In this document: positions 1-64,000 of the stretch, piece by piece
Position numbering within the stretch: the stretch's first letter is position 1
Layout: the number at the start of each line of letters is the position of its first letter
DNA from: Gammaproteobacteria bacterium
Lineage (GTDB): Bacteria; Pseudomonadota; Gammaproteobacteria; JAJFKG01
Length of the DNA stretch: 64,000 bases
Assembly (NCBI GenBank): GCA_965116795.1
Contig: OZ220716.1
Span: 426,503 to 490,502, forward strand
Direction of reading: 5' to 3'
Notes under the pieces: model-generated
Told to the model about the DNA's origin: nothing
What the model saw: only the letters and a program-made list of their open reading frames with translations
Database searches by the model: none
Translations under genes and position numbers: made by a program

Positions 1-2
1 TA

Positions 3-707
3 CAATCCTCAGACGTGTTTTTTTACGTGCTTGCGCGCAAATTAGGTATTGAACGTATGCAAACTATTTTGCAAGCATTTGGTTTTGGTGCACTGACTCA
101 CATTGACATAGGCGAAGAATTAGCTGGAATCGTTCCCGATCCTGCTTGGAAACGGGCACATAAAGGAAAACCCTGGTATCCAGGTGATACATTAATTACT
201 GGGATTGGTCAAGGGTCATTGATAGTCACACCACTGCAAATGGCTAGCGCTAGTGCAACGTTAGCCATGCGTGGTAAACGTTTTAAACCTTACTTGGTGC
301 TCAAACAACAAACCCCTAATTTACAAGATCACTATGCGACACCACTTGCGCAACCAGCAGTTCAATTACCTAATGATGCATGGTCTCATGTTACTCGTGC
401 AATGCAACAAGTGATTACAAGCGCACAAGGTACTGGGTTTCGCTTTGGCCACCCACGCTATTCAGTGGCAGCAAAAACAGGTACTGCCCAATTATTTACG
501 ATTAAACAGAATGAAAACTATGATGATTTGAACGTGCCGGAACGGCTACGTGATCATTCAACGTTTATTGCATTTGCACCAGTTAAACAACCTGAAATTG
601 CCATTGCAGTTATCGTTGAAAACAGTCCGATGGCACCAAATGTGGCACGTAAAGTCATGGATACGTATTTATTACAGTACACTGATAACAAAGTGAAACC
701 ATCATGA
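3..707 (+). CDS. mrdA: Penicillin-binding protein 2, C-terminal part (5' end outside window)
   Basis: SSDVFFY (SxD), GIGQG and KTGTAQ transpeptidase motifs; directly upstream of rodA. Confidence 0.95.
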   Translation, partial: QSSDVFFYVLARKLGIERMQTILQAFGFGALTHIDIGEELAGIVPDPAWKRAHKGKPWYPGDTLITGIGQGSLIVTPLQMASASATLAMRGKRFKPYLVLKQQTPNLQDHYATPLAQPAVQLPNDAWSHVTRAMQQVITSAQGTGFRFGHPRYSVAAKTGTAQLFTIKQNENYDDLNVPERLRDHSTFIAFAPVKQPEIAIAVIVENSPMAPNVARKVMDTYLLQYTDNKVKPS

Positions 708-1843
708 TTAATATATTGCAATACATACTGACTACTCGGCATCAGCATGAATGTCGTCATCAAACACTATTACAACGCTTACATATTGACGGTGTCTTAC
801 TCTGCGGTTTGTTATTATTAGCTGGATTTGGGTTAACTATCTTATTTAGTGCCAGTGGTGAAGAAACGCAGATCGTCTTGCGTCAAGTTATCCGTGTCAG
901 CATTGCGATATGGATCATGTTGCTTGCTGCACAAATCCCACCACATCAATACTACCGCTGGACACCCTGGATCTTTGCCATTGGCTTAATTGGCTTAATA
1001 CTGGTGTTATTAATGGGGCATGTTGGTAAAGGTGCACAACGCTGGTTAAGCCTTGGCATTGTACATTTACAACCATCAGAATTAATGAAACTAGCTATTC
1101 CAATGATAATTGCCTGGTATTTTCATCGACGTCATTTACCACCAAAAACCAAAGATATTATCATCACCGGCATGTTAATGCTGATCCCAGCATTACTGAC
1201 CGCGCGTCAACCTGATTTGGGAACAGCGATTATGTTAATCGCCGCGGGTGGGTTCGTTTTGATTTTAGCAGGCATCGCATGGCAATGGATTATTACCGCT
1301 GTCATTGGTGTCAGTGCACTTATGCCATTTATCTGGCATTTTATGCATGACTACCAACGTCAACGGATATTAACATTTTTAAATCCTGAACGTGATCCAC
1401 TGGGCACAGGCTACCATATTATCCAATCGAAAATTGCAATTGGTTCTGGCGGCTTTTTTGGTAAAGGTTGGTTACACGGCACCCAATCCCATTTAAATTT
1501 CCTGCCAGAACACGCCACTGACTTTATCTTTGCGGTATGTGGAGAAGAATTCGGTTTGCTCGGCTGCCTGATATTATTGATGTGTTATTTCTATATTACT
1601 GGACGTGGGTTGTATATTAGTTTACAGGCACAAGATACATACACTCGGTTATTAGCGGGCAGTCTCAGTTTAACATTTTGCTTATCTGCATTAATTAATA
1701 TCGGTATGGTCAGCGGGATTCTGCCTGTGGTTGGGTTACCACTACCACTGGTCAGTTACGGCGGCACATCACTGGTAACCGTATTTGCTGGATTTGGGAT
1801 CTTAATGTCAATTCATACACATCGTAAGTTACTATCTGGTTAA
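704..1843 (+). CDS. rodA: Rod shape-determining SEDS glycosyltransferase RodA
   Basis: GAQRW, QPSE, QPDLGT, PEHATDFIF and PLVSYGG motifs; about 10 TM segments. Confidence 0.96.
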   Translation: MINILQYILTTRHQHECRHQTLLQRLHIDGVLLCGLLLLAGFGLTILFSASGEETQIVLRQVIRVSIAIWIMLLAAQIPPHQYYRWTPWIFAIGLIGLILVLLMGHVGKGAQRWLSLGIVHLQPSELMKLAIPMIIAWYFHRRHLPPKTKDIIITGMLMLIPALLTARQPDLGTAIMLIAAGGFVLILAGIAWQWIITAVIGVSALMPFIWHFMHDYQRQRILTFLNPERDPLGTGYHIIQSKIAIGSGGFFGKGWLHGTQSHLNFLPEHATDFIFAVCGEEFGLLGCLILLMCYFYITGRGLYISLQAQDTYTRLLAGSLSLTFCLSALINIGMVSGILPVVGLPLPLVSYGGTSLVTVFAGFGILMSIHTHRKLLSG

Positions 1844-1906
1844 ACCTAAATTCCGCATTTGAACTGACGACGAGAAGGGCTAGTTTAACTGCGGAATTTA
1901 GGTTAA
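1841..1906. mobile_element. Short, internally deleted MITE, family A (TIR AACCTAAATTCCGCA...TGCGGAATTTAGGTT)
   Basis: About 23-bp inverted arms with 2 mismatches; shares arms and GACGACGAGAAGG with the copy at 20287-20470. Confidence 0.8.
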
Positions 1907-1924
1907 ATCGTTTTTGCGATTTGA

Positions 1925-1962
1925 GGTGCAACAAAGCCTACAATTCAAGTGCGCAGAGTATA
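1925..1962. repeat. ERIC-like element, right-arm fragment
   Basis: CAACAAAGCCTACAATTCAAGTGCGCAGAGTATA matches the right arms at 8099-8134 and 58481-58514. Confidence 0.7.
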
Positions 1963-2043
1963 GTCTGATTGATTTATATTCTTTTCAAAGTATGCTAGTC
2001 TACATTTAGTGATATTAATGATGAATAAATTACGAGGCAATAC

Positions 2044-3114
2044 ATGAAATACCGACGTATTCTCGCACTATTAGTCATTGCTACCATCAGCTGTTTTCAT
2101 GGTGTGCTTGCCAATACCACATCGAGTAAAACAGCGATCATATCAGCAACACCGCTATTGCAACGATCAGATGTGCAACAATTTATTCAGCAAGTCACTG
2201 ATAACTATCATTTAAATCGTCGTTATATCGAACACGTGATGGCAACAGCACATCTACAAGCTAACGTCATTAATGCAATGAATCGTCCATACGAAGCTAA
2301 ACCGTGGTATATGTACCGTGCGCGTTTCTTAACGCAAGATCGGATTCAAAAAGGAGCGGATTTCTGGCAACAACATGCAGATACACTAGCCAAAGCAGAG
2401 GAAATATATGGTGTGCCTGCCAGTGTAATCGTCGCCATTATCGGCGTTGAAACGTATTATGGTAAACAACGTGGACATTTCTCTGTACTAGATGCATTAA
2501 CAACATTGGCCTTTGAATATCCTAAACGCAGTCGGTTTTTTAAAAAAGAATTAGCTGAATTTTTAGTACTGGCTCACGATAATGGTATTAATCCAACGAC
2601 GGTTAAAGGTTCTTACGCTGGTGCTATTGGACAACCACAATTTATGCCGAGTAGCTATCGACATTATGCAGTTGATTTTGCTCATAATGGACAGATTAAT
2701 TTATTTGATAATACTGATGATGTGATTGGTTCTGTTGCTAATTATTTACGTGAAAATGGCTGGCAACCTAAACAACCTATCGCACAAGCTGTTACGCTAA
2801 GCCGTCAACACAATATACACTTAGCTAACAAACAACTCAAAATGCCTTATACAGTCAATCAATTGCGCAAATGGGGCATACACACTAATGCTAACTTGCC
2901 TGCTGGATTACCGGTTAATATAGTCGGCCTACGCCAAACTAAACAACACGATGAATATTGGTTAGGGTTTCCTAATTTTTACGTGATCACACGTTACAAT
3001 ACTAGCTCATTATATGCTATGGCTGTATACACATTAAGTAATGCCATTTATCAAGAACGTCAACAACAGCTTGTTCAAGACAATACAAAAAACTTAGCTA
3101 AGCAATCATCGTAA
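2044..3114 (+). CDS. mltB: Lytic murein transglycosylase B
   Basis: IIGVETYYG, GSYAGAIGQPQFMPSS and ITRYN motifs; follows rodA. Confidence 0.93.
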   Translation: MKYRRILALLVIATISCFHGVLANTTSSKTAIISATPLLQRSDVQQFIQQVTDNYHLNRRYIEHVMATAHLQANVINAMNRPYEAKPWYMYRARFLTQDRIQKGADFWQQHADTLAKAEEIYGVPASVIVAIIGVETYYGKQRGHFSVLDALTTLAFEYPKRSRFFKKELAEFLVLAHDNGINPTTVKGSYAGAIGQPQFMPSSYRHYAVDFAHNGQINLFDNTDDVIGSVANYLRENGWQPKQPIAQAVTLSRQHNIHLANKQLKMPYTVNQLRKWGIHTNANLPAGLPVNIVGLRQTKQHDEYWLGFPNFYVITRYNTSSLYAMAVYTLSNAIYQERQQQLVQDNTKNLAKQSS

Positions 3115-3118
3115 TCAT

Positions 3119-3889
3119 TCATTGTTTTGTTTTAATAAAAATCGCATCGGCTACTCGATCAAAGCCACTGAGATCTAATACGAAATCACCTACGTTAGCG
3201 TATAGCTGAGTAGAACTGCCTCCATCTAAATTCAATGCATCCTGACACCCTAAGCCACCTTGTTGATTACTTTGACGTGACAGTTTTGCTAAGTCTGTAG
3301 TACTGATCAGTGTGTGTTGAGTCACTGCTAAAATAACCTTGCCTGTTGTCGTAATGCAGACCATCGAGCGTTGTGCAGCTCCTGGTTTTAAACGTAATAC
3401 ATTACCATTTGCTAATAACCGTGGGCCAGCTTGTAATGCAAACGTAACCTGTTCGTCATGCTTAAAGCGACGCTGTGCAACAATATATGGACGATGATTA
3501 CGTATGTAAAAAACACCCCACCAACTAATCGATTTAATCGGTGATCGTTGCTGACCATGCTGAATGCGTAAGCCAAGTGGTTGTGAATTTGGAGTAAAAA
3601 AACCGCCATTAATTGCTAAAACGGCATCATTGACTTGCGCCAATTGCTTAACAGATGCCAATGGTTGTTGGTTATCACGTGCAAATGCCAAATCCAATTG
3701 ATAATCAGCCACATCAATTTGAAAGGCATGCAACGTGCCTTGGGTAAACGCAGTAACAGGTAATGTAATTTGAGTATATTGCAAACCCTTGGCAAGGGTT
3801 CGCCAAGTCACTGGTGATGATTGTGCATAACCAACGGCTATACTGGTTGATAATATGCAACATAAGATTATTTTCTTAGTCACTAACAT
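3119..3889 (-). CDS. Phosphodiester glycosidase family (NAGPA/DUF2233-like) exported protein
   Basis: Signal peptide; AINGGFF, QAGPRL and ALNLDGGSS motifs. Confidence 0.82.
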   Translation of the reverse strand: MLVTKKIILCCILSTSIAVGYAQSSPVTWRTLAKGLQYTQITLPVTAFTQGTLHAFQIDVADYQLDLAFARDNQQPLASVKQLAQVNDAVLAINGGFFTPNSQPLGLRIQHGQQRSPIKSISWWGVFYIRNHRPYIVAQRRFKHDEQVTFALQAGPRLLANGNVLRLKPGAAQRSMVCITTTGKVILAVTQHTLISTTDLAKLSRQSNQQGGLGCQDALNLDGGSSTQLYANVGDFVLDLSGFDRVADAIFIKTKQ

Positions 3890-3929
3890 AAACTATTTAT
3901 TACACCTTTAAAGTTCTGCGTCACTTTTT

Positions 3930-4640
3930 TTAGATTTTTATTTCATCTCTTTTATAAAATAACAGATCCCAAACATTATGCCCACGCTGTAAGCCTCGTT
4001 TTTCAAACTTTGTTTGTGGACGTGTTGCTGGTCTTGGTGAAAATTGGCCAACACCAGCGGCATTGACCCATCCAGGCATTGCGGTTAACAATGCTAATAT
4101 CTCATCTGCATAATGTTGCCAATCCGTAGCAATATGTAAAAAACCATTTGGCTTTAATTGTTGCTGTAACAATGTTAAAAACGGTAATTGCAATAAACGA
4201 CGTTTATGATGACGTTGCTTTGGCCACGGATCAGGAAAAAATATTTGAAAACCATCCCAGGTGTTTTCAGTAAAATGTTGTGTTAATAATACATTGGCGT
4301 CGCCATGTAAAATACGCACATTAGTTATCTGTGCCACATCAATTGCTGATAATAACGCACCAATACCCGGCGAATGCACTTCAATACCGACATAATCAAT
4401 ATCAGAATGTGCCAATGCCATTTGTAACAGTGACTGTCCCATACCAAATCCAACTTCACACACACGTTTTGCATCACGTTGAAAAATTGCGGTTAAATCA
4501 AGTAATGTATTTGCTGTTGGGGTTAATCCGTATCGTGGCCACAGCTGATCAAGTGCTTGTTGTTGACGCGTTGTCATGCGCCCTTGACGTAATACAAAAC
4601 TACGAATGGATCGATATACTGGTGATGAATTGGTCTGCAT
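3930..4640 (-). CDS. trmB: tRNA (guanine-N7)-methyltransferase
   Basis: EVGFGMG, FFPDPWPKQRHHKRRL and TKFE motifs. Confidence 0.96.
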   Translation of the reverse strand: MQTNSSPVYRSIRSFVLRQGRMTTRQQQALDQLWPRYGLTPTANTLLDLTAIFQRDAKRVCEVGFGMGQSLLQMALAHSDIDYVGIEVHSPGIGALLSAIDVAQITNVRILHGDANVLLTQHFTENTWDGFQIFFPDPWPKQRHHKRRLLQLPFLTLLQQQLKPNGFLHIATDWQHYADEILALLTAMPGWVNAAGVGQFSPRPATRPQTKFEKRGLQRGHNVWDLLFYKRDEIKI

Positions 4641-4772
4641 GTTAGCTAGCTATAGTTTTACTATTAATATTGCCTATGTTTTTCAGCAAAATATTATACA
4701 TTATCCTACAAAAAATGTGACTTATTTTGCTAGATTAATTATACCAATTCTTTTAGTATAATGACTACATTT

Positions 4773-4843
4773 GCGGGTGTAGTTCAATGGTAGAACATCA
4801 GCTTCCCAAGCTGAGAACGTGGGTTCGATTCCCATCACCCGCT
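4773..4843 (+). tRNA. tRNA-Gly (CCC); CCA end not encoded
   Basis: GCGGGTG/CACCCGC acceptor stem, TCAGC-TT-CCC-AA-GCTGA anticodon arm, GGTTCGATTCC T-arm; TATAAT at 4757-4762. Confidence 0.95.
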
Positions 4844-4868
4844 CAAGTCAGCTGTTAGGGAGAACATC

Positions 4869-6575
4869 ATGAAAAAAGCGATCAAAATTGCCTTTATTAC
4901 GATTGCCAGCTTACTATTGTTATTGATCATTGGCTTAGTTGTGGTGGTCAACACCATTGACTTAAACGATTATAAATCTCAAATCAGTACCCAAATACAA
5001 CAAGCAACGGGTAGGCCATTAACAATTGATGGTAACATTAACTGGTCGCTATTTCCTTGGTTAGGAATCACAGTAGAGCAAGTAACACTAGGCAATCCAC
5101 GCGATTTTCCTGACAAAACACCACTTGTCGCCGTAGCACAAATTGATATTAGCGTTAAACTGTTATCACTACTATCTGGTCAGGTAGATGTCGATACATT
5201 TGCATTAAAAAAACCAACTATACATTTGATCACATCTAAACAAGGTCATACGAACTTTGATTTTAAACAACATACTGATTCAATCACCATTACACAACAA
5301 TCTAAAGGTTCATCCAGTAGTAACGCACAATCTACCCCATCAACCATTAGCGCAGATGTTCACGATTTGAATATTAGCAGTGGTAAACTTATTTGGGATG
5401 ACAAACAAACTAATCAACGTGCTGTCTTTAATAATATTAATATCACGATCAAACATGCAGGATTAAGTCAATCGCACATCCAGTTAAATACTATTAAATT
5501 TACTGTGAACGCTAGCACATTGCATGGTGACGTTGATATTACTAAACTAACAACTGCACCCAATGCTAAGTTTGATTTACACATCGACACATTAAATCTT
5601 GATCAGTATTTAGAGTCGAAACCACCCACAACTGCACAACAACATACACAATACAATTTTAGTCCAATTGCTACTGCATATGCTGCACCTACAACTACAT
5701 CACCTCCTTGGATAGGCATGTTGCGTCAATTACATGCGAATGGTCAACTGCATATTGATCAACTACAAGCCATGAACTTTCACGCTACTGATGTAACATT
5801 AGGATTACAAGCACGTGCGGGTAAGCTGCAAATAACCCCCATGCAAGCAACTTTCTACAAGGGTACCTATGAAGGAAAATATGTAATCGATGTTAGTTCC
5901 GGAACACCACAAATGACTGCTTCAGAAACATTGCGTAATGTTGCACTACAGCCGATGTTAAAAGATGCATTGGGCAGTACTATGATGACTGGTAAATTAC
6001 AATTTCATATTAATGGGTCTACACACGGATTTACTCAGCAAGCCATGCTGCAAAACATGCAAGGTAACGGCAATTTTCAGGTGGATAATGGTGCACTGCA
6101 AGGCATTGACATCAGGCATCAACTACAATCGATTAGTCAATTTGCTACTGCTGCGAACAAAAAAACATTTCCATCAATACCAGCTGGTCAATCCAGTCGT
6201 GGACAAACTAAATTTACAAAATTATCAGGCAGCATACAGATAAATAATGGCATTGCGCGTAATCATGACTTCATTTTGGCATCACCACAATTCCAAATCA
6301 CCGGAAAAGGGAGTGTTAACTTAGTATCGCAAGCAGTGAACTATCGTTTGCAAATTACTGAAGGTGCTAATGCAAATAAGAGTACGCATCAATTATTTGC
6401 AAAAATTGGCAGTGTGTTAGGCAAAGATCAATTACCGATTTTGATCAGTGGCTCACTAACGCATATGACTGCTTCGCCTGATTGGACATCGATCCAAGGC
6501 AATGTGCTTAAACATCAAGGCAAACAATTATTGCAGGATACGGGTAAACAATTAAAGAAATTACTTAAGTTTTAA
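4869..6575 (+). CDS. asmA: AsmA family protein
   Basis: N-terminal TM then DLNDYK...TGRPLTIDG...WSLFPWLG; asmA-mutY-yggX synteny. Confidence 0.88.
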   Translation: MKKAIKIAFITIASLLLLLIIGLVVVVNTIDLNDYKSQISTQIQQATGRPLTIDGNINWSLFPWLGITVEQVTLGNPRDFPDKTPLVAVAQIDISVKLLSLLSGQVDVDTFALKKPTIHLITSKQGHTNFDFKQHTDSITITQQSKGSSSSNAQSTPSTISADVHDLNISSGKLIWDDKQTNQRAVFNNINITIKHAGLSQSHIQLNTIKFTVNASTLHGDVDITKLTTAPNAKFDLHIDTLNLDQYLESKPPTTAQQHTQYNFSPIATAYAAPTTTSPPWIGMLRQLHANGQLHIDQLQAMNFHATDVTLGLQARAGKLQITPMQATFYKGTYEGKYVIDVSSGTPQMTASETLRNVALQPMLKDALGSTMMTGKLQFHINGSTHGFTQQAMLQNMQGNGNFQVDNGALQGIDIRHQLQSISQFATAANKKTFPSIPAGQSSRGQTKFTKLSGSIQINNGIARNHDFILASPQFQITGKGSVNLVSQAVNYRLQITEGANANKSTHQLFAKIGSVLGKDQLPILISGSLTHMTASPDWTSIQGNVLKHQGKQLLQDTGKQLKKLLKF

Positions 6576-7705
6576 TGAATGATTTACTGAGTAAACTAGC
6601 TACAACTGCACTACATTCCCGCTTATTACCCTGGTTTGCTACATCAGGGCGACATGATTTACCGTGGCAACAACCGATAACGCCTTATCGAGTGTGGGTA
6701 TCGGAGATCATGTTGCAACAAACACAAGTTGCCACGGTTATTCCGTATTTTAAACGTTTCATGGCACGTTTCCCTACAATTGCTGATTTAGCTAGTGCAC
6801 CACTTGATGATGTATTACATCACTGGGCAGGCTTAGGATATTACGCACGCGCACGCAATTTACATCGCAGTGCACAGTTATTACAACAACACTACAATGG
6901 ACAATTCCCAACAACACTGCTTGATATGATGATATTGCCTGGGATCGGACGTTCAACTGCTGGGGCAATTTTGTCACTAGCATTACAACAACCTCATCCC
7001 ATTTTAGATGGCAATGTAAAACGGGTATTAGCACGTACCCATGCGATCGACACGTGGCCAGGTGAGAAACACACACAGCAACAATTATGGGAATTAGCAA
7101 CACACTATACGCCTACGCAAGCAGAACAAGCAGCGACATATACTCAAGCCATTATGGATCTAGGGGCAACCGTGTGTAAACGGGTTAATCCTGTGTGTAG
7201 CAGTTGTCCCCTGCACGATATTTGTCGTGGTCAAACCACACCAACTGTATTTCCTGGACGCAAACCGAAAAAGTGTTTGCCGACTAAACACACGCATTTT
7301 GTGATCTTACAACTTGATACAGATACTGTATTATTAGTTCAGCGCCCCAATCACGGTATTTGGGGTGGTTTATGGTGCTTTCCAGAATGCAATACAGACG
7401 ACATCGCTGACTGGGTACAATACACTTATGACGTACAACCCACTCAGGTCACACCATTCGCTAAGTTTCGACATACGTTTAGTCATTATCATTTAGCGAT
7501 TCAAGCCAGCGTTGTTACCTTGGAGAAAACCCCAACATTACTAGCACAACCTGCCCATATCTGGTATAACTTGACGCAACCTGCTGCAGTAGGTTTAGCA
7601 AAACCAATTAAATCATTATTAACAACACTGTACTCAAAGCGTTTTGAATGTAGGCAAGGCGACGCCAACAAAGACTTACATTTAAAACACGAAGAGCATA
7701 TTTGA
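6575..7705 (+). CDS. mutY: A/G-specific adenine glycosylase, with repeat-derived C-terminal tail
   Basis: [23 protein letters not shown], Hh[12 protein letters not shown]-x6-C-x2-C-x5-C Fe-S motif. Confidence 0.96.
7629..7700. repeat. ERIC-like element (internally deleted) inside the mutY 3' end
   Basis: TGTACTCAAAGCGTTTTGAATGTAGGC...GCCAACAAAG...AAAACACGAAGAGCATA matches both arms of 58389-58514. Confidence 0.85.
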
Positions 7706-7727
7706 AATATCAGGAGTATGTACTGTT

Positions 7728-8018
7728 ATGAGTCGTGACGTGATGTGCCAAAAATTAGGGCGTAGCGCACCCGGACTTGATTTCCCCCCTTACCCAGGCG
7801 AATTAGGCCAACGTATTTATCAATCGATTTCTAAAGAAGCATGGGATATGTGGTTACGTCATCAGACGATGTTGATCAATGAATACCGCCTAAGCACATT
7901 AGAACCACAAGCACGTGAATTTTTAGCAGCTGAAATGCAAACGTTTTTATTTGGCGACGGTAGTGAACGGCCACCGGGGTTTGTTGAGCCTGATCGTGAT
8001 CCAAATACAACAGAATAA
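7728..8018 (+). CDS. yggX: Oxidative damage protection / Fe(II) trafficking protein
   Basis: [11 protein letters not shown]...ISKEAW...QTMLINE motif; follows mutY. Confidence 0.95.
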
Positions 8019-8048
8019 TACATAACCACTCACATGCAATCGAATGTT

Positions 8049-8134
8049 ATCTACCCAAAGTATTTCGAGATGCCAAGCATAGAGCAAGATCGCGCCGCCA
8101 ACAAAGCCTACAATTCAAGGGCGCCGAGTCTATA
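8049..8134. repeat. Degenerate ERIC-like element
   Basis: TACCCAAAGTATTTCGAGATGC left arm and GCCAACAAAGCCTACAATTCAAG...GAGT right arm. Confidence 0.65.
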
Positions 8135-8138
8135 TTGC

Positions 8139-8167
8139 TTGACGCCGCCACAGACCTCAGGTTTAAT
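8139..8167 (+). promoter_or_regulatory. Sigma70-type promoter of tRNA-Phe
   Basis: TTGACG-N17-TTTAAT, ending 17 bp before the tRNA. Confidence 0.7.
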
Positions 8168-8184
8168 AGCCGGCTTATATAAAT

Positions 8185-8260
<76 letters not shown>

Positions 8261-8282
8261 CCTTGTCTGACTAACTGGCACT

Positions 8283-9860
8283 ATGTTTTTCTTAAAAAAT
8301 CGCACCATTTGGTTATTATTATTGTTCCATTGCTTGTTATGGGTTTTCGTTGTTCACGTATTAAAACCCAACTTAGACGGCTATGGTGAGATGATAGAAG
8401 TCTACGCATGGGGACAACGTTTCATGCTAGGCTCTTTCAAACATCCTCCATTGTCAGGGTGGATAACCCATGCCTGGTTTAGCTTGTTTCCGACTAATAC
8501 CCTCTCCTACTACATCATGGCTTACCTCAATGCCATCATTGGTGTATTAGGGATTTTGACACTCGCACACTTATTCTTAAACCAAGCAACTGCAATTACC
8601 AATACATCAAAAAAATATCATCTATTTATCTTATTAACCCTACTATTTACCTTGCTATCTGGTGCTTACAGTTATGATGCAGGGCAATACAATGCTGATA
8701 AAAGTTTATTATCATTTTGGCCATGGATAACCGTTACCTTTTTCTGGTATCACTATCGATGCGATCAGGTTAAAGCAAAACTCATTGCAATGGTATTGTT
8801 TTCAATATTAGCTGCTGCTGGGATGTTAGCTAAGTATTTCACTGCGGTATTATTGCTATCGTTATTTATCATATCGCTGTTTGACCGCAACATGAGAGCG
8901 AGTTATAAAACGATTTACCCCTACATCGCGATGCTGCTGATAGCCATATTAATACTGCCGCATATACTATGGGAATACCAAATGCATTTCCCGTCTAATC
9001 AATACATCGGTTCTAAATTTGATGGTCATCTTAATGTGCTTCGCATTGCTAGCTTTTTATTGTCGATGTTTTACCAACTCCCGATCGCGTGGTTTGCGTT
9101 TATTTGTTTATGGTGGAAAAGCGCTACTAAAACCAATCGTGATACGGTAACCGAACAACAACTGACTGCTATTAACGTCATCCCAACCAATGTATGGCTT
9201 ATCTGTTTTCTACCGATTGTGATCACGTGCTTACTTGGTCTGTTTTTGCAACTAGGGTTACGACAACACTGGGCATTTCCAGCATGGTTTGCCCTGCCCA
9301 TTCTGATGACATTCTTGTTGATGAATAAACTGGATGTGTTAGACAAAAAACTGCTGATTAATGTATTAAAAACAATATGGGCTGCGGTATTGATATGCAC
9401 ACTGCTCATCCCCGTGTACTATTTGCGAACAGGATATAGCGTATACACAATGGCACGCCAACAAATGGCTGAGGCTATTGCACAACACTTTCAACAACAT
9501 TTTCCTAATCAAACACTGTCTTGGGCAGCAGGTACTTGGCGTGAGCCAGCAACACTAGCCTTCTATTTACCTAATCATCCGATTGCATTGCCTGGTTATC
9601 CCAATCAAATGCCAGCCTTGGTTAATCCCTATCCCAATTGGCACAAAGAATATGGCGTTATCTTATGCTATCATCGTCGCTTTATTGAGACTGAACATGA
9701 TAGGAAATATGATAGCTGTATTCGCGACACAATAGCATGGCTGCAACACAATGATATCGCAGTTAGGCAACAGAAAATTTATTTTCATCCAACAGGATTT
9801 CAATATACAACGATATTTCCAAGAACAGTAACTGCATTTTGGATTGTACCAACTAACTAG
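8283..9860 (+). CDS. ArnT/PMT-like (GT-C) polyprenyl-phosphate-dependent membrane glycosyltransferase
   Basis: About 12 TM helices; E..AWG...KHPPL..W and GMLAKY motifs. Confidence 0.82.
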   Translation: MFFLKNRTIWLLLLFHCLLWVFVVHVLKPNLDGYGEMIEVYAWGQRFMLGSFKHPPLSGWITHAWFSLFPTNTLSYYIMAYLNAIIGVLGILTLAHLFLNQATAITNTSKKYHLFILLTLLFTLLSGAYSYDAGQYNADKSLLSFWPWITVTFFWYHYRCDQVKAKLIAMVLFSILAAAGMLAKYFTAVLLLSLFIISLFDRNMRASYKTIYPYIAMLLIAILILPHILWEYQMHFPSNQYIGSKFDGHLNVLRIASFLLSMFYQLPIAWFAFICLWWKSATKTNRDTVTEQQLTAINVIPTNVWLICFLPIVITCLLGLFLQLGLRQHWAFPAWFALPILMTFLLMNKLDVLDKKLLINVLKTIWAAVLICTLLIPVYYLRTGYSVYTMARQQMAEAIAQHFQQHFPNQTLSWAAGTWREPATLAFYLPNHPIALPGYPNQMPALVNPYPNWHKEYGVILCYHRRFIETEHDRKYDSCIRDTIAWLQHNDIAVRQQKIYFHPTGFQYTTIFPRTVTAFWIVPTN

Positions 9861-9886
9861 ACTTTTAATGTTAGGAATATATTGAC

Positions 9887-10843
9887 ATGTCACATAAGAC
9901 ATTATCAAAAACCATTACACTGATCGTGCCTTTTTTTAATGAAGCCGATAATCTGCTTGCATTTTATCAGTCACTGCAAACGGTATTAGATCAACTATCA
10001 GATTATCAATTCGAATTTATCTTTATTGATGATGGCAGCAGCGATCAGTCAGCTGCTATTGTTACCCAACTACCTACCGGTAATTACCCGGTTAAACTAC
10101 TACAATTGTCACGTAATTTTGGTAAAGAAAATGCGATCACAGCTGGCTTAGATCATTGCCATAGTGATGCAGCGATTATTATTGATGCGGATGGCCAACA
10201 TCCACCCATGCTGATCCCACAGTTCATTCACGCGTGGGAAAATGGCGTTAGCATGGCATATGGCATACAAACTTCCCGAAAAAATGAACCGTTATTAAAA
10301 CGAGTGTTTACCCAAATCTTTTACAACTATCTTAACCGTTTTACCAACATTCATATTCCTAAAAATGCCGGTGATTTTCGCTTATTGGATCGCAGCATCG
10401 TCACTGCACTTAATCAATGCCAAGAAAAGTCGCGTTTCATGAAAGGGCTGTACGCATGGGTTGGCTTTAAATCACTTGGGATACCGTTTGTCGCCGAAAA
10501 ACGTCGTTCTGGAGAAAGCAAATGGAAGCTGCGCCGGCTAAGTTCATTGGCATTAGCTGGGATCACCTCATTCACTCACCTACCGTTACGCATTTGGACT
10601 GTATTTGGCATGCTTATTTCAATCATTGCATTTTGTTATGGCAGTGCAGTGGTGATTAATACGATTATCTCCGATCACAAGATCCCTGGGTATGCAACCA
10701 TTGTTACCGCTGTTTTCTTCTTTGGTGGCATTCAATTGTTATCCATCGGCATTTTAGGCGAATACATCGGCAGAATATTCATTGAAGTAAAACAGCGACC
10801 AGGCTATATCATTGCAAACAAATACGGATTTGATAATGATTAA
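9887..10843 (+). CDS. GT2 undecaprenyl-phosphate glycosyltransferase (GtrB/ArnC-like)
   Basis: VPFFNE, DDGSSD, SRNFGKE, DADGQHP and GDFRLLDR motifs; two C-terminal TMs. Confidence 0.92.
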   Translation: MSHKTLSKTITLIVPFFNEADNLLAFYQSLQTVLDQLSDYQFEFIFIDDGSSDQSAAIVTQLPTGNYPVKLLQLSRNFGKENAITAGLDHCHSDAAIIIDADGQHPPMLIPQFIHAWENGVSMAYGIQTSRKNEPLLKRVFTQIFYNYLNRFTNIHIPKNAGDFRLLDRSIVTALNQCQEKSRFMKGLYAWVGFKSLGIPFVAEKRRSGESKWKLRRLSSLALAGITSFTHLPLRIWTVFGMLISIIAFCYGSAVVINTIISDHKIPGYATIVTAVFFFGGIQLLSIGILGEYIGRIFIEVKQRPGYIIANKYGFDND

Positions 10844-11207
10844 GCAAGTATCGTATTTTTTGATCATCGGCACTTTTGCGTTTTCTATGCACATGTTATG
10901 TTTAATTCTGCTAGTAGAAGTTATCGAATTAAATAAATACCTTGCCAATGTTATTGCATTTTGTTATGCATTTAACATTAGTTACTTTGGACACAAATTA
11001 GTTACCTTCGCCAATGGCGAACCCAAAAGTCATAATACATTATTACGGTTTTTTGCAACAGCACTGGTCAGTATCACGATTAATCAAGCAGTGTATAGCT
11101 TTTTTCTGGGTTACACGCACTTACCGTATGTATTTAGCATGATCATTGCTGCCGGACTAACAGCAATGAGTACATTTATCATTAGTAAATATTATGTCTT
11201 CAACTGA
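10836..11207 (+). CDS. GtrA-like flippase
   Basis: About 123 aa with 4 TMs; overlaps the GT2 stop codon. Confidence 0.82.
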   Translation: MIKQVSYFLIIGTFAFSMHMLCLILLVEVIELNKYLANVIAFCYAFNISYFGHKLVTFANGEPKSHNTLLRFFATALVSITINQAVYSFFLGYTHLPYVFSMIIAAGLTAMSTFIISKYYVFN

Positions 11208-11955
11208 AAAAAACAGACTTTGCTTGTGTGCCGATGATTATGGGTTACATCAATCAATCAACGCAGCCATTTTACACCTTGCACAAATAGGTAGACTGAA
11301 TGCAATTAGTTGCATGACTAATATGCCTGCTTGGGAAATGCCGCAGCAATTGGCAAACTTGCCTGATATTGCACTTGGGCTACACCTTAATCTACCTTAT
11401 ACAACCCTCGGGAAATTTATTGTTAATAACTATTTGCACCGACTTGGTCCACAACCCATTCAACAAGCCTTCAGTGATCAATTGCATCTCTTCCAAGACA
11501 GCGTAGGCCGACAGCCTGACTTTATAGATGGTCATCAACATGTCCACCAATTTCCACAAGTACGGAAAATCTTGCTCGATTTTTATCTGCAACATTTTCC
11601 TGATAAACAGGTTATTGTGCGTAATACAGTGAATCACCTACGCACGCTAAAAGGGATCAGTTTGAATATCTTAGGTGGATTAACCTGGCGGCGCTTACTC
11701 ACACAACAACATATTCCAACTAACTGCAATTTCAGTGGGATTTACTCATTGAATCGAACCGATTACCCCACTATCTTTGCTACATTAATCAGTAAATTGA
11801 CCCAACCTACGTTATTCATGTGTCATCCTGGCCAAGCGATCACACACCATGATCAATTCAGACAACGTGAATATGATTTTTTTGCCAGCCAACAATTTCA
11901 GGATATATTGAATCAATATCAGATTAGTTTGCAACCCATCAGAGCAGTGCTGTAA
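11194..11955 (+). CDS. ChbG/HpnK (YdjC) family carbohydrate deacetylase
   Basis: CADDYG, GLHLNL, DGHQHVH and MCHPG motifs. Confidence 0.9.
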   Translation: MSSTEKNRLCLCADDYGLHQSINAAILHLAQIGRLNAISCMTNMPAWEMPQQLANLPDIALGLHLNLPYTTLGKFIVNNYLHRLGPQPIQQAFSDQLHLFQDSVGRQPDFIDGHQHVHQFPQVRKILLDFYLQHFPDKQVIVRNTVNHLRTLKGISLNILGGLTWRRLLTQQHIPTNCNFSGIYSLNRTDYPTIFATLISKLTQPTLFMCHPGQAITHHDQFRQREYDFFASQQFQDILNQYQISLQPIRAVL

Positions 11956-12059
11956 CAAATAACCATTAGTAGTAGATATGGTTTTTCCTCTATTTTTTCA
12001 CAGCAAAATCGATTACCATACAAAATTTCTACAGCAAGATAATATCATTCGGAGTTCGC

Positions 12060-12830
12060 ATGATTGACGCATTTATTGCTTTTGCTAACACGTTTCCGCC
12101 GGAATTGCCGTTGCTAGCACTGTTTTTGTTTAGCAGCATGATCATGTTCGTTATGGCACGTTTTTTTGGGCAACCGGGTTTATATGTTTACGGTGTGCTC
12201 GCCATTATCATTGGTAATATTCAAGTGTTAAAAGGCGTACAGTTGAATTTTTTACAAGACCCAGTTGCGTTGGGCACTATTATTTTTTCATCCAGTTTTG
12301 TTACTACCGATACATTAACTGAATGCTTTGGACCACGTGCTGCACGTCGTGCTATTGGGCTTGGGTTTACTGCATCTTTTTTCATATCGATTTCCATGTT
12401 GCTAACCTTGGGCACGACACCACTTGACGTATTGCCCTCTAATGAAAACTTTCATTTTGTTACAGCACATAATGCCATGAAGGTATTGTTCACTCCGTCT
12501 GTTGCTATTTTTGCAGCAAGTGTCATTTCGTATATTGCCAGTCAATTGCTCGACATTGCCATCTTCCAAAAATTGCGACAAGCATCAAATACGTTTGGAT
12601 TGTGGATGCGCTCAGGGGTATCGACTGCGATTGCCTTTTTGATTGATAACACTATATTTAGCATATTTGCTTGGGTGATCTTTTCATCAGAACCGATTTC
12701 GATGCACAGTTTAATGTGGACCTATATTTTCGGCACCTATATTTTAAGATTGATCACGATGGTAGCCTACATGCCTATCGTGTATGCGATGTGTAATACC
12801 ATTAAGAAACGCCATGTCCCTATACACTAA
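12060..12830 (+). CDS. yhhQ: Queuosine precursor/queuine transporter (YhhQ/VUT family)
   Basis: Multi-TM protein; TDTLTECFG...A, ASxxSYxxSQxxD and DNTIF motifs; overlaps tgt. Confidence 0.88.
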   Translation: MIDAFIAFANTFPPELPLLALFLFSSMIMFVMARFFGQPGLYVYGVLAIIIGNIQVLKGVQLNFLQDPVALGTIIFSSSFVTTDTLTECFGPRAARRAIGLGFTASFFISISMLLTLGTTPLDVLPSNENFHFVTAHNAMKVLFTPSVAIFAASVISYIASQLLDIAIFQKLRQASNTFGLWMRSGVSTAIAFLIDNTIFSIFAWVIFSSEPISMHSLMWTYIFGTYILRLITMVAYMPIVYAMCNTIKKRHVPIH

Positions 12831-14031
12831 TTTTTCGTTTACTATACAGCATCAAGCACAGCAAACCCGTGCGCGTCTTGGTGTCTTAACCACACCACAT
12901 GGTGTAGTTAAGACACCCGCTTTTATCTTTTGTGCAACCAAAGCAGCCATTAAAGGGTGCACTCCGCAAGACATGCGTGATGCCAATACACAGATTATCT
13001 TAGCCAATACGTATCATTTAATGCTGCAGCCCGGTAGTACACTGGTTGAAAAAATGGGTGGCTTACATCACTTCATGGGTTGGGATGGCCCAATGCTCAC
13101 TGATTCAGGTGGTTTCCAAATCTTTAGTCTTGGCCACGGATCAGTTGCTGATGAAATCAAAGGAAAACGGTCGATTGCAAGAAATAAAACGCTGTCCAAC
13201 ATTACCGAAGAAGGGGCACGATTCAAATCGTATATTGACGGCAGTGAACACCTATTAACGCCAGAAAAATCCATTGAGATCCAACGGCAATTAGGTGCTG
13301 ACTTAATTGTGGTATTAGATGAATGTACACCCTTTCATGTCACTAAAGACTACACCGAACGCTCGATGCAATTATCACATCGCTGGGCATTAAGAAGTTT
13401 AGCCGAGTTCAAGCGGAGTGATACTGGTAAACAAGCCTTATATGGGATTGTGCAAGGTGGGGTGTATCCTGATCTACGTCGCGAAGCAGCACAGTTTGTC
13501 AGTGACCATCCATTCTTTGGACATGCGATTGGTGGATCACTGGGTGCTAACAAAGATCAAATGTACGAAGTGGTGGCAACCACCATGTCATTGTTAGCTC
13601 CTGAACGTCCAGTTCATTTACTTGGGATCGGTGGCATTGGTGATATCTTCAATGGCGTACGTCAAGGCATTGATACCTTTGATTGCGTACACCCAACACG
13701 CTTAGCACGCCATGGCGGTGCATTGGTGCGTGCTGACTATTGGGAAAATACACAACAACCTATGACAGGTAAAGAACATATTAATTTAAAAAATGCATGT
13801 TTTAGGCAAGATGATACACCAATTGATAATACATGTGGTTGTCATACCTGCCAACAATTTTCACGTGCGTATTTACATCACTTGTTAAAGGCAAAAGAGT
13901 TATTAGCATTTCATGCGATCACTGTACACAATGTGTATTACATAAATCGACTATTGTCTGCGATCCGTGAAGCGATTGTGCAAGATAAGTTGGATGAAGA
14001 ACAAGGAAAGTGGTTAGTAGCTACACCATAG
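12814..14031 (+). CDS. tgt: tRNA-guanine transglycosylase
   Basis: LANTYHL, TDSGGFQ, DEC, GIVQGG, DCVHPTR and CxCxxC...H zinc motifs. Confidence 0.96.
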   Translation: MSLYTNFSFTIQHQAQQTRARLGVLTTPHGVVKTPAFIFCATKAAIKGCTPQDMRDANTQIILANTYHLMLQPGSTLVEKMGGLHHFMGWDGPMLTDSGGFQIFSLGHGSVADEIKGKRSIARNKTLSNITEEGARFKSYIDGSEHLLTPEKSIEIQRQLGADLIVVLDECTPFHVTKDYTERSMQLSHRWALRSLAEFKRSDTGKQALYGIVQGGVYPDLRREAAQFVSDHPFFGHAIGGSLGANKDQMYEVVATTMSLLAPERPVHLLGIGGIGDIFNGVRQGIDTFDCVHPTRLARHGGALVRADYWENTQQPMTGKEHINLKNACFRQDDTPIDNTCGCHTCQQFSRAYLHHLLKAKELLAFHAITVHNVYYINRLLSAIREAIVQDKLDEEQGKWLVATP

Positions 14032-14124
14032 TTAACACACAATAACCATAATGTTATTATCTTAGTTATCTTATAGTAGCAATTAGCTCCATCATTCTGG
14101 AGAACGACGATTTCTTTAAACATC

Positions 14125-14760
14125 ATGAAACCTATTAACCAAGACTTTTTTAATCAAGACACTCAACCGTTAGCCAAAGCATTGCTTGGGAAAGTCATAC
14201 GTGTCAAACACGCTAATCAATGGTTACAAGCGATGGTTATTGAAACCGAAGCATATTATTTAGCAGATAAAGCCAGTCATGCTTCATTAGGGTATACTGA
14301 AAAACGCAAAGCGTTATTTATGCCAGCAGGTACTATTTATATGTATCATTCACGTGCCGGTGCATCGTTTAATATCAGCGCACACGGTCAAGGTAATGCA
14401 GTACTGATTAAATCAGCAATTCCTTATTTAGATAATTTGTCAAAAACAGATAACCAAACGATGATTGCTACCATGCAACGTTTAAATCCACAAAAAAATG
14501 GATTGCCACGTAATCCACAACGGTTGTGTAGTGGGCAAGCATTATTATGTCGCAGTCTTGGATTAACTATAAGCGCCTGGGATGCGCAACAATTTGATAC
14601 CAACCATTTTTATATTAGTGACGTTGGCTACATTCCTAACACTATATTAACAACAACCCGTTTAGGCATCGCTTCCCATCGCGATCCACATTTACCTTAC
14701 CGCTTTATCGATGAGAAATTCGTGGCATATTGCAGCAAAAAGCCAACACCGATGACCTAA
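14125..14760 (+). CDS. DNA-3-methyladenine glycosylase (MPG/AAG family)
   Basis: LLGK...IETEAY...DKASHA, GNAVLIK and RLGI motifs. Confidence 0.88.
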   Translation: MKPINQDFFNQDTQPLAKALLGKVIRVKHANQWLQAMVIETEAYYLADKASHASLGYTEKRKALFMPAGTIYMYHSRAGASFNISAHGQGNAVLIKSAIPYLDNLSKTDNQTMIATMQRLNPQKNGLPRNPQRLCSGQALLCRSLGLTISAWDAQQFDTNHFYISDVGYIPNTILTTTRLGIASHRDPHLPYRFIDEKFVAYCSKKPTPMT

Positions 14761-14849
14761 TGTCACCGGTTGTGCTTGTCATTATTCAGTATAAATTCAC
14801 CAATAAATACAAATAGTTAGCTAAAATGGTTAACAAATTATCTTTTTTG

Positions 14850-14880
14850 TGAAAACCTTAAGTCCGACTTAAGATTTTCA
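14850..14880. other. Near-perfect 31-bp palindrome between convergent genes (bidirectional terminator or operator)
   Basis: TGAAAACCTTAAGTC-C-GACTTAAGATTTTCA with one mismatched pair. Confidence 0.5.
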
Positions 14881-14944
14881 TACATTCAGGTAACCCCATG
14901 AAAACAAATGATTTTTACAGCAGATCTAACCTGTATTTTGATAA

Positions 14945-15442
14945 TCAACATTCCACCACACCGCCATCAATTTGTGCAGCCAAATCAGCCAATGCATTGT
15001 CAGTGAGCCGATAGGTTATCCAGTCATCCATGGATTGCGCACCCACTGCATGATAAAACTCAATGGCTGGGGTATTCCAATTTAGTACACACCATTCTAA
15101 ACGCTGACAATCCCGATCGATTGCTACCTGTGCTACATAAGCCAACAACTGCTTACCAACACCCTGACCACGCGCGGTTGGTACCACATATAAATCTTCT
15201 AAATGCAGCCCTGGTTTACCAATAAAGGTAGAAAAATTATGAAAGAATAAGGCAAAACCGATCGGTACATTATTGTCTATAGCAAGAATCACGTCGGCAT
15301 GTGCCCTATCGCCAAATAGCGATTCTACTAATACCGCTGGTGTAGCAACCACTTGATGACGTTGCTTTTGATAATCTGCTAATTCACAAATAAAACGATA
15401 AATCGTTGGAATATCATCAACAGTTGCTTGTCGAATAAGCAT
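14945..15442 (-). CDS. GNAT acetyltransferase (diamine/spermidine N-acetyltransferase-like)
   Basis: NFSTF.GKPGLHLEDLYV..RGQGVG and WNTPAIEFY motifs. Confidence 0.85.
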   Translation of the reverse strand: MLIRQATVDDIPTIYRFICELADYQKQRHQVVATPAVLVESLFGDRAHADVILAIDNNVPIGFALFFHNFSTFIGKPGLHLEDLYVVPTARGQGVGKQLLAYVAQVAIDRDCQRLEWCVLNWNTPAIEFYHAVGAQSMDDWITYRLTDNALADLAAQIDGGVVEC

Positions 15443-15476
15443 TACAATCTCCTTGCTATATCGATAGTATTAATTG

Positions 15477-16040
15477 TTATTCATCGTGTGTCAGTGAGCT
15501 AACCTGACGTGTAAACTCAGTATGCCCACAGTGCTCGCAAGCTTTCAATAACACAACGGTTATAAACTGTTGTGTTTTCTTACATTGCATACACGCAAAA
15601 ACACCTGGGCTAGTCACATCACCTGCGTGATATACACATTGACGATCTAAATCATCTTGAAATTGTTGTTGTGCTAATACGATATTATCCGCTACGTGAG
15701 TTAACCATTGCCAACAGGTATCTTCAATTAATGCGATATCAACGGTTAACCATGTTGCTAAACTATGCCGCTGTTGTTGTAAATGCGCACGCATGTGTTG
15801 TAAATCACGTTGTAAGAAATACGCCGCATTATCAATCTCATCTCGCTCTACCGTTTTTAATCCAAACAATACTTGCTTGGCATCGTCTAACCATAATTGC
15901 CAACCAACACTCATATTGGTTTGTGCTTGCTGTTCAATCTGTGCTAATCGCTCCAACAATTGACGATACAGTTGTACTGTTGTTTGCGTTGATTCCACGT
16001 TAGCATGTGGTTTTTCTTGCTTTGGATTATGCTGTTGCAT
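15477..16040 (-). CDS. Zinc-ribbon protein (DUF1451/YbeL-like)
   Basis: YHAGD..SPG.F.CxxC...CxxCGHTEF; divergent from leuS as for ybeL. Confidence 0.8.
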   Translation of the reverse strand: MQQHNPKQEKPHANVESTQTTVQLYRQLLERLAQIEQQAQTNMSVGWQLWLDDAKQVLFGLKTVERDEIDNAAYFLQRDLQHMRAHLQQQRHSLATWLTVDIALIEDTCWQWLTHVADNIVLAQQQFQDDLDRQCVYHAGDVTSPGVFACMQCKKTQQFITVVLLKACEHCGHTEFTRQVSSLTHDE

Positions 16041-16225
16041 TGTTCACATCCTTCATTCATAAAATAGACTCACTAACATTCGATGCTGGCTAATTTTAAT
16101 GCGATTATAGCATAGACTAGCGCACTACTATTGCACAATTTTACCACTACGGTATCCTTTAGTTTGGCGATATATTCCCCATTATTATCACTTAACTGTA
16201 ACAGAAAAATAGGCACAGATTAGTA

Positions 16226-18709
16226 ATGTTAGCAGCACAATACCAACCACACGATCTTGAAACACACATCCAAGCACATTGGGACGAGCAACAAACTTTT
16301 CGTGTCAAAGAAGATTTAAGTCAAGAAAAATTTTATTGTCTGAGTATGTTTCCCTACCCCAGTGGTCAATTGCACATGGGACACGTACGTAACTATACCA
16401 TCGGTGATGTGATCACCCGTTATCAACGCATGTGTGGTAAAAATGTATTGCAACCGATCGGCTGGGACGCCTTTGGCTTACCGGCAGAAAATGCAGCAAT
16501 TAAACATAAAACCCACCCAGCCACGTGGACACGTGACAATATTAATCATATGCGCACCCAATTTAAACGACTAGGCTTTGCATATGATTGGTCACGTGAA
16601 TTAGCAACCTGCGATCCGAGCTATTACCACTGGGAGCAATGGTTTTTTTTACAGTTATATGAAAAAGGGTTAGTTTACCGTAAAGAATCTGAAGTCAATT
16701 GGGATCCGGTTGATAATACTGTATTAGCCAATGAACAAGTGATCGATGGTCGTGGTTGGCGCTCTGGTGCCGTGGTTGAACGCCGTAAGATCAAACAATG
16801 GTTTTTAAAAATTACCGATTATGCTGATGAGCTATTAACAGACTTAGATAAGTTAACAGACTGGCCTGATCGCGTACGCACGATGCAACAACATTGGATC
16901 GGACGTTCTGAAGGAACAGCTATTACCTTTGCTGTTGAACAATACGATACACCACTGCAAATCTTTACCACCCGCGTTGATACCTTACCGGGTTGTACCT
17001 ATATTGCGATTGCCGCACAACATCCACTTGCACAACACGTCGCTGTACAATCAACCGACATCAAACACTTTATCGATAAATGCCAGCAAACCCAAGTTGC
17101 TGAAGCTGCCATTGCCACCTTGGAAAAACAAGGGGTCAATACTGGGTTATATGCAATACACCCATTAACCCATGAGCTGTTACCGATTTGGATTGCTAAC
17201 TTTGTATTAATGGAATACGGTACAGGTGCGGTTATGTCAGTACCAGCACATGATCAACGTGATTTTGAATTTGCTAAACACTATCAATTGCCAATTAAAC
17301 AGGTTATCTCACCATGTGCTGATGATAAGACCACGTATGATAGTAACACTGCTGCGTTTACTGCAGATGGCGTGTTAATCAATGCTGGTGAATTCGATGG
17401 CTTAGCATCACAACAAGCCAGAACCGTGATTAGCAATCACTTAACTGAACAAGGACTCGGTAACGCAACCATACACTATCGTTTGCGCGATTGGGGTGTA
17501 TCACGACAACGTTATTGGGGTACCCCTATTCCGATTATTTATTGTAAAAAATGCGGCACCGTACCTGTACCTACTGACGCATTGCCGGTTATATTGCCCG
17601 AAGATATTACCTTTACTGATAGTGGATCACCGTTAAAAACCGATCCTCGCTTTTATCAAACGACATGCCCACAGTGTAAACGGGCTGCCAAACGTGAAAC
17701 TGATACTTTTGACACGTTTATGGAATCATCGTGGTATTACGCGCGTTTTGCGTGCAAAGGCTTAGATACAGCGATGTTAGATAACCGCGTTAATTACTGG
17801 GCACCTGTCGATCAATATGTTGGTGGGATTGAACATGCAGTAATGCACCTATTATATGCGCGGTTCTTTCACAAAGTATTGCGTGACATGGGGTTATTAA
17901 ACTCAGATGAACCGTTTAAACGATTATTGACTCAAGGCATGGTGTTAAAAGACGGCGCTAAAATGTCTAAATCAAAAGGCAATATCGTTGATCCACAGGA
18001 GTTAATCGAACAATATGGTGCAGATACTGTGCGCTTATTTTCAATGTTTGCTGCACCTCCGGAACAATCATTAGAATGGTTAGACAGTGGTGTCGAAGGT
18101 GCTTATCGATTTTTACGTAAGGTGTGGCAATTTGCTTATCAACATCATGCCTTGATCACAACTGTTAATCAAACACAAAATACAATAGATTGGTCAACTG
18201 CAACACCTGAACAACAGAGTACACGCTGTGAAATACACCGTATTCTTAAACAAGCACGCTATGACATCGAGCGCTTGCAATTGAATACTGTGATTTCGGC
18301 TGCAATGAAAATATTAAATGTATTAATTCAATTAGCTGACAACACCGATACACCAACGTATTCGCACTTAGTACAAGACAGTTTTAGTATTTTATTGCGT
18401 TTATTAGCGCCGATTACGCCGCACATTACTCAAGCATTGTGGCAAACATTGGAGTATGGCGATGATATTAGTCATGCACGCTGGCCAAAACCAGCAGCTG
18501 ATGCATTAAAAACGAATACGGCTACATTAATGGTGCAAGTCAATGGTAAATTACGCGGTAAAATTCAAGTATCTGTTGATGCAGATGATGACAATATTAC
18601 TACTCAAGCAAAGCAACAAATTAATGTTGCTAAATTTATTGCTGACAAACCGTGTAAAAAAGTGATTATTGTGCCTGGAAAATTAGTTAATATTGTTGTA
18701 GGAAGTTAA
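16226..18709 (+). CDS. leuS: Leucine--tRNA ligase
   Basis: HMGH and KMSKS motifs; FTTR editing domain; 827 aa. Confidence 0.98.
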   Translation: MLAAQYQPHDLETHIQAHWDEQQTFRVKEDLSQEKFYCLSMFPYPSGQLHMGHVRNYTIGDVITRYQRMCGKNVLQPIGWDAFGLPAENAAIKHKTHPATWTRDNINHMRTQFKRLGFAYDWSRELATCDPSYYHWEQWFFLQLYEKGLVYRKESEVNWDPVDNTVLANEQVIDGRGWRSGAVVERRKIKQWFLKITDYADELLTDLDKLTDWPDRVRTMQQHWIGRSEGTAITFAVEQYDTPLQIFTTRVDTLPGCTYIAIAAQHPLAQHVAVQSTDIKHFIDKCQQTQVAEAAIATLEKQGVNTGLYAIHPLTHELLPIWIANFVLMEYGTGAVMSVPAHDQRDFEFAKHYQLPIKQVISPCADDKTTYDSNTAAFTADGVLINAGEFDGLASQQARTVISNHLTEQGLGNATIHYRLRDWGVSRQRYWGTPIPIIYCKKCGTVPVPTDALPVILPEDITFTDSGSPLKTDPRFYQTTCPQCKRAAKRETDTFDTFMESSWYYARFACKGLDTAMLDNRVNYWAPVDQYVGGIEHAVMHLLYARFFHKVLRDMGLLNSDEPFKRLLTQGMVLKDGAKMSKSKGNIVDPQELIEQYGADTVRLFSMFAAPPEQSLEWLDSGVEGAYRFLRKVWQFAYQHHALITTVNQTQNTIDWSTATPEQQSTRCEIHRILKQARYDIERLQLNTVISAAMKILNVLIQLADNTDTPTYSHLVQDSFSILLRLLAPITPHITQALWQTLEYGDDISHARWPKPAADALKTNTATLMVQVNGKLRGKIQVSVDADDDNITTQAKQQINVAKFIADKPCKKVIIVPGKLVNIVVGS

Positions 18710-18712
18710 TAC

Positions 18713-19267
18713 ATGCAATACATTATTCGCACTCGTTTATTACTGTTAACGTTTCTATTATTGTGTGGATTAACTGGATGTAGTTTTCATTTGGCTGGCA
18801 CTGGTAATGTGAATCTGCCATTTTCATCGGTTATCTTAAACACAGCACAACCTTATAGCGCATTCAGCAAACAGTTAAAACGATCGTTACGGGTTGCTAA
18901 AGTAAATATTGTTGAACACCCTACCCCTAACACGGTTATCTTAGTGATCATATCTGATCAAAACACTGTTCGTGAATTCAGCACAAGTGGTAACGGACAA
19001 AATAGACAAAAAATAATACGCAAGACAGTTCACTATCAATTACAAACAGCTGATCAACATAATATTGGTGGTGAACGCACTGTCACTGCACAACGCATGT
19101 TTACACAAAGCCAAGATCAAATGTTAGGGAGTGATAATGATGAAACTCGCCTGGGTAACCAAATTGCTCAAGCCTGTGCACACCAATTATTGTTACAATT
19201 GCAGGCAGAAGATGTGACAACCGCACTGTCTGAATACGAAGCTAAACACAGTAACAAGAAAAATTGA
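18713..19267 (+). CDS. lptE: LPS assembly lipoprotein LptE
   Basis: Lipobox LTGC-SFHL; leuS-lptE-holA synteny. Confidence 0.85.
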   Translation: MQYIIRTRLLLLTFLLLCGLTGCSFHLAGTGNVNLPFSSVILNTAQPYSAFSKQLKRSLRVAKVNIVEHPTPNTVILVIISDQNTVREFSTSGNGQNRQKIIRKTVHYQLQTADQHNIGGERTVTAQRMFTQSQDQMLGSDNDETRLGNQIAQACAHQLLLQLQAEDVTTALSEYEAKHSNKKN

Positions 19268-19271
19268 AATC

Positions 19272-20294
19272 ATGCGCATCACAACAGCTCAACTTCCTCG
19301 ACAGATTAAAAACACATTAGCATGTGTGTATTTACTCAGTGATGATGAACCATTACAGCTACAAGAAGCCCATGCATTATTAGTCAAAGCTGCTCGCGAT
19401 CAAGGCATCAATACACGTCAACGTTTTGATGTTACCCCTGGTTTTAATTGGGCGACATTAACAACCTCTACCCAAAACATGTCATTGTTTGCTGATAAAC
19501 AACTTATTGATCTTGTTATTGCTAATGGTAAGCCGGGTACAGCTGGCAGCCAATTTCTATGTGAATATACTAAGAATCCAGCAGCAGATACTATATTACT
19601 AATACGTACTGGTAAACTAGATGCAGCTACGTTGCGTAGTAAATGGGTACAAGCTATCGATGAGCATGGGGTTATTATTCAAGCTTGGCCAATACCACGA
19701 GATAAAATACCACAATGGTTAACAAAACGCTTACAACACGTTAATCTGCATACCGATCGCAGTGGCTTGCAATTACTGACTGATTATATTGAAGGGAATT
19801 TATTAGCAGGAGCGCAAGCAATTGAAAAACTACAATTACTGCATGAACAAGGTTTTATTAGTCCAGAACACATTGCAAATGCAATTAATGACAGCGCACA
19901 ATATGATGTATTTGCCTTGACTGATGCGTGTCTGCAAGGTGATTTAACCCGTAGTTTACATATACTCGCTAGCTTACGTGAAGAAGGTAATGCACCAACA
20001 CTAGTATTATGGGCACTTGCCCGTGAGATACGTGCATTGTCAACAATGGCATTTGAATTACGCAATACACCATTGCCACAAGTATTGCAGAATGCACGTG
20101 TTTGGCAGAAACGTAAAGCGATCACTACAACTGCGCTAGAACGATTGACGATATCACAACTTCATTGCTTACTTGAATATGCTAAAGACATTGATTGCAG
20201 CACAAAAGGAATGGGTACGGGTAATCCGTGGGATCAGTTAGGTCAATTATGTATTCAGCTTGCTAAGCCAACTTCTATTCCTAATTTAACCTAA
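19272..20294 (+). CDS. holA: DNA polymerase III subunit delta
   Basis: YLLS.DEPLQLQE, MSLF and EGNLLA..QAIEKL motifs. Confidence 0.94.
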   Translation: MRITTAQLPRQIKNTLACVYLLSDDEPLQLQEAHALLVKAARDQGINTRQRFDVTPGFNWATLTTSTQNMSLFADKQLIDLVIANGKPGTAGSQFLCEYTKNPAADTILLIRTGKLDAATLRSKWVQAIDEHGVIIQAWPIPRDKIPQWLTKRLQHVNLHTDRSGLQLLTDYIEGNLLAGAQAIEKLQLLHEQGFISPEHIANAINDSAQYDVFALTDACLQGDLTRSLHILASLREEGNAPTLVLWALAREIRALSTMAFELRNTPLPQVLQNARVWQKRKAITTTALERLTISQLHCLLEYAKDIDCSTKGMGTGNPWDQLGQLCIQLAKPTSIPNLT

Positions 20295-20470
20295 AATCCG
20301 CAGTTGAATTGACGACGAGAAGGATTAGTGTGTAGAAGATCAAGTTGATTTTTAGGATTTTGGGCGCAGTCGTACTCACCGTACGGGTGAGTACAAAAAT
20401 TATAAAAATCAACTTGAGATTCTATGCAATAAGCCTTCGCAGCCCAATTCAACTGTGGATTTTAGGTTTA
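20287..20470. mobile_element. Full-length MITE, family A (about 184 bp, RPE-like nested palindrome)
   Basis: TIRs AACCTAAAATCCGCAGTTGAATTG / CAATTCAACTGTGGATTTTAGGTT; inner IR TCAAGTTGATTTTTA/TAAAAATCAACTTGA; central GTACTCACC/GGTGAGTAC hairpin. Confidence 0.88.
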
Positions 20471-20500
20471 AATACATCTGACATATAAACGTAATTGGTT

Positions 20501-20977
20501 CTATTCTTTGAATTCCTGAATAATCTTATTCAATAGCCCACGTGAACCATCAGTAACGATATCCAATACATGCTCAAAACACGCAGCATCTTCGTAATAC
20601 GGATCAGGCACCTCAATTTCATCACATTCAATGCTAAAATCACTCATCATATAAACTTTACGATGGTGTTCTGGTTTCTGACTCATGGCTAAAATAGTTT
20701 GATAATTATCATTGTCCATTGCAATAATATAATCAAAGGTATCAAAATCTTTCTTAATAAACTGACGAGCACGACCGACCAACTTAATATTACGTGCAGC
20801 TGCATGGCGACGCATCCTTGGATCAGCCTTTTCACCAATGTTGTAATCACTTGTTGCAGCAGAATCAACAATCACTTGCTTTTCCAAACCTGCTTCTTTA
20901 AGCAGCTGTAAAAATACACCTTCTGCTGCCGGGCTACGGCAAATATTACCAAGACAAATAAATAAAATCTGTATCAT
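20501..20977 (-). CDS. Low-molecular-weight protein-tyrosine phosphatase
   Basis: CLGNICRS P-loop and DPYY motif. Confidence 0.93.
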   Translation of the reverse strand: MIQILFICLGNICRSPAAEGVFLQLLKEAGLEKQVIVDSAATSDYNIGEKADPRMRRHAAARNIKLVGRARQFIKKDFDTFDYIIAMDNDNYQTILAMSQKPEHHRKVYMMSDFSIECDEIEVPDPYYEDAACFEHVLDIVTDGSRGLLNKIIQEFKE

Positions 20978-21022
20978 GGTTTTATTTCTCTTTATATCAA
21001 TTTTAAAAAAATTATGGGTAAT

Positions 21023-23149
21023 TTATCGCTTGCGAATAATCCGCGTCACCGCTGCGATCGTACGCACTCTACGCATTACATAGGCAAGATGTTTACGATC
21101 AGTCACTAATAATGTTAATTGAAGACAACAAAAATGTTCATCTTGTTCTTTAACATGAATATCCGCAATATTTGATTGTGCTTCGGCAATGCTGTGCGCC
21201 AATGCAGCTAACACGCCGCGTTGATTTTCAGCATAAACGAATACATCCACTTTATATTCTGCTTTAATATTATTTTCCCAAATTAAATGAATCAATCCTT
21301 CACGTTGTAGTTGCTCCAATTCAACTTGCGGGCACTGTTCAGTATGCACTACCATACCTTTGCCAGTGGTTAACATACCAACGATGGGATCACCTGGAAT
21401 AGGGCGACAACAAGCAGCAAAACGCAGAACCATCCCTTCACTGCCTTTAATAGGTAATGGTTGGGTATCATTGGCAATTAATGTTGGTGTTTGTGTTTCA
21501 TCAAATAATGCAAGCCGTCTGGCAACCACTAACGGCATTTGGTTACCAAGGCCAATATTTTCAAATAACTCATTAGGATCACGGTAATGGGATTCCTGAA
21601 CAATCACATCTAATGTATCTGTTGGAATATCATCAATGGTCAGTGACATTGTTGCTAATGCTTTTTCTAGTAACCGTTTACCTAAACTAACTGATTCAGT
21701 AACACGTTGTGTTTTGAGAAAATGACGGATATTACTGCGCGCTTTGCCCGTCACTACAAAATTCAACCATGCCGGATTCGGCCTTGCTGCAATTGCAGTG
21801 ACAATGTCAACTGTTACACCATTAGACAATACCGAACTCAATGGTGCTAAACGTCGATTGATTTTAGCAGCCACACAACCATTTCCAATATCTGAATGAA
21901 CTGCGTAAGCAAAATCAACCGCTGTCGATCCGGTAGGTAGTTTTTTAATATCACCTTTAGGTGTAAACACATACACTTCATCTGGAAATAAATCAATTTT
22001 GACATTTTCAATAAATTCAAGCGAGCTACCCGTGCTTTTTTGCATTTCTAATAAACCACGCAACCATTCACGTGTACGTAATTGCGCCTCATTATCAGCT
22101 GATTCATCTGATTTATACAGCCAATGTGCCGCAATACCATTTTCTGCAATAAAATTCATTTCACTGCTACGTATTTGAATCTCAATCGGCACACTATAGG
22201 GACCGAATAATATTGTATGTAATGATTGATAACCATTTGACTTTGGAATAGCAATATAATCTTTGAAGCGCTCAGGAACAGGTTTATACAGATTATGTAC
22301 TGCCCCTAACACGCGATAACACGTATCCATATCATCGACAACAATGCGAAACGCATAGACATCCATAACTTCCGTAAATGTTAAATGCTTATCACGCATT
22401 TTTTTATAAATGCTGTAAATATGCTTTTCACGCCCATAGATCGATTTGGCAGATAAATGACGTTGTTTTAATGCAGCATACAACGCACTCTCAATGACTT
22501 TGATAATTTGTTTGCGATTACCACGTGCTTTATCAACTGCAGCAGATAAAATTCGATATCGATTGGGATACAAAGTAGAAAAACCTAATTCTTGTAATTC
22601 GGTTGCCATCGCATGCATTCCTAAACGATTAGCAATTGGTGCATAAATTTCTAATGTCTCGGTTGCAATGCGCTTGCGTTTTTCTACTGGCACAACCCCT
22701 AATGTACGCATATTATGTAGTCTGTCAGCAAGCTTGATCAAAATAACACGAATATCTTTGACCATAGCCAATACCATTTTACGGAAGTTTTCTGCTTGCG
22801 CTTCTGCGCGTGATTCAAAGGTAATCTGAGTCAGTTTCGTTACACCATCCACTAATTCAGCAACCTGTTTACCAAATTTTTCTGTTAAGATAGCTTTGCT
22901 AATACCCGTATCTTCAATCACATCATGTAAAATAGCTGCCATAATGCTTTCGATGTCTAGATGCATACCAGCAAGAATGGTGGCAACAGCAATGGGGTGG
23001 GTAATATACGGATCACCACTGTGACGTTTTTGTCCAATATGCGCCTGCGCACTAAATAGAAAAGCGGAATAGACTTGCTGGATTTGGTCCTTATCCAAAT
23101 AATCTGCTAACGCATTGCGTAACTGTTTAAAAATGCGGCTATTGGTCAA
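21023..23149 (-). CDS. spoT: Bifunctional (p)ppGpp synthetase/hydrolase
   Basis: HD motif (LHDVIED), synthetase, TGS and ACT domains; gmk-rpoZ-spoT synteny. Confidence 0.97.
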   Translation of the reverse strand: MTNSRIFKQLRNALADYLDKDQIQQVYSAFLFSAQAHIGQKRHSGDPYITHPIAVATILAGMHLDIESIMAAILHDVIEDTGISKAILTEKFGKQVAELVDGVTKLTQITFESRAEAQAENFRKMVLAMVKDIRVILIKLADRLHNMRTLGVVPVEKRKRIATETLEIYAPIANRLGMHAMATELQELGFSTLYPNRYRILSAAVDKARGNRKQIIKVIESALYAALKQRHLSAKSIYGREKHIYSIYKKMRDKHLTFTEVMDVYAFRIVVDDMDTCYRVLGAVHNLYKPVPERFKDYIAIPKSNGYQSLHTILFGPYSVPIEIQIRSSEMNFIAENGIAAHWLYKSDESADNEAQLRTREWLRGLLEMQKSTGSSLEFIENVKIDLFPDEVYVFTPKGDIKKLPTGSTAVDFAYAVHSDIGNGCVAAKINRRLAPLSSVLSNGVTVDIVTAIAARPNPAWLNFVVTGKARSNIRHFLKTQRVTESVSLGKRLLEKALATMSLTIDDIPTDTLDVIVQESHYRDPNELFENIGLGNQMPLVVARRLALFDETQTPTLIANDTQPLPIKGSEGMVLRFAACCRPIPGDPIVGMLTTGKGMVVHTEQCPQVELEQLQREGLIHLIWENNIKAEYKVDVFVYAENQRGVLAALAHSIAEAQSNIADIHVKEQDEHFCCLQLTLLVTDRKHLAYVMRRVRTIAAVTRIIRKR

Positions 23150-23234
23150 TGCGGATAAATCCTATGTGACTAAGTCATGACCACATTATACCGATTTATT
23201 TCACTATTGATAATGCAGGAAAAAGGTAGCTGCT

Positions 23235-23358
23235 TAGGCAGTATTAAGGAAAAAGAATAACGACTCAACCGATCTCTATTTTACTGAAAAACGTCAGCTT
23301 TGAGTGGAGGTTGGCAGAAAACATCCGCCAAAGATGGCATTTTCCTTAATAGAGTCTG
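23235..23358. repeat. Degenerate inverted-repeat element, family D
   Basis: 12-bp perfect IR TATTAAGGAAAA (23242-23253) / TTTTCCTTAATA (23340-23351); internal segment similar to 27048-27088. Confidence 0.55.
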
Positions 23359-23375
23359 AGTAGCTCGAAAAAAGA

Positions 23376-23933
23376 TTATTCGTCGTCTTTCTTAGTAAAC
23401 ACGATTGAATCATCAACTGTTGGATCAATAGGCTGTTCATTATTGGAGCCAGCATCTACAGGTGTCGTATCTTGATTAGGCTCTGACACCTCAACTGGCG
23501 CTGTACCATTAGCGACTTGTTCAAACAATGAAGGCTCGGATCGTAATGTGTAACGTGGTGGTTCGGATTCTTCTGATGACACTGTCTTGGCAATTGTCAC
23601 TATATCCTGTGTTTTTTCCAGTGATGCTGGTGTCGAAGAGATAGGTATCCGTGTAGTAGATGATGTTGTACCGGCAATAAACTCATCCGACACACCCACT
23701 TCAGCAGCCTGGGATGCCTGTTCGCGTGCCCGCTCCATTTCATCCAAGCGTTTAGGATCAACGGTACCGGCTTCAATTTCACGTAATGAGATCACGGCTG
23801 GTTTATGATTATCTAGGGGAACTGTGGCTTCAAACCCATTCATTAACTGGCGCGCACGTTGCGTCGCTGCCAATACTAACTCGAAGCGATTTTCAACATG
23901 CTCAAGACAACCTTCAACCGTAATACGTGCCAC
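23376..23933 (-). CDS. rpoZ: RNA polymerase omega subunit with long acidic C-terminal extension
   Basis: [23 protein letters not shown] and K..V..LREI motifs. Confidence 0.93.
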
Positions 23934-23988
23934 GATGTATTTCTCCCCAGTGGTAATAAAAGCCTGGCATTGTACCGTTATTTTCAGC

Positions 23989-24615
23989 TCAAGCCAATAA
24001 AGCTTGTAGCAATTCCGCTTCAGCAGCTGATTGACGCGATATGGTCAATCTTTGAGCTTCCACAATGGCGCGTAATTGGGCTACAGCAACATCAAATGTT
24101 TGATTCACCATTAAATAATCAAATTCTGCATAATGTGACATTTCATCAGTCGCCACCTGTAAACGTTGATTAATCACTGTATCGCTATCTTGTTGACGTT
24201 GTTGCAGACGAGTCGCCAATGCATCACGCGATGGCGGCAAAATGAAAATGCCAACGGCACTTGGGTGTAATCGACGCACTTGCTGGGCACCTTGCCAATC
24301 AATCTCAACAATAACATCCATACCCGATGCTAGGGTATCCTTCACCCATTTATGCAATGTGCCATAGTAATAATGTTGATTAAATACATTAGCATATTCT
24401 AAAAACTCACCACGTTCGATCATTTGTAAGAACGTTGCTTCATCGACAAAATGATAATTAACCCCATCTTTTTCTTGTGATCGCTGTGGACGAGTTGTAT
24501 ATGACACTGACACTGTCAACCGTGGCACTTGCTTAACTAATTCAGCCACCAATGTTGTTTTACCTGCACCAGATGGTGCAGCAATAATAAAGAGTGTTCC
24601 CGTTTGTTTTGCCAT
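23989..24615 (-). CDS. gmk: Guanylate kinase
   Basis: [14 protein letters not shown] and EIDWQGA motifs. Confidence 0.97.
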
Positions 24616-24642
24616 CAGTGTAGGTAGCCTTTATGTTGATAA

Positions 24643-25509
24643 CTATGCAATATTTTGCACTTGTTCGCGCATTTGTTCAATCCATACTTTTATATCAACT
24701 GCTGCACGAGTAATCACGGTATCTATTGCTTTGGATGCTAATGTATTTGCTTCACGATTTAATTCTTGCATGAGAAAATCAAGTTTACGGCCCAGTGACC
24801 CACCTTGTTTTAATAAACGTCGTACTTCTTTGACATGTGTTTGCAGGCGATCAATCTCTTCAGCAACATCAGCTTTTTGCGCTAATAATACCATTTCTTG
24901 TTCAAGACGATTTGAATCACAGTCTATTGCCAAATCATTTAGACGCTGGATTAATCTATCACGTATTTTTTGTAAGCATGCTGGTAATTGTGGTATGAGC
25001 TCAGCAATTTTATCTTGTATGTTATCTAAACGGGTTAATACGGCTTCCATCAATGCCTGACCTTCACGGGCACGCATTTCAACCACATCATCTAACGTTT
25101 GCGTTAATCCATCAAAGATGGGTGTTTTTAATGAAGTAATGTCTAAACTACTTGCCTGCAATACATCAGGCCAGCGTAAAAAATCGGTTGCCTTTAATAC
25201 TGCACTGGCTTGCATACGGGTTTCTATTAAGTGACACGCATTAATTAATTGATCAACTAACGTTGTATTGACAGTTAATGTTTGTTGCAAATTAGCGCCT
25301 GGTGAAAACTGCAACTGACAATCCACTTTACCGCGATGCAAACGAGCACTAATCACTTCACGTATCGATGGCTCCCACTCACGAAAATGTTCTGGCAACC
25401 GTATGTGCATATCTAAATATCGATGGTTAACTGTACGCATTTCCCAAACAACGTGCCCACATTCCTGTTGAAAACTGGCACGGGCAAATGCTGTCATACT
25501 ATAAATCAT
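24643..25509 (-). CDS. yicC: YicC/YloC family endoribonuclease
   Basis: SMTAF, VNHRYL, GRKLDFLMQELNREANT and EQMREQVQN motifs. Confidence 0.95.
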   Translation of the reverse strand: MIYSMTAFARASFQQECGHVVWEMRTVNHRYLDMHIRLPEHFREWEPSIREVISARLHRGKVDCQLQFSPGANLQQTLTVNTTLVDQLINACHLIETRMQASAVLKATDFLRWPDVLQASSLDITSLKTPIFDGLTQTLDDVVEMRAREGQALMEAVLTRLDNIQDKIAELIPQLPACLQKIRDRLIQRLNDLAIDCDSNRLEQEMVLLAQKADVAEEIDRLQTHVKEVRRLLKQGGSLGRKLDFLMQELNREANTLASKAIDTVITRAAVDIKVWIEQMREQVQNIA

Positions 25510-25651
25510 GAAGTAACCTGCTTAATCATATGTGCGTGTGATTATAACGATAACTATATAGCTTGTCTTCCTAAAATTATTGGAATATAGATAAAACTCT
25601 ATAGTAAAAGAATCATGTAGAGATAATTTTGCAATACCTCTTGCATAGGGA

Positions 25652-26530
25652 TCACAAATATTCAGTTGCACGTGTACAGAATGCTAAAAATGATACCCAT
25701 TCTTGAACATCAACTGCAAATGAAGCATGTGCTGTATCATAAAAATGATAGTAATAAGTGTGTTTGCTGTAAATAACGTTTACTTGCTCATTTGACCAAG
25801 CTGGAGGAATCTGATCAATTGCTATTTTCAAGTAGAATGGTCTAGCCTGTGCATCAAGTAGCAAATAGCTTCCTTGTTGATCTGTTAAGTAAAATTCTAC
25901 TATGTTTTTATCAAAACAAAGTGTCTGGAAAAAATCAACAAACGCGATGTCACTTAAGTAAGGCAATTGTGTCTGCAATCGCCGCACAATAGGTAACGAT
26001 GACTGCTGAAAATAATTATAAGCTAGTGTGGTAATCGCTGTTGTTAACTTTATGTAAGTAGTAGGTGATGCATCTTTTATAACATATCCATCAATGACAC
26101 CGTTGCTTAATGCCTGTTTAGCATCGCTTAATTCATTGGGTGTAATTAATAATAATTTTTTGTAGGTTGTTTGCCCGATTTGTTGGCAAAATTCGATTGC
26201 AGAATCAGGCATTATCATTGTATCGATCACGATAACAGGGATTTCCTCAAAGCGATGAGATGATGCTAATTCTGTTAACAATGAGGTCGCCAGCCCATCT
26301 GTTTGTTCTGCTTTATTGTTAACAACATTTTTTTCTAGCCAAGTTTGCTGTCCTACATAAGGCACATAACTGCTTTGTAGAAATTGCATTGCTTGCGTTG
26401 GTTCATCAAAAAGATGATAAAAAAACTGTGGCAGCAATTTATTGCGTAAATTGATCAGATCACGGTACTTTTCACCGATCAATAGTACTGTTCCAGCAAC
26501 ATAACATGTTGGCAGCACATAATTTGTCAT
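25652..26530 (-). CDS. LqsR-like atypical response regulator (orphan)
   Basis: PTCY N-terminus, RFEEI.VIVID..IMP and IVEFYL.D..GS.LLLD, as recalled from Legionella LqsR; SD AAGGAG before ATG at 26530. Confidence 0.72.
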   Translation of the reverse strand: MTNYVLPTCYVAGTVLLIGEKYRDLINLRNKLLPQFFYHLFDEPTQAMQFLQSSYVPYVGQQTWLEKNVVNNKAEQTDGLATSLLTELASSHRFEEIPVIVIDTMIMPDSAIEFCQQIGQTTYKKLLLITPNELSDAKQALSNGVIDGYVIKDASPTTYIKLTTAITTLAYNYFQQSSLPIVRRLQTQLPYLSDIAFVDFFQTLCFDKNIVEFYLTDQQGSYLLLDAQARPFYLKIAIDQIPPAWSNEQVNVIYSKHTYYYHFYDTAHASFAVDVQEWVSFLAFCTRATEYL

Positions 26531-26723
26531 GCAGACTCCTTTCCTTGGAAACAAAAGTAACTTAAACAATTCTCATATTGCATAACTCGTGCGCTGGAGG
26601 ATTCTACGAATTTTCATTTTGAATGTCACGTGTTTTTTTAACGAAAAAAATTGGCTTTGACTGTAAAAAAACATGGCAAATATCTTACAAAACACAGTGA
26701 CTTTTACGACTATTTAAGTCAAT

Positions 26724-26818
26724 TAACTTGCGTATAATGGTCACCGTCAAATTGCATAACTCCTTGTATTTTGTGCCAGCGCGTATATGACTCCCCGTTT
26801 TATACGCGCTTTTTTTAT
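26724..26818 (+). ncRNA. Putative sRNA gene, copy 1 (TATAAT, about 70-nt transcript, intrinsic terminator)
   Basis: TATAAT at 26733-26738; 10-bp stem AGCGCGTATA/TATACGCGCT followed by a T-run; 94/95 identical to copy 2. Confidence 0.68.
26778..26816 (+). terminator. Rho-independent terminator, copy 1
   Basis: 10-bp stem, 13-nt loop, T-run. Confidence 0.8.
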
Positions 26819-26928
26819 ATGGTAAGAAAAGGTTTCAGTATTGATCAAATGGGTAGTCATTGCTGCGTACAATACAAAGAGCTCATCACTCACAATAACT
26901 TAAGTCTTTTACTACTGTGCATGCTATG

Positions 26929-27023
26929 TAACTTGCTTATAATGGTCACCGTCAAATTGCATAACTCCTTGTATTTTGTGCCAGCGCGTATATGACTCCC
27001 CGTTTTATACGCGCTTTTTTTAT
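26929..27023 (+). ncRNA. Putative sRNA gene, copy 2 (205-bp offset from copy 1)
   Basis: TATAAT at 26938-26943; 26938-27023 is identical to 26733-26818. Confidence 0.68.
26983..27021 (+). terminator. Rho-independent terminator, copy 2
   Basis: Same hairpin and T-run as copy 1. Confidence 0.8.
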
Positions 27024-27107
27024 TAGACTCATTCATCAACTTTATCTACTCAGCCGACCATTACATTACCAAAAAACGTCAGCGTTGAACTGCAGAATTT
27101 AGATTCA
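27024..27107. repeat. Composite repeat scar (family D internal fragment plus degenerate family A right arm)
   Basis: 27048-27088 matches 23263-23303 at 32/41 positions ungapped; AACTGCAGAATTTAGATT resembles the family A TIR. Confidence 0.55.
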
Positions 27108-27238
27108 AGCAATGTGTATATATTTATTGGTTGGGACTTTGGAAAAGTGGGCGCACACTAATATTGTCAAGCATGCGCCACTATGGAAGATTGTTTAATA
27201 TGAATGAGCAAACTTTGGTGATTGCTCACAGTTGAAAA

Positions 27239-27550
27239 TTAATATTGACGTTCACGACCGCCACTACGACGACCACCGCGACCACCACCGCCGCCACCAG
27301 CATTTTCACGTGCACGGTCAACTTTCAATTTACGGCCTTCGTATTCATAGTCATTAAACTGCTCTAATGCAGCTGTCGCACCTGTTTTATCAACAAATGT
27401 AATAAAGGCATAGCCTTTTGAACGACCTGTTTCGCGATCACTAATCAGCCGAACTTCTTGTACTTCGCCGGCTTTACCAAATAGTGACCTCACATCTTCA
27501 TCAGTCGCAGAGAAAGGTAAATTCCCAACATAGAGTTTTGCAGTTTCCAT
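27239..27550 (-). CDS. Single-RRM RNA-binding protein with Gly/Arg-rich tail
   Basis: RNP2 LYVGNL, RNP1 KGYAFITF, DRETGRS and GGGGGGRGGRR tail. Confidence 0.93.
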   Translation of the reverse strand: METAKLYVGNLPFSATDEDVRSLFGKAGEVQEVRLISDRETGRSKGYAFITFVDKTGATAALEQFNDYEYEGRKLKVDRARENAGGGGGGRGGRRSGGRERQY

Positions 27551-27883
27551 AATAGTCTCCTAGATCAAATTTTATACTGCTGCAAAGTAATGGAATCGGG
27601 AACAACCAAAGCACCTGATCAAACACAACTTGTAGCTCGGGCATGCTAACATAAGAACCAGTACACATCTATTAAGGTAGCTATTAATCTATTAAATAAG
27701 GTATAATTTTGACCAGAAATACGCTCTAAATAATACATGACATCTCATTAATCTACTACAAACCAGCACACCATACTGAATGATTGCTATGCAAATAGCA
27801 TGAGTTACAGTATATTTAGCAGTGTGTTACCTGGCGTTTTCATTAGTAAACCCATCTAGGTTAAATCACAAAACAAAAGGTAT

Positions 27884-27922
27884 TACACTCAAAGCGTTTT
27901 GACTGTAGGCGAGGCGGCAAGC
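27884..27922. repeat. ERIC-like element, left-arm fragment
   Basis: ACTCAAAGCGTTTTGACTGTAGGCGAGGCGGCAAGC is identical to the left arm of 58389-58514. Confidence 0.85.
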
Positions 27923-27950
27923 TTGTGAACAAATCGATGTGGATGGTATA

Positions 27951-28763
27951 ATGACAATTAATACTCTTACCCAAACCGTATCACCTACCCACTCATTTGG
28001 GGCTAATTATCAACCACGTCGCTCAGTACGCCATCATTCATACTACCGCTTCAGAACATACACGGCTAGCGCTGGCAGTAATCAACTGGTCATAGCAGCA
28101 ACACCTTTATTTACCCTGATGATGGTACTGCAATACACTCAGTACGCAGCTAATGCAACACCACTACATCAACAAATAGTACATGAAATAAACGCCTTTG
28201 AAAGTGCAGCACTGGCGCAAGGTTATTCAGATGAATTCGTGATGGTGGCACGCTATGCATTATGTGCAGCTGTTGATGAAACCATGCGCATTACTCAATG
28301 GGGACAACAGCAGCAATGGGATCAATGTAATTTACTGTCTACGTTTCAACAAACGCTCTCTACCAATGATTGTTTCGTTTCCATTTTAGACCAATTACGT
28401 GATGATCCAAAACACTATATCGATATTTTAGAAATCATGTATCTGTGTTTAAGTCTTGGTTTTGAAAGTCGTTACCGTGAGCAACACCACGATAAGATTG
28501 AACAGTTAATCGATGAATTATATCGTCTGATTTGCAGCCAGCGTGGTCGCATTAAAAAGCGTTTATCTGTTTGCAAACATTTCACTAAGCAAGTTATCAA
28601 AAAACCTCGTGGTATTTCACTATGGCGTTCATTGATAACGGGTAGTATGTTAATTGGCATACTATATACAGTGTTTACATACACCACCTTTACGATTACT
28701 CAGCCGCTAACTCACACATTACAACAACTTACTGTGCATACCAAGATTGCACAGAGTAATTAA
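27951..28763 (+). CDS. dotU: DotU/IcmH (TssL family) protein
   Basis: AATPLF, ARYALCAAVDE, W....LL..F and LE..YLCLSLGFE motifs; C-terminal TM. Confidence 0.85.
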   Translation: MTINTLTQTVSPTHSFGANYQPRRSVRHHSYYRFRTYTASAGSNQLVIAATPLFTLMMVLQYTQYAANATPLHQQIVHEINAFESAALAQGYSDEFVMVARYALCAAVDETMRITQWGQQQQWDQCNLLSTFQQTLSTNDCFVSILDQLRDDPKHYIDILEIMYLCLSLGFESRYREQHHDKIEQLIDELYRLICSQRGRIKKRLSVCKHFTKQVIKKPRGISLWRSLITGSMLIGILYTVFTYTTFTITQPLTHTLQQLTVHTKIAQSN

Positions 28764-28765
28764 AC

Positions 28766-30715
28766 ATGGCAAAAAATCAAAAACGCATGTTAATCATGCA
28801 ATCATTAAGTTTTCTATTGTTATGTATAACCATCATGCTAGTCTGGCATGTTGGTGATCAACTGCATATTGCTGGGTATACCCCATTAGCAACATCATTA
28901 AGTCGCACAGTTGTTAACAGTCTATTTATCATTTGTTGGTTATCACTTATTTTAAGAAAAACCAAACAACCCTTTATTTTTTCGTCACGCCAAGCTAAAA
29001 CCAGAGCAATGTTAACATTACTGAATCACCGATTTTATGGTGCCATTCATTTTTTAAAACGCACATCGACAAAATCGAAAACACAAACAAATCATTTATA
29101 TGACTTACCTTGGTATTTAGTTATCGGGCCACCTGGCTCTGGTAAAACAACACTGCTAGCAAAATCAGGTTTATCATTCTCGCTAGCCAAACAACAAAAT
29201 AATATTCAATCAACAGAATTGTGTGACTGGTGGGTAAGTCGTGAAGCTGTGTTTTTAGATACAACTGGACAATTCTGCCCAACAACGAAATATATGCTGC
29301 ATTATAAAATACTGTGGCATCGCTTATTACAACTGATTAAAGAACAAGGCCAGACACGCTTAAATGGTATCATATTAGTGTTAGATTTACCGGGCATCGC
29401 TAAATTACCACACAACAAAAAATTATTGCTATACCATAATATACGTTCAAATTTGGCTGTTGTTAAAAAATGCTTACCAACTGAAATTCCTGTGTATTTG
29501 ATATGTAATCAGTGTGACCGCATTCTCGGTTTCCAGGAATTTTTTGCTGACCTTGGTAAAGAAGAACAGCAGCAAATATGGGGAACAACATTGGCTAACT
29601 CGTATAATATACGACAACGCTCATTATTAACCATTGTAAAAAAAGAATTTTCAGCATTACTTATGCGATTACATGAACGCTTACTATGGCGTTTACATCA
29701 TGAACGCAACCAACAAACAAGGCTATTAATTAAAGACTTTCCCGTACAGTTAGACATGCTCAGCAAACAAATACTATTAGCTATTAAACAGATGGCTAAT
29801 ACTAGCAAACTATTGTGGCTACGCGGCATTTACTTAACTAGCAGCACGCAAACTAACGATATAGAAGATTATGTATTATCTACGGTGCAAAAAAACTTAA
29901 ATTTGCCAGACATAGCTACTCATCGATTACAAACTGTATCTTATCATCAGCCAACTGCACTTTTTTCTAAACATTTTCTACAACAATTATTACAGCAAGA
30001 TCAACACTTAGTATCAAAGAATAATGCTCACTTAATTAAAACATGTGGACGGCATACAACCATTATTTCTGTTAGCATTATTGTATTTTATTGCGCATTT
30101 ACTTGGTCACAACAATTAAATCAATACAATAAACGTATTGTGCAGATTGAAAAAACACTTGCTAATTACCAAGTGCTCACTGCAATTATACAAAAATCTA
30201 CGCCAACTGATGTCAATCACGATACTCAACAGTCTACTCGTCATAGAGTAAGACTTATTCTACCTGCATTGAATGCAGCACAATCAGCTACAGATATGTT
30301 ATCAACGGTCCAATTAACACGGCTTACACGTTGGCTCAGCAACAATCATCAACAACTGTATGACAATGTACAACAACTCTATCAACAGGCACTGGTACAA
30401 TTACTCACACCAGAAATAATGCATATTGTGTATACGAAATTATTGAATACACATGAATATACATCAGCAGATTTTTACAGTGATTTAGAAGTATACTTAA
30501 TGCTAGGCCAACCCAAACACTTAAATTATAGCCTTGTACATGCTTGGCTAAATGCTTATTGGCAACAATTGTTTCCTGATGATGAAACAATCCAACAACA
30601 ATTAAAGCAACATACCTCAAATTGGTTAGCAGGCACATTAGAACCCATCAAATTAGATGATACGTTACTAGCAAAAATACATGAAGAAATAGAAAAGCAA
30701 CAGCAGAATAGTTAA
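28766..30715 (+). CDS. icmF: IcmF/TssM family protein, C-terminally short
   Basis: Two N-terminal TMs; LYDLPWYLVIGPPGSGKTT, CDWW, DTTG, LRGIYLTS and YLMLG motifs; only 649 aa. Confidence 0.85.
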   Translation: MAKNQKRMLIMQSLSFLLLCITIMLVWHVGDQLHIAGYTPLATSLSRTVVNSLFIICWLSLILRKTKQPFIFSSRQAKTRAMLTLLNHRFYGAIHFLKRTSTKSKTQTNHLYDLPWYLVIGPPGSGKTTLLAKSGLSFSLAKQQNNIQSTELCDWWVSREAVFLDTTGQFCPTTKYMLHYKILWHRLLQLIKEQGQTRLNGIILVLDLPGIAKLPHNKKLLLYHNIRSNLAVVKKCLPTEIPVYLICNQCDRILGFQEFFADLGKEEQQQIWGTTLANSYNIRQRSLLTIVKKEFSALLMRLHERLLWRLHHERNQQTRLLIKDFPVQLDMLSKQILLAIKQMANTSKLLWLRGIYLTSSTQTNDIEDYVLSTVQKNLNLPDIATHRLQTVSYHQPTALFSKHFLQQLLQQDQHLVSKNNAHLIKTCGRHTTIISVSIIVFYCAFTWSQQLNQYNKRIVQIEKTLANYQVLTAIIQKSTPTDVNHDTQQSTRHRVRLILPALNAAQSATDMLSTVQLTRLTRWLSNNHQQLYDNVQQLYQQALVQLLTPEIMHIVYTKLLNTHEYTSADFYSDLEVYLMLGQPKHLNYSLVHAWLNAYWQQLFPDDETIQQQLKQHTSNWLAGTLEPIKLDDTLLAKIHEEIEKQQQNS

Positions 30716-30737
30716 TTCACTGTGGAATTTAGGTTAA
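30714..30737. repeat. Isolated right arm of family A MITE
   Basis: AATTCACTGTGGAATTTAGGTTAA compared with AATTCAACTGTGGATTTTAGGTT. Confidence 0.7.
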
Positions 30738-31792
30738 ACCGCCAATGCGTGTTGCTGCCATTGCTGGAACAACTGTTTTAACTCATTGGTTGCTTTTGCA
30801 ATATTGACTTGGTATTCACGTAATTTCGACTCAGCATAGGCTGCTTCAAATTTTTTAATCTTTGTAATACATTGCTGTATCGACTCTTGCAATTGCTGCA
30901 ATAATTGTGGCTGAGTTTTGTTAGACAGCGCACGTTGACTGACTTCAAAACGCGCTTGTATCAAACGATATTTAGGTACTCGATATAACTTTGATGCTAA
31001 ACCTAACTTTGACAAACCAAAGATAAACCATTTACTAGGATCAAAATGATAAAAACGCACGCCATTACGATAATCACGTGAAAATTGGTGATGGTAGTTA
31101 TGATAACCTTCACCAAATGTAACTAACGCTGATAACCAATTATCACGTGCTGTTGTATCGGTAGCATACTGCTGACCACCTACAATATGGCATAGTGAAT
31201 TAATACAGAATGTACCATGATGCACAAAGGTCAGTCGCAATAAACCAGCAATAATAAATCCTGCTAATGCTTGTCCCCAACATGCAGCAATTAATGTTGG
31301 TAATACTAACCCCATACCAGAAGCAAACCATACATAGTATTGGTGCTGCATACGTAACAATTTGTTACTATTCAAGTCAGCCACATTACTGTAGTCACGT
31401 TTACTGTAATCAAGATGAAATAACCAGCCCATGTGTGCATGCCAAAACCCTTGCTTAATATTATACGGATCACGTGGGGTATCTACATAACGGTGATGAT
31501 TACGATGATCGGTCGCCCATTCCAACACACTGCCTTCAAATGCAGATGCACCAAATAAGATGAAAAACCACTGCACTGGCCGCGATGCTTGATAGGCCTT
31601 ATGGGAAAATAAACGATGGTAGCCTGCGGTAATTGATAAACCACCTGTAATCACCAATACAGCTGTTAACACCCAAGTTTGCCAGACAATATGTGAAAAA
31701 ATGCACAATAATAGTGTGCCGATTAAGCTAGCCAACGGTACGATGCTGAAAAATAAGATATTTTGCCAATTGTAATAGCGAGATTTCGACAT
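30734..31792 (-). CDS. Delta-9 acyl-CoA/acyl-lipid desaturase
   Basis: His boxes HRLFSH, HRNHH and GEGYHNYHH. Confidence 0.92.
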   Translation of the reverse strand: MSKSRYYNWQNILFFSIVPLASLIGTLLLCIFSHIVWQTWVLTAVLVITGGLSITAGYHRLFSHKAYQASRPVQWFFILFGASAFEGSVLEWATDHRNHHRYVDTPRDPYNIKQGFWHAHMGWLFHLDYSKRDYSNVADLNSNKLLRMQHQYYVWFASGMGLVLPTLIAACWGQALAGFIIAGLLRLTFVHHGTFCINSLCHIVGGQQYATDTTARDNWLSALVTFGEGYHNYHHQFSRDYRNGVRFYHFDPSKWFIFGLSKLGLASKLYRVPKYRLIQARFEVSQRALSNKTQPQLLQQLQESIQQCITKIKKFEAAYAESKLREYQVNIAKATNELKQLFQQWQQHALAV

Positions 31793-31928
31793 GATTTTCC
31801 TTACATTAACAATGTGTTATATAAAACAAATTTATGAATTGTGACAAGCATAGCGGATCCACCCTATTGATACAAGCAATAAGACCGTGCAGGCCGATTT
31901 GAACTGCGACGACATCGTGGCATCAATA

Positions 31929-33128
31929 TTATCGATACTGGCCAAACACCGCATCTAATTGGGTTAATACGTGGGTTAACTGTTCTTCAGTAATCACTAA
32001 TGGTGGTGACAAACGCACTACCACTTCATGTGTCTCACGACTAATAATACCTCGCGATAACAATGCTAAACAAATATCGCGTGCACTGGCATATTCGGGA
32101 TGCACTTCAATACCAATCATTAATCCTTTACCACGGATCGCTTTAATCGCAGGGCTGTTAATACGCTGTAACCCTGACATAAAAAATTTCCCAAGCTTGT
32201 GTGCACGTTCAACTAATTGTTCATCACATAATACACTTAATGCTGCTTTACCCACAGCAGCTGCTAAGCAATATCCACCAAATGTGCTGCCATGTGTACC
32301 TGGGGTAAATACATCCATAATCGGATTGTTGGCTAACACTAATGATACTGGAATTAAACCACCGCCTAGTGCTTTACCCAGGATCAAACAATCTGGTTTA
32401 ACATGCTCGTGTTGCGACGCAATTAATTTTCCAGTACGTCCTAAACCTGTTTGAATTTCATCACACATTAATAATACATTATGCTTACGACATAAACGCG
32501 CACATTCATGCAAATAACCATTCGGTGGCACGATAATCCCACCTTCACCTTGGATCGGTTCAACTAAAAATGCAGCGGTATTCGGTGTAATGGCTTGGGC
32601 TAATGCATTAGGATCACCATAAGGGATTGTGGTAAACCCAGATGTAAAGGGACCAAAGTCCGCACGATAACCACCTTGTGTAGAAAAACCGGTAATAGTT
32701 ACAGTGCGTCCATGAAAATTACCTTGACATGCAATAATCTCAGCACAATCTTCAGCTACACCTTTAACAGTATACGCCCATTTGCGTGCTGCTTTAATTG
32801 CTGTTTCGACAGCTTCTGCACCCGTGTTCATCGGTAAACATTTATCATAACCAAATAACTCACACGCTGTTTTTAAAAAATCTCCCAATACATTGTTATG
32901 ACATGCACGCGATACAATGCTTAATTGATTTGCTTGCGCAGTTAATGCAGCAACTAACTTTGGATGACAATGCCCATGACTAACTGCAGAATACGCTGCC
33001 ATCATGTCAATATAGGACTTGCCCTGCTTATCCCATAAACACGCACCCTCACCTTTAACAAACACAACAGGTAACGGATTATAATTATGTGCACCATATT
33101 GTATTTCTAGATCGATCATCGTTGACAT
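31929..33128 (-). CDS. rocD: Ornithine--oxo-acid aminotransferase
   Basis: GAHNYNPLP, YSAVSHGHCHP, DEIQTGLGRTG and LGKALGGG motifs; follows arginase. Confidence 0.92.
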   Translation of the reverse strand: MSTMIDLEIQYGAHNYNPLPVVFVKGEGACLWDKQGKSYIDMMAAYSAVSHGHCHPKLVAALTAQANQLSIVSRACHNNVLGDFLKTACELFGYDKCLPMNTGAEAVETAIKAARKWAYTVKGVAEDCAEIIACQGNFHGRTVTITGFSTQGGYRADFGPFTSGFTTIPYGDPNALAQAITPNTAAFLVEPIQGEGGIIVPPNGYLHECARLCRKHNVLLMCDEIQTGLGRTGKLIASQHEHVKPDCLILGKALGGGLIPVSLVLANNPIMDVFTPGTHGSTFGGYCLAAAVGKAALSVLCDEQLVERAHKLGKFFMSGLQRINSPAIKAIRGKGLMIGIEVHPEYASARDICLALLSRGIISRETHEVVVRLSPPLVITEEQLTHVLTQLDAVFGQYR

Positions 33129-33132
33129 AATA

Positions 33133-34044
33133 CTATTTCCTTAATGCAAATAAACTGTGTGCTAACTTAGCAATGACTTGTTGGGTTTGTTGATTGTGAT
33201 CTAATGATGGATTGTATTCAGCAATCTCAGCACCCACCAAATTTGGATCACCACGTAATTGAGTGAACAGATCACAACAGGTATTTACATCAATGCCATC
33301 AGCAACCGGTGAGCCAACGCCAGGAACTTGTTTAGGAGCATATCCATCTAAGTCAATACTGATCCCATATGCAACTGTACCATTTTTCACGATAGTTAGC
33401 GCCTCTTGCAATACTTGCGCTAGACCACGTTGTTTAATCTCATCCATGTAAAAAACACGCACACCTAACTGTTGTAATAATGCAGCTTCACCAGATTCAA
33501 AGCTGCGCACACCGACTAAACAAACATGTTGTGGATCGAGCACACGTGTTGTATTGATATGGATTAACCGCTTATCACCATAACCTAACAGACATGCTAA
33601 TGGCATTCCATGAATACAGTTACTCAGAGAAGTTACAAAGGTATGGCTATCCATATGTGCATCTATCCACAACAAACCAAATGCTGCATTAACTGATAAT
33701 CCAGCTAACACGCCATACCAGGTACCAATCGCACATGAATGATCACCACCAATCGTTAAAAATGGTTGCCGTTTTGCGACGCATGCTGTTGTAATTTGAC
33801 TTAATGTGTTGCAATCAGCACTCACTTGATTAATTACCGTTTCTAATACGGCGGGATCATCAAGTGTCTCAATAGGTGTATTAATGATTGTATGCCATTG
33901 ACTGGAAAGATCAGAACATTTTTCAAAAACAGCATTGCTTTGCAAATCTAACGGGCCTGATTGACAACCCGGATCACGCGCACCAAGTCCCCAGGCAGCA
34001 CCAATTAATGCAAGTGGTAATGTTTGTGATAATTTCGATTGCAT
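33133..34044 (-). CDS. rocF: Arginase
   Basis: GGDHS, DAHMD, HGMP, SIDLDG and EYNP motifs. Confidence 0.92.
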   Translation of the reverse strand: MQSKLSQTLPLALIGAAWGLGARDPGCQSGPLDLQSNAVFEKCSDLSSQWHTIINTPIETLDDPAVLETVINQVSADCNTLSQITTACVAKRQPFLTIGGDHSCAIGTWYGVLAGLSVNAAFGLLWIDAHMDSHTFVTSLSNCIHGMPLACLLGYGDKRLIHINTTRVLDPQHVCLVGVRSFESGEAALLQQLGVRVFYMDEIKQRGLAQVLQEALTIVKNGTVAYGISIDLDGYAPKQVPGVGSPVADGIDVNTCCDLFTQLRGDPNLVGAEIAEYNPSLDHNQQTQQVIAKLAHSLFALRK

Positions 34045-34066
34045 AATTATCTCAATATCAATTTAC

Positions 34067-34124
34067 TATACTCAAAGCGTTTTGACTGTAGCTGCCTCGC
34101 CTATAGTCAAAACGCAAAGAGTAT
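34067..34124. repeat. Short palindromic ERIC-like derivative
   Basis: TATACTCAAAGCGTTTTGACTGTAG...CTATAGTCAAAACGCAAAGAGTAT (left arm joined to an inverted left arm). Confidence 0.8.
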
Positions 34125-34284
34125 TAATAGCATAGCAAATTGACACAACAAGACACATTGCATTCTCAACAACACTCGGGTATCTTCACTACTATATACT
34201 GAGTCAGTGCGCAACTTTGTTCGTTGTTGTGCAATAAACCAGTTTGAATTAAGGCACAATCAATCAAACAAAGTTGAATATAAA

Positions 34285-35661
34285 TTGAGCATTATTAACC
34301 GTTTTACCCAGCAGCTTACTACTGTATTACGCTCTTTACGATCACGTCCTGTCACAACAGCACAACAGTATCCTAACGCCATTATTATTCCGCGACAGCA
34401 GCACGGTATTTCACGCAAACAAATCAACGTTAATGCATTAAAAGTATTATACCGTTTACACAATGCTGGATTTAGTGCGTATTTAGTTGGCGGCAGTGTA
34501 CGTGATTTATTATTGCAACGTGCACCAAAAGATTTCGATGTTGCCACTAATGCGCATCCTGAAGAAGTACGTCGTTTATTTACTAATTGTCGCTTGATTG
34601 GACGACGCTTTCGTTTAGCGCATGTATTTTTTGGTAGAGACATTATTGAAGTCGCTACATTTCGTGCTCACCACCACGATGCAGATAATTCACAACAAGC
34701 TTATATGCAAAATGGACAAATTATTCGTGACAATGTTTACGGTACGATCGATGATGATGCACAACGGCGTGATTTTACGATTAATGCACTGTATTACAAT
34801 ATTGCTGATTTCTCAGTTGTTGATTTCAGCACAGGGATGGCAGACATCCAGCAAGGGATTATCCGCATATTAGGTGATCCTGAACAACGTTATCGTGAAG
34901 ATCCAGTACGGATGCTACGTGCCATTCGATTTGCAGTCAAAACAGGTTTTAATATTGAAAAAAATACTAAAACTCCACTGTTTAGTTACAGTCATTTACT
35001 GAAAAATGTGCCTAAAGCTCGCTTGTTTGAAGAAATCTGTAAGCTACTGTCTTCAGGACAAAGTGTGGCAGCCTTTGCTAAATTAGAACATTATCAGATG
35101 CTAGCATACTTGCTACCACTCACTGATGAACACATCAATAATACAAAACAACAACTCGACCAAGACACTATATTATATAATCGTCGCTTTATTGAGTCCA
35201 TGCTCGCTAATACTGACGAACGTATTGCTAATGGAAGGCCAGTTACCCCTGCTTTTTTCTTAGCAGTATTATTATGGCCAACACTGCAACAACACATGCA
35301 AGCACTGCTTGATAAAAGTATCCCAACATTTACTGCACTGGATATGGCAAGCAATCAAGTACTCGACATACAATTAACTATTTTTGCTATTCAAAAACGG
35401 TTCACATTAACTGTGCGCGATATTTGGTATTTACAATACCAATTGCCTGCAAGGTATCGTGCGCCTAATCTAATAACACGATTAAAATTTCGTGCTGGTT
35501 ATGACTTTCTATTACTGCGTGTGCAAAGTGGTGAACATCAATTAGCAGAATTAGCAACGTGGTGGACAGACTACCAAGAAGCAAATCCACAAGTAAAACA
35601 CGATATGATTGCTGCATTACCCAAACCAAAACGCCGTAAACGTCGACGCCAGCGCAAATGA
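34285..35661 (+). CDS. pcnB: Poly(A) polymerase I (start uncertain, non-AUG)
   Basis: LVGGSVRDLL, KDFDVAT, LIGRRFRLAHV, RRDFTIN and EDPVRMLRA motifs; basic C-tail; upstream of folK. Confidence 0.93.
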   Translation: MSIINRFTQQLTTVLRSLRSRPVTTAQQYPNAIIIPRQQHGISRKQINVNALKVLYRLHNAGFSAYLVGGSVRDLLLQRAPKDFDVATNAHPEEVRRLFTNCRLIGRRFRLAHVFFGRDIIEVATFRAHHHDADNSQQAYMQNGQIIRDNVYGTIDDDAQRRDFTINALYYNIADFSVVDFSTGMADIQQGIIRILGDPEQRYREDPVRMLRAIRFAVKTGFNIEKNTKTPLFSYSHLLKNVPKARLFEEICKLLSSGQSVAAFAKLEHYQMLAYLLPLTDEHINNTKQQLDQDTILYNRRFIESMLANTDERIANGRPVTPAFFLAVLLWPTLQQHMQALLDKSIPTFTALDMASNQVLDIQLTIFAIQKRFTLTVRDIWYLQYQLPARYRAPNLITRLKFRAGYDFLLLRVQSGEHQLAELATWWTDYQEANPQVKHDMIAALPKPKRRKRRRQRK

Positions 35662-36119
35662 AAAATACGATTTGTTATATTGGACTAGGTAGCAACTTAG
35701 CCAACCCACCGCAGCAATTACACACTGCCATTGCTAAATTATCTGCATTACCTTATATCCAGGTTATTAACATATCACAATTTTATCAGACAACACCGGT
35801 CGGCCCACAAGATCAGCCAGATTTTGTTAATGCCGTCGTAGCAATCGACACGTCTCTTAATGCCATAGATTTACTCAGTCAACTACAACATATTGAGCAA
35901 CAACAAGGACGAATACGTCAACAACGTTGGGGACCACGCACTTTAGATTTAGATTTATTGTTATATGGCGATGCTATTATTAATACGCCACAACTCACTG
36001 TGCCACATCCTGAATTACTAAACCGACGTTTTGTGATAGAACCTTTATTAGAAATCGCACCGATGCTGACATTGCCAGATGGCGGTTACTTAAGAGATCT
36101 CGCTAGTCATTTAAATTAA
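35658..36119 (+). CDS. folK: 2-amino-4-hydroxy-6-hydroxymethyldihydropteridine pyrophosphokinase
   Basis: YIGLGSNL, QPDFVNAV and RWGPRTLDLD motifs. Confidence 0.96.
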   Translation: MKNTICYIGLGSNLANPPQQLHTAIAKLSALPYIQVINISQFYQTTPVGPQDQPDFVNAVVAIDTSLNAIDLLSQLQHIEQQQGRIRQQRWGPRTLDLDLLLYGDAIINTPQLTVPHPELLNRRFVIEPLLEIAPMLTLPDGGYLRDLASHLN

Positions 36120-36595
36120 TAGGTCGACCGTTTGCTCGCTTGCCAGAGAGTCAACAATTCTTCGCATTCCTCACGCAAAAAATCTGGCACAATGTCGAGT
36201 TGTGCTTTGCCCAGACGGCACATGTCTTGATTAGAAATTGATAATTCACGAAAACCCAGACGGCTAACATCACTAATATTAGTACCATAGATAATCCGAT
36301 CGATATTGGCCCAATGAATCGCTGAAAAACACATTGGACAGGGCTCAGTGGTAGAATAAATTACGCAGCTTTGCAAGTCATAAGTTCCTAATACTTTACT
36401 AGCAAAACGGATGGCATTGACTTCAGCATGACAAGTGGCATCTTCTGATAAGACCGTATTATGAGCAATAGCAATGATATTGTCATCTTTGACGATACAA
36501 GCACCGAACGGCCCACCATCATCAGCATCAACACCAGTTTTAGCATTATCGATGGCGGCACGCATAAATGTAGCATCAAGGGGGGACTGTTTCAA
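36116..36595 (-). CDS. Guanine/nucleoside deaminase (CDA fold, GuaD-like)
   Basis: GGPFGA, HAE, EPCPMC and AIHWA motifs. Confidence 0.87.
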   Translation of the reverse strand: MKQSPLDATFMRAAIDNAKTGVDADDGGPFGACIVKDDNIIAIAHNTVLSEDATCHAEVNAIRFASKVLGTYDLQSCVIYSTTEPCPMCFSAIHWANIDRIIYGTNISDVSRLGFRELSISNQDMCRLGKAQLDIVPDFLREECEELLTLWQASKRSTY

Positions 36596-36735
36596 AAAAG
36601 TTAGCCCTTTAAATAACTAGAAAATACATTCTAACATTCTAACATTATTTGTAAATGCTAGTTAATCAAGTTTCCGGGATAATAGACAAAATGTGATGGT
36701 AAAACGAGTTTAGCTTAAGCTAATGATTTTTTAGG

Positions 36736-36936
36736 TTGCTTCGTTCAGAAGAAGATGATGATGCAGAATCAGTAGACATATTTAAATTGATTCATGCCAA
36801 GTATGCTGTTGCAATACATTTCGGTACTTTTCAATTAACTAATGAAACGTATACTGCACCGGTAACCGATTTAGAACACAGTTTAACAGCAGCACATATT
36901 TCAAATAAGCGTTTTCAAGTATTAGATGTTGGTTAG
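36736..36936 (+). pseudogene. C-terminal remnant of an MBL-fold metallo-hydrolase (RomA/NAPE-PLD-like)
   Basis: AVAIHFGTFQLTNE motif present; no HxHxDH N-terminal part. Confidence 0.62.
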
Positions 36937-36962
36937 AGTTAGCAAGTGCCAATAAACTGATA

Positions 36963-39044
36963 TTATTGTTTGTATTTATTCAGCAACAATGCTTGTGCAT
37001 AAACAGGTTTGGCTTTTCCAGGTGTCAACCGTTTGTACGTTCCATTTGCTTGTAGGCGCCAGCTATGCGTATTATCAGATAATAATAATTCTAATGAATC
37101 TTGTCGTAATTGTTTCATTAATTTCTTATCTTCAACTGGAAAACACAATTCAACACGTTTATAAAAATTACGTGCCATAAAATCAGCACTGGCACAAAAT
37201 AATTTTTCATCGCCCCCATGGTAAAAATAAAAAACCCTACTGTGTTCTAAAAACTGTCCTAATACCGAATAAACACGGATATTCTTCGATATCCCTTTAA
37301 CACCCGGGCGTAGACAACAAATACCTCGAATAATTAAATCAATTTTAACGCCAGCATTAGATGCTTTATATAAAGCACGAATCACTTTTTCTTCGGTCAA
37401 TGAATTTACTTTTAATATAATGTGTGCACGTTTTCCTGCTGTTGCTTGTGCTATTTCAAACTTAATCATTTCCAAAATAAAGGTATGTAGACCAAATGGT
37501 GCATAGTGTAGTTTATGCAATGTATTGGCTTTGCCCATGCCAGTAATGTGTTGAAAGATACGCTGCACATCACGACCAATATCTTGATCATAGGTGAGCA
37601 AACCAACATCAACATATTGTTTGGCAGTCTTTTCATGGTAATTACCAGTTCCAAGGTGCACATAATGGCGTAACTTGCGGCCTTCACGACGCACGATTAA
37701 CGTCATTTTTGCATGGATTTTATAGCCCATTACACCATATACCACCAACGCCCCTGCCTCTTGCAATGTATTGGCTAATGCAATGTTATGTGCTTCATCA
37801 AAACGTGCACGCAATTCAACAACGACCGTAACTTGTTTACCTGCACGCGCTGCATTCGCCAGCGCATTAATCATTTCAGAATCGGCACTAATTCGATAAA
37901 TTGTTTGTTTAATGGCTAGCACATTGGGATCGGCTGTTGCTTGACGAATAAAATCAACAACAACAGTAAATTGTTGGTAAGGATGATACAGTAATACATC
38001 ACGTTGTTGGATGATTGCGAATAAGTCACCATTCTTTTTGTAATTAACTGGCATCGACGGTACAAAACTTGGATAACATAAATCGGATCTATCGACGACA
38101 TCTAACAAAGACATATAACGTGACAAGTTAACTGGGCCGGACACTGGGTATAAATCTTCAGTCGATAATCCGTGTTTTTTAAGCAAAAAATCAGATATCT
38201 CTACTGGACAGTCATCAGCAATTTCAAGGCGCACTGCACTGGCAAAGCGTTTTTCAATTAATTCTTGTTTTAATGCCAACGCTAAATCATCTGTATTACC
38301 CTCTTCTAATAATAAATCGCTATCACGGGTTAATCTAAATTGGTAACAACCCGTTACTTTCATCCCTGAAAATAATTCACTGGCATGGGTTTGAATAATT
38401 GTTGTTAATAATACAAAGTTATAGTGATGTTGTTCATCTTGATCTTCTGCTGGGATCTGAATCAGTCGTGGTAGCGATCGTGGTGCGTGCACAATGGCCA
38501 AGCCACTACCTCGCCCAAAAGCATCTTCTCCTTCCAGTGATACAATAAAATTTAAACTCTTATTAGCCAAACGCGGAAATGGATGTGCCAGATCCAATGC
38601 AACAGGGCTTAGCATTGGCAAGATATCCGTCATAAAATAACGCTGTAACCAATCGCGTTTGGTTTTGGTTAATTGTGCTTCAGTTAAAAACCTAACGTGT
38701 TGCTTTTCTAACTGTGGGATAAATTCATCATGAAACAATGTATGTAAACGTGTTTCCATAGCATGTGCACGTTCACTTAATTGATTTAATACATCACTAG
38801 GTGGTAATCCATCCGGATCAGTCGGCGTATTACTATACGTTAACTGTTGCTTTAGACCTGCTACCCGAATTTCAAAAAATTCATCTAAGTTAGCGCTGCA
38901 AATAAATAAAAAACGTAAGCGCTCCAACAGCGGAGTTTGTTTATCTTCAGCTAATGCCAATACACGTTCATTGAACTGCAGCAAACTGAGTTCACGATTA
39001 AGGTACCACTGTTTATCTTTGAGATCAGGTTGTGAATTTGCCAT
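36963..39044 (-). CDS. ppk1: Polyphosphate kinase 1
   Basis: NRELSLLQFNERVL, HPFP, ELRARFDE, KIHAK and GTGNY motifs. Confidence 0.96.
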   Translation of the reverse strand: MANSQPDLKDKQWYLNRELSLLQFNERVLALAEDKQTPLLERLRFLFICSANLDEFFEIRVAGLKQQLTYSNTPTDPDGLPPSDVLNQLSERAHAMETRLHTLFHDEFIPQLEKQHVRFLTEAQLTKTKRDWLQRYFMTDILPMLSPVALDLAHPFPRLANKSLNFIVSLEGEDAFGRGSGLAIVHAPRSLPRLIQIPAEDQDEQHHYNFVLLTTIIQTHASELFSGMKVTGCYQFRLTRDSDLLLEEGNTDDLALALKQELIEKRFASAVRLEIADDCPVEISDFLLKKHGLSTEDLYPVSGPVNLSRYMSLLDVVDRSDLCYPSFVPSMPVNYKKNGDLFAIIQQRDVLLYHPYQQFTVVVDFIRQATADPNVLAIKQTIYRISADSEMINALANAARAGKQVTVVVELRARFDEAHNIALANTLQEAGALVVYGVMGYKIHAKMTLIVRREGRKLRHYVHLGTGNYHEKTAKQYVDVGLLTYDQDIGRDVQRIFQHITGMGKANTLHKLHYAPFGLHTFILEMIKFEIAQATAGKRAHIILKVNSLTEEKVIRALYKASNAGVKIDLIIRGICCLRPGVKGISKNIRVYSVLGQFLEHSRVFYFYHGGDEKLFCASADFMARNFYKRVELCFPVEDKKLMKQLRQDSLELLLSDNTHSWRLQANGTYKRLTPGKAKPVYAQALLLNKYKQ

Positions 39045-39089
39045 AAGCCAATCTAATACTTACTAATACATTAGCAGATCATCAGGTAT

Positions 39090-40106
<1,017 letters not shown>

Positions 40107-40150
40107 TTATAATGATGATTAACTGCAACAAGCCTAATGAGGCACAGAAT

Positions 40151-41410
40151 CTACTGGCGCTTCATTGCTTCAAAGAATTCAGTATTGGTTTTGGTATTGC
40201 GTAAGCGTTCGATTAAAAATTCAATGCTAGCAATTTCATCCATTGGATGCAGTAATTTGCGTAAAATCCACATTTTTTGTAATTCATCGGATTTAATTAA
40301 TAATTCTTCACGACGCGTACCTGAACGGTTAATGTTAATTGCTGGGTAAACACGTTTTTCAGCAATCCGTCTATCTAGGTGAATTTCCATGTTACCCGTG
40401 CCTTTAAATTCTTCGTAAATCACTTCATCCATTTTAGAACCGGTATCGACTAGTGCTGTGGCTAAAATGGTTAAGCTACCCCCTTCTTCAACATTACGCG
40501 CTGCTCCGAAAAATCGTTTAGGGCGCTGCAAAGCATTGGCATCCACACCACCAGTAAGCACTTTCCCCGACGCTGGCGCCACTGTGTTGTATGCCCGTGC
40601 CAAACGGGTAATCGAATCTAATAAAATAATCACATCTTTTTTGTGTTCTACTAATCGTTTAGCTTTTTCAATCACCATTTCTGCCACTTGCACATGGCGA
40701 GCAGCCGGTTCATCAAACGTACTCGCAATCACTTCACCACGCACTGAGCGCGCCATCTCTGTCACTTCTTCTGGACGCTCATCAATCAGTAACACCATTA
40801 AATGACATTCTGGGTAATTGTGCGCTAATGACTGTGCAATGTTTTGTAACATCAAGGTTTTCCCAGCTTTTGGCGGAGAAACGATTAAACCACGCTGTCC
40901 TTTACCAAAGGGAGCAGTTAAATCAATAATACGTGCCGTTAAATCTTCAGTACTTCCATTACCGCGTTCGATACTTAAACGTTCGTCTGCAAATAACGGG
41001 GTTAAGTTTTCAAATAAAATCTTATTGCGTGCATTTTCCGGTGCTTCAAAATTAATTTCGTTGACTTTAAGACAAGCAAAATAACGCTCACTTTCTTTAG
41101 GCGGACGGATTTTGCCAGAGATGGCATCGCCAGTACGCAAATTAAAACGGCGGATTTGACTTGGGGATACGTAAATGTCATCAGGTCCAGCCAGGTAAGA
41201 ACTGCCTGCTGAACGCAAAAAGCCAAATCCATCTTGCAAGATCTCAAGTACCCCATCACCATAAATATCTTCACCATTTCTCGCGTGTGCCTTTAAAATG
41301 GAAAAGATCATATCTTGCTTACGCGATCGCGCTAGATTATCTAACCCCATTTCTGCGGCTATCTTAGCCAAGTCAGCAGGCATTTTTGCCTTCAATTCAG
41401 TTAAATGCAT
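40151..41410 (-). CDS. rho: Transcription termination factor Rho
   Basis: [20 protein letters not shown] and PPKAGKT motifs; 419 aa. Confidence 0.99.
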
Positions 41411-41557
41411 ATATTGATACCTTTAGTGTGTTAAAAAAATTAGAGGGAATGACTACTTTTAAAGTGTATTATGATGTTGGTTATTCATTTACGTTAATTG
41501 GAGCGATATACTCTTCGTGATTTAACAGCATGCTTTGTTGACTACGTCCATTCACAA

Positions 41558-41890
41558 TTATACATTTTCATCTAAAAAGGCAGCTAGCTGTGACTTTGTT
41601 AATGCCCCTACTTTGGTTGCAACCACATTGCCTGATTTAAATAACAATAAGGTTGGGATCCCACGTACACCATATTGACGCGGCGTTTGCGTATTATCAT
41701 CAATATTGACTTTGGCAACACGAATACGGTCAGCATATTCACTGGCAATATCATCTAAAATGGGTGCGATCATTTTGCATGGGCCACACCATTCTGCCCA
41801 AAAATCAACTAATACCGGAATACTTGCTTGCAGTACATCAGCCTCAAACGAGGTGTCAGTAACTGCAATAACAGTAGATTGTTCGCTCAT
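41558..41890 (-). CDS. trxA: Thioredoxin 1
   Basis: WCGPC active site; upstream of rho. Confidence 0.97.
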
Positions 41891-42119
41891 GCATAGCCTC
41901 ACTTAACATAAATGATTATCTCTGGACAGCTGCCAAAGTTTATTTCTTCTAAAGTTGATACGTGGTGGATATTTACTGTAAGCAGTGTCGCGAATCCTAC
42001 ACCAATTCCTACATAAAGACAATACTATTTGCAACAGGACACGGATGATGGCCATCTAGTAGTAAGTTATTGGGTAAAACGGTAGCATGTTTACCATGAT
42101 TCAGCGATAATTTACGCCC

Positions 42120-43781
42120 ATGAGTACAACCAATCATCAAACTGTTTGGCAAGCATTAGCAACCCACCAACAAACGTTAGTAAACACGACGTTGTTATCT
42201 CAGTTTGCTAGTAATCCTAACCGTTTTCAACAGTATAGTTTGCAAGCCGCTGGGTTATTATTTGATTTTTCTAAGCAACACATTAACCAACAAACACTGC
42301 CATTATTACTCCAATTGGCACAAACGTGTGAACTAGAATCAGCTCGCACACGTTTATTTGCTGGAGACATAATGAATACTTCAGAACAACGCCCTGCATT
42401 GCATATGCTATGGCGCTGGTCTGAGCAAGCTACTTTCCCAACAGCTGTGATCAAACAAACGATCAAGCAAACGACTACGCAGCTGAATAACGTGAGTCAG
42501 GCAATACGTAATAGCGATATCACTGGGATCGACGGTGAGTCATTTACTGATATTATTCACATTGGTGTTGGGGGGTCGAGTACTGGCTGTAAACTGTTAT
42601 ATGATGTATTGAAACGAGCAGATAGCCACCGCGTACGTATTCACTTCGTTGAAACACTGGATGCGAGCCAATTGTATACTGTGCTTGATCATTGTCATCC
42701 AGCTACCACAGCGATTGTGATTGCGTCTAAGACATTTACTACTATCGAAACACAACATAATGCAACACTTGCTATCGATTGGTTAGTGTCACAGTTACCA
42801 GCACACAGTAAATCAGCGTTAATCAACACACATTGTTTTGCAATCACTGCTAACATTGAAAAAGCACATGCACTCGGGATTGATCCACAATACGTATTCC
42901 GTTTACCTGATTGGGTAGGTGGACGTTATTGCATTTGGTCAGCGATGCGCTTTTCGCTCATTGTTTCTGTTGGGACCCACTGTTTCGATGCTTTTCTAGC
43001 GGGTGCTTATGCGATGGACCAACACTTTTTAACAGCACCATTGGCTACCAACATGCCTGTTATTCATGGCTTATTACGTATTTGGTTACGTCATTTTTGG
43101 CAACAACCCTATTATGCAGTACTGCCATACGCACATGATTTGCGTAAATTGCCAACTTATTTACAACAATTGGATACAGAAAGTAATGGTAAGTCAGTTC
43201 ACCATGATGGCACACCTGTTAATAATGCAACTGCCCCACTACTCTGGGGAAGCGGTGAAACTCAAGCGCAACACAGCATCCATCAATGGCTACATCAAGG
43301 AACCGATGGTTGTCCAATTGATTTTATTACATGTGCACGTTTTGAGTTAAACTCACATGCACAACAAACAGCATCAGCGATGTTTGCACACTGCCTTAGT
43401 CAAAGCCTGTCATTAATGCAGGGTATATCGCAAGCGGCTTGTCAGCAGCAATTGATTGACAAGGGTCTATCTACAACCGACGCAGAACAACTCAGTCAAC
43501 ATCAAATGTTACCCGGAAATAGGGTGAGTAATACGATTATATTATCCAGTTTAAATGCCAATACATTAGGTGCATTGCTCGCACTGTATGAACACTCCAC
43601 GTTCGTGCAATCCGTCATTTGGCAAATAAATCCATTTGATCAGTGGGGAGTTGAACAAGGAAAGCATCTAGCTCAGCAATTACAAACACTATTAACTGAG
43701 CCAACTGCAAATAAACACGACATTGATACTAGTACCCATGGCTTAATCGAATTTTATCAGCAATATTGTCACACTAAGTGA
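42120..43781 (+). CDS. pgi: Glucose-6-phosphate isomerase (divergent)
   Basis: GVGGS, SKTFTT.ET, VGGRY, ESNGK and FDQWGVE.GK motifs. Confidence 0.92.
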   Translation: MSTTNHQTVWQALATHQQTLVNTTLLSQFASNPNRFQQYSLQAAGLLFDFSKQHINQQTLPLLLQLAQTCELESARTRLFAGDIMNTSEQRPALHMLWRWSEQATFPTAVIKQTIKQTTTQLNNVSQAIRNSDITGIDGESFTDIIHIGVGGSSTGCKLLYDVLKRADSHRVRIHFVETLDASQLYTVLDHCHPATTAIVIASKTFTTIETQHNATLAIDWLVSQLPAHSKSALINTHCFAITANIEKAHALGIDPQYVFRLPDWVGGRYCIWSAMRFSLIVSVGTHCFDAFLAGAYAMDQHFLTAPLATNMPVIHGLLRIWLRHFWQQPYYAVLPYAHDLRKLPTYLQQLDTESNGKSVHHDGTPVNNATAPLLWGSGETQAQHSIHQWLHQGTDGCPIDFITCARFELNSHAQQTASAMFAHCLSQSLSLMQGISQAACQQQLIDKGLSTTDAEQLSQHQMLPGNRVSNTIILSSLNANTLGALLALYEHSTFVQSVIWQINPFDQWGVEQGKHLAQQLQTLLTEPTANKHDIDTSTHGLIEFYQQYCHTK

Positions 43782-43793
43782 CGGAACTTTACG

Positions 43794-45380
43794 CTATGTT
43801 AACAACTCCGGTTGTGCAGCTAAAATAGCGTCACTCACCGTAAACCGTTTAAAGTTTTCAATAAACTTATTGATCAACACATTGGCTGTGTCAACATACG
43901 CTGTTTGTGATTGCCAAGTACGACGTGGATCTAACAAGTTGGTGTCAACACCAGTTAATTGGGTTGGCATTTGCAAATTGAATCCTGGCAATGTAGTAAA
44001 GTCTGCTTTACGTAATTCACCTAATAAAATAGCGGTGATCACTGCACGAGTTGTTGGAATCGCAAAGCGTTTGCCATCACCATAAGCACCACCTGTCCAA
44101 CCGGTATTCACTAAATATACCTCACTATTAAACCCATTAACTCGCTTCATTAACAGTTCAGCATATTCAGCAGCAGGACGTGGGAAAAAAGGTGCACCAA
44201 AACACGTACTAAACGTAGAGCGAATCGCCGCTTCATCTTCATTACCCACTTCAGTACTACCAACCAACGCTGTATAGCCACTTAAGAAATGATACGCCGC
44301 TTGCTCTAAGGTTAAACGTGATACAGGTGGTAACACACCATATAAATCACATGTTAAAAAGATAACAGATTGCGGTTGTGCGCCACGATTGGTTAACACC
44401 CGTTTTTCGATAAAATCACGTGGATATGCCGCACGACTATTTGCTGACAAACTGTCATCGCTATAATCAGGTTGCTTGGTTTTCGCATCAAGGACAACAT
44501 TTTCCAGTACACTTCCAAAACGAATTGCATCCCAAATAATCGGTTCACGCTCTTGAGATAAGTCGATGCATTTAGCATAACAACCGCCTTCAAAATTAAA
44601 TACACCGTGTTCACCCCAACCGTGTTCATCATCACCAATCAACAACCGGTTCGGATCAGCTGATAGTGTGGTTTTCCCGGTACCGGATAACCCAAAAAAT
44701 AAGGCAACATTACCGTCTTTACCTTGGTTAGCTGAACAATGCATCGGTAAAATGTCATGTTGTGGCAACATGAAGTTTAATACAGTAAACATCGCTTTTT
44801 TCATTTCACCCGCATAATAGGTACCCGTCACTAATACACGACGCTGACTAAAATTTAAAATGACGGCGGCATCACCATTCACACCATGACGAGCAGGATC
44901 CGGAGTAAACCCAGGGGCACTTAGAATTTGCCAACGCGGTTGCTTAAATTTCACATCTTTTTCAGGGTGAATAAATAAATTATTAACAAATAAATTTTGC
45001 CACGCTAATTGGTTATACACAGTTACCGGTATCGCATGTTGTAAATCGGCACCGACTTGTAAATCAGCAACAAATACATCACGTTGTTGCAAAAAGGCTT
45101 TGGCTTCATTCCACAACACAGTAAACGCATCACTGGTTATCGGTTGATTGACTGCCCCCCAATCAACACTGGTTTCCGTGATCTCATCTTTGACAATAAA
45201 CCTGTCTTTTGGTGAACGCCCAGTACGTTTACCAGTATTGACGGTTAACGCACGGTTTGCAGCTAATTCACCTTCATTACGCGCTAAGGCATGTTCAATC
45301 AGTTCAGCAGGGGTTAAGTTACGATACAATTGCCCAGTTGTTGTGGCTAACTCGTTATCGATATCAATCGTACTACTCAT
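43794..45380 (-). CDS. pckA: Phosphoenolpyruvate carboxykinase (ATP)
   Basis: [25 protein letters not shown] and EGGCYAK motifs. Confidence 0.97.
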
Positions 45381-45624
45381 ACGTTAAGTCCTCTTCACCC
45401 GTCTTTGGTTATGCATTGATATTGACCAATAATTGGCCTCTCGCTAGTTTGCTGGCCATTATGACAAGAAATGCTGATGGTTGCGAGCGTGATGATGACT
45501 GACCTGTTTTGGTATAAATTTCATCAAGTTGTTCAAGTCGTTAAGGATGCACTGATACAGATAATATGGCACTATCAAAAGAGTTATAGACATAGTAAAT
45601 CGTTGCTACCACAGGAAATAACCA

Positions 45625-46059
45625 ATGTCACCATCACCCTATTTCAACGATATGCTGAACGCTGCACACGCTACACTACAACATGCTTATGCACCGTATT
45701 CACATTTATTAGTGGGCACCTGTTTTCGTGCTGAAGATAATACCTTGTATAGCGGTTGCAATGTTGAAAATGCATCATATGGATTAACATTGTGTGCCGA
45801 GAATGTTGCATTAGGTAAACTCATCAGTACTGGTAAACGGCGTATTGTCGAAGTCGTATTGGTTAGCTCTGGCAACACAGTTTGTCCACCCTGTGGGCGT
45901 TGTCGTCAATTGATCCGTGAATTTGCTGACGATGATGTTAACATTCATCTAGTCACAGGTGATATGGATTCACCAACGATTATAACTTACACCATTAACA
46001 CATTACTGCCTGCTGCATTTGGTCCAGCACAGCTAGTCACAAAACAAGGTAATACATAA
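45625..46059 (+). CDS. cdd: Cytidine deaminase (tetrameric type)
   Basis: YAPYS, GCNVENASY..TLCAE and PCGRCRQ motifs. Confidence 0.93.
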   Translation: MSPSPYFNDMLNAAHATLQHAYAPYSHLLVGTCFRAEDNTLYSGCNVENASYGLTLCAENVALGKLISTGKRRIVEVVLVSSGNTVCPPCGRCRQLIREFADDDVNIHLVTGDMDSPTIITYTINTLLPAAFGPAQLVTKQGNT

Positions 46060-46060
46060 T

Positions 46061-46891
46061 ATGCAACACGTAGAAACCCACCCACAACATGCTGTTGATG
46101 TCATTCGTGCAGCAGGTTATCACGCTACACCGCAAATCGGTTTAATCACGGGCTCTGGTTTAAATAAGTTAGCCGACTGCATCAATAACAAATTGGTGGT
46201 GTCATATGCTGATTTACCTGGCTTCAGTCAAAGCAGCGTACAAGGGCACGGTAGTCAATTAGTACTAGGCGACATTGCTGGTGTACCCGTTGCATGTTTA
46301 CAAGGACGCGTTCATGTTTACGAAGGCATGCCTTTCTCAGCAATGAAACAAATGATACGTACATTAAAATTATTAGGTTGTCACAGTGTCGTATTAACTA
46401 ATGCAGCGGGTTCATTACGTAAAAAAGTAAAGCCGGGTGAGCTGATGTTGATCACTGATCATATTAATATGCAACCGGGTAATCCATTAATTGGTGCTAA
46501 TGACGATGAATTTGGGCCACGCTTTTTTTCAATGGATACTGCTTATGATCTCGAACATCGCAATTACTTATTACACGCTGCTAAACACTTAAAAATCCGT
46601 TTAGCACAAGGGGTATACCTTGCAACAAGCGGTCCTGGGTTTGAAACACCTGCTGAAATTCATGGGTTTCGTACGATGGGGGCCGATGCTGTTGGGATGT
46701 CAACCGTACCTGAAGTACTCATTGCACGTCATTGCGGTTTGAGAGTCGCTGCTATTTCAACCATTACTAACTTTGCTGCAGGAATGAGTAATGAATTGTT
46801 AACCCATGATGGTACATTGCATTTTGCCAGTATCGGGGTCGAAAAATTACTGTCTTTACTTGTTCAATTCATTGGAATGCACGCTACATGA
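46061..46891 (+). CDS. Purine-nucleoside phosphorylase (trimeric PunA/XapA type)
   Basis: GSGL, GRVHVYEG, TNAAG, GPGFETPAE and VGMSTVPE motifs. Confidence 0.93.
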   Translation: MQHVETHPQHAVDVIRAAGYHATPQIGLITGSGLNKLADCINNKLVVSYADLPGFSQSSVQGHGSQLVLGDIAGVPVACLQGRVHVYEGMPFSAMKQMIRTLKLLGCHSVVLTNAAGSLRKKVKPGELMLITDHINMQPGNPLIGANDDEFGPRFFSMDTAYDLEHRNYLLHAAKHLKIRLAQGVYLATSGPGFETPAEIHGFRTMGADAVGMSTVPEVLIARHCGLRVAAISTITNFAAGMSNELLTHDGTLHFASIGVEKLLSLLVQFIGMHAT

Positions 46892-47631
46892 ATCGACATA
46901 AACAAATTGCCAGACAAGTATTACCGTTAATCGATTTAACCAGTTTAAACGATACGGATACTGAAGAAGATATTATTGCATTATGTAATAAAGCATCTGG
47001 AAAGCAAGGGCATGTGGCTGCTGTGTGTATTTACCCACAATTTGTCAAAACTGCAATTCGTTGTTTACGCCTCACCGGCATACCGGTAGCAACCGTGGTT
47101 AATTTTCCCAATGGCAATGATCCGATAGACACTACTTGCCAACACATTCAGCAAGCTATCCGTAATGGCGCCACTGAAATTGACGTGGTTATGCCATATC
47201 ATCGCTATCTAGCCAATCATGTTGATGACGTGCGCGAATTTATTCGTACGTGTAAAATAACGTGTGGTAAGCAAACGATATTAAAAGTCATTTTAGAAAC
47301 CGGTGCGTTACTGGATCCCAGTTTAATTGAACGTGCCGCACTGGATGTGATCGATGCAGGCGCTGATTTTATCAAGACATCTACTGGCAAAATCAGCATC
47401 GGTGCAACCGTTTCTGCAACTCAAGCAATGTGTCAAGCCATTCAAAAAACACATCAACACAGTGGACGTAACATTGGTTTTAAAGCATCTGGTGGTATTC
47501 GTTTTCTTGCACAAACGCTACCATTTTTGGCGACTATTGAAGAAATATTAGGTGAACAATGGCTGCATCCTAATACGTGTCGTTTCGGGGCAAGTTCACT
47601 GCTCGATGATGTGCTAGCACAGTTGCGCTAA
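46888..47631 (+). CDS. deoC: Deoxyribose-phosphate aldolase
   Basis: DLTSL, ATVVNFP, KVILETG, FIKTSTGK, FKASGG and RFGAS motifs. Confidence 0.95.
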   Translation: MNRHKQIARQVLPLIDLTSLNDTDTEEDIIALCNKASGKQGHVAAVCIYPQFVKTAIRCLRLTGIPVATVVNFPNGNDPIDTTCQHIQQAIRNGATEIDVVMPYHRYLANHVDDVREFIRTCKITCGKQTILKVILETGALLDPSLIERAALDVIDAGADFIKTSTGKISIGATVSATQAMCQAIQKTHQHSGRNIGFKASGGIRFLAQTLPFLATIEEILGEQWLHPNTCRFGASSLLDDVLAQLR

Positions 47632-48521
47632 TGCTGACTCAATTGATCCAGCGTTAACGTAATCAGCCGTTCCATAGATGTTGCCGTATTACGACTAAAT
47701 TCACCGGTGACTCGATTAGCCACGACTGTTGATAATGACAAACAACGATGGCTTAATGCGTTGCCTAAACCATACAAAGCGGCTGTTTCCATTTCAAAGT
47801 TCACGATTCTTTCAACAGAGTCACCTCGATTAACGCAAAACTGCTGGATTAACTCTAAAAAGTCAGTCATTTGCGGTTTTAAACGAATGTGTCTGCCTTG
47901 GGGACCATAAAATCCTGCGCACGTTGCTGTTAACCCAACATGGCAATGGTTAGCAAATAGATTAACTAATTCCGGATCAGCATCACAAGCATACGGTAAT
48001 AATCGTTGATTAGCGTACTGCTGACAATGCTGACTAATGGCATCGGCAAGGCGCTGTTCAGGTTCTGTGTAAGTGACATCATAATAATGCAGTAATCCAT
48101 CAAAACCAATACCGCCACTGGATGCAACAATATCATCGGTAGCGATATCTGCTTGCAAACCACCGCACGTGCCAACACGTACTAATACTAATGGAGTTAA
48201 CGTTGATTTGATGCTCCGTTTACCAACATCAACATTAAATAAGGCATCGATTTCATTGACGACAATATCGATATTATCAGTGCCAATGCCTGTTGATATC
48301 ACTGATAATCGCTGTCCTTTATAGTAACCAGTATGGGTAATGAATTCACGCTTTTGTCGAGTCAGTTCGATACGATCAAACTGACGCGATACTTGAGCAA
48401 CTCGATCTGGATCACCGACCAGTATAATACGCTCAGCTAATTCACCCGGACAGAGCGCTAGATGATAAATACTACCATCTTGATTAATGATTAACTCGGC
48501 ATTGGTTAACTTATCATTCAT
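47628..48521 (-). CDS. Uridine/nucleoside phosphorylase (PNP_UDP_1 family)
   Basis: ELIIN.DGSIYHL, VGDPDRV, STGIGTDN, FYGPQGR and NFEMET motifs. Confidence 0.88.
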   Translation of the reverse strand: MNDKLTNAELIINQDGSIYHLALCPGELAERIILVGDPDRVAQVSRQFDRIELTRQKREFITHTGYYKGQRLSVISTGIGTDNIDIVVNEIDALFNVDVGKRSIKSTLTPLVLVRVGTCGGLQADIATDDIVASSGGIGFDGLLHYYDVTYTEPEQRLADAISQHCQQYANQRLLPYACDADPELVNLFANHCHVGLTATCAGFYGPQGRHIRLKPQMTDFLELIQQFCVNRGDSVERIVNFEMETAALYGLGNALSHRCLSLSTVVANRVTGEFSRNTATSMERLITLTLDQLSQH

Positions 48522-48575
48522 TATTGCCCTCTTTAATATTGCATACACAAGGATTATACAGATAATATTGACTAT

Positions 48576-49367
48576 ATGAAGATAGATGAAATCCACAAAC
48601 ACTGTATTGTCTGTTATGATGATCAAACCCAGCAAACACTTGCTAGCAAGTTGGCTGCGACACTCATGTTAGCGTGTGATAGTTACCATCATTCATCACA
48701 TCAACACTATGCCTACGTATTATATTACAAAGCACAGCAACTGTTTTTATTATGTCAACAACAACCTGCTTTCAAACCATTTACTGTTGATTTTACCCAA
48801 GGACAATTAGCTTATCGATTACGCCAAGAAACCAGTATACGTCAACCAATAGCACGAGCCATTGGTATTAAACCAAAGATACGCCCAACTGTACTCGATA
48901 TCAGTGCGGGATTTGGTCAAGATGCTAGCATCTTAGCTAATTTAGGCTGCACAGTAATATTGTTAGAGCGTCACCCTATTGTATGGGCATTGTTACATGA
49001 TGGTTTGACTCGAGCAAAGAATGCTGGATGTCTATGGGCAACACACATCACTCTGCATCGACAAGCAGCACAATTGTATTGTGATCAAATAATCATGTCT
49101 AATCGATTGTACCCTGATGTTATTTATTATGATCCGATGTTTCCACCAACCAATAATACGGCTAATGTACAAAAGCCAATGCAAATTTTACAAGCGTTAG
49201 TTGAACACGAAGACACTGATATTAGATTATTTAATACCGCTAAGCAGCTTGCTGCAAAACGACTGGTGGTAAAGCGACCTAATTACGCAGTACCGTTATT
49301 TGATATGACGCCATCGCTACAAATTAAAATGGTTAAACACCGTTTTGATGTGTATTTATGTACTTAA
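48576..49367 (+). CDS. rsmJ: 16S rRNA m2G1516 methyltransferase (RsmJ/YhiQ family)
   Basis: VLD.SAGFGQD, ERHP, YYDPMFP and RLVVKRP motifs. Confidence 0.87.
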   Translation: MKIDEIHKHCIVCYDDQTQQTLASKLAATLMLACDSYHHSSHQHYAYVLYYKAQQLFLLCQQQPAFKPFTVDFTQGQLAYRLRQETSIRQPIARAIGIKPKIRPTVLDISAGFGQDASILANLGCTVILLERHPIVWALLHDGLTRAKNAGCLWATHITLHRQAAQLYCDQIIMSNRLYPDVIYYDPMFPPTNNTANVQKPMQILQALVEHEDTDIRLFNTAKQLAAKRLVVKRPNYAVPLFDMTPSLQIKMVKHRFDVYLCT

Positions 49368-49381
49368 AAATAAAGCATAAG

Positions 49382-50008
49382 TTACTGACTTTGTGTTAAC
49401 ACAAAACGTCGATAATAATCTAAATCCGTTGCATGTTTACCAAACCCAATAATCGTCACATTATTTTTTGCTCGTTCAAGTGTGGTATGTTGACTAGCAA
49501 GTGGATAATGACTGCCTAATGCTAAAACTAAAACAGGTATCTTTTCTAGTCTACGCTGCTTTTGTAAGTATTTAGCAACCGCATTTGCTTGATGACTCGT
49601 TACCGTAAATTGTGTGTTCGTAAAACCAATATCTGCCATATGGCCAATTACTGTAATTTGTTTTGCATTGCAAGCTAATGTAGCAACTGTAGTTAATATA
49701 GCCTTTGCACTTGCAACGAATTCAGCAGTAGTAGGCTTAAATAAATAATGATTAGGAATAATGATTATTTTACTGTCATCAGACTCAATGACACTAATAC
49801 CACGCTTGGCAAGCAACTGGTTTATCTGATTACGATTACTAATAGAGGTTGGAATAGTACATTGATCACTATTACACGTTGCCGGTGGCGCTAATGCTAC
49901 TGGTGTTGCGCCATCAGTTACCTGAGCCTGTTCAGACACACAACCTAATACTAGTGATACAAGCCCTAATATACACAAGCGAGTTATCATTCTATTGGTA
50001 ATAAACAT
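49382..50008 (-). CDS. OmpA-like-domain lipoprotein (IcmN/DotK-like)
   Basis: Lipobox VLGC; GISVI...IIIP...LF, ITVIGH..D and QANAVAKYL motifs. Confidence 0.62.
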   Translation of the reverse strand: MFITNRMITRLCILGLVSLVLGCVSEQAQVTDGATPVALAPPATCNSDQCTIPTSISNRNQINQLLAKRGISVIESDDSKIIIIPNHYLFKPTTAEFVASAKAILTTVATLACNAKQITVIGHMADIGFTNTQFTVTSHQANAVAKYLQKQRRLEKIPVLVLALGSHYPLASQHTTLERAKNNVTIIGFGKHATDLDYYRRFVLTQSQ

Positions 50009-50046
50009 ACAATCATTAACCTAAATTCAAAATGTGAACAGCATAA

Positions 50047-50568
50047 TTAAAATTTCATATCGCTTATTAATCTACTAACATATAAATCACGTTCGCCACT
50101 TTGCGGTACCGTTAATATATCTAAATAACTCTGCAAACTATCCATAGCACCATTGCGTTTTTCATTCTCAGTTATATCAGACTGACTCGGATAGAAAATA
50201 TGATCGGCTAATAATCGTTGCTCTTCCTTTTCTGCATGGATTTCATCTTGTAATATCGCTTTGATTAAGCCTTGATAACCTGCCTGGTTTGTCTTGCGAG
50301 GAAAGATTTCACGTAATTGTCGTAATAATGTTGTGATATTAGTATGCCAGGTAAATAGTAATTCATTAGCTTTCAATAATTCCCAGCGAGTTAATTTACC
50401 TTGGCCACTGTAAGCAAACCAACAACAAAAAAGAATAATGTTAATGTTAACACTGTATTTTTCTTGCAGTGCAAGTAATTGTGTTTTTATATCTGCGCGT
50501 CGATATATTGTCAGAGAATATTTGCAAAACGCAGTAGCACGTTTACTAAGCTCCATTGATGCTGGCAT
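50047..50568 (-). CDS. TIGR02444/DUF2390 family protein
   Basis: F..YSL.IY......LL.LQ.....NINIILFCCW, LRQLR and E..AEKEEQ motifs. Confidence 0.75.
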   Translation of the reverse strand: MPASMELSKRATAFCKYSLTIYRRADIKTQLLALQEKYSVNINIILFCCWFAYSGQGKLTRWELLKANELLFTWHTNITTLLRQLREIFPRKTNQAGYQGLIKAILQDEIHAEKEEQRLLADHIFYPSQSDITENEKRNGAMDSLQSYLDILTVPQSGERDLYVSRLISDMKF

Positions 50569-50658
50569 TATTTTATCTCCTGTGTGATCTATGATCAGTT
50601 CCGACAACACTACAAATATGCATGATTACACTTGATTTAGCAAGTTGTTAAAAGAGAC

Positions 50659-50829
50659 CGTTATTCTGGAGAGTATGCAACGTAGGCAAGCCCAGAATTT
50701 AGCCTCTCTGTTTTTTCAAGTATCATGAAAACTGGATTCTGGATCCTTGACTACTCAAGGACAAGCTCGCATCCCTGGATAATCTCCGATTTCCAGGGCA
50801 AGGTTTTATACATGCTCTCCAGAATGACG
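50659..50829. repeat. REP/RPE-like composite palindromic element
   Basis: Arms CGTTATTCTGGAGAGTATG / CATGCTCTCCAGAATGACG enclosing hairpins CCTTGA-CTAC-TCAAGG and CCCTGGA...TCCAGGG. Confidence 0.7.
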
Positions 50830-50904
50830 AATGCGTGGAAATAATAAAACTTGAGGAACAAGTTAACTTTACGTATCTGAGCCTCGGTAATTACACTATA
50901 TTAT

Positions 50905-52806
50905 TTATAAATAATCTTGGCGTAGATTTTTTAATACATTTGTAATTACATCATGCCATTGGTTAGGTACAGTTTGTCGAAATAAACAAATACTGGGATA
51001 CCATAACGGCACATCACTATCATTTAACCAATACCACTTGGCAGCAAATGGCAAGATTAAATAAACCGGTTTATTCAATGCACCTGCAATATGTGCAACT
51101 GTATTATCTGCAGTCATTACAACATCCATTTTTTGAATCACAGCACACAGTATTTCAATATCACGGGTACCAATATCATGTAGCCCAAGCTTCTCTCCCA
51201 CTTGATACTGTTTTTGATTTTGATAAGGCGTAATATTAAACATTGCCCCTTGTTCAACATGTTTTGCAATGGTTGCAAACACTGAAAATGGTACATCTTG
51301 TGCAGGATTGGGTAACGCAGCACGTTCCCAAGATAGTCCTATTTTATATTTCTGTGATGGATACCGCTGCAACATGTTTTCCCAAGTATGCAATTGATCT
51401 GGATTAACAGGCAAATAAGGAAATTGATCTGGAATCGTATCAACCGTTGTATCAAATACTGTTGGTAATGTACTCAACGCTACTTGCAAATCGATTGGCA
51501 TTATTTTAGTAAGATCGGTACTAAGCAACCAAACCTTTTCCACTTCCTCCATTTTTTCTAGTAATGGTAGTAACCTAACTGGAGACGTTACTACAATCCG
51601 TCTTCCATATTGGGTTAATAGTGGAATATAACGTAACAATAAAATAGCTTCTTCGATTTCAGTATCAACATATACTAATAGTACTTTCCCAGGGAAAACC
51701 CCACCTTGCCAACGAGGATAATCATAATCGATAGCAGCATTATGTCGCTGATACTCACTGCGTTGTTGCCAACCGGTTTGATACTCACCAATACTCAGTA
51801 ATGCATCACTTAGTACATTTGAAACAACAAGATGACTCGTTGACAATTGTAGTGCGCGCTGATAACTCTTCACTGCTTTTTGAGGATGATTTTGTAATAA
51901 CAAATTGCCAGCAAAATGTACATAAAAATCTGCTTGCGTATTATCTAATGTTAATGCTTGTCGCATTGCCACATTACCACTACCAAAACAATAACGGTAT
52001 TGCAATGCAACCGACAAATTTGCATAGGCTAATGCATTTTCTTCATCAAACTCAATGGCTTTTTCAAAACTGTGTTGTGCCAATTTAAATTGGCGTTGAT
52101 TTAGCGCATTAATACCATAATAAGTATATACAGTTGATGAATTGCTATTAATAGCTAATGCACGTTTTAAATAATTATCTGCTTCGTGGTAATGATACAA
52201 ATACGTATGTGCCTGCCCAAGATTGACGATAGCTTCATAATAAGTCACATCAAATTGTAATGCATGATTAAATTGAGAAATAGCTTCTTGATATTGCTGA
52301 CGACTCAAATAAATACAACCTAATAAATTATACGCAGGTGCCAATGTTGGGTACGCATGGATCCAATTGACTGTACTCTTTTGCGCTAAATCCAATTCAT
52401 TCTGCTGGTAATAACTTAAGCTTAAATACGCTAACGATTCAGCATGCTTTGGTTCAATGGTTAATGCATTTTGATAGTAAGTAATCGCATCATCAAGTTC
52501 ACCTAACTGATGATAACATCTTGCTAATTGAAAAAAACTCTCACAAGCAGTAGGTGTTAATCGACACGCTTCTAATAAATAATCTTTTGCCTGAATAAAC
52601 TGATTGTGTTGTAAGAAAGCCAAGCCAATATTGTAATATCCTTCACCCAAATCGGCTGCTTGTGTAACTATTCGTAATAAATCATCTTCAGTAATATTGA
52701 TATTTTCAGATTGAACAACTTGCAATGCCTGAGCAAACAGCACTTGTTGCTGTTGCGATAGGGATGAAGTGTTATGTGCAGTTGTTTCGGATGCCGTCTG
52801 TTCCAT
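50905..52806 (-). CDS. TPR-repeat protein fused to a GT9-like glycosyltransferase domain
   Basis: About 8 TPRs followed by W.G....GK.LLV and D.V.T.DNT.AHIAGAL.KP...W.W.....PLWYPS..LFRQ. Confidence 0.85.
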   Translation of the reverse strand: MEQTASETTAHNTSSLSQQQQVLFAQALQVVQSENINITEDDLLRIVTQAADLGEGYYNIGLAFLQHNQFIQAKDYLLEACRLTPTACESFFQLARCYHQLGELDDAITYYQNALTIEPKHAESLAYLSLSYYQQNELDLAQKSTVNWIHAYPTLAPAYNLLGCIYLSRQQYQEAISQFNHALQFDVTYYEAIVNLGQAHTYLYHYHEADNYLKRALAINSNSSTVYTYYGINALNQRQFKLAQHSFEKAIEFDEENALAYANLSVALQYRYCFGSGNVAMRQALTLDNTQADFYVHFAGNLLLQNHPQKAVKSYQRALQLSTSHLVVSNVLSDALLSIGEYQTGWQQRSEYQRHNAAIDYDYPRWQGGVFPGKVLLVYVDTEIEEAILLLRYIPLLTQYGRRIVVTSPVRLLPLLEKMEEVEKVWLLSTDLTKIMPIDLQVALSTLPTVFDTTVDTIPDQFPYLPVNPDQLHTWENMLQRYPSQKYKIGLSWERAALPNPAQDVPFSVFATIAKHVEQGAMFNITPYQNQKQYQVGEKLGLHDIGTRDIEILCAVIQKMDVVMTADNTVAHIAGALNKPVYLILPFAAKWYWLNDSDVPLWYPSICLFRQTVPNQWHDVITNVLKNLRQDYL

Positions 52807-52822
52807 AGCAATACAGTACCAA

Positions 52823-53689
52823 CTAAGGGGTTAAATCTCGTAAGCACTCTGGAACAGCCAATGCACCAGCATGAATCGCTGCATTATAATAGCGTGTTGC
52901 AAATGATTTACGTTCTATGTCTTTCTGGCGAAATGTTGGCAAATTAGTATGTTTGCTTGCCATTGTCGCTGACCACCAACCTGAAGGATAACACGGTTGT
53001 GGGAATTGTAATGTGTGTAACGATTTAAACTGTGCAGCATGCATATTAGCACGCATCTTTTGTATTAATGGTTTATGATACAAAGGCGATTCGCTTTGCT
53101 GAATTAACATTCCATCTTCAGTTAACACATTAAAGCAATCTTGATAAAACCGCTGAGTGAATAATCCTTCTCCCGGTCCAATTGGATCAGTTGAATCTAC
53201 AATAATCACATCTACACTATTGGGTTGTTCAATTGCTCTGTGTTGCATCCATTTGATCCCATCAATAAAAGATAACGTTGCTCTGGGATCAGTATTTGAT
53301 GCACATAATTCTGGGAAATACTGTTCAGCGAGTCGAGTAACTTGCTCGTCAATATCAATTAAATGTGCCGATTGCACAACATCATGTTTTAATACTTCGT
53401 GCAATGTACCACAATCTCCACCCCCGATAATCACAACTTGTTGCGGTGCAGGATGGGTAAACAATGGCATATGGGCTAACATTTCGTGATATAAAAAATT
53501 ATCCCAACTGGTTAACATGGTACAGTCATCTATTACCATTAAATAACCAAAATGCGTTGTTTCATAAATAGCAATGGTTTGGTAGGGCGTTACCTCTTCA
53601 TGCACTTTTGCTTTAATTGCAAATGACAGTGCCGTACCTGCTTCAGTGCACGATTCAGTAAACCACTGTTGCTCCGTTAACGCTGTCAT
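52823..53689 (-). CDS. speE: Spermidine synthase
   Basis: YHEMLAH, IIGGGDCG, VDSTDP.GP and YPSGWW motifs. Confidence 0.95.
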   Translation of the reverse strand: MTALTEQQWFTESCTEAGTALSFAIKAKVHEEVTPYQTIAIYETTHFGYLMVIDDCTMLTSWDNFLYHEMLAHMPLFTHPAPQQVVIIGGGDCGTLHEVLKHDVVQSAHLIDIDEQVTRLAEQYFPELCASNTDPRATLSFIDGIKWMQHRAIEQPNSVDVIIVDSTDPIGPGEGLFTQRFYQDCFNVLTEDGMLIQQSESPLYHKPLIQKMRANMHAAQFKSLHTLQFPQPCYPSGWWSATMASKHTNLPTFRQKDIERKSFATRYYNAAIHAGALAVPECLRDLTP

Positions 53690-53860
53690 GCATTTATCTC
53701 CTGTTAATACCGTAAAGCACGCTTGTTACGTTTTACTGGTCAATAAGGTTGCGGATTTTATCACTAATCCTAATGTAAATATACCTGCTAACACAGCCCA
53801 TATTGGAGAAAATAATTACAATATCTGTCGGTTGAATAAAAACAAAGGGAAGAGAATTGG

Positions 53861-54868
53861 TTATCTATAAAAATCGATAGTTTTTTGTAGGCCGTCAATT
53901 AAATCTTGTGTTGGTCGCCACGCCAATGCGTGTTGTATCTTGCTAGTATCCATTGCATAACGCCAATCATGTCCAGGGCGATCGGCAACAAACTGAATTA
54001 ATCGGTGATGTGGTGCATGTTTGGGGATGCGCTCATCCATTAAGTCACAGACCTGTTGTGCTAATGCTAGATTTGTTAGCGTTTGATGACCACCAATATT
54101 ATAGGTTTCACCGACATCAGCATAACGCAATACTGCATCAATGCCACGACAATGATCGGTAACGTACAGCCAATTGCGAAGTTGACTACCGTCACCATAT
54201 AGTGGGATCGGCTGTTGTTGTTGGCAGGCATGAATAATCGTTGGGATGAATTTTTCTGAATGCTGGAATGGCCCATAATTATTAGAACAATGTGTAATAG
54301 TCGTTGGTAACTGATAAGTATGTTGGTAGGCTCGAACAATATGATCCGATCCGGCTTTACTTGCTGCATACGGTGAATTAGGGGCATACGCCGTTTGTTC
54401 AGTAAACGCTGCATCAGCTTTAGTTAATGTACCAAACACTTCATCGGTTGAGATATGATGAAAACGACATTGATCAGCTGTGTAACGTTGCTCTGTTAAC
54501 CAGTACTGACGTGCCATATCCAATAATATAAAGGTACCATTTACATTGGTTTGAATAAAAGGCGCCGGTTTATCGATAGACCGATCAACATGACTTTCTG
54601 CTGCAAAATGGACAATGGTATCTATTTGGTGATCATGCATAATACTGTTTACTACGTATTGATCACAAATATCACCTTGATAAAAATCATAACGATCATT
54701 ATCGTCAATGTCTGCTAAATTCTGTTTATTGCCTGCATAGGTTAATTTATCCAATACCACCACTGTTACTGTCGGATCAGTTGTCAACATATAATGCACG
54801 AAGTTAGCACCAATAAACCCAGCACCACCGGTAATTAACACTTTTTTAGGAGTAAACTTAACCTTCAT
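53861..54868 (-). CDS. rfbB: dTDP-glucose 4,6-dehydratase
   Basis: TGGAGFIG, AAESHVDRS, STDEV, YAASK and DRPGHD motifs. Confidence 0.96.
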   Translation of the reverse strand: MKVKFTPKKVLITGGAGFIGANFVHYMLTTDPTVTVVVLDKLTYAGNKQNLADIDDNDRYDFYQGDICDQYVVNSIMHDHQIDTIVHFAAESHVDRSIDKPAPFIQTNVNGTFILLDMARQYWLTEQRYTADQCRFHHISTDEVFGTLTKADAAFTEQTAYAPNSPYAASKAGSDHIVRAYQHTYQLPTTITHCSNNYGPFQHSEKFIPTIIHACQQQQPIPLYGDGSQLRNWLYVTDHCRGIDAVLRYADVGETYNIGGHQTLTNLALAQQVCDLMDERIPKHAPHHRLIQFVADRPGHDWRYAMDTSKIQHALAWRPTQDLIDGLQKTIDFYR

Positions 54869-55734
54869 TGATAATACGCCTTTATCATTTGATTCACCTC
54901 TGCGTGCCAATGTGGTTGTTCAATGGCAAATTGTTGATTGATTTCACTGCAATCTAATTGTGGATGCAGTGGTCTAGGTGCTATCGCAGCATATTCTTGA
55001 GTAGTCACTGGTACAATTTGTTTAATTGCTAATGTTGTATAGCGTTGTGCCTGAGTAATGCAGTGTTGTGCAAGCGTATACCATGAAATAAATGGTATGC
55101 CGGTATAATGATAAATACCCCATGCCGGATCAGCTTGTAACTGTTTTATTAATGATAAGGTTGTTTGTGCAATCGCGTTTGCACTGGTTGGCCCAACATA
55201 TTGATCAGTAATAACACGTAAACTGCTTTGTGTATTAGCTAATTGCAAAATCGTATTAATAAAATTACGGCCATGCAACCCAAACACACCCGAAACACGT
55301 AAAATAAGGTATTGTGTTAAGCATTGTTGAATGACTTGTTCGCTTAAACATTTTGTATGGCCATATTGATTGCATGGCGTGGTTGGATCTGTTTCTGTAT
55401 ATACGCTATCTGGCACACCCGAAAATACATAATCTGTTGAATAATGAAATAACGGGATATCCAGCTGATGACAAACCTGTGCGAGCTGTTTAGCACCATC
55501 AACATTAACCACCATCGCTGTTATTTTCTCTTGTTCAGCACGATCAACATCGGTATACGCCGCTGCATTGATCACAACATCAGGTTGATGTTGGGTTAAT
55601 TGCGTTGTGATATCCGATAAGTTGGTAATATCACAGTCTTGGTGTGACAATGCAATGAGTTGATCGGGTTGTTTAACCTGTGCACGTATTGCTGATCCGA
55701 CTTGCCCCTGACTACCCGTCAATAGCAGTTTCAT
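54865..55734 (-). CDS. rfbD: dTDP-4-dehydrorhamnose reductase
   Basis: GSQGQVG, AAYTDVD.AE, STDYVF and YGHTK motifs. Confidence 0.94.
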   Translation of the reverse strand: MKLLLTGSQGQVGSAIRAQVKQPDQLIALSHQDCDITNLSDITTQLTQHQPDVVINAAAYTDVDRAEQEKITAMVVNVDGAKQLAQVCHQLDIPLFHYSTDYVFSGVPDSVYTETDPTTPCNQYGHTKCLSEQVIQQCLTQYLILRVSGVFGLHGRNFINTILQLANTQSSLRVITDQYVGPTSANAIAQTTLSLIKQLQADPAWGIYHYTGIPFISWYTLAQHCITQAQRYTTLAIKQIVPVTTQEYAAIAPRPLHPQLDCSEINQQFAIEQPHWHAEVNQMIKAYYQ

Positions 55735-56300
55735 GCTGACTCCAGATAAACAGGCAATTGGTCAGGACGCAAATCACACAAACGCCAACTGTGTTTATCA
55801 TGTTCGGATAAAACTGGATCATGGATCGGCCAAGGAATATTTAAATCCGGATCATCCCATTGTATTGTCATTTCTGACGTCGGATCATACACAGCAGTAC
55901 ACTTATATTGAAAATCAACAACCGGTGCTAATGTACAAAAACCATGTGCAAAGCCAGGTGGAATATAAACTTGCTGCTGGGTTTCGGCATCTAATTCAAT
56001 AGTTACTGATTGCGCAAAGGTTGGTGAACCATGGCGTATATCAACAATCACATCAAATGCTCGACCTTGTGTTACCCACACTAATTTACCTTGTGGATGA
56101 GGCCATTGATAATGTAAACCGCGGATGATCCCTTGACCAGATCGCGACATATTATCTTGCACAAATGTCACATTAAGGCCAGCTTGTTCGACATAGCGTT
56201 GTTGATGATAATGTTCGATAAAAAAACCACGTTCATCGTTACAAAGATTAGGTTGAATCAAGATAACACCAGGCAAATTGGTGTTGGTGATATCCATCAT
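55731..56300 (-). CDS. rfbC: dTDP-4-dehydrorhamnose 3,5-epimerase
   Basis: DERGFF, RGLHYQ and PGFAHGF motifs. Confidence 0.95.
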   Translation of the reverse strand: MMDITNTNLPGVILIQPNLCNDERGFFIEHYHQQRYVEQAGLNVTFVQDNMSRSGQGIIRGLHYQWPHPQGKLVWVTQGRAFDVIVDIRHGSPTFAQSVTIELDAETQQQVYIPPGFAHGFCTLAPVVDFQYKCTAVYDPTSEMTIQWDDPDLNIPWPIHDPVLSEHDKHSWRLCDLRPDQLPVYLESA

Positions 56301-57187
56301 TCATCTCCTGATACGCTAGGAAAATTTGATTCTGGCAAACGACGTAAATAATCACCGTAATCATTATGAAAGTGCTGTGCAAGCGTTAATAATTGTGTAG
56401 TGTCGATATAACCCATGCGCCAAGCAACTTCTTCGGGACAACCAATCTTCAATCCTTGACGTTGTTCAAGTACTTGAATAAAACGCGACGCATCGGTTAA
56501 TGCATTATGGGTTCCTGTATCTAACCAAACAGAACCCGGCATTAGCTTGTGTACGTGTAGACGATCTTGTTTAAGGTAACATTGATTTAGATCAGTAATT
56601 TCTAATTCATTGCGTGCCGATGGGGTTAACTGTTTTGTTAATTCCACTGCGTCATGTTGATAAAAATAAAATCCTGGTACTGCATAGTGGGAAATAGGTG
56701 TTGATGGTTTTTCAATTAATTGCTTTGGTTTACCTGTTTCATCGAATTGCACAACACCGTAGCGACTCGGATCACGTACATGATAAGCAAACACGGTTGC
56801 ACCCGGATTCGTATCACGTGCTTGTTGAAGAAATTGTGCAAGATGATATCCGTAAATTAGGTTATCACCAAATGCCAATGCGGTCGCTTGCCCATCGAGA
56901 AATGTTTCTGCCAAGATTAGCGCTTGTGCAGCTCCAGCAGGCGTGGGTTGCGCGAGAAAGGTAAAACGCAATCCCCATTGACTCCCATCGCCCAGTAATC
57001 TCTCAAATAAGGGCTTGTCGATTGGTGTCGTAATGACTAAGATGTCAGTCAGTCCACTGAGCATCACCGTTGACAATGCATAGTAAATCATTGGCTTGTC
57101 ATAAACTGGTAATAAGTGTTTACTAACGCTCAATGTAGATGGATATAGGCGTGTCCCTGAACCGCCTGCAAGTATAATTGCTTTCAT
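56297..57187 (-). CDS. rfbA: Glucose-1-phosphate thymidylyltransferase
   Basis: LAGGSGTRLYP, EKP, ELEITD and WLDTGT motifs. Confidence 0.96.
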   Translation of the reverse strand: MKAIILAGGSGTRLYPSTLSVSKHLLPVYDKPMIYYALSTVMLSGLTDILVITTPIDKPLFERLLGDGSQWGLRFTFLAQPTPAGAAQALILAETFLDGQATALAFGDNLIYGYHLAQFLQQARDTNPGATVFAYHVRDPSRYGVVQFDETGKPKQLIEKPSTPISHYAVPGFYFYQHDAVELTKQLTPSARNELEITDLNQCYLKQDRLHVHKLMPGSVWLDTGTHNALTDASRFIQVLEQRQGLKIGCPEEVAWRMGYIDTTQLLTLAQHFHNDYGDYLRRLPESNFPSVSGDE

Positions 57188-57203
57188 ATGGTAACCAATT
57201 GTT

Positions 57204-58346
57204 GTGACAAGATTTGCTTTTTGCCTATTTAGCTATTTTCCCTACGGTGGCTTACAAATTGACTTTAGGCAGATCCTGGCGTTGTGTCAACACGCTGGAC
57301 ATACTGTTGATATTTACACAATGGATTGGCAAGGCCCTCTTCCCGATGATCATCATATTCATTTCATTAATACATCAGCATTAACCAATCATAGCCGTGC
57401 ACAACAATTTAGCCAACAGGTTATGCATACTGTGACTAAACAACAATATGACTGTATCGTAGGATTTAATCAAATCCCAGGCATTGACGTTTATTTTGCT
57501 GCTGATGTGTGTTTTGCTTGGAAAATGGCATTGCAACATCCACATTATTACCGTTGGCTGCCACGTTATCATACTTATCTCACATTAGAACGCAAACTCT
57601 TTCAAGAAACACCACATTGTTTATGGTTAACACCAATGCAACAAGCTAATTATCAAGCCCATTACCACATTGCTGATGATAAAAATCATTTATTACTGCC
57701 TGGACTAACTTGTGATTGGCAATACCCAACTGATACACAGCATATACGTCAATGTTATCGAGACAAATTAAATCTCGCACAAGATGAAATATTATTACTG
57801 TCAGTTGGTTCACATTTCAAAACAAAAGGCATTTCGCGTAGTTTACGCGCTTATGCAGCATTGTCAGCAACATTACAGGAAAAAACACACTTCATCGTGA
57901 TTGGAAAAAGTAAAGAAAAACCATATTTAGAACTTGCTAGAAAATTACAGATCGAATCACAGATAACGTTTTTAGGGGCACAATCAGACATATTACCATT
58001 TATGCTAGCGGCTGATTTACTATTACATCCGGCATTGTATGAATCTGCAGGGTTAGTGTTGCTCGAAGCACTTACCTTGGGTTTACCGATCATCACTACA
58101 CAAGATTGTGGACATGCTTGGCATATTCAACAAGCCAATGCTGGCATGGTGCTACCCACACCGTTTTCTCAGCACGAATATAACAATGCATTATATAGTG
58201 CATTATCAACTGGCAAGTTAGCCACATGGAAAACAAATGGGTTAACGTATGCTAAACAAACTCAGTTACATGGCTTGCACGAGAAAGCTGTTAATATTAT
58301 TGAAACTGTCGCGAGTAATGGATCCCGCAGTCAAGCTGCGGGATGA
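57204..58346 (+). CDS. GT4 LPS core glycosyltransferase (WaaG/RfaG-like)
   Basis: AFCLFSYFPYGGLQ N-terminus; GS.FKTKG and HPALYE.AG.VLLEA motifs. Confidence 0.85.
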   Translation: MTRFAFCLFSYFPYGGLQIDFRQILALCQHAGHTVDIYTMDWQGPLPDDHHIHFINTSALTNHSRAQQFSQQVMHTVTKQQYDCIVGFNQIPGIDVYFAADVCFAWKMALQHPHYYRWLPRYHTYLTLERKLFQETPHCLWLTPMQQANYQAHYHIADDKNHLLLPGLTCDWQYPTDTQHIRQCYRDKLNLAQDEILLLSVGSHFKTKGISRSLRAYAALSATLQEKTHFIVIGKSKEKPYLELARKLQIESQITFLGAQSDILPFMLAADLLLHPALYESAGLVLLEALTLGLPIITTQDCGHAWHIQQANAGMVLPTPFSQHEYNNALYSALSTGKLATWKTNGLTYAKQTQLHGLHEKAVNIIETVASNGSRSQAAG

Positions 58347-58348
58347 CG
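58320..58348. repeat. REP-like hairpin overlapping the GT4 stop codon
   Basis: ATCCCGCAG-TCAAG-CTGCGGGAT followed by GACG, the same end as the 50659-50829 element. Confidence 0.7.
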
Positions 58349-58388
58349 GACCCAAGGATCGATATCTAACTTTCAAAGGCGCAATGTC

Positions 58389-58514
58389 TATACTCAAAGC
58401 GTTTTGACTGTAGGCGAGGCGGCAAGCCTTCTCGTCAAAGGAGTGTATTGAAATACATGACTTTGACGAGAAGGTGCAGCCAACAAAGCATACCGTTAAA
58501 ACACGAAGAGTATA
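58389..58514. mobile_element. Full-length 126-bp ERIC-like MITE
   Basis: TATACTC...GAGTATA ends; AGGCGGCAAG; inner stem CCTTCTCGTCAAAG/CTTTGACGAGAAGG; GGAG-TGTATT...AATACA-TGAC core; GCAGCCAAC. Confidence 0.88.
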
Positions 58515-59420
58515 CTAATATAACGGAGGTTCGCCCCTAGGCCGCGTACGAAATCGACGATACTGCCATAAATATTGTTCCGGTTTATGACGAACTAATT
58601 TTTCAACTTCCATATTAATGCGTGTAGCATCATTGACAGCATCTCCTGTTGGAAAATGTTCAAGTGGTGGATAAAATGTTATATCATAGCCTTTATGATC
58701 ATCACGCCTAAAATAACTAGTCATTAATACGCTGGCATTTGTTATTTGTGCAAGACGCGCTGTTGTCTTAAGCGAATGTGCAGTGACCCCAAAAAAAGGA
58801 GCAAACACACCACGTCGTTTACTTGGATCGATATCAGGGCTATACCATAGTGGGATCCCTTGATTTAATTGCTTAACCAATGTGCGCATATTCTTACGTT
58901 CATGCAGTTGGTTATAATGCGGTTTACGCGCCAATTTCAGTACTGCACTTAATAATGGATGCTTAGGGTTTCGAAACATGATTGAAAAATCTAGATGCGA
59001 ACTCATCAACCTGCCAGCCATTTCCATTGATAAGAAATGTCCCCCAAGGATTAGAATATTTTTATGCTGTGCACGTAAACGCTCGAGATGTTCTAAACCG
59101 TGGATATGTGCCAATTTGGTTAACTTATTTTGTGATGCCCACCACGCTACCGGCGTCTCAAATAGTGCCATTCCCAGTGATTCAAAATACTTAACAAGCA
59201 ATTGGTGACGCTGTGCTGCTGTCCAGTCAGGGAAACACAGATCAATATTAATGTTAGCAACCCGTTTTGCGCGGGTATTAAAGCAATAGTATAGTCGGCC
59301 AACATATTTACCCAGTATCAATAATAATCGGTATGGTAGCAAACAAATCACAAACCGGATAAGTTGTAATAAACACCACAGTGGCCAATAATGAATGGGA
59401 ATTGCTGTTGTTGTTTTCAT
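58515..59420 (-). CDS. lpxL: Lipid A late acyltransferase (LpxL/HtrB family)
   Basis: NIDLCFP, HFLSME (Hx4E), FAPFFG and PEQYLWQYRRFRTRP motifs. Confidence 0.88.
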   Translation of the reverse strand: MKTTTAIPIHYWPLWCLLQLIRFVICLLPYRLLLILGKYVGRLYYCFNTRAKRVANINIDLCFPDWTAAQRHQLLVKYFESLGMALFETPVAWWASQNKLTKLAHIHGLEHLERLRAQHKNILILGGHFLSMEMAGRLMSSHLDFSIMFRNPKHPLLSAVLKLARKPHYNQLHERKNMRTLVKQLNQGIPLWYSPDIDPSKRRGVFAPFFGVTAHSLKTTARLAQITNASVLMTSYFRRDDHKGYDITFYPPLEHFPTGDAVNDATRINMEVEKLVRHKPEQYLWQYRRFRTRPRGEPPLY

Positions 59421-59530
59421 CCGATTAACATATCACACACAGCGAATTTATTCTAATCAATGTTATCAATTGATACTACCCCTACACTTACTGCAAAACT
59501 TCGGTATAATTTAATAGTAATAATCATTGA

Positions 59531-60550
59531 ATGAGGGACCATCCAATGCCACTTGAAATGACACCATCCACTTCTGTTCAGCCATCTACATCGTCATTAT
59601 TTGATACGATCCAACACGCTAGACACACGTTAGAACAGCGTATTATCGGGCAACAAGCCTTAGTGTTACGCCTATTTATCGCATTGCTGGCCGATGGCCA
59701 TCTATTAGTTGAAGGCGCACCTGGATTAGCTAAAACCAGTGCTATCAAAGCGTTAGCTGAAGTGATTGAAGGCGATTTCCATCGGGTACAATTTACTCCA
59801 GATTTATTGCCTGGTGATTTAACTGGCACTGATATTTACCAACCACAAACCGGTTCATTTCATTTTCAGCAAGGCCCACTATTTCATAATATTATTTTGG
59901 CAGATGAAATTAACCGTGCACCTGCTAAAGTGCAGTCAGCATTACTAGAAGCCATGGCAGAACGTCAAATTACCATTGGTTGTAGTACGTATGCATTACC
60001 AGATTTATTCTTTGTAATGGCAACTCAAAACCCCATTGAACAAGAAGGAACTTATCCGTTACCAGAGGCACAATTAGATCGCTTTCTAATGTATGTTACG
60101 ATTGATTACCCCTCTATTAACGCCGAATACGACATTTTACAGTTAGCACGTCATCAAGCATTGACACAACAATCGCGGGACAGTCACATAGTAACTATTT
60201 CGCAAAAACAAATCATTAATGCACGCCATCAAGCTCTACAACTACACATGAGTGATGAATTATCCCAGTATATTGTGCAATTAGTGCATGCGACACGACA
60301 GCCGGATCAAACAAACATAGGGCGCTGGCTACGTTTTGGTGCAAGTCCACGCGCCACCATTGGTCTTGATCGTTGTGCACGTGTACATGCTTGGTTACAT
60401 AACCGTGATTACGTGAATCCAGATGATATTCACGCAATTGCACACGATGTATTGCGTCATCGCATTTTATTAAACGTCGAGGCGCAAGCTGAAGGAGTGA
60501 CAACTGATCAGGTTATCGATGAATTATTACATCACGTTGTAATTCCATAA
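59531..60550 (+). CDS. moxR: MoxR family AAA+ ATPase
   Basis: EGAPGLAKT, QFTPDLLP, DEINRA, ATQNPIEQEGTYPLPEAQLDRF and GASPR motifs. Confidence 0.95.
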   Translation: MRDHPMPLEMTPSTSVQPSTSSLFDTIQHARHTLEQRIIGQQALVLRLFIALLADGHLLVEGAPGLAKTSAIKALAEVIEGDFHRVQFTPDLLPGDLTGTDIYQPQTGSFHFQQGPLFHNIILADEINRAPAKVQSALLEAMAERQITIGCSTYALPDLFFVMATQNPIEQEGTYPLPEAQLDRFLMYVTIDYPSINAEYDILQLARHQALTQQSRDSHIVTISQKQIINARHQALQLHMSDELSQYIVQLVHATRQPDQTNIGRWLRFGASPRATIGLDRCARVHAWLHNRDYVNPDDIHAIAHDVLRHRILLNVEAQAEGVTTDQVIDELLHHVVIP

Positions 60551-60562
60551 TAGGCGATCAAG

Positions 60563-61486
60563 ATGGTTAATTCACTAACAGATATTGAGCTACCTGATTT
60601 AATTGCCTGTCAGCATGCTGCAACTGATTTAGATTTGCGTCATTGTGCTTACCACATTAGACAATTAGCTGGTAATTATACTGCACACCTTCGTGGACGT
60701 GGCGTTGATTTTGCTGAAACGCGTCGCTATCAATCAGGTGACGATGTGCGTTGTATGGATTGGCGTGTCACTGCGCGCACTGGCAAACCACATGTTAAAG
60801 TTTATCAAACTGAACGTGAACGTCCGATTATATTTGCAACTGATGTTAGTCATTCCTTATTCTTTGGAACACAAACCGCATTTAAATCAGTTATTGCAGC
60901 CAAGCTAACCGCCACATTAGCATGGACAGCTGTTCATCAAGGTGATCGTAGCGGCGGTTTAGTCTTTAGCAATGATCAACAGCATGCAATTCGTCCTGCA
61001 CCTCGTCAGCAAGGGATATTGCCGTTACTCAATGCATTAAGCAAAGCCACCATGCCTAGCACAACAACAGCAGGTTATTTTAATAAAGCACTCTCTCAAT
61101 TAATACCCATTACACGTACAGGAAGTTTAGTGTTTGTTATTAGTGACTTTCTTGATATAAACGACGATAGTGCGCGTTATTTAAGTCGTTTAAGTTTACA
61201 TAATGATGTTATCTGTATCTGTATTTATGACAGACTAGAAGCTGCTGCACCTTTACCTAACCATTATCAATTTAGCAATGGTCAACATACTGTATTGCTA
61301 GATACACATAATACTAAATCTAACCAAGAATATGCCAATCAATTTAGTAAACGTATCAGTAATATAAAACAATTATTAGCACCTTACGCAATTCCATTAC
61401 TATTAATTAATACCGCTGAGCCATTGCAAACTACATTATCAGCTACATTTGGTAAATCAGCAGCAAAAACTAGGTACACTGTATGA
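60563..61486 (+). CDS. DUF58 (VWA-like) protein
   Basis: GRGVDFAE.RRYQ.GDD.R.MDWRVTAR and ISDF motifs. Confidence 0.92.
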   Translation: MVNSLTDIELPDLIACQHAATDLDLRHCAYHIRQLAGNYTAHLRGRGVDFAETRRYQSGDDVRCMDWRVTARTGKPHVKVYQTERERPIIFATDVSHSLFFGTQTAFKSVIAAKLTATLAWTAVHQGDRSGGLVFSNDQQHAIRPAPRQQGILPLLNALSKATMPSTTTAGYFNKALSQLIPITRTGSLVFVISDFLDINDDSARYLSRLSLHNDVICICIYDRLEAAAPLPNHYQFSNGQHTVLLDTHNTKSNQEYANQFSKRISNIKQLLAPYAIPLLLINTAEPLQTTLSATFGKSAAKTRYTV

Positions 61487-61956
61487 ATGGCCCAACAACA
61501 TCACTCGCTCAACTGCGCGATATTCATATGCCAACACTAATTGCTTGGTGGCCACTGGCAATCGGTTGGTGGGTGGTCGCTGGTTTAATACTACTAATAC
61601 TAGTCAGTGTTATTTATTATAATTGGCGTCGCCAACAACAAAAACCATTACGTCATGTATTGGCGATGTTAGCCAAATTACAACAGCAACAAACCGAACA
61701 ACCCAATATGAACTGTTTGCCGGCACTATCAACCATCATGCATCGCATTGCATTAGTGCATTTTCCGCGAACTAATGTTACTCATTTACACAATGATGCA
61801 TGGTTACGTTTTTTAGATCACACTGGCCACACTACTGCGTTTACCCAAGGTGCAGGTCAATGTTTAGCAATAGGTCCTTATCAAAAACACGTCGATGTCA
61901 ATTGGCAAGCTGTTTTTGCGTGTGTTACACAATGGGTGAAAACTGTTTATGTTTGA
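61483..61956 (+). CDS. DUF4381 membrane protein
   Basis: LRDIH.P....WWPLA.GWW and W..FLD motifs. Confidence 0.88.
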   Translation: MNGPTTSLAQLRDIHMPTLIAWWPLAIGWWVVAGLILLILVSVIYYNWRRQQQKPLRHVLAMLAKLQQQQTEQPNMNCLPALSTIMHRIALVHFPRTNVTHLHNDAWLRFLDHTGHTTAFTQGAGQCLAIGPYQKHVDVNWQAVFACVTQWVKTVYV

Positions 61957-62968
61957 ATTTGCTACGCCACTGGCTTGGTGTTTATTACCATTACCTATTA
62001 TTATTTGGTTATGTGTACCTGCTGCCCAATTACGTACTGGTAAACCGCTTGTTATTCCGTTTTTTAATCAGATTAAATCACTACCCACATTCACAACAAC
62101 GACTTCATCTACTCTATGGCGATACATTATTGCGTATGCATTATGGAGTTTATTGGTATGTGCCTTGGCAGGCCCACAATGGCTAGGCAAACCGATTACC
62201 ATGACGCAACGTGGCCGTCCCATTTTGCTTGCGATCGATATTTCTGGTTCGATGCAAATTGCTGACATGAAGATAAAGGATCGTCTTTACGATCGATTAA
62301 CCTTAGTGAAAGCCGTTGCAGAACGATTTATCAAACGACGCCAAGGTGATCGCATTGGCTTATTATTATTTGGCAGTCGTGCCTATGTGCAAACACCGTT
62401 AACCTATGACAGACAAACAGTGATCACACAATTGCATGATGCCACAATTGGATTAGCAGGACAGCGTACTGCAATGGGTGATGCCATTGGGTTAGCGATT
62501 AAACGTTTAGATGACGTACCAGAAAATAATCGTGTGTTAGTGTTACTCACCGATGGTGCAACGAATGCTGGAGTTGATCCACTTAAAGCAGCAAGATTAG
62601 CAGCTAAACACCATGTACGTATTTACACGATTGGTTTGGGTGCAGATGAAATCGCAGTGCAAACACCTTTAGATATGCAATATCAGCAACAATCTAGTGA
62701 TTTAGACCCAGAGACGTTAAAGAAAGTAGCTAATATTACTGGTGGATTATTCTTTCGAGCAAACGATGCTGCCGCATTGGTACAAGCTTATCAACAATTA
62801 GATCAATTAGAACCGATTGTTGCCGAAGCAGCAACCTACCGACCGATCACCCCACTGTACCCGTGGCCACTTGGGTTAGCACTGGGATTTAGTTTAGGCT
62901 TGTTAGCAAGACGTATTCACTATTACAAACCATCGCCAATAGAGATGGAACAATCACATGTTAACTAA
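61949..62968 (+). CDS. VWA-domain protein (BatA-like)
   Basis: MIDAS DISGSM, QTPLT.D, TAMGDAIG and LTDG motifs. Confidence 0.9.
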   Translation: MFEFATPLAWCLLPLPIIIWLCVPAAQLRTGKPLVIPFFNQIKSLPTFTTTTSSTLWRYIIAYALWSLLVCALAGPQWLGKPITMTQRGRPILLAIDISGSMQIADMKIKDRLYDRLTLVKAVAERFIKRRQGDRIGLLLFGSRAYVQTPLTYDRQTVITQLHDATIGLAGQRTAMGDAIGLAIKRLDDVPENNRVLVLLTDGATNAGVDPLKAARLAAKHHVRIYTIGLGADEIAVQTPLDMQYQQQSSDLDPETLKKVANITGGLFFRANDAAALVQAYQQLDQLEPIVAEAATYRPITPLYPWPLGLALGFSLGLLARRIHYYKPSPIEMEQSHVN

Positions 62969-63971
62969 CATAACATTAATACAGCTAATGCGACCTTACT
63001 GGTTGCTTGCCTTGATCCCAGCAATATTAATCTGGTTATTAGCAACATACCGTGGCAAATCAACTGATCCATGGCAAACTGTTTGTGATCCAAGACTATT
63101 AGCTGCTTTATATGCACAACAAGCTACAAAACAAGCCATCACGTATCGCTGGCTACCGTGGTTAATCTTAATTGGATTACTATGCATGGTCTTTGCATTA
63201 GCTGGACCAAGCTGGCAACGGGAAACAACCCCACTCTATCAACGTGATCAAGCGCATGTAGTTGTACTGGATCTATCAACAGCTATGTATGCAACTGATC
63301 TAACCCCACAACGCTTAGCACGTGCACGTTATAAAATACTCGATTTGCTCGAGCAATTAACCGATGGTGAAACGGGTATGGTTGCATTTGCACAAGAAGC
63401 CTATGTTGTATCACCACTAACGCGTGATACGCACACTATTAGTGCAATGATATCTGATTTATCTCCTGAGATTATGCCAGTACAAGGTCAATCGATTCGT
63501 GCCGGTTTAATCAAAGCACAACAATTATTAACAACAACTCAACACGCCCATATTATTTTATTCACTGCCACCAATCCTACTGATGATGATTTAGCCGTAG
63601 CTAAACAGTTACATCAGCGTGGGATCACATTATCAGTCATTGGCATTGGTACTGAACACAATGCACCGATGCGCACTGATACTGGACAATTGATTAAAGA
63701 TCGCGATGGCAATATTCAAATGAGCCGTTTAGATAAACAACGGCTAATGCAATTGGCCGACCAAGGTGGCGGGATTTTTAAGTTATTTCGTGGAGATGAT
63801 CAAGATATACAGCAACTTATTCAACAAATTAACATGACCCAAGTAAACAAAAAGCAAACTGAACATACGATACAACGTTGGCACGATCAAGGTCGTTGGT
63901 TTATATTGCTAGTATTATTATTAATGTTATGTGGTTTTCGTCGTGGCTGGTTAACAGAGATAATACACTAA
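62958..63971 (+). CDS. VWA-domain protein (BatB-like)
   Basis: ALAGPSW, DLS..M...D..P.RL.RAR.K and SPLT.D motifs; degenerate MIDAS. Confidence 0.85.
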   Translation: MLTNITLIQLMRPYWLLALIPAILIWLLATYRGKSTDPWQTVCDPRLLAALYAQQATKQAITYRWLPWLILIGLLCMVFALAGPSWQRETTPLYQRDQAHVVVLDLSTAMYATDLTPQRLARARYKILDLLEQLTDGETGMVAFAQEAYVVSPLTRDTHTISAMISDLSPEIMPVQGQSIRAGLIKAQQLLTTTQHAHIILFTATNPTDDDLAVAKQLHQRGITLSVIGIGTEHNAPMRTDTGQLIKDRDGNIQMSRLDKQRLMQLADQGGGIFKLFRGDDQDIQQLIQQINMTQVNKKQTEHTIQRWHDQGRWFILLVLLLMLCGFRRGWLTEIIH

Positions 63972-64000
63972 TGAAAAACCGTTATTTAATTGGAATAAGC
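63971..64000 (+). CDS. Start of next bat-operon gene (truncated by window edge)
   Basis: ATG overlaps the preceding TAA; reads MKNRYLIGIS to the window end. Confidence 0.5.
   Translation, partial: MKNRYLIGIS

Follow-up and report, generated by a model that had tools for sequence, protein, structure and literature searches.

We find that a Dot/Icm-bearing gammaproteobacterium probably encodes an Hfq-type family of sibling small RNAs (sRNAs) that pairs with, and represses, the mRNA of a neighbouring, atypical lqsR gene. Judged from its sequences the family is likely regulatory; it is uncatalogued, occurs in five to six copies per genome, and has two tandem copies beside the regulator gene in the 64,000-nt stretch of DNA that we analysed (the window; Table 1). 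Each copy would be transcribed from its own activator-dependent sigma70 promoter into an RNA of about 71 nt, and Hfq would bind the U-rich stretch and U tail of that RNA. The 5′ seed would pair with two leader sites of the divergent lqsR-like mRNA, covering its Shine-Dalgarno (SD) and start-codon region as well as some other AAGGAG-type leaders, and would most likely block translation; extra copies would add dosage. The comparison draws on two genomes, which are kin to each other.

The genome holding the window (G000) is a single gammaproteobacterial contig of 2.45 Mb with 41% GC. The comparison genomes were those of a congener (G001, 90% complete) and of a further family member (G002). DotB scored above its cut-off in all three genomes, and IcmH/DotU matched the type IVB model. 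Genes were called with a simple script of our own (2091 in G000; 1326 in 1.49 Mb of G001 pieces), and of 915 reciprocal best hits between the congeners the 697 with consistent starts were kept for target ranking. A preliminary description of this DNA had listed a regulator, two sRNA-like cassettes, an RRM gene and dotU-icmF, and all of these proved to be present and in place, dotU/icmH and then icmF lying beyond the RRM gene. Immediately upstream of dotU is a shortened copy (window 27883-27932) of a dispersed repeat that gives 56 BLAST rows in G000 including itself, with a longer copy upstream of hfq (near G000 851000). The icmF ORF (window 28766-30715) encodes 649 aa, 679 aa in G001, and matches PF06761 at positions 1-153 of 308 only; the protein seems C-terminally short in both congeners.

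Table 1. Features of the regulator-sRNA-RRM region, in window positions.
Feature	Position	Strand	Details
Orphan LqsR-family response regulator, 292 aa	25652..26530	-	Sequence and fold match to LqsR
RBS-overlapping seed site (predicted)	26527..26541	-	AAGGAG, 5-nt spacer, AUG; duplex -17.6 (G000) / -15.5 (G001) kcal/mol
Upstream seed site (predicted), near predicted 5′ end of regulator mRNA	26572..26593	-	Duplex -20.3 / about -14.5 (G001)
Predicted sigma70 promoter of regulator	26601..26629	-	-35 GTGACA, -10 TAGAAT; -10 conserved in G001; inferred
sRNA copy 1 promoter	26684..26738	+	CTTACA box 26684-26689, CTTTTAC element 26701-26707, TATAAT 26733-26738
sRNA copy 1, about 71 nt	26746..26816	+	Seed 26746-26769, terminator stem 26779-26809, U7 tail; 5′ end inferred from -10 box
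sRNA copy 2 promoter	26889..26943	+	CTCACA box 26889-26894, TATAAT 26938-26943
sRNA copy 2	26951..27021	+	Transcribed part identical to copy 1
Terminator-like hairpin of RRM gene	27146..27182	-	-17.3 kcal/mol; G001 counterpart -24.7
Single-RRM, Gly/Arg-tailed RNA-binding protein, 103 aa	27239..27550	-	PF00076 E=2.6e-24; convergent neighbour

The twin cassettes look like real sRNA genes. They lie 205 nt apart on the plus strand, are 92% identical over 118 nt, and display the hallmarks of an Hfq-dependent trans-acting sRNA: an own promoter, a seed, and an intrinsic terminator with U tail, in a genome with hfq (present in all three genomes). The RNA folds with a z of about -5.5, and none of 200 shuffles was as stable. 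The tandem is not an assembly artefact, since the spacer between the copies is without differences in contigs of three public runs from two studies. What had been described as an sRNA pair is thus real as twin cassettes; as a pair it is two of five copies in G000, and the congener carries only one copy at this place.

The five G000 copies (five of seven BLAST rows, E <= 3e-18) score 84-107 bits with a covariance model, the next match reaching 33 bits, and G001 has six. All 24 seed positions are invariant in the 11 copies of the two genomes, and the terminator loop is variable. The terminator stem covaries, with 98.3% of cells paired and double changes in 4 of 12 pairs; of 500 shuffles, a control that takes no account of kinship, none came up to the observed values for cells paired and covariation score. 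Every copy has a sigma70-type -10 box (TATAAT or TATACT), with a CTTTT.CC element and, about 45-50 nt above the -10 box, a CTTACA-like box. Across genomes these boxes are 52-56% identical and the promoter spacer 32%; between copies the spacer is 41% identical. This pattern suggests that promoter and seed are under selection in every copy. Several of the copies lie convergent to the next gene and hence are not leaders. The only copy at an orthologous position is the one divergent from the lqsR-like gene; the others occupy lineage-specific sites, and copies within a genome are more alike than copies of different genomes. One copy (G000:C1:2092633-2092713, minus strand) is flanked by tail genes within a prophage-like region, which may offer a route by which the family spreads.

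The family was found in only one genus among the genomes and collections searched. No Rfam family gave a gathering match in the window except two tRNAs (best local E-value 1.8, unrelated families), and BLAST against 41 genomes returned no homologue outside the genus (best other E 0.011). The covariance model had no match in G002 and G005, a single terminator-like match of 23.6 bits in G038, and none over 151 genomes of the class, a set containing no positive control. In metagenomes the exact seed occurred in 12 stretches, none with promoter and terminator. A pattern search of GTDB gave 79 stretches, five of them carrying the G001 copies and 74 scoring <=21 bits, mostly reversed ribosome-binding sites (RBS); phage and plasmid collections held no match to the sRNA. 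In the accessible part of the literature that we searched, we came across no base-pairing sRNA present in several copies that adjoins lqsR or acts on it.

The neighbouring regulator is LqsR-like, as first described: its best PDB match by sequence is Legionella pneumophila LqsR (6sy9; E=2e-27), and its model (pLDDT 83.7) has the receiver and five-stranded output fold of the family. Translation probably starts at the ATG at 26530 behind AAGGAG, the longest ORF opening at TTG 26569, and the G001 orthologue is 54% identical. The receiver is atypical. Its acidic pair reads GE (GE or GD in the subfamily) and its Thr is Ile, while the phospho-Asp (Asp103) and Lys152 are retained; Gly at the first acid and Ile for Thr recur in all five aligned subfamily members, in which Asp103 and Lys152 are invariant, so that the acidic pair, Asp, Thr/Ser and Lys of a canonical phosphorylatable receiver are incomplete. 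The output domain is shorter by about 40 residues, and neither sequence nor fold revealed a recognisable DNA-binding domain (AAA+ or HTH) in the protein. No kinase adjoins the gene at this locus; the best LqsA match in G000 scores 147.7 bits against a cut-off of 428, with none in G001 (90% complete), and the locus accordingly lacks the lqsA synthase and linked kinase of an Lqs quorum-sensing cluster. Elsewhere in G000 are two canonical LqsR paralogues (G000:C1:72281-74387 and 2145719-2148157), each beside a LuxN/LqsS-like kinase and without recognisable LqsA; neither was found in G001 with the query used.

The preliminary description had proposed that the sRNAs act on this regulator, and its leader is indeed the top conserved predicted target, ranking 1 of 697. 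We regard this arm as well supported in silico because both genomes have two seed-complementary sites in the leader and because of that rank. With the 24-nt seed, the upstream site (-80..-21 region) ranks first of the 697 orthologue pairs, as do all four sites together (-67.8; next gene -58.1). At 26577-26588 it is a perfect 12-nt complement to the seed, and apart from the five copies the 2.45 Mb of G000 contain no second occurrence of this 12-mer; five places in G000 match some 12-mer from the seed. The best rank that it attained among 64 full seed shuffles was 53. The size of the match is unexceptional in itself (z -4.15; the best gene in shuffles averages z -3.93), and the evidence lies in the top match falling on the neighbour. 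The RBS site ranks 7 of 697 (9 with a slightly different window); when shuffles kept the anti-SD core, 1 of 60 matched its energy and 3 of 60 its rank. Of the 14 nt of leader upstream of the start codon, 12 are identical in G001, a conservation that could alternatively be due to CsrA binding, by analogy with L. pneumophila lqsR, which CsrA represses at its RBS (PMC5338858). In G001 alone the regulator gene ranks 129 of 1326. Opening costs 5-7.5 kcal/mol on each side, which leaves only modest net binding: roughly -8 and -5 kcal/mol in G000, and roughly -2 and -5 in G001, whose upstream site is part of a stable hairpin.

The same seed might instead serve broad repressors of AAGGAG-type leaders, with the neighbour's complementarity a relic of duplication or one target of many. 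Its core is an anti-SD sequence resembling the 16S 3′ end, AAGGAG leaders precede 140 of the 2091 called genes, other conserved candidates exist (rpoE, which ranks first at the RBS, a htpG-like gene and an OmpA-like porin), and copy 1 and the upstream site, 174 nt apart, share one orientation. That site, however, has no -10 box or terminator, and in G001 its core departs from the perfect complement by A->G and C->U changes that preserve G:U pairing. Nor does any other target stand out, since the best genome-wide RBS duplex (-25.8) was matched by 4 of 45 shuffles and is not significant. We consider the broad-repressor reading unlikely. The gene with this best duplex (G000:C1:153774-158834, minus strand) encodes a protein of 1686 aa with no Pfam match, and its start region carries a 16-nt near-perfect seed complement. 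Large lineage-specific proteins make up 8 of the top 50 against 112 of 2091 overall, an enrichment largely explained by SD usage (32 of 324 AGGAG genes are of the same class), and the RRM mRNA, at rank 264 of 697, is not a predicted target; no wider regulon was resolved among the predicted targets.

We regard repression of the neighbouring regulator as a one-way arm and not as a closed LuxO/Qrr loop, because a DNA-binding regulator distinct from the LqsR-like protein is the likely activator. The circuit proposed at the outset had the LqsR-like protein driving the sRNAs, the sRNAs feeding back on it and the RRM protein acting as chaperone. The divergent layout is conserved, the regulator-sRNA-RRM order is kept in both congeners, the target arm has support, and there is a precedent for RRM-sRNA binding in the Bacteroides protein RbpB, which binds the 14-copy sRNA family FopS (PMC11697453). 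Against the drive from regulator to sRNAs stand the lack of a recognised DNA-binding domain, an LqsR output domain described as a degenerate, GGDEF-like sheet with no function assigned to it (PMC10653808), the sigma54 motif GG-N10-GC in none of the 11 promoters (45 nt upstream), and no LqsA above cut-off. Of the Qrr-like module, then, the multiple copies, as in Qrr1-5, and the syntenic copy divergent from the regulator found support, and the return arm did not, although the regulator may feed back on the sRNAs indirectly.

The RRM protein is the single-RRM, Gly/Arg-tailed protein originally described (87.7 against NF058537, cut-off 100), and its gene is single-copy in all three genomes. A role for it as a dedicated third part found no support, though binding of the sRNA family by an RRM protein would be possible, as in Bacteroides. 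Adjacency is uninformative because synteny is common in general, with 626 of 821 pairs of adjacent orthologues conserving it; three of five copies in G000 and five of six in G001 lie away from the RRM gene; in G002 the gene is flanked by a cydA-like and a permease-like gene, and no sRNA was found in that genome; and Hfq is present. The RRM mRNA would moreover end before the sRNAs, given its terminator-like hairpin. The RRM gene is probably no more than a neighbour, and we judge the full three-part circuit quite improbable.

As to the activator, the leading candidate is LetA/GacA, which we advance tentatively on the strength of a shared box. CTTACA, the right half of the UvrY/GacA box, is exact in seven of the 11 copies (CTCACA in one). 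LetA/GacA stays only a candidate because the left half, TGTAAG, is so rare, occurring in one copy; TGTAAG-N6-CTTACA with two mismatches has 88 matches genome-wide. G000 encodes GacA-like (G000 1730228) and PmrA/QseB-like (G000 1679250) regulators, each under its equivalog cut-off, and scanning with a promoter PWM gave no convincing additional regulon member. In Pseudomonas, rsmY has a box at a similar position. G000 also contains a separate, unannotated GGA-rich Rsm/CsrB-like RNA with a terminator (G000:C1:580630-581075, plus strand; L221:230-690), conserved in both congeners and preceded by a GacA-like box resembling the UvrY palindrome (PMC4682653). A second GGA-rich candidate RNA lies at G000 425031-425102 (minus strand), and csrA has four paralogues in G000, six in G001 and three in G002; two of the G000 csrA leaders are candidate partners of the seed, with duplex energies of -20.6 and -19.0 kcal/mol.

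The sRNAs themselves have no GGA motif and cannot be CsrA sponges, which need multiple GGA in loops. Pairing with the Rsm-like RNA is weak (-14.5/-15.9). The antisense of the seed starts AUACAAGGA and fits RUACARGGAUGU, the CsrA consensus obtained by selection. One could imagine that LetA/GacA activates, beside a CsrA-sponge RNA, a second class of RNA with a seed antisense to the CsrA motif, which would silence some CsrA-type leaders anew, that of the atypical LqsR foremost, just when CsrA is titrated away, whole cassettes of promoter plus RNA having spread independently in two species. This is a conjecture that we do not expect to hold as a whole; if true, it would give the Gac/Csr pathway of a Dot/Icm bacterium a branch that works by base pairing.

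The sign of regulation could be mixed. In the predicted G000 fold the start-codon region is paired to the upstream site, and occupying that site lowers the ribosome-footprint cost by 1.6 kcal/mol, from 8.7 to 7.1 kcal/mol, as would be expected if the RNA were an activator that frees the regulator's start codon from a masking leader structure. The same calculation gives no such effect in G001 (5.4 against 5.45), and because both genomes have a second site lying over the SD we favour repression; activation seems more improbable still than the full circuit. A selfish or neutral, MITE-like dispersed repeat, which the lineage-specific sites, the prophage-borne copy and the within-genome likeness would suit, or an antisense antitoxin, is highly improbable, since conservation is limited to promoter boxes, seed and stem, unlike the separate G000 repeat with its roughly 55 matches, and the antisense AUG stands 2 nt from AAGGAG and opens frames of unequal length.

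We suggest that the favoured reading, repression of the neighbouring regulator by a sibling sRNA family, adds an uncatalogued multicopy family with a specific predicted target to the Legionella/Coxiella-like Dot/Icm group, whose sRNAs, in the available parts of the literature, are mainly CsrA sponges and cis-antisense RNAs. Its reach is one genus, two genomes and an in silico basis. If true, Qrr-like logic would have been re-invented convergently on a regulator of LqsR type, the output of which has yet to be explained, and the family would be a clean example of sibling sRNAs expanding independently.

Vibrio qrr1 adjoins luxO, and here too one copy stands beside a regulator gene. Vibrio Qrr1-5 comprise four to five redundant copies with an invariant seed and an Hfq-type 3′ end; LuxO-P and sigma54 together switch their genes on, and the RNAs, with Hfq, repress a response-regulator mRNA, luxOU (PMC2632942). 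In silico, the present family shares the multiple copies and an invariant seed pairing with a regulator mRNA, but it has no sequence similarity to Qrr (no Rfam match) and has sigma70 instead of sigma54 promoters, its neighbour is no enhancer-binding protein, and no CqsA/LqsA-type autoinducer synthase was found. The streptococcal csRNAs (Ccn) are likewise five similar sRNAs with anti-SD and CAU in the conserved part, sigma70 promoters, a common upstream activator box and a terminator (PMC3091779). Theirs, however, is a Gram-positive system with the CiaR box TTTAAG-N5-TTTAAG (PMC3091779), whereas here the upstream motif differs, the seed is 5′, and the host is an Hfq- and Dot/Icm-bearing gammaproteobacterium, which argues against csRNA membership. 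Bacteroides FopS/RbpB offers multicopy sRNAs of 65-70 nt, built of a 5′ seed and then a terminator, that hit start-codon regions in a cell with an RRM protein (PMC11697453); the sequence is unrelated, the phylum is another, and Hfq is present here. With the Csr/Rsm system the family would share post-transcriptional control at the lqsR RBS, as exerted by CsrA in L. pneumophila (PMC5338858), and the upstream CTTACA half box (PMC4682653), but its RNAs lack GGA and carry a seed antisense to a GGA site. The regulator resembles LqsR/PhcX (6sy9; PMC10653808) in its two-domain fold (Foldseek TM 0.77) and its phospho-Asp and Lys, and differs in being an orphan with altered receiver residues and a shortened output domain. 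We conclude that the sRNA family works partly like Qrr and partly like the csRNAs, and belongs to neither.

Follow-up and report, generated by a model that had tools for sequence, protein, structure and literature searches.

A family of predicted sibling small RNAs with putative pairing sites in the leader of a neighbouring LqsR-family regulator gene in a gammaproteobacterial genus

Genomic context of the locus

The window analysed here is a stretch of 64,000 nt (G000:426503-490502) from a single-contig, 2.45-Mb gammaproteobacterial genome (G000, the source genome), and positions are those of the window unless a genome coordinate is written out. On the minus strand it encodes a 292-aa response regulator of the LqsR family (25652..26530), divergent from two tandem plus-strand cassettes that are predicted to be small RNA (sRNA) genes (copy 1, 26746..26816; copy 2, 26951..27021, identical to copy 1). 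Convergent with these lies a minus-strand gene for a single-RRM RNA-binding protein (27239..27550; PF00076, E 2.6e-24). The search for relatives provided one genome of the same genus (G001, the congener) and one of the same family (G002), the others being of the same class only. The gene order yicC-regulator-sRNA-RRM, with a syntenic RRM gene, is identical in the source genome and the congener, and the tandem sRNA duplication at this locus is found in the former and missing from the latter. Contigs from sequencing runs represented the same strain, with one changed letter. The window also carries a dotU/icmH and shortened icmF gene pair on the plus strand (27939-30715; PF09850, PF14331, PF06761); a search for DotA gave no match anywhere, controls included, and so carries no information.

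The 12-mer ATTGCATAACTC, on which the original prediction was built, was found as claimed at 26577-26588 in the regulator leader and at 26751-26762 and 26956-26967 in the two cassettes. At no more than one mismatch there are four matches (three of them exact) against 0.75 expected, and the leader match is longer than the 12-mer, reaching 15 of 16 nt (26573-26588). Throughout the 2.45-Mb genome the exact 12-mer occurs six times, namely in five sRNA copies and in the regulator leader. A perfect complement of at least 12 nt to the 24-nt sRNA core between -70 and +12 was present in 2 of 2112 called genes in the source genome and 1 of 1315 in the congener; such a complement in a leader is rare, not unique, and it is the adjacency of the gene that makes the leader match unlikely to have arisen by chance.

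The LqsR-family regulator

The regulator was matched by phmmer to Legionella LqsR (PDB 6sy9, E 1.9e-28), and its predicted model (pLDDT 85.5) aligned with that structure over the full length (TM 0.78, E 5e-21, 26% identity), sharing the receiver-plus-output fold of LqsR and Ralstonia PhcX. It had no Pfam Response_reg match. The receiver retains the phospho-acceptor Asp (D103) and the Lys; according to the alignment, the acidic pair is replaced by GE/GD and the Thr/Ser is lost in all five members of its small clade, which share 47-57% identity. Judged from sequence and predicted structure, the divergent gene is thus an LqsR-family regulator with a putatively degenerate receiver. LqsR-like genes were detected in 27 of 400 genomes of the class, among which the orthologue of this regulator was found only in the congener; three further orthologues are P0002, P0003 and P0005. 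There is no kinase gene among its immediate neighbours, and it is not part of an Lqs cluster, as yicC and the RRM gene, rather than lqsA or lqsS, lie beside it; the three PF00155 matches in the source genome resemble housekeeping enzymes by eye.

The regulator lacks an AAA+ or known DNA-binding domain. The output domain of LqsR is GGDEF-like, with no cyclase activity detected and an unresolved mechanism, according to PMC10653808, and therefore the regulator is unlikely to bind the sRNA promoters itself as their direct activator. A LytTR-like DNA-binding output, also considered for LqsR, proved wrong, since the cited structure is GGDEF-like. Two further LqsR paralogues, each adjoining a histidine kinase gene, occur in the source genome (C1:72281-74387 and 2145719-2148157). 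Their acidic pairs are intact where seen, neither has a reciprocal match in the congener, and one of the adjoining kinases has LuxN as its best NCBIfam match, far below the cut-off.

A family of predicted sibling sRNAs

BLAST and a covariance model identified five predicted sRNA copies in the source genome and six in the congener. All 11 share one layout, in which a 5′ core of 24 nt, invariant in the alignment, is followed by a U-rich linker and then a hairpin with a U tail; in copy 1 the unit is about 71 nt long and its intrinsic terminator spans 26778-26816. Conservation sets in sharply 7 nt past the -10 element, which reads TATAAT in 10 of the 11 copies. The unit folds with a z of -5.5, and 4 of the 12 terminator pairs are changed on both sides among the copies, giving 11 cells with two-sided change, a level matched by 0 of 500 shuffles. 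The 5′ hairpin is invariant and so uninformative on covariation. The seed reads as the complement of a Shine-Dalgarno (SD) sequence and then of AUG. No GGA motif occurs in the predicted transcript, so it should not act as a CsrA sponge. An hfq gene is present in the source genome.

The cassettes thus combine their own promoter, a short non-coding unit, an intrinsic terminator with a U tail (from sequence and covariation) and several paralogues sharing a conserved seed, and they are predicted to be genes for Hfq-type trans-acting sibling sRNAs. Their sRNA-like appearance had been noted in the original prediction, and that reading is borne out by the copies, the conserved core, the promoters and the covarying terminator. 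A small minus-strand ORF in the cassette was rejected, given its SD-ATG spacing of 2 nt, its unconserved length and a terminator facing the opposite way. The first six core bases were also considered as a -10 element under the sigma-E consensus; this was rejected, the matching -35 being absent from the six copies of the congener.

One copy with its promoter (G000:C1:2092632-2092706; L030/L119) lies on the opposite strand within a phage- or GTA-like head-tail gene module, which has no orthologues in the congener (gene identities by eye). In addition, a weak covariance-model match (G000:C1:874780-874843; L121, E 0.017), with an anti-SD motif and a terminator, is situated directly 3′ of a fis-like gene (named by eye); it is possibly a 3′-end-derived small RNA, or a mere terminator.

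Searches beyond the two genomes returned no family member outside the genus in the collections and genomes covered. Rfam gave no match at E≤1 for the regulator/sRNA locus (best E 4.3) and tRNA only for nine other loci. Pattern scanning of genome contigs produced 45 loci, five of them with true copies (six copies) and no new lineage. The same scan yielded 0 true copies in 29 metagenome loci, and none of 29 viral loci was convincing (the best, core-selected and without a -10, scored 30.9 bits). The covariance model matched in 2 of 41 genomes, found nothing below E 0.4 in five rescored genomes, and among 151 genomes matched one, the source genome itself; two order-level searches covered one genome each. 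No match to the family below E 0.2 was present at 24 further LqsR loci. Two kinds of unrelated element share a 17-mer with the family by chance, namely a multi-copy repeat in one metagenome contig (L103/L104) and a conserved element in deltaproteobacterial records and similar metagenome contigs (L045, L046, L058, L077, L083, L098, L105).

Promoters of the sRNAs and a candidate activator

The predicted promoter of copy 1 (26684..26738, plus strand) comprises CTTACA at -62, CTTTTAC at -45 and TATAAT at -13 and has no canonical -35; that of copy 2 (26889..26943, plus strand) reads CTCACA, CTTTTAC and TATAAT. These elements stand at fixed distances in all 11 copies, with CTTTT(A/T)CC near -45 in common. 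CTTACA at -62 is perfect in 7 of the 11, and a weaker repeat occurs about 22 nt further upstream. A matrix built over -66..-7 selects sRNA genes only. Part of this motif could reflect common descent of the copies.

The 18-bp GacA box pattern fits the 11 sRNA promoters best at -74, a likeness to the GacA/LetA-driven Csr/Rsm sRNAs, as the rsmY box is located at -75 (PMC4950607). As TGTAAG-N6-CTTACA, the box matches at 4-10 of 12 positions, and only its right half, perfect in 7 of 11, is conserved. The sRNAs differ from Csr/Rsm sRNAs in this half-box, in the missing GGA and in that the genus has a separate sponge-like RNA, whose upstream region gave a borderline result with the sRNA-promoter matrix (region p ~0.05-0.3). 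The source genome encodes a GacA/UvrY-like protein (238 bits, below the 280 cut-off), whose gene adjoins a uvrC-like gene (named by eye), and also a PmrA/QseB-like one. From these sequence features, GacA as activator of the sRNAs is a lead, not a result. Direct repeats of the CpxR and PmrA types fitted the sRNA promoters worse than the GacA half-box.

The sponge-like RNA is a GGA-rich CsrB/Rsm-like element with a terminator and an upstream TGTAAG box (G000:C1:580635-581085, L302; G001 L157:235-680). Conserved between the two genomes, it precedes a metH-like gene (named by eye) and matches Rfam PrrB_RsmZ weakly (E 0.014, below gathering). There are four csrA paralogues in the source genome and six in the congener (L264, L265, L268, L275).

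Predicted pairing sites in the regulator leader

A sigma70-type promoter is predicted for the regulator at 26601..26629 on the minus strand (10 of 12 consensus positions), with transcription starting at about 26594-26595. The promoter scan returned four sites against 10.1 expected from shuffles, and GTGA plus TAGAAT are kept in the congener at 17-nt spacing. With the -35/-10 pair at 26629-26601, the 12-mer would fall inside the regulator transcript.

Two target sites are predicted in this leader, both on the minus strand. Site 1 (26573..26588), near the mRNA 5′ end, would pair with sRNA nt 2-17 through 15 of 16 pairs, 12 of them contiguous (duplex -19.5 kcal/mol, net -7.3 to -7.5). Site 2 (26526..26541) covers the regulator SD and start codon and would pair perfectly with sRNA nt 14-20, and with nt 1-20 when bulges are allowed (duplex -17.6 kcal/mol, net -4.0 to -5.2); the SD-pairing ACTCCTT proposed earlier is indeed found here, at 26535-26541. 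Site 2 is retained in the congener with 12 pairs and one bulged sRNA base. In the congener the leader is shorter by 21 nt and does not contain the exact 12-mer; its upstream site pairs with sRNA nt 4-22, all three substitutions being G-U compatible, an argument with some circularity, as such alignments are preferred by the duplex program. A perfect 9-bp hairpin capped by a GGG loop (L002:1458-1478) stands at the start of that leader and hides the upstream site, and a loop-loop contact of this hairpin with the CCU loop of the sRNA is conceivable. At 36 other LqsR-family loci the longest repeat between leader and upstream region was 6-9 nt, against 12 here; this comparison left out L014 (no match) and L286 (contig-end artefact).

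Ranking of the regulator among predicted targets

Genes were called by script (2112 in the source genome and 1392 in 1.50 Mb of the congener), giving 985 reciprocal best hits, of which 709 had matching starts. In the source genome alone, the regulator ranked 16th among the 2112 genes when -70..+20 was scored and 60th for the SD. By raw duplex energy over the 709 orthologue pairs, it ranked first upstream, eighth in the start region and first combined (z 4.46, the next gene reaching 3.28), in a comparison of two genomes with score windows picked after the sites had been seen. The congener upstream site was 34th of 1315 by raw duplex. When the seed was shuffled 56 times with the anti-SD kept, the regulator never exceeded 3.17 against the 4.46 observed; the top-scoring gene, whichever it was, attained 4.46 in 3 of the 56.

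Once accessibility was included, site 1 of the source genome was still first of 709 upstream windows, the two SD sites came 99th and 100th of 709, and the congener upstream site dropped to 221st because it lies inside its own 9-bp hairpin; the regulator was then fourth combined and 24th by best single site. The leader had been put forward as an sRNA target in the original prediction, and the top rank by raw energy and the conserved SD site support that claim. Taken together, these sequence comparisons suggest that the regulator mRNA is probably targeted by the sRNA. As a generic anti-SD/anti-AUG sequence, the seed probably has further mRNA targets. The main csrA start region gave raw duplexes of -20.6 and -19.5 kcal/mol with the sRNA core, and csrA was set aside as a target at 41st of 709 after accessibility. 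Further top conserved start-region predictions in the source genome (C1:390233-390838, 1951415-1953322, 419186-420058 and 2364882-2365466) correspond by eye to a peroxiredoxin, HtpG, a CorC-like protein and an RpoE-like sigma factor.

Proposed mechanism and alternative explanations

The reading that we prefer, at about an even chance, is that the sRNA would repress translation of the regulator at the SD, primed by the upstream site. A shared activator, for which the GacA/UvrY-like regulator is the best candidate, would switch on all sRNA copies at their sigma70 promoters without a -35. One sRNA would bind the 5′-proximal site 1, the strongest, and melt a predicted helix between site 1 and the start codon; a second could then bind the SD and AUG about 1.4 kcal/mol more easily and block the ribosome. 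Two molecules are invoked because the stretches of the sRNA that pair with site 1 (nt 2-17) and site 2 (nt 1-20) overlap, and one molecule therefore cannot fill both. In the free leader of the source genome, site 1 is predicted to be paired with the leader's own start codon at all five mRNA lengths tried, and occupancy of site 1 lowers the SD-AUG opening cost from 8.3 to 6.9 kcal/mol. In cofolding, the probability that the AUG is unpaired is 0.02 for the leader by itself, 0.50 when one sRNA is added and 0.05 when two are, and that of the SD is 0.41, 0.22 and 0.02, respectively. The AUG opening at 1:1 points to activation, against repression; it is the SD site that forms the conserved element, which favours repression with site 1 as the entry site.

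Activation would follow if site 1 sequesters the start codon within the leader and the sRNA releases it by anti-antisense pairing, as in the activation of rpoS by DsrA. The persistent helix and the AUG opening fit such a model, and so does the position of site 1, as activating sites usually lie upstream of the RBS (PMC7534054). The gain in opening of the ribosome footprint, however, is only 0.6-1.5 kcal/mol, the SD is less open at 1:1, the leader fold is ordinary (z -0.68), and in the congener the helix is absent and the SD site is better, all of which makes activation improbable. Somewhat less doubtful, while still unlikely, is that the sRNA family is real and that site 1 arose by chance or was left behind by a local duplication, with the regulator no more than one of many weak anti-SD targets. 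A tandem duplication does exist at this locus and is missing from the congener, a perfect 12-nt match is also present in one other gene of the source genome, the SD site does not stand out when accessibility is included, and the congener upstream site is occluded. A relic sits poorly, however, with a match that is limited to the invariant seed: masking the 16-mer leaves no similarity between the leader and either cassette (p 0.18 and 0.22), and a pairing-compatible site lies at a similar place in the congener.

The original prediction combined direct occlusion of the SD with coupling through an upstream ORF (uORF), and these two parts fared differently: the SD site is conserved, whereas the coupling finds no support. 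In the latter, the sRNA would block initiation at an 18-codon uORF (minus strand, 26583-26527, MQYENCLSYFCFQGKESA), whose translation would be coupled to the regulator by a TGA overlapping its ATG as ATGA, after the model of RyhB/uof-fur, where the start of a uORF preceding a regulator gene is likewise covered by the sRNA site (PMC7534054). The geometry is exactly as predicted, and the uORF may be species-specific. Pairing of its upstream sequence with the 16S tail gives +0.7 kcal/mol, so that the weak SD once ascribed to it is in fact none; for the strong SD that the regulator itself possesses the value is -8.2, against a genome median of -5.5. Only about 12 nt of predicted leader precede the uORF AUG, and in the congener the frame carries GTG-TAA without ATGA, the uORF being kept in 0 of 1 orthologue leaders; missing SD and missing conservation set it apart from uof. 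When the spacer was shuffled 20000 times between a fixed AUG and ATGA, 8.2% of the shuffles gave a frame ending at the regulator start; an A directly follows the start codon in 39% of called genes. As the seed is itself anti-AUG, any perfect match to it must contain AUG, and the uORF (26527..26583) is, on sequence grounds, probably an incidental by-product of this seed; regulation by coupling is distinctly improbable. Finally, the 12-16-mer might act as a DNA operator placed shortly after the two divergent start sites, since it occupies +2..+17 in each sRNA gene and roughly +7..+23 in the regulator, where the congener leader has a perfect 9-bp inverted repeat. Against this, the genome has no other exact copy of the 12-mer, in the sRNA genes it is part of an invariant 24-nt core followed by a covarying RNA hairpin, and the DNA sequence is not kept in the congener leader, which makes an operator very improbable.

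Relation to known systems

An sRNA gene next to a response-regulator gene is familiar from Vibrio, where qrr1 adjoins luxO. Qrr1-5, as described in PMC4211561, are four to five sibling sRNAs that share a conserved core and base-pair with a response-regulator mRNA, and both features are seen here, the mRNA as a predicted target. The differences are that no Rfam sequence match was found, that the promoters here are TATAAT-type and not sigma54 elements, and that the neighbour is of the LqsR type and not a LuxO-type enhancer-binding protein; the predicted sRNA is therefore not a Qrr, differing in sequence, sigma factor and regulator family. The same source describes OmrA/OmrB, which repress ompR, and the CiaR csRNAs of streptococci, present in two to six copies. 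These are likewise tandem or dispersed siblings, in their case under a response regulator, whereas the sequences here are unrelated, the activator is a candidate and the target regulator belongs to another family.

In Legionella, translation of lqsR is controlled via its RBS by CsrA downstream of LetA/Rsm (PMC5338858). The regulator described here differs from Legionella LqsR in its putatively degenerate receiver, in its predicted control by base pairing and not by CsrA, and in having no adjacent kinase gene; by analogy, such base-pairing control would be a variant of the LetA/Rsm-CsrA-lqsR wiring. A broader and more speculative picture, which we consider doubtful, is a convergent Qrr-like circuit in which GacA/LetA would drive both a CsrA sponge and five to six sibling sRNAs that set the level of an LqsR-family pseudo-receiver; the two-site leader might then work as a dose-dependent switch, the first sRNA opening the start codon and the second closing it.

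The literature search, with subscription papers outside its scope, returned no case of base-pairing control over an LqsR-family regulator. As far as the sequences indicate, the sibling sRNA family is real and uncatalogued and has a credible adjacent target. With a breadth of two genomes of one genus, the finding adds this family and a candidate base-pairing control of an LqsR-family regulator, and if GacA proves to be the activator, the GacA regulon would reach beyond CsrA sponges.

Follow-up and report, generated by a model that had tools for sequence, protein, structure and literature searches.

A family of probable sibling small RNA genes with an invariant anti-Shine-Dalgarno seed, possibly directed at csrA under GacA-type control

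What is encoded by two nearly identical cassettes that stand in tandem between the gene of an LqsR-like response regulator and that of a small RNA-binding protein? The question arises in a window of 64,000 nucleotides (the whole stretch of DNA that was analysed, to which positions without a contig label refer) from a gammaproteobacterium whose genome, here G000, is one 2.45-Mb contig of 41% G+C. As a preliminary description of the window had it, positions 26724-26818 and 26929-27023 are identical at 94 of 95 positions with an offset of 205 bp. Because a 179-nt contig (26789-26967) that leads from the tail of copy 1 across the spacer into the head of copy 2 was found in three of four sequencing runs, which came from three studies and one of which is possibly the source sample, and because its depth equals that of the unique flanks, the tandem is real and no assembly artefact. 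Each cassette has a TATAAT box, a GC stem and a T run, as expected of a promoter-to-terminator unit. The plus strand folds into the two hairpins expected (-22.6 kcal/mol, z -5.88, with 0/200 shuffles equal or better), the terminator hairpin being strong and the 5' hairpin weak. That no known family would be recognised also held: an Rfam cmscan of 24000-30000 at E<=5 gave two weak matches, both away from the element, and nothing over it, whether from the models of Qrr, PrrF, NmsR and LhrC, from those of CsrB, RsmX, RsmY and RsmZ, or from any other Rfam family.

Table 1. Features of the twin locus, in window coordinates; promoter positions count the first invariant G as +1
Feature	Position	Strand	Remarks
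LqsR-like response regulator, 292 aa	25652..26530	-	divergent; PDB 6SY9, E 1.7e-27; syntenic in G001
15/16 seed match	26573..26588	+	complementary site in the leader of the lqsR-like minus-strand mRNA
CTTACA, right half of putative GacA/UvrY-type box, -62..-57, copy 1	26684..26689	+	left half missing (1/6)
Second promoter box, CTTTTACC-like, -45..-38, copy 1	26701..26708	+	upstream conservation
-10 box TATAAT, copy 1	26733..26738	+	without consensus -35; absent from the consensus promoter scan listing
Copy 1, predicted 71-nt RNA	26746..26816	+	start inferred from first invariant base
Seed of copy 1, invariant 24 nt	26746..26769	+	11/11 copies
Terminator hairpin and U run, copy 1	26778..26816	+	stem covaries, loop variable
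CTCACA (5/6), -62..-57, copy 2	26889..26894	+	within spacer
Second promoter box, copy 2	26906..26913	+	upstream conservation
-10 box TATAAT, copy 2	26938..26943	+	11-copy comparison
Copy 2, predicted 71-nt RNA	26951..27021	+	identical to copy 1
Seed of copy 2, invariant 24 nt	26951..26974	+	11-copy comparison
Terminator hairpin and U run, copy 2	26983..27021	+	stem covaries across copies
Single-RRM RNA-binding protein gene	27239..27550	-	convergent on twin; syntenic in G001

The PDB entry matched by the response regulator is labelled 'Response regulator', and we take it to be Legionella LqsR. To the right of the twin, along with the RRM gene, lie the type IVB genes icmH/dotU and icmF, and such neighbours suggest a 'Legionellales-like' lineage. 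The RRM protein is a possible partner of the twin RNA; its tail is rich in glycine and arginine. Elsewhere in the genome two further LqsR-like regulators are encoded, each beside a LuxN-like histidine kinase (G000 C1:72281-74387 and 2145719-2148196), and just after copy 2 the window carries a 46-bp dispersed repeat (27043-27088), which the genome matches at about 17 other places.

The twin had been taken for a lone tandem pair, but five copies of the cassette are present in G000 and six in its congener G001, i.e. 11 copies in the two related species with which the genus was sampled. All 11 have the -10 box, which in copy 1 is followed by a gap of 7 nt before the inferred start, and in all 11 the first 24 nt are invariant while the terminator loop is free to vary. 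Within the terminator, 4 of the 12 stem pairs are changed on both sides among copies; the weak 5' hairpin never varies in the 11 copies and so has no covariation support. The sense strand is devoid of GGA in 11/11 copies, the antisense strand having one or two. These are intergenic siblings in several homologous copies, each with its own promoter and intrinsic terminator, as in the Hfq-dependent trans-acting class of small RNAs, and hfq is present in G000, in G001 and in G002, a genome from the same taxonomic family. That the 11 copies are RNA genes can be regarded as highly probable.

Synteny between G000 and G001 is confined to the locus next to the lqsR-like gene, where G001 has a single copy, its own tandem pair being located elsewhere. 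Since the copies are mostly more similar within a species than between species, the comparison suggests that they expanded separately in each species or were homogenised. One G000 copy lies antisense between tail-terminator and minor-tail genes in a prophage-like cluster (L027, G000 C1:2089000-2096000), surrounded by phage head and tail genes. Beyond the genus, a DNA search of 60 other genomes gave real matches only in G001, and a covariance model run on the same 60 found no copy outside the genus. Among 44 LqsR-bearing genomes the best covariance-model hit had an E value of 0.126 and relaxed patterns found no homologue. A relaxed pattern applied to 401 genomes, which misses one of the five copies of G000 itself, gave six single matches outside the genus, a matching terminator being seen in none of them. 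An 18-mer located 20 loci in the species collection, of which 5 were repeats of known copies and 15 were without the gene; a 21-mer located 2 loci in metagenomes, neither a gene copy; and neither viral contigs nor plasmids gave any match (0 in each). The cassettes probably form an 11-member family of sibling sRNAs, unmatched in Rfam, with a homologue found outside the genus in none of these searches.

Comparison of the copies also decides which parts of the RNA could face an mRNA. Two anti-Shine-Dalgarno (SD) loops had been proposed; the one with CUCCU stands, as it lies within the seed that is invariant in 11/11 copies, but the GACUCCCC loop varies freely among them and was ruled out as a conserved anti-SD. 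The seed had further been described as the complement of an SD plus AUG; read contiguously, this complement would leave just 2 nt between SD and AUG. No contiguous match to the seed was found at any start in G000, and nowhere else in that genome does an uninterrupted match to the 25-nt seed complement exceed 12 nt, so that a real start could be paired only with gaps. The spacer between the twins, said to be unrelated, is identical at 43 of 110 positions to the stretch preceding copy 1, and two promoter boxes are kept in register within it. What survives of the earlier reading is thus the core, sibling anti-SD sRNAs, with 11 copies in two species, terminator covariation, Hfq and a blank in Rfam on its side, while the second loop, the unrelated spacer and the lone pair have to be given up. 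That reading had proposed neither a target nor a regulator.

The promoter boxes offer the first clue to the circuit in which the family may work. Upstream identity across species peaks at -65..-56 (0.56) and -45..-33 (0.63), with 0.24-0.34 in the zones around, and the same peaks fall inside the spacer. The first peak contains CTTACA at -62..-57, with 57 of 66 positions matched overall (seven of the 11 copies match perfectly, two at 5/6, and one each at 4/6 and 1/6). We spotted this hexamer first and then took it for half of a GacA box. In rsmY the GacA site, TGTAAG-N6-CTTACA, is found at -75 (PMC4950607), a register that puts its right half within one base of the CTTACA of the family; the left half then amounts to a separate check. 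In one copy, at G000 C1:1054018, TGTAAG stands exactly 6 nt before the right half, both halves together matching at 10/12 (chance ~0.002 by hexamer frequency), and in 10 of the 11 promoters the left half is missing. Lopsided GacA boxes are known from rsmX of P. brassicacearum (PMC7911923) and csrC of E. coli (PMC4682653). Searches with a promoter weight matrix revealed no clear further member of the regulon, and in relatives both the CTTACA-to-TATAAT pattern and a putative Legionella LetA box, a motif not found in print, occurred at about control level. Binding to the box is a prediction from these motifs, on which GacA control of the sibling sRNAs seems slightly better than an even bet.

If the promoters belong to the Gac/Csr pathway, the remaining components of that pathway should be considered. 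An unannotated csrB-like RNA gene is present in both species (G000 C1:~580845-581080, L309; G001 L103:~430-690), where a box search together with a scan for GGA density showed 10 GGA and a terminator in each genome. In Rfam it matches RF00018 in G001 (E 3.2e-5) and RF00166 in G000 (E 0.042), both below the gathering score. The CsrB model found nothing in G002, the rsmX and RsmY models gave nothing over cut-off, and an earlier terminator-based scan for sponges, run without a positive control, had missed the csrB-like gene. About 200 bp upstream of it TGTAAG-N2-ATCTCT is kept in both species, so the same half-site is maintained at a Csr-type gene in the genus. As both genomes have the csrB-like gene, the idea that the siblings stand in for a missing CsrA sponge was rejected. 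Ahead of uvrC and pgsA lies a gacA-like gene, with 59% identity to its counterpart in G001; its product scores 238 bits against a family cut-off of 280. A full-length BarA/GacS was not found in G000, G001 or G002. Hybrid kinases are present, as is a stand-alone protein that matches the C-terminal end of BarA/LetS (G000 C1:2359182-2359556, L305), and possibly a split phosphorelay runs from this BarA-like protein to the gacA-like regulator.

The second clue came from the predicted targets. The screen was done without preselection: comparing G000 with 1.49 Mb of G001 gave 1299 reciprocal best hits, from which 1211 orthologue pairs with paired starts were kept and 88 dropped; start codons were assigned heuristically and a few ORFs are spurious. 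csrA had been considered beforehand, its paralogues having been seen (4 in G000, 6 in G001 and 3 in G002, the main csrA being used for ranking). In both species GUCAAA of the RNA is predicted to pair with UUUGAC (csrA codons 3-5), GCAU with AUGC and CUCCU with AGGAG, most of the other invariant bases falling in two short bulges or in the opposing strand of the 5' hairpin. The main csrA took rank 1 of 1211 as a seed duplex, judged by the weaker of its two energies (-20.6/-19.5), rank 1 of the top 150 when opening costs were added, and rank 1 of 1211 on full-length cofolding (-13.5/-15.2), three scorings that share one energy model. Its ranks in single genomes were 2 and 7 for the seed and 7 and 6 for cofolding. 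Shuffling of the 5' 12 nt with the anti-SD left intact never put csrA in first place and never brought it to -19.5 (0/57 and 0/146); some orthologue pair scored equally well in 23 of these 203 shuffles (3/57 and 20/146), and full shuffling of the seed gave an equally good best score in 1/65. Given those 23 equally good shuffles, the rank of csrA is by itself no proof.

The arrangement of the three blocks, a pattern defined from csrA, is found at 1 of 1211 starts in each genome, the same orthologue pair in both. All three blocks occur at both csrA starts of the genus, as against 2 of 31 in genomes that lack the RNA, and when the 33 csrA starts were ranked by seed pairing the two from the genus came third and fourth. 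Two csrA starts from distant genomes (L208 and L214) pair better than those of the genus, and no related RNA was found there. The identity of csrA codons 2-5, which at first hinted at constraint on synonymous sites, turned out to be unexceptional, as it is shown by 18 of 143 comparable orthologues. The csrA leader (G000 C1:1645535-1645579, L304) has four GGA, and three in G001, which suggests that csrA may repress itself at the very site predicted to be covered by the RNA. In G002, where the RNA gene was not found, one gene has a perfect 17-nt complement of the seed across SD and spacer (L023:915-931, G002:C48), which may be chance or a relic. On these models the sibling RNA very probably occludes an SD by base pairing, and the chances that csrA is a main target appear evenly poised; other mRNAs with AGGAG-type sites are probably secondary targets.

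The alternative that fares best is that the siblings are anti-SD sRNAs with a broad regulon, e.g. htpG and rpoE, to which csrA belongs incidentally or as one of many. As an anti-SD the exposed loop is generic, and 92 and 100 of the 1211 starts in the two genomes have AGGAG in front of them; taken genome-wide, the top score reaches a significance of only ~11%; htpG and rpoE rank second and third in the seed-duplex screen; and NmsRA/B of Neisseria act in such a manner (PMC5362039). However, a broad regulon leaves the invariance of the 5' GUCAAA unexplained, cofolding relegates rpoE to rank 1022, shuffled seeds have rpoE as their most frequent top match (43/146), and the promoter box points independently to the Gac/Csr pathway. 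We hold this reading to be rather unlikely, though it deserves serious attention.

The location of the twin invites another reading, that of a Qrr-like loop in which the divergent lqsR-like neighbour is the main target. This is the sole syntenic locus of the family, the leader of the neighbour has the 15/16 complement (-19.5, rank 7 in G000), and in both species the seed can pair with its ribosome-binding site (rank 18 of 1211). But the long leader site is absent from G001, where the rank is 74, and is either a decayed third copy or a species-specific site; with structure included the gene falls to rank 29 of 150 and 171 of 1211, and the two other LqsR paralogues pair weakly (-15.6 and -13.6). 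A main role for this target would seem improbable.

One may also ask whether a plus-strand regulatory RNA is needed at all, or whether the cassettes represent a small mobile element or DNA repeat, a site for a DNA-binding protein or a micro-ORF on the minus strand. The copies are dispersed and mostly non-syntenic, one of them among phage head and tail genes, in a genome rich in hairpin repeats, and on the minus strand an AUG follows AAGGAG in all copies. Yet there are only five to six copies per genome, and inversion is confined to the internal hairpin; no terminal inverted repeats, target-site duplication or high copy number, as in MITE or REP elements, were seen (flanks inspected by eye at the two window copies). 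Conservation tracks the promoter boxes, the seed and the stem pairs and not the whole unit, and the micro-ORF is 12-31 aa long with an SD spacing of 2 nt. A minus-strand CsrA sponge or micro-peptide was rejected; in a comparison with type I antitoxins, the antisense micro-ORF was not conserved in length (12-31 aa) and the neighbours (ORFs of at least 110 aa) differed between copies. An origin of the pattern in such DNA is very improbable. That the RNA acts on Csr otherwise, whether by binding the protein CsrA or through a duplex with the csrB-like RNA, is the slightest prospect of all, for although the promoter box is of the Csr/Rsm type and the seed partly complements the first GGA hairpin in the csrB-like RNA of G000, sense-strand GGA is absent throughout the family, and pairing with the csrB-like RNA was discarded as no better than that of shuffled seeds (110/300 and 95/300), with a net energy near zero.

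We return, then, to csrA mRNA as the target of a GacA-type circuit, a reading based on the promoter box and the top-ranked target, clues that are mutually independent and of which neither is strong alone. Computed are the copy number, the invariant seed, the promoter boxes, the covarying terminator, the lack of GGA and the presence of hfq, gacA-like, csrA and csrB-like genes; the steps that connect them we infer. A phosphorylated regulator would bind the -74..-57 box and activate a promoter without a good -35. Hfq would bind the U-rich linker and the terminator of the RNA, whose loop UAACUCCU would make the first contact with AGGAG, whereupon the weak 5' hairpin would open, letting GCAU pair with AUGC and GUCAAA with UUUGAC and so shutting out the ribosome. 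With a similar box in front of the csrB-like sponge, a single signal might titrate CsrA and at the same time stop its resupply. That sibling trans-acting RNAs of ~71 nt, probably driven by a GacA/LetA-type regulator, block CsrA synthesis via csrA mRNA is a model prediction to which we would give about equal odds either way. In its full form the proposal is more tentative, and possible rather than probable: a second arm of Gac/Csr control, in which a GacA/LetA regulator drives five to six pairing sRNAs against csrA translation in parallel to the CsrB sponge, would place CsrA under a double, feed-forward lock in a lineage that carries Dot/Icm, its copies having spread independently in each species and one of them residing in a prophage region.

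How does such a family compare with known systems? Like the CsrB/C and RsmX/Y/Z sponges it comes as several redundant genes, has a putative GacA/UvrY-type box upstream and is predicted to lower CsrA activity, but it lacks GGA, is predicted to pair with csrA mRNA rather than to bind the protein, and exists beside a separate CsrB-like gene in both genomes. Vibrio Qrr1-5 depend on sigma-54 and LuxO. Qrr1-5 and Listeria LhrC1-5 resemble the family in having four to six siblings, activation by a response regulator (predicted here), an invariant pairing region and one copy beside the gene of a signalling regulator, whereas the family differs in its sigma-70-type -10 box, its lack of an Rfam match, and its seed and predicted target; a role of Qrr in Vibrio is mentioned in PMC6262261. 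Neisseria NmsRA/NmsRB (NgncR_162/163) are likewise tandem intergenic siblings that repress translation, as is predicted here, through a single-stranded anti-SD, but they have two anti-SDs and TCA enzymes as targets, in contrast to one conserved anti-SD and a predicted regulator target (PMC5362039), and no sequence relation was found to the family with its five to six copies. In Pseudoalteromonas fuliginea, sRNA0654 has been predicted in silico as a putative cis-antisense RNA to csrA (PMC11882849) and is thus also an RNA proposed to regulate csrA mRNA; it is antisense, unlike the trans-encoded, multicopy family with its gapped pairing. The family would work like NmsRA/B, Qrr and LhrC and be wired like CsrB/Rsm, but it is a member of none of them.

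In the literature cited, GacA/UvrY/LetA regulators control CsrA via sRNAs that sequester the protein; CsrB/Rsm-type sponges include those of the LetA-RsmXYZ-CsrA system of Legionella (PMC5338858), CbsR12 of Coxiella (bioRxiv 10.1101/679134) and csrB1-4 of Vibrio (PMC6262261). Searches of open PMC and bioRxiv text brought to light no trans-encoded sRNA with demonstrated repression of csrA translation, the nearest case being the predicted antisense sRNA0654, and reports may have been missed; PMC1488887, PMC7366521, PMC10729762 and PMC5207318 yielded nothing on csrA-targeting sRNAs. Should the target proposed here be wrong, there would still be a family of 11 sRNAs, so far undescribed, whose seed and promoter are defined. 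The pairing predicted with csrA is base-exact. In Legionella the cascade governs the change from replication to transmission (PMC5338858); if our reading is true, the same switch would also act by Hfq-type pairing on csrA mRNA, and the Hfq and Csr networks would be joined at the top of this cascade.
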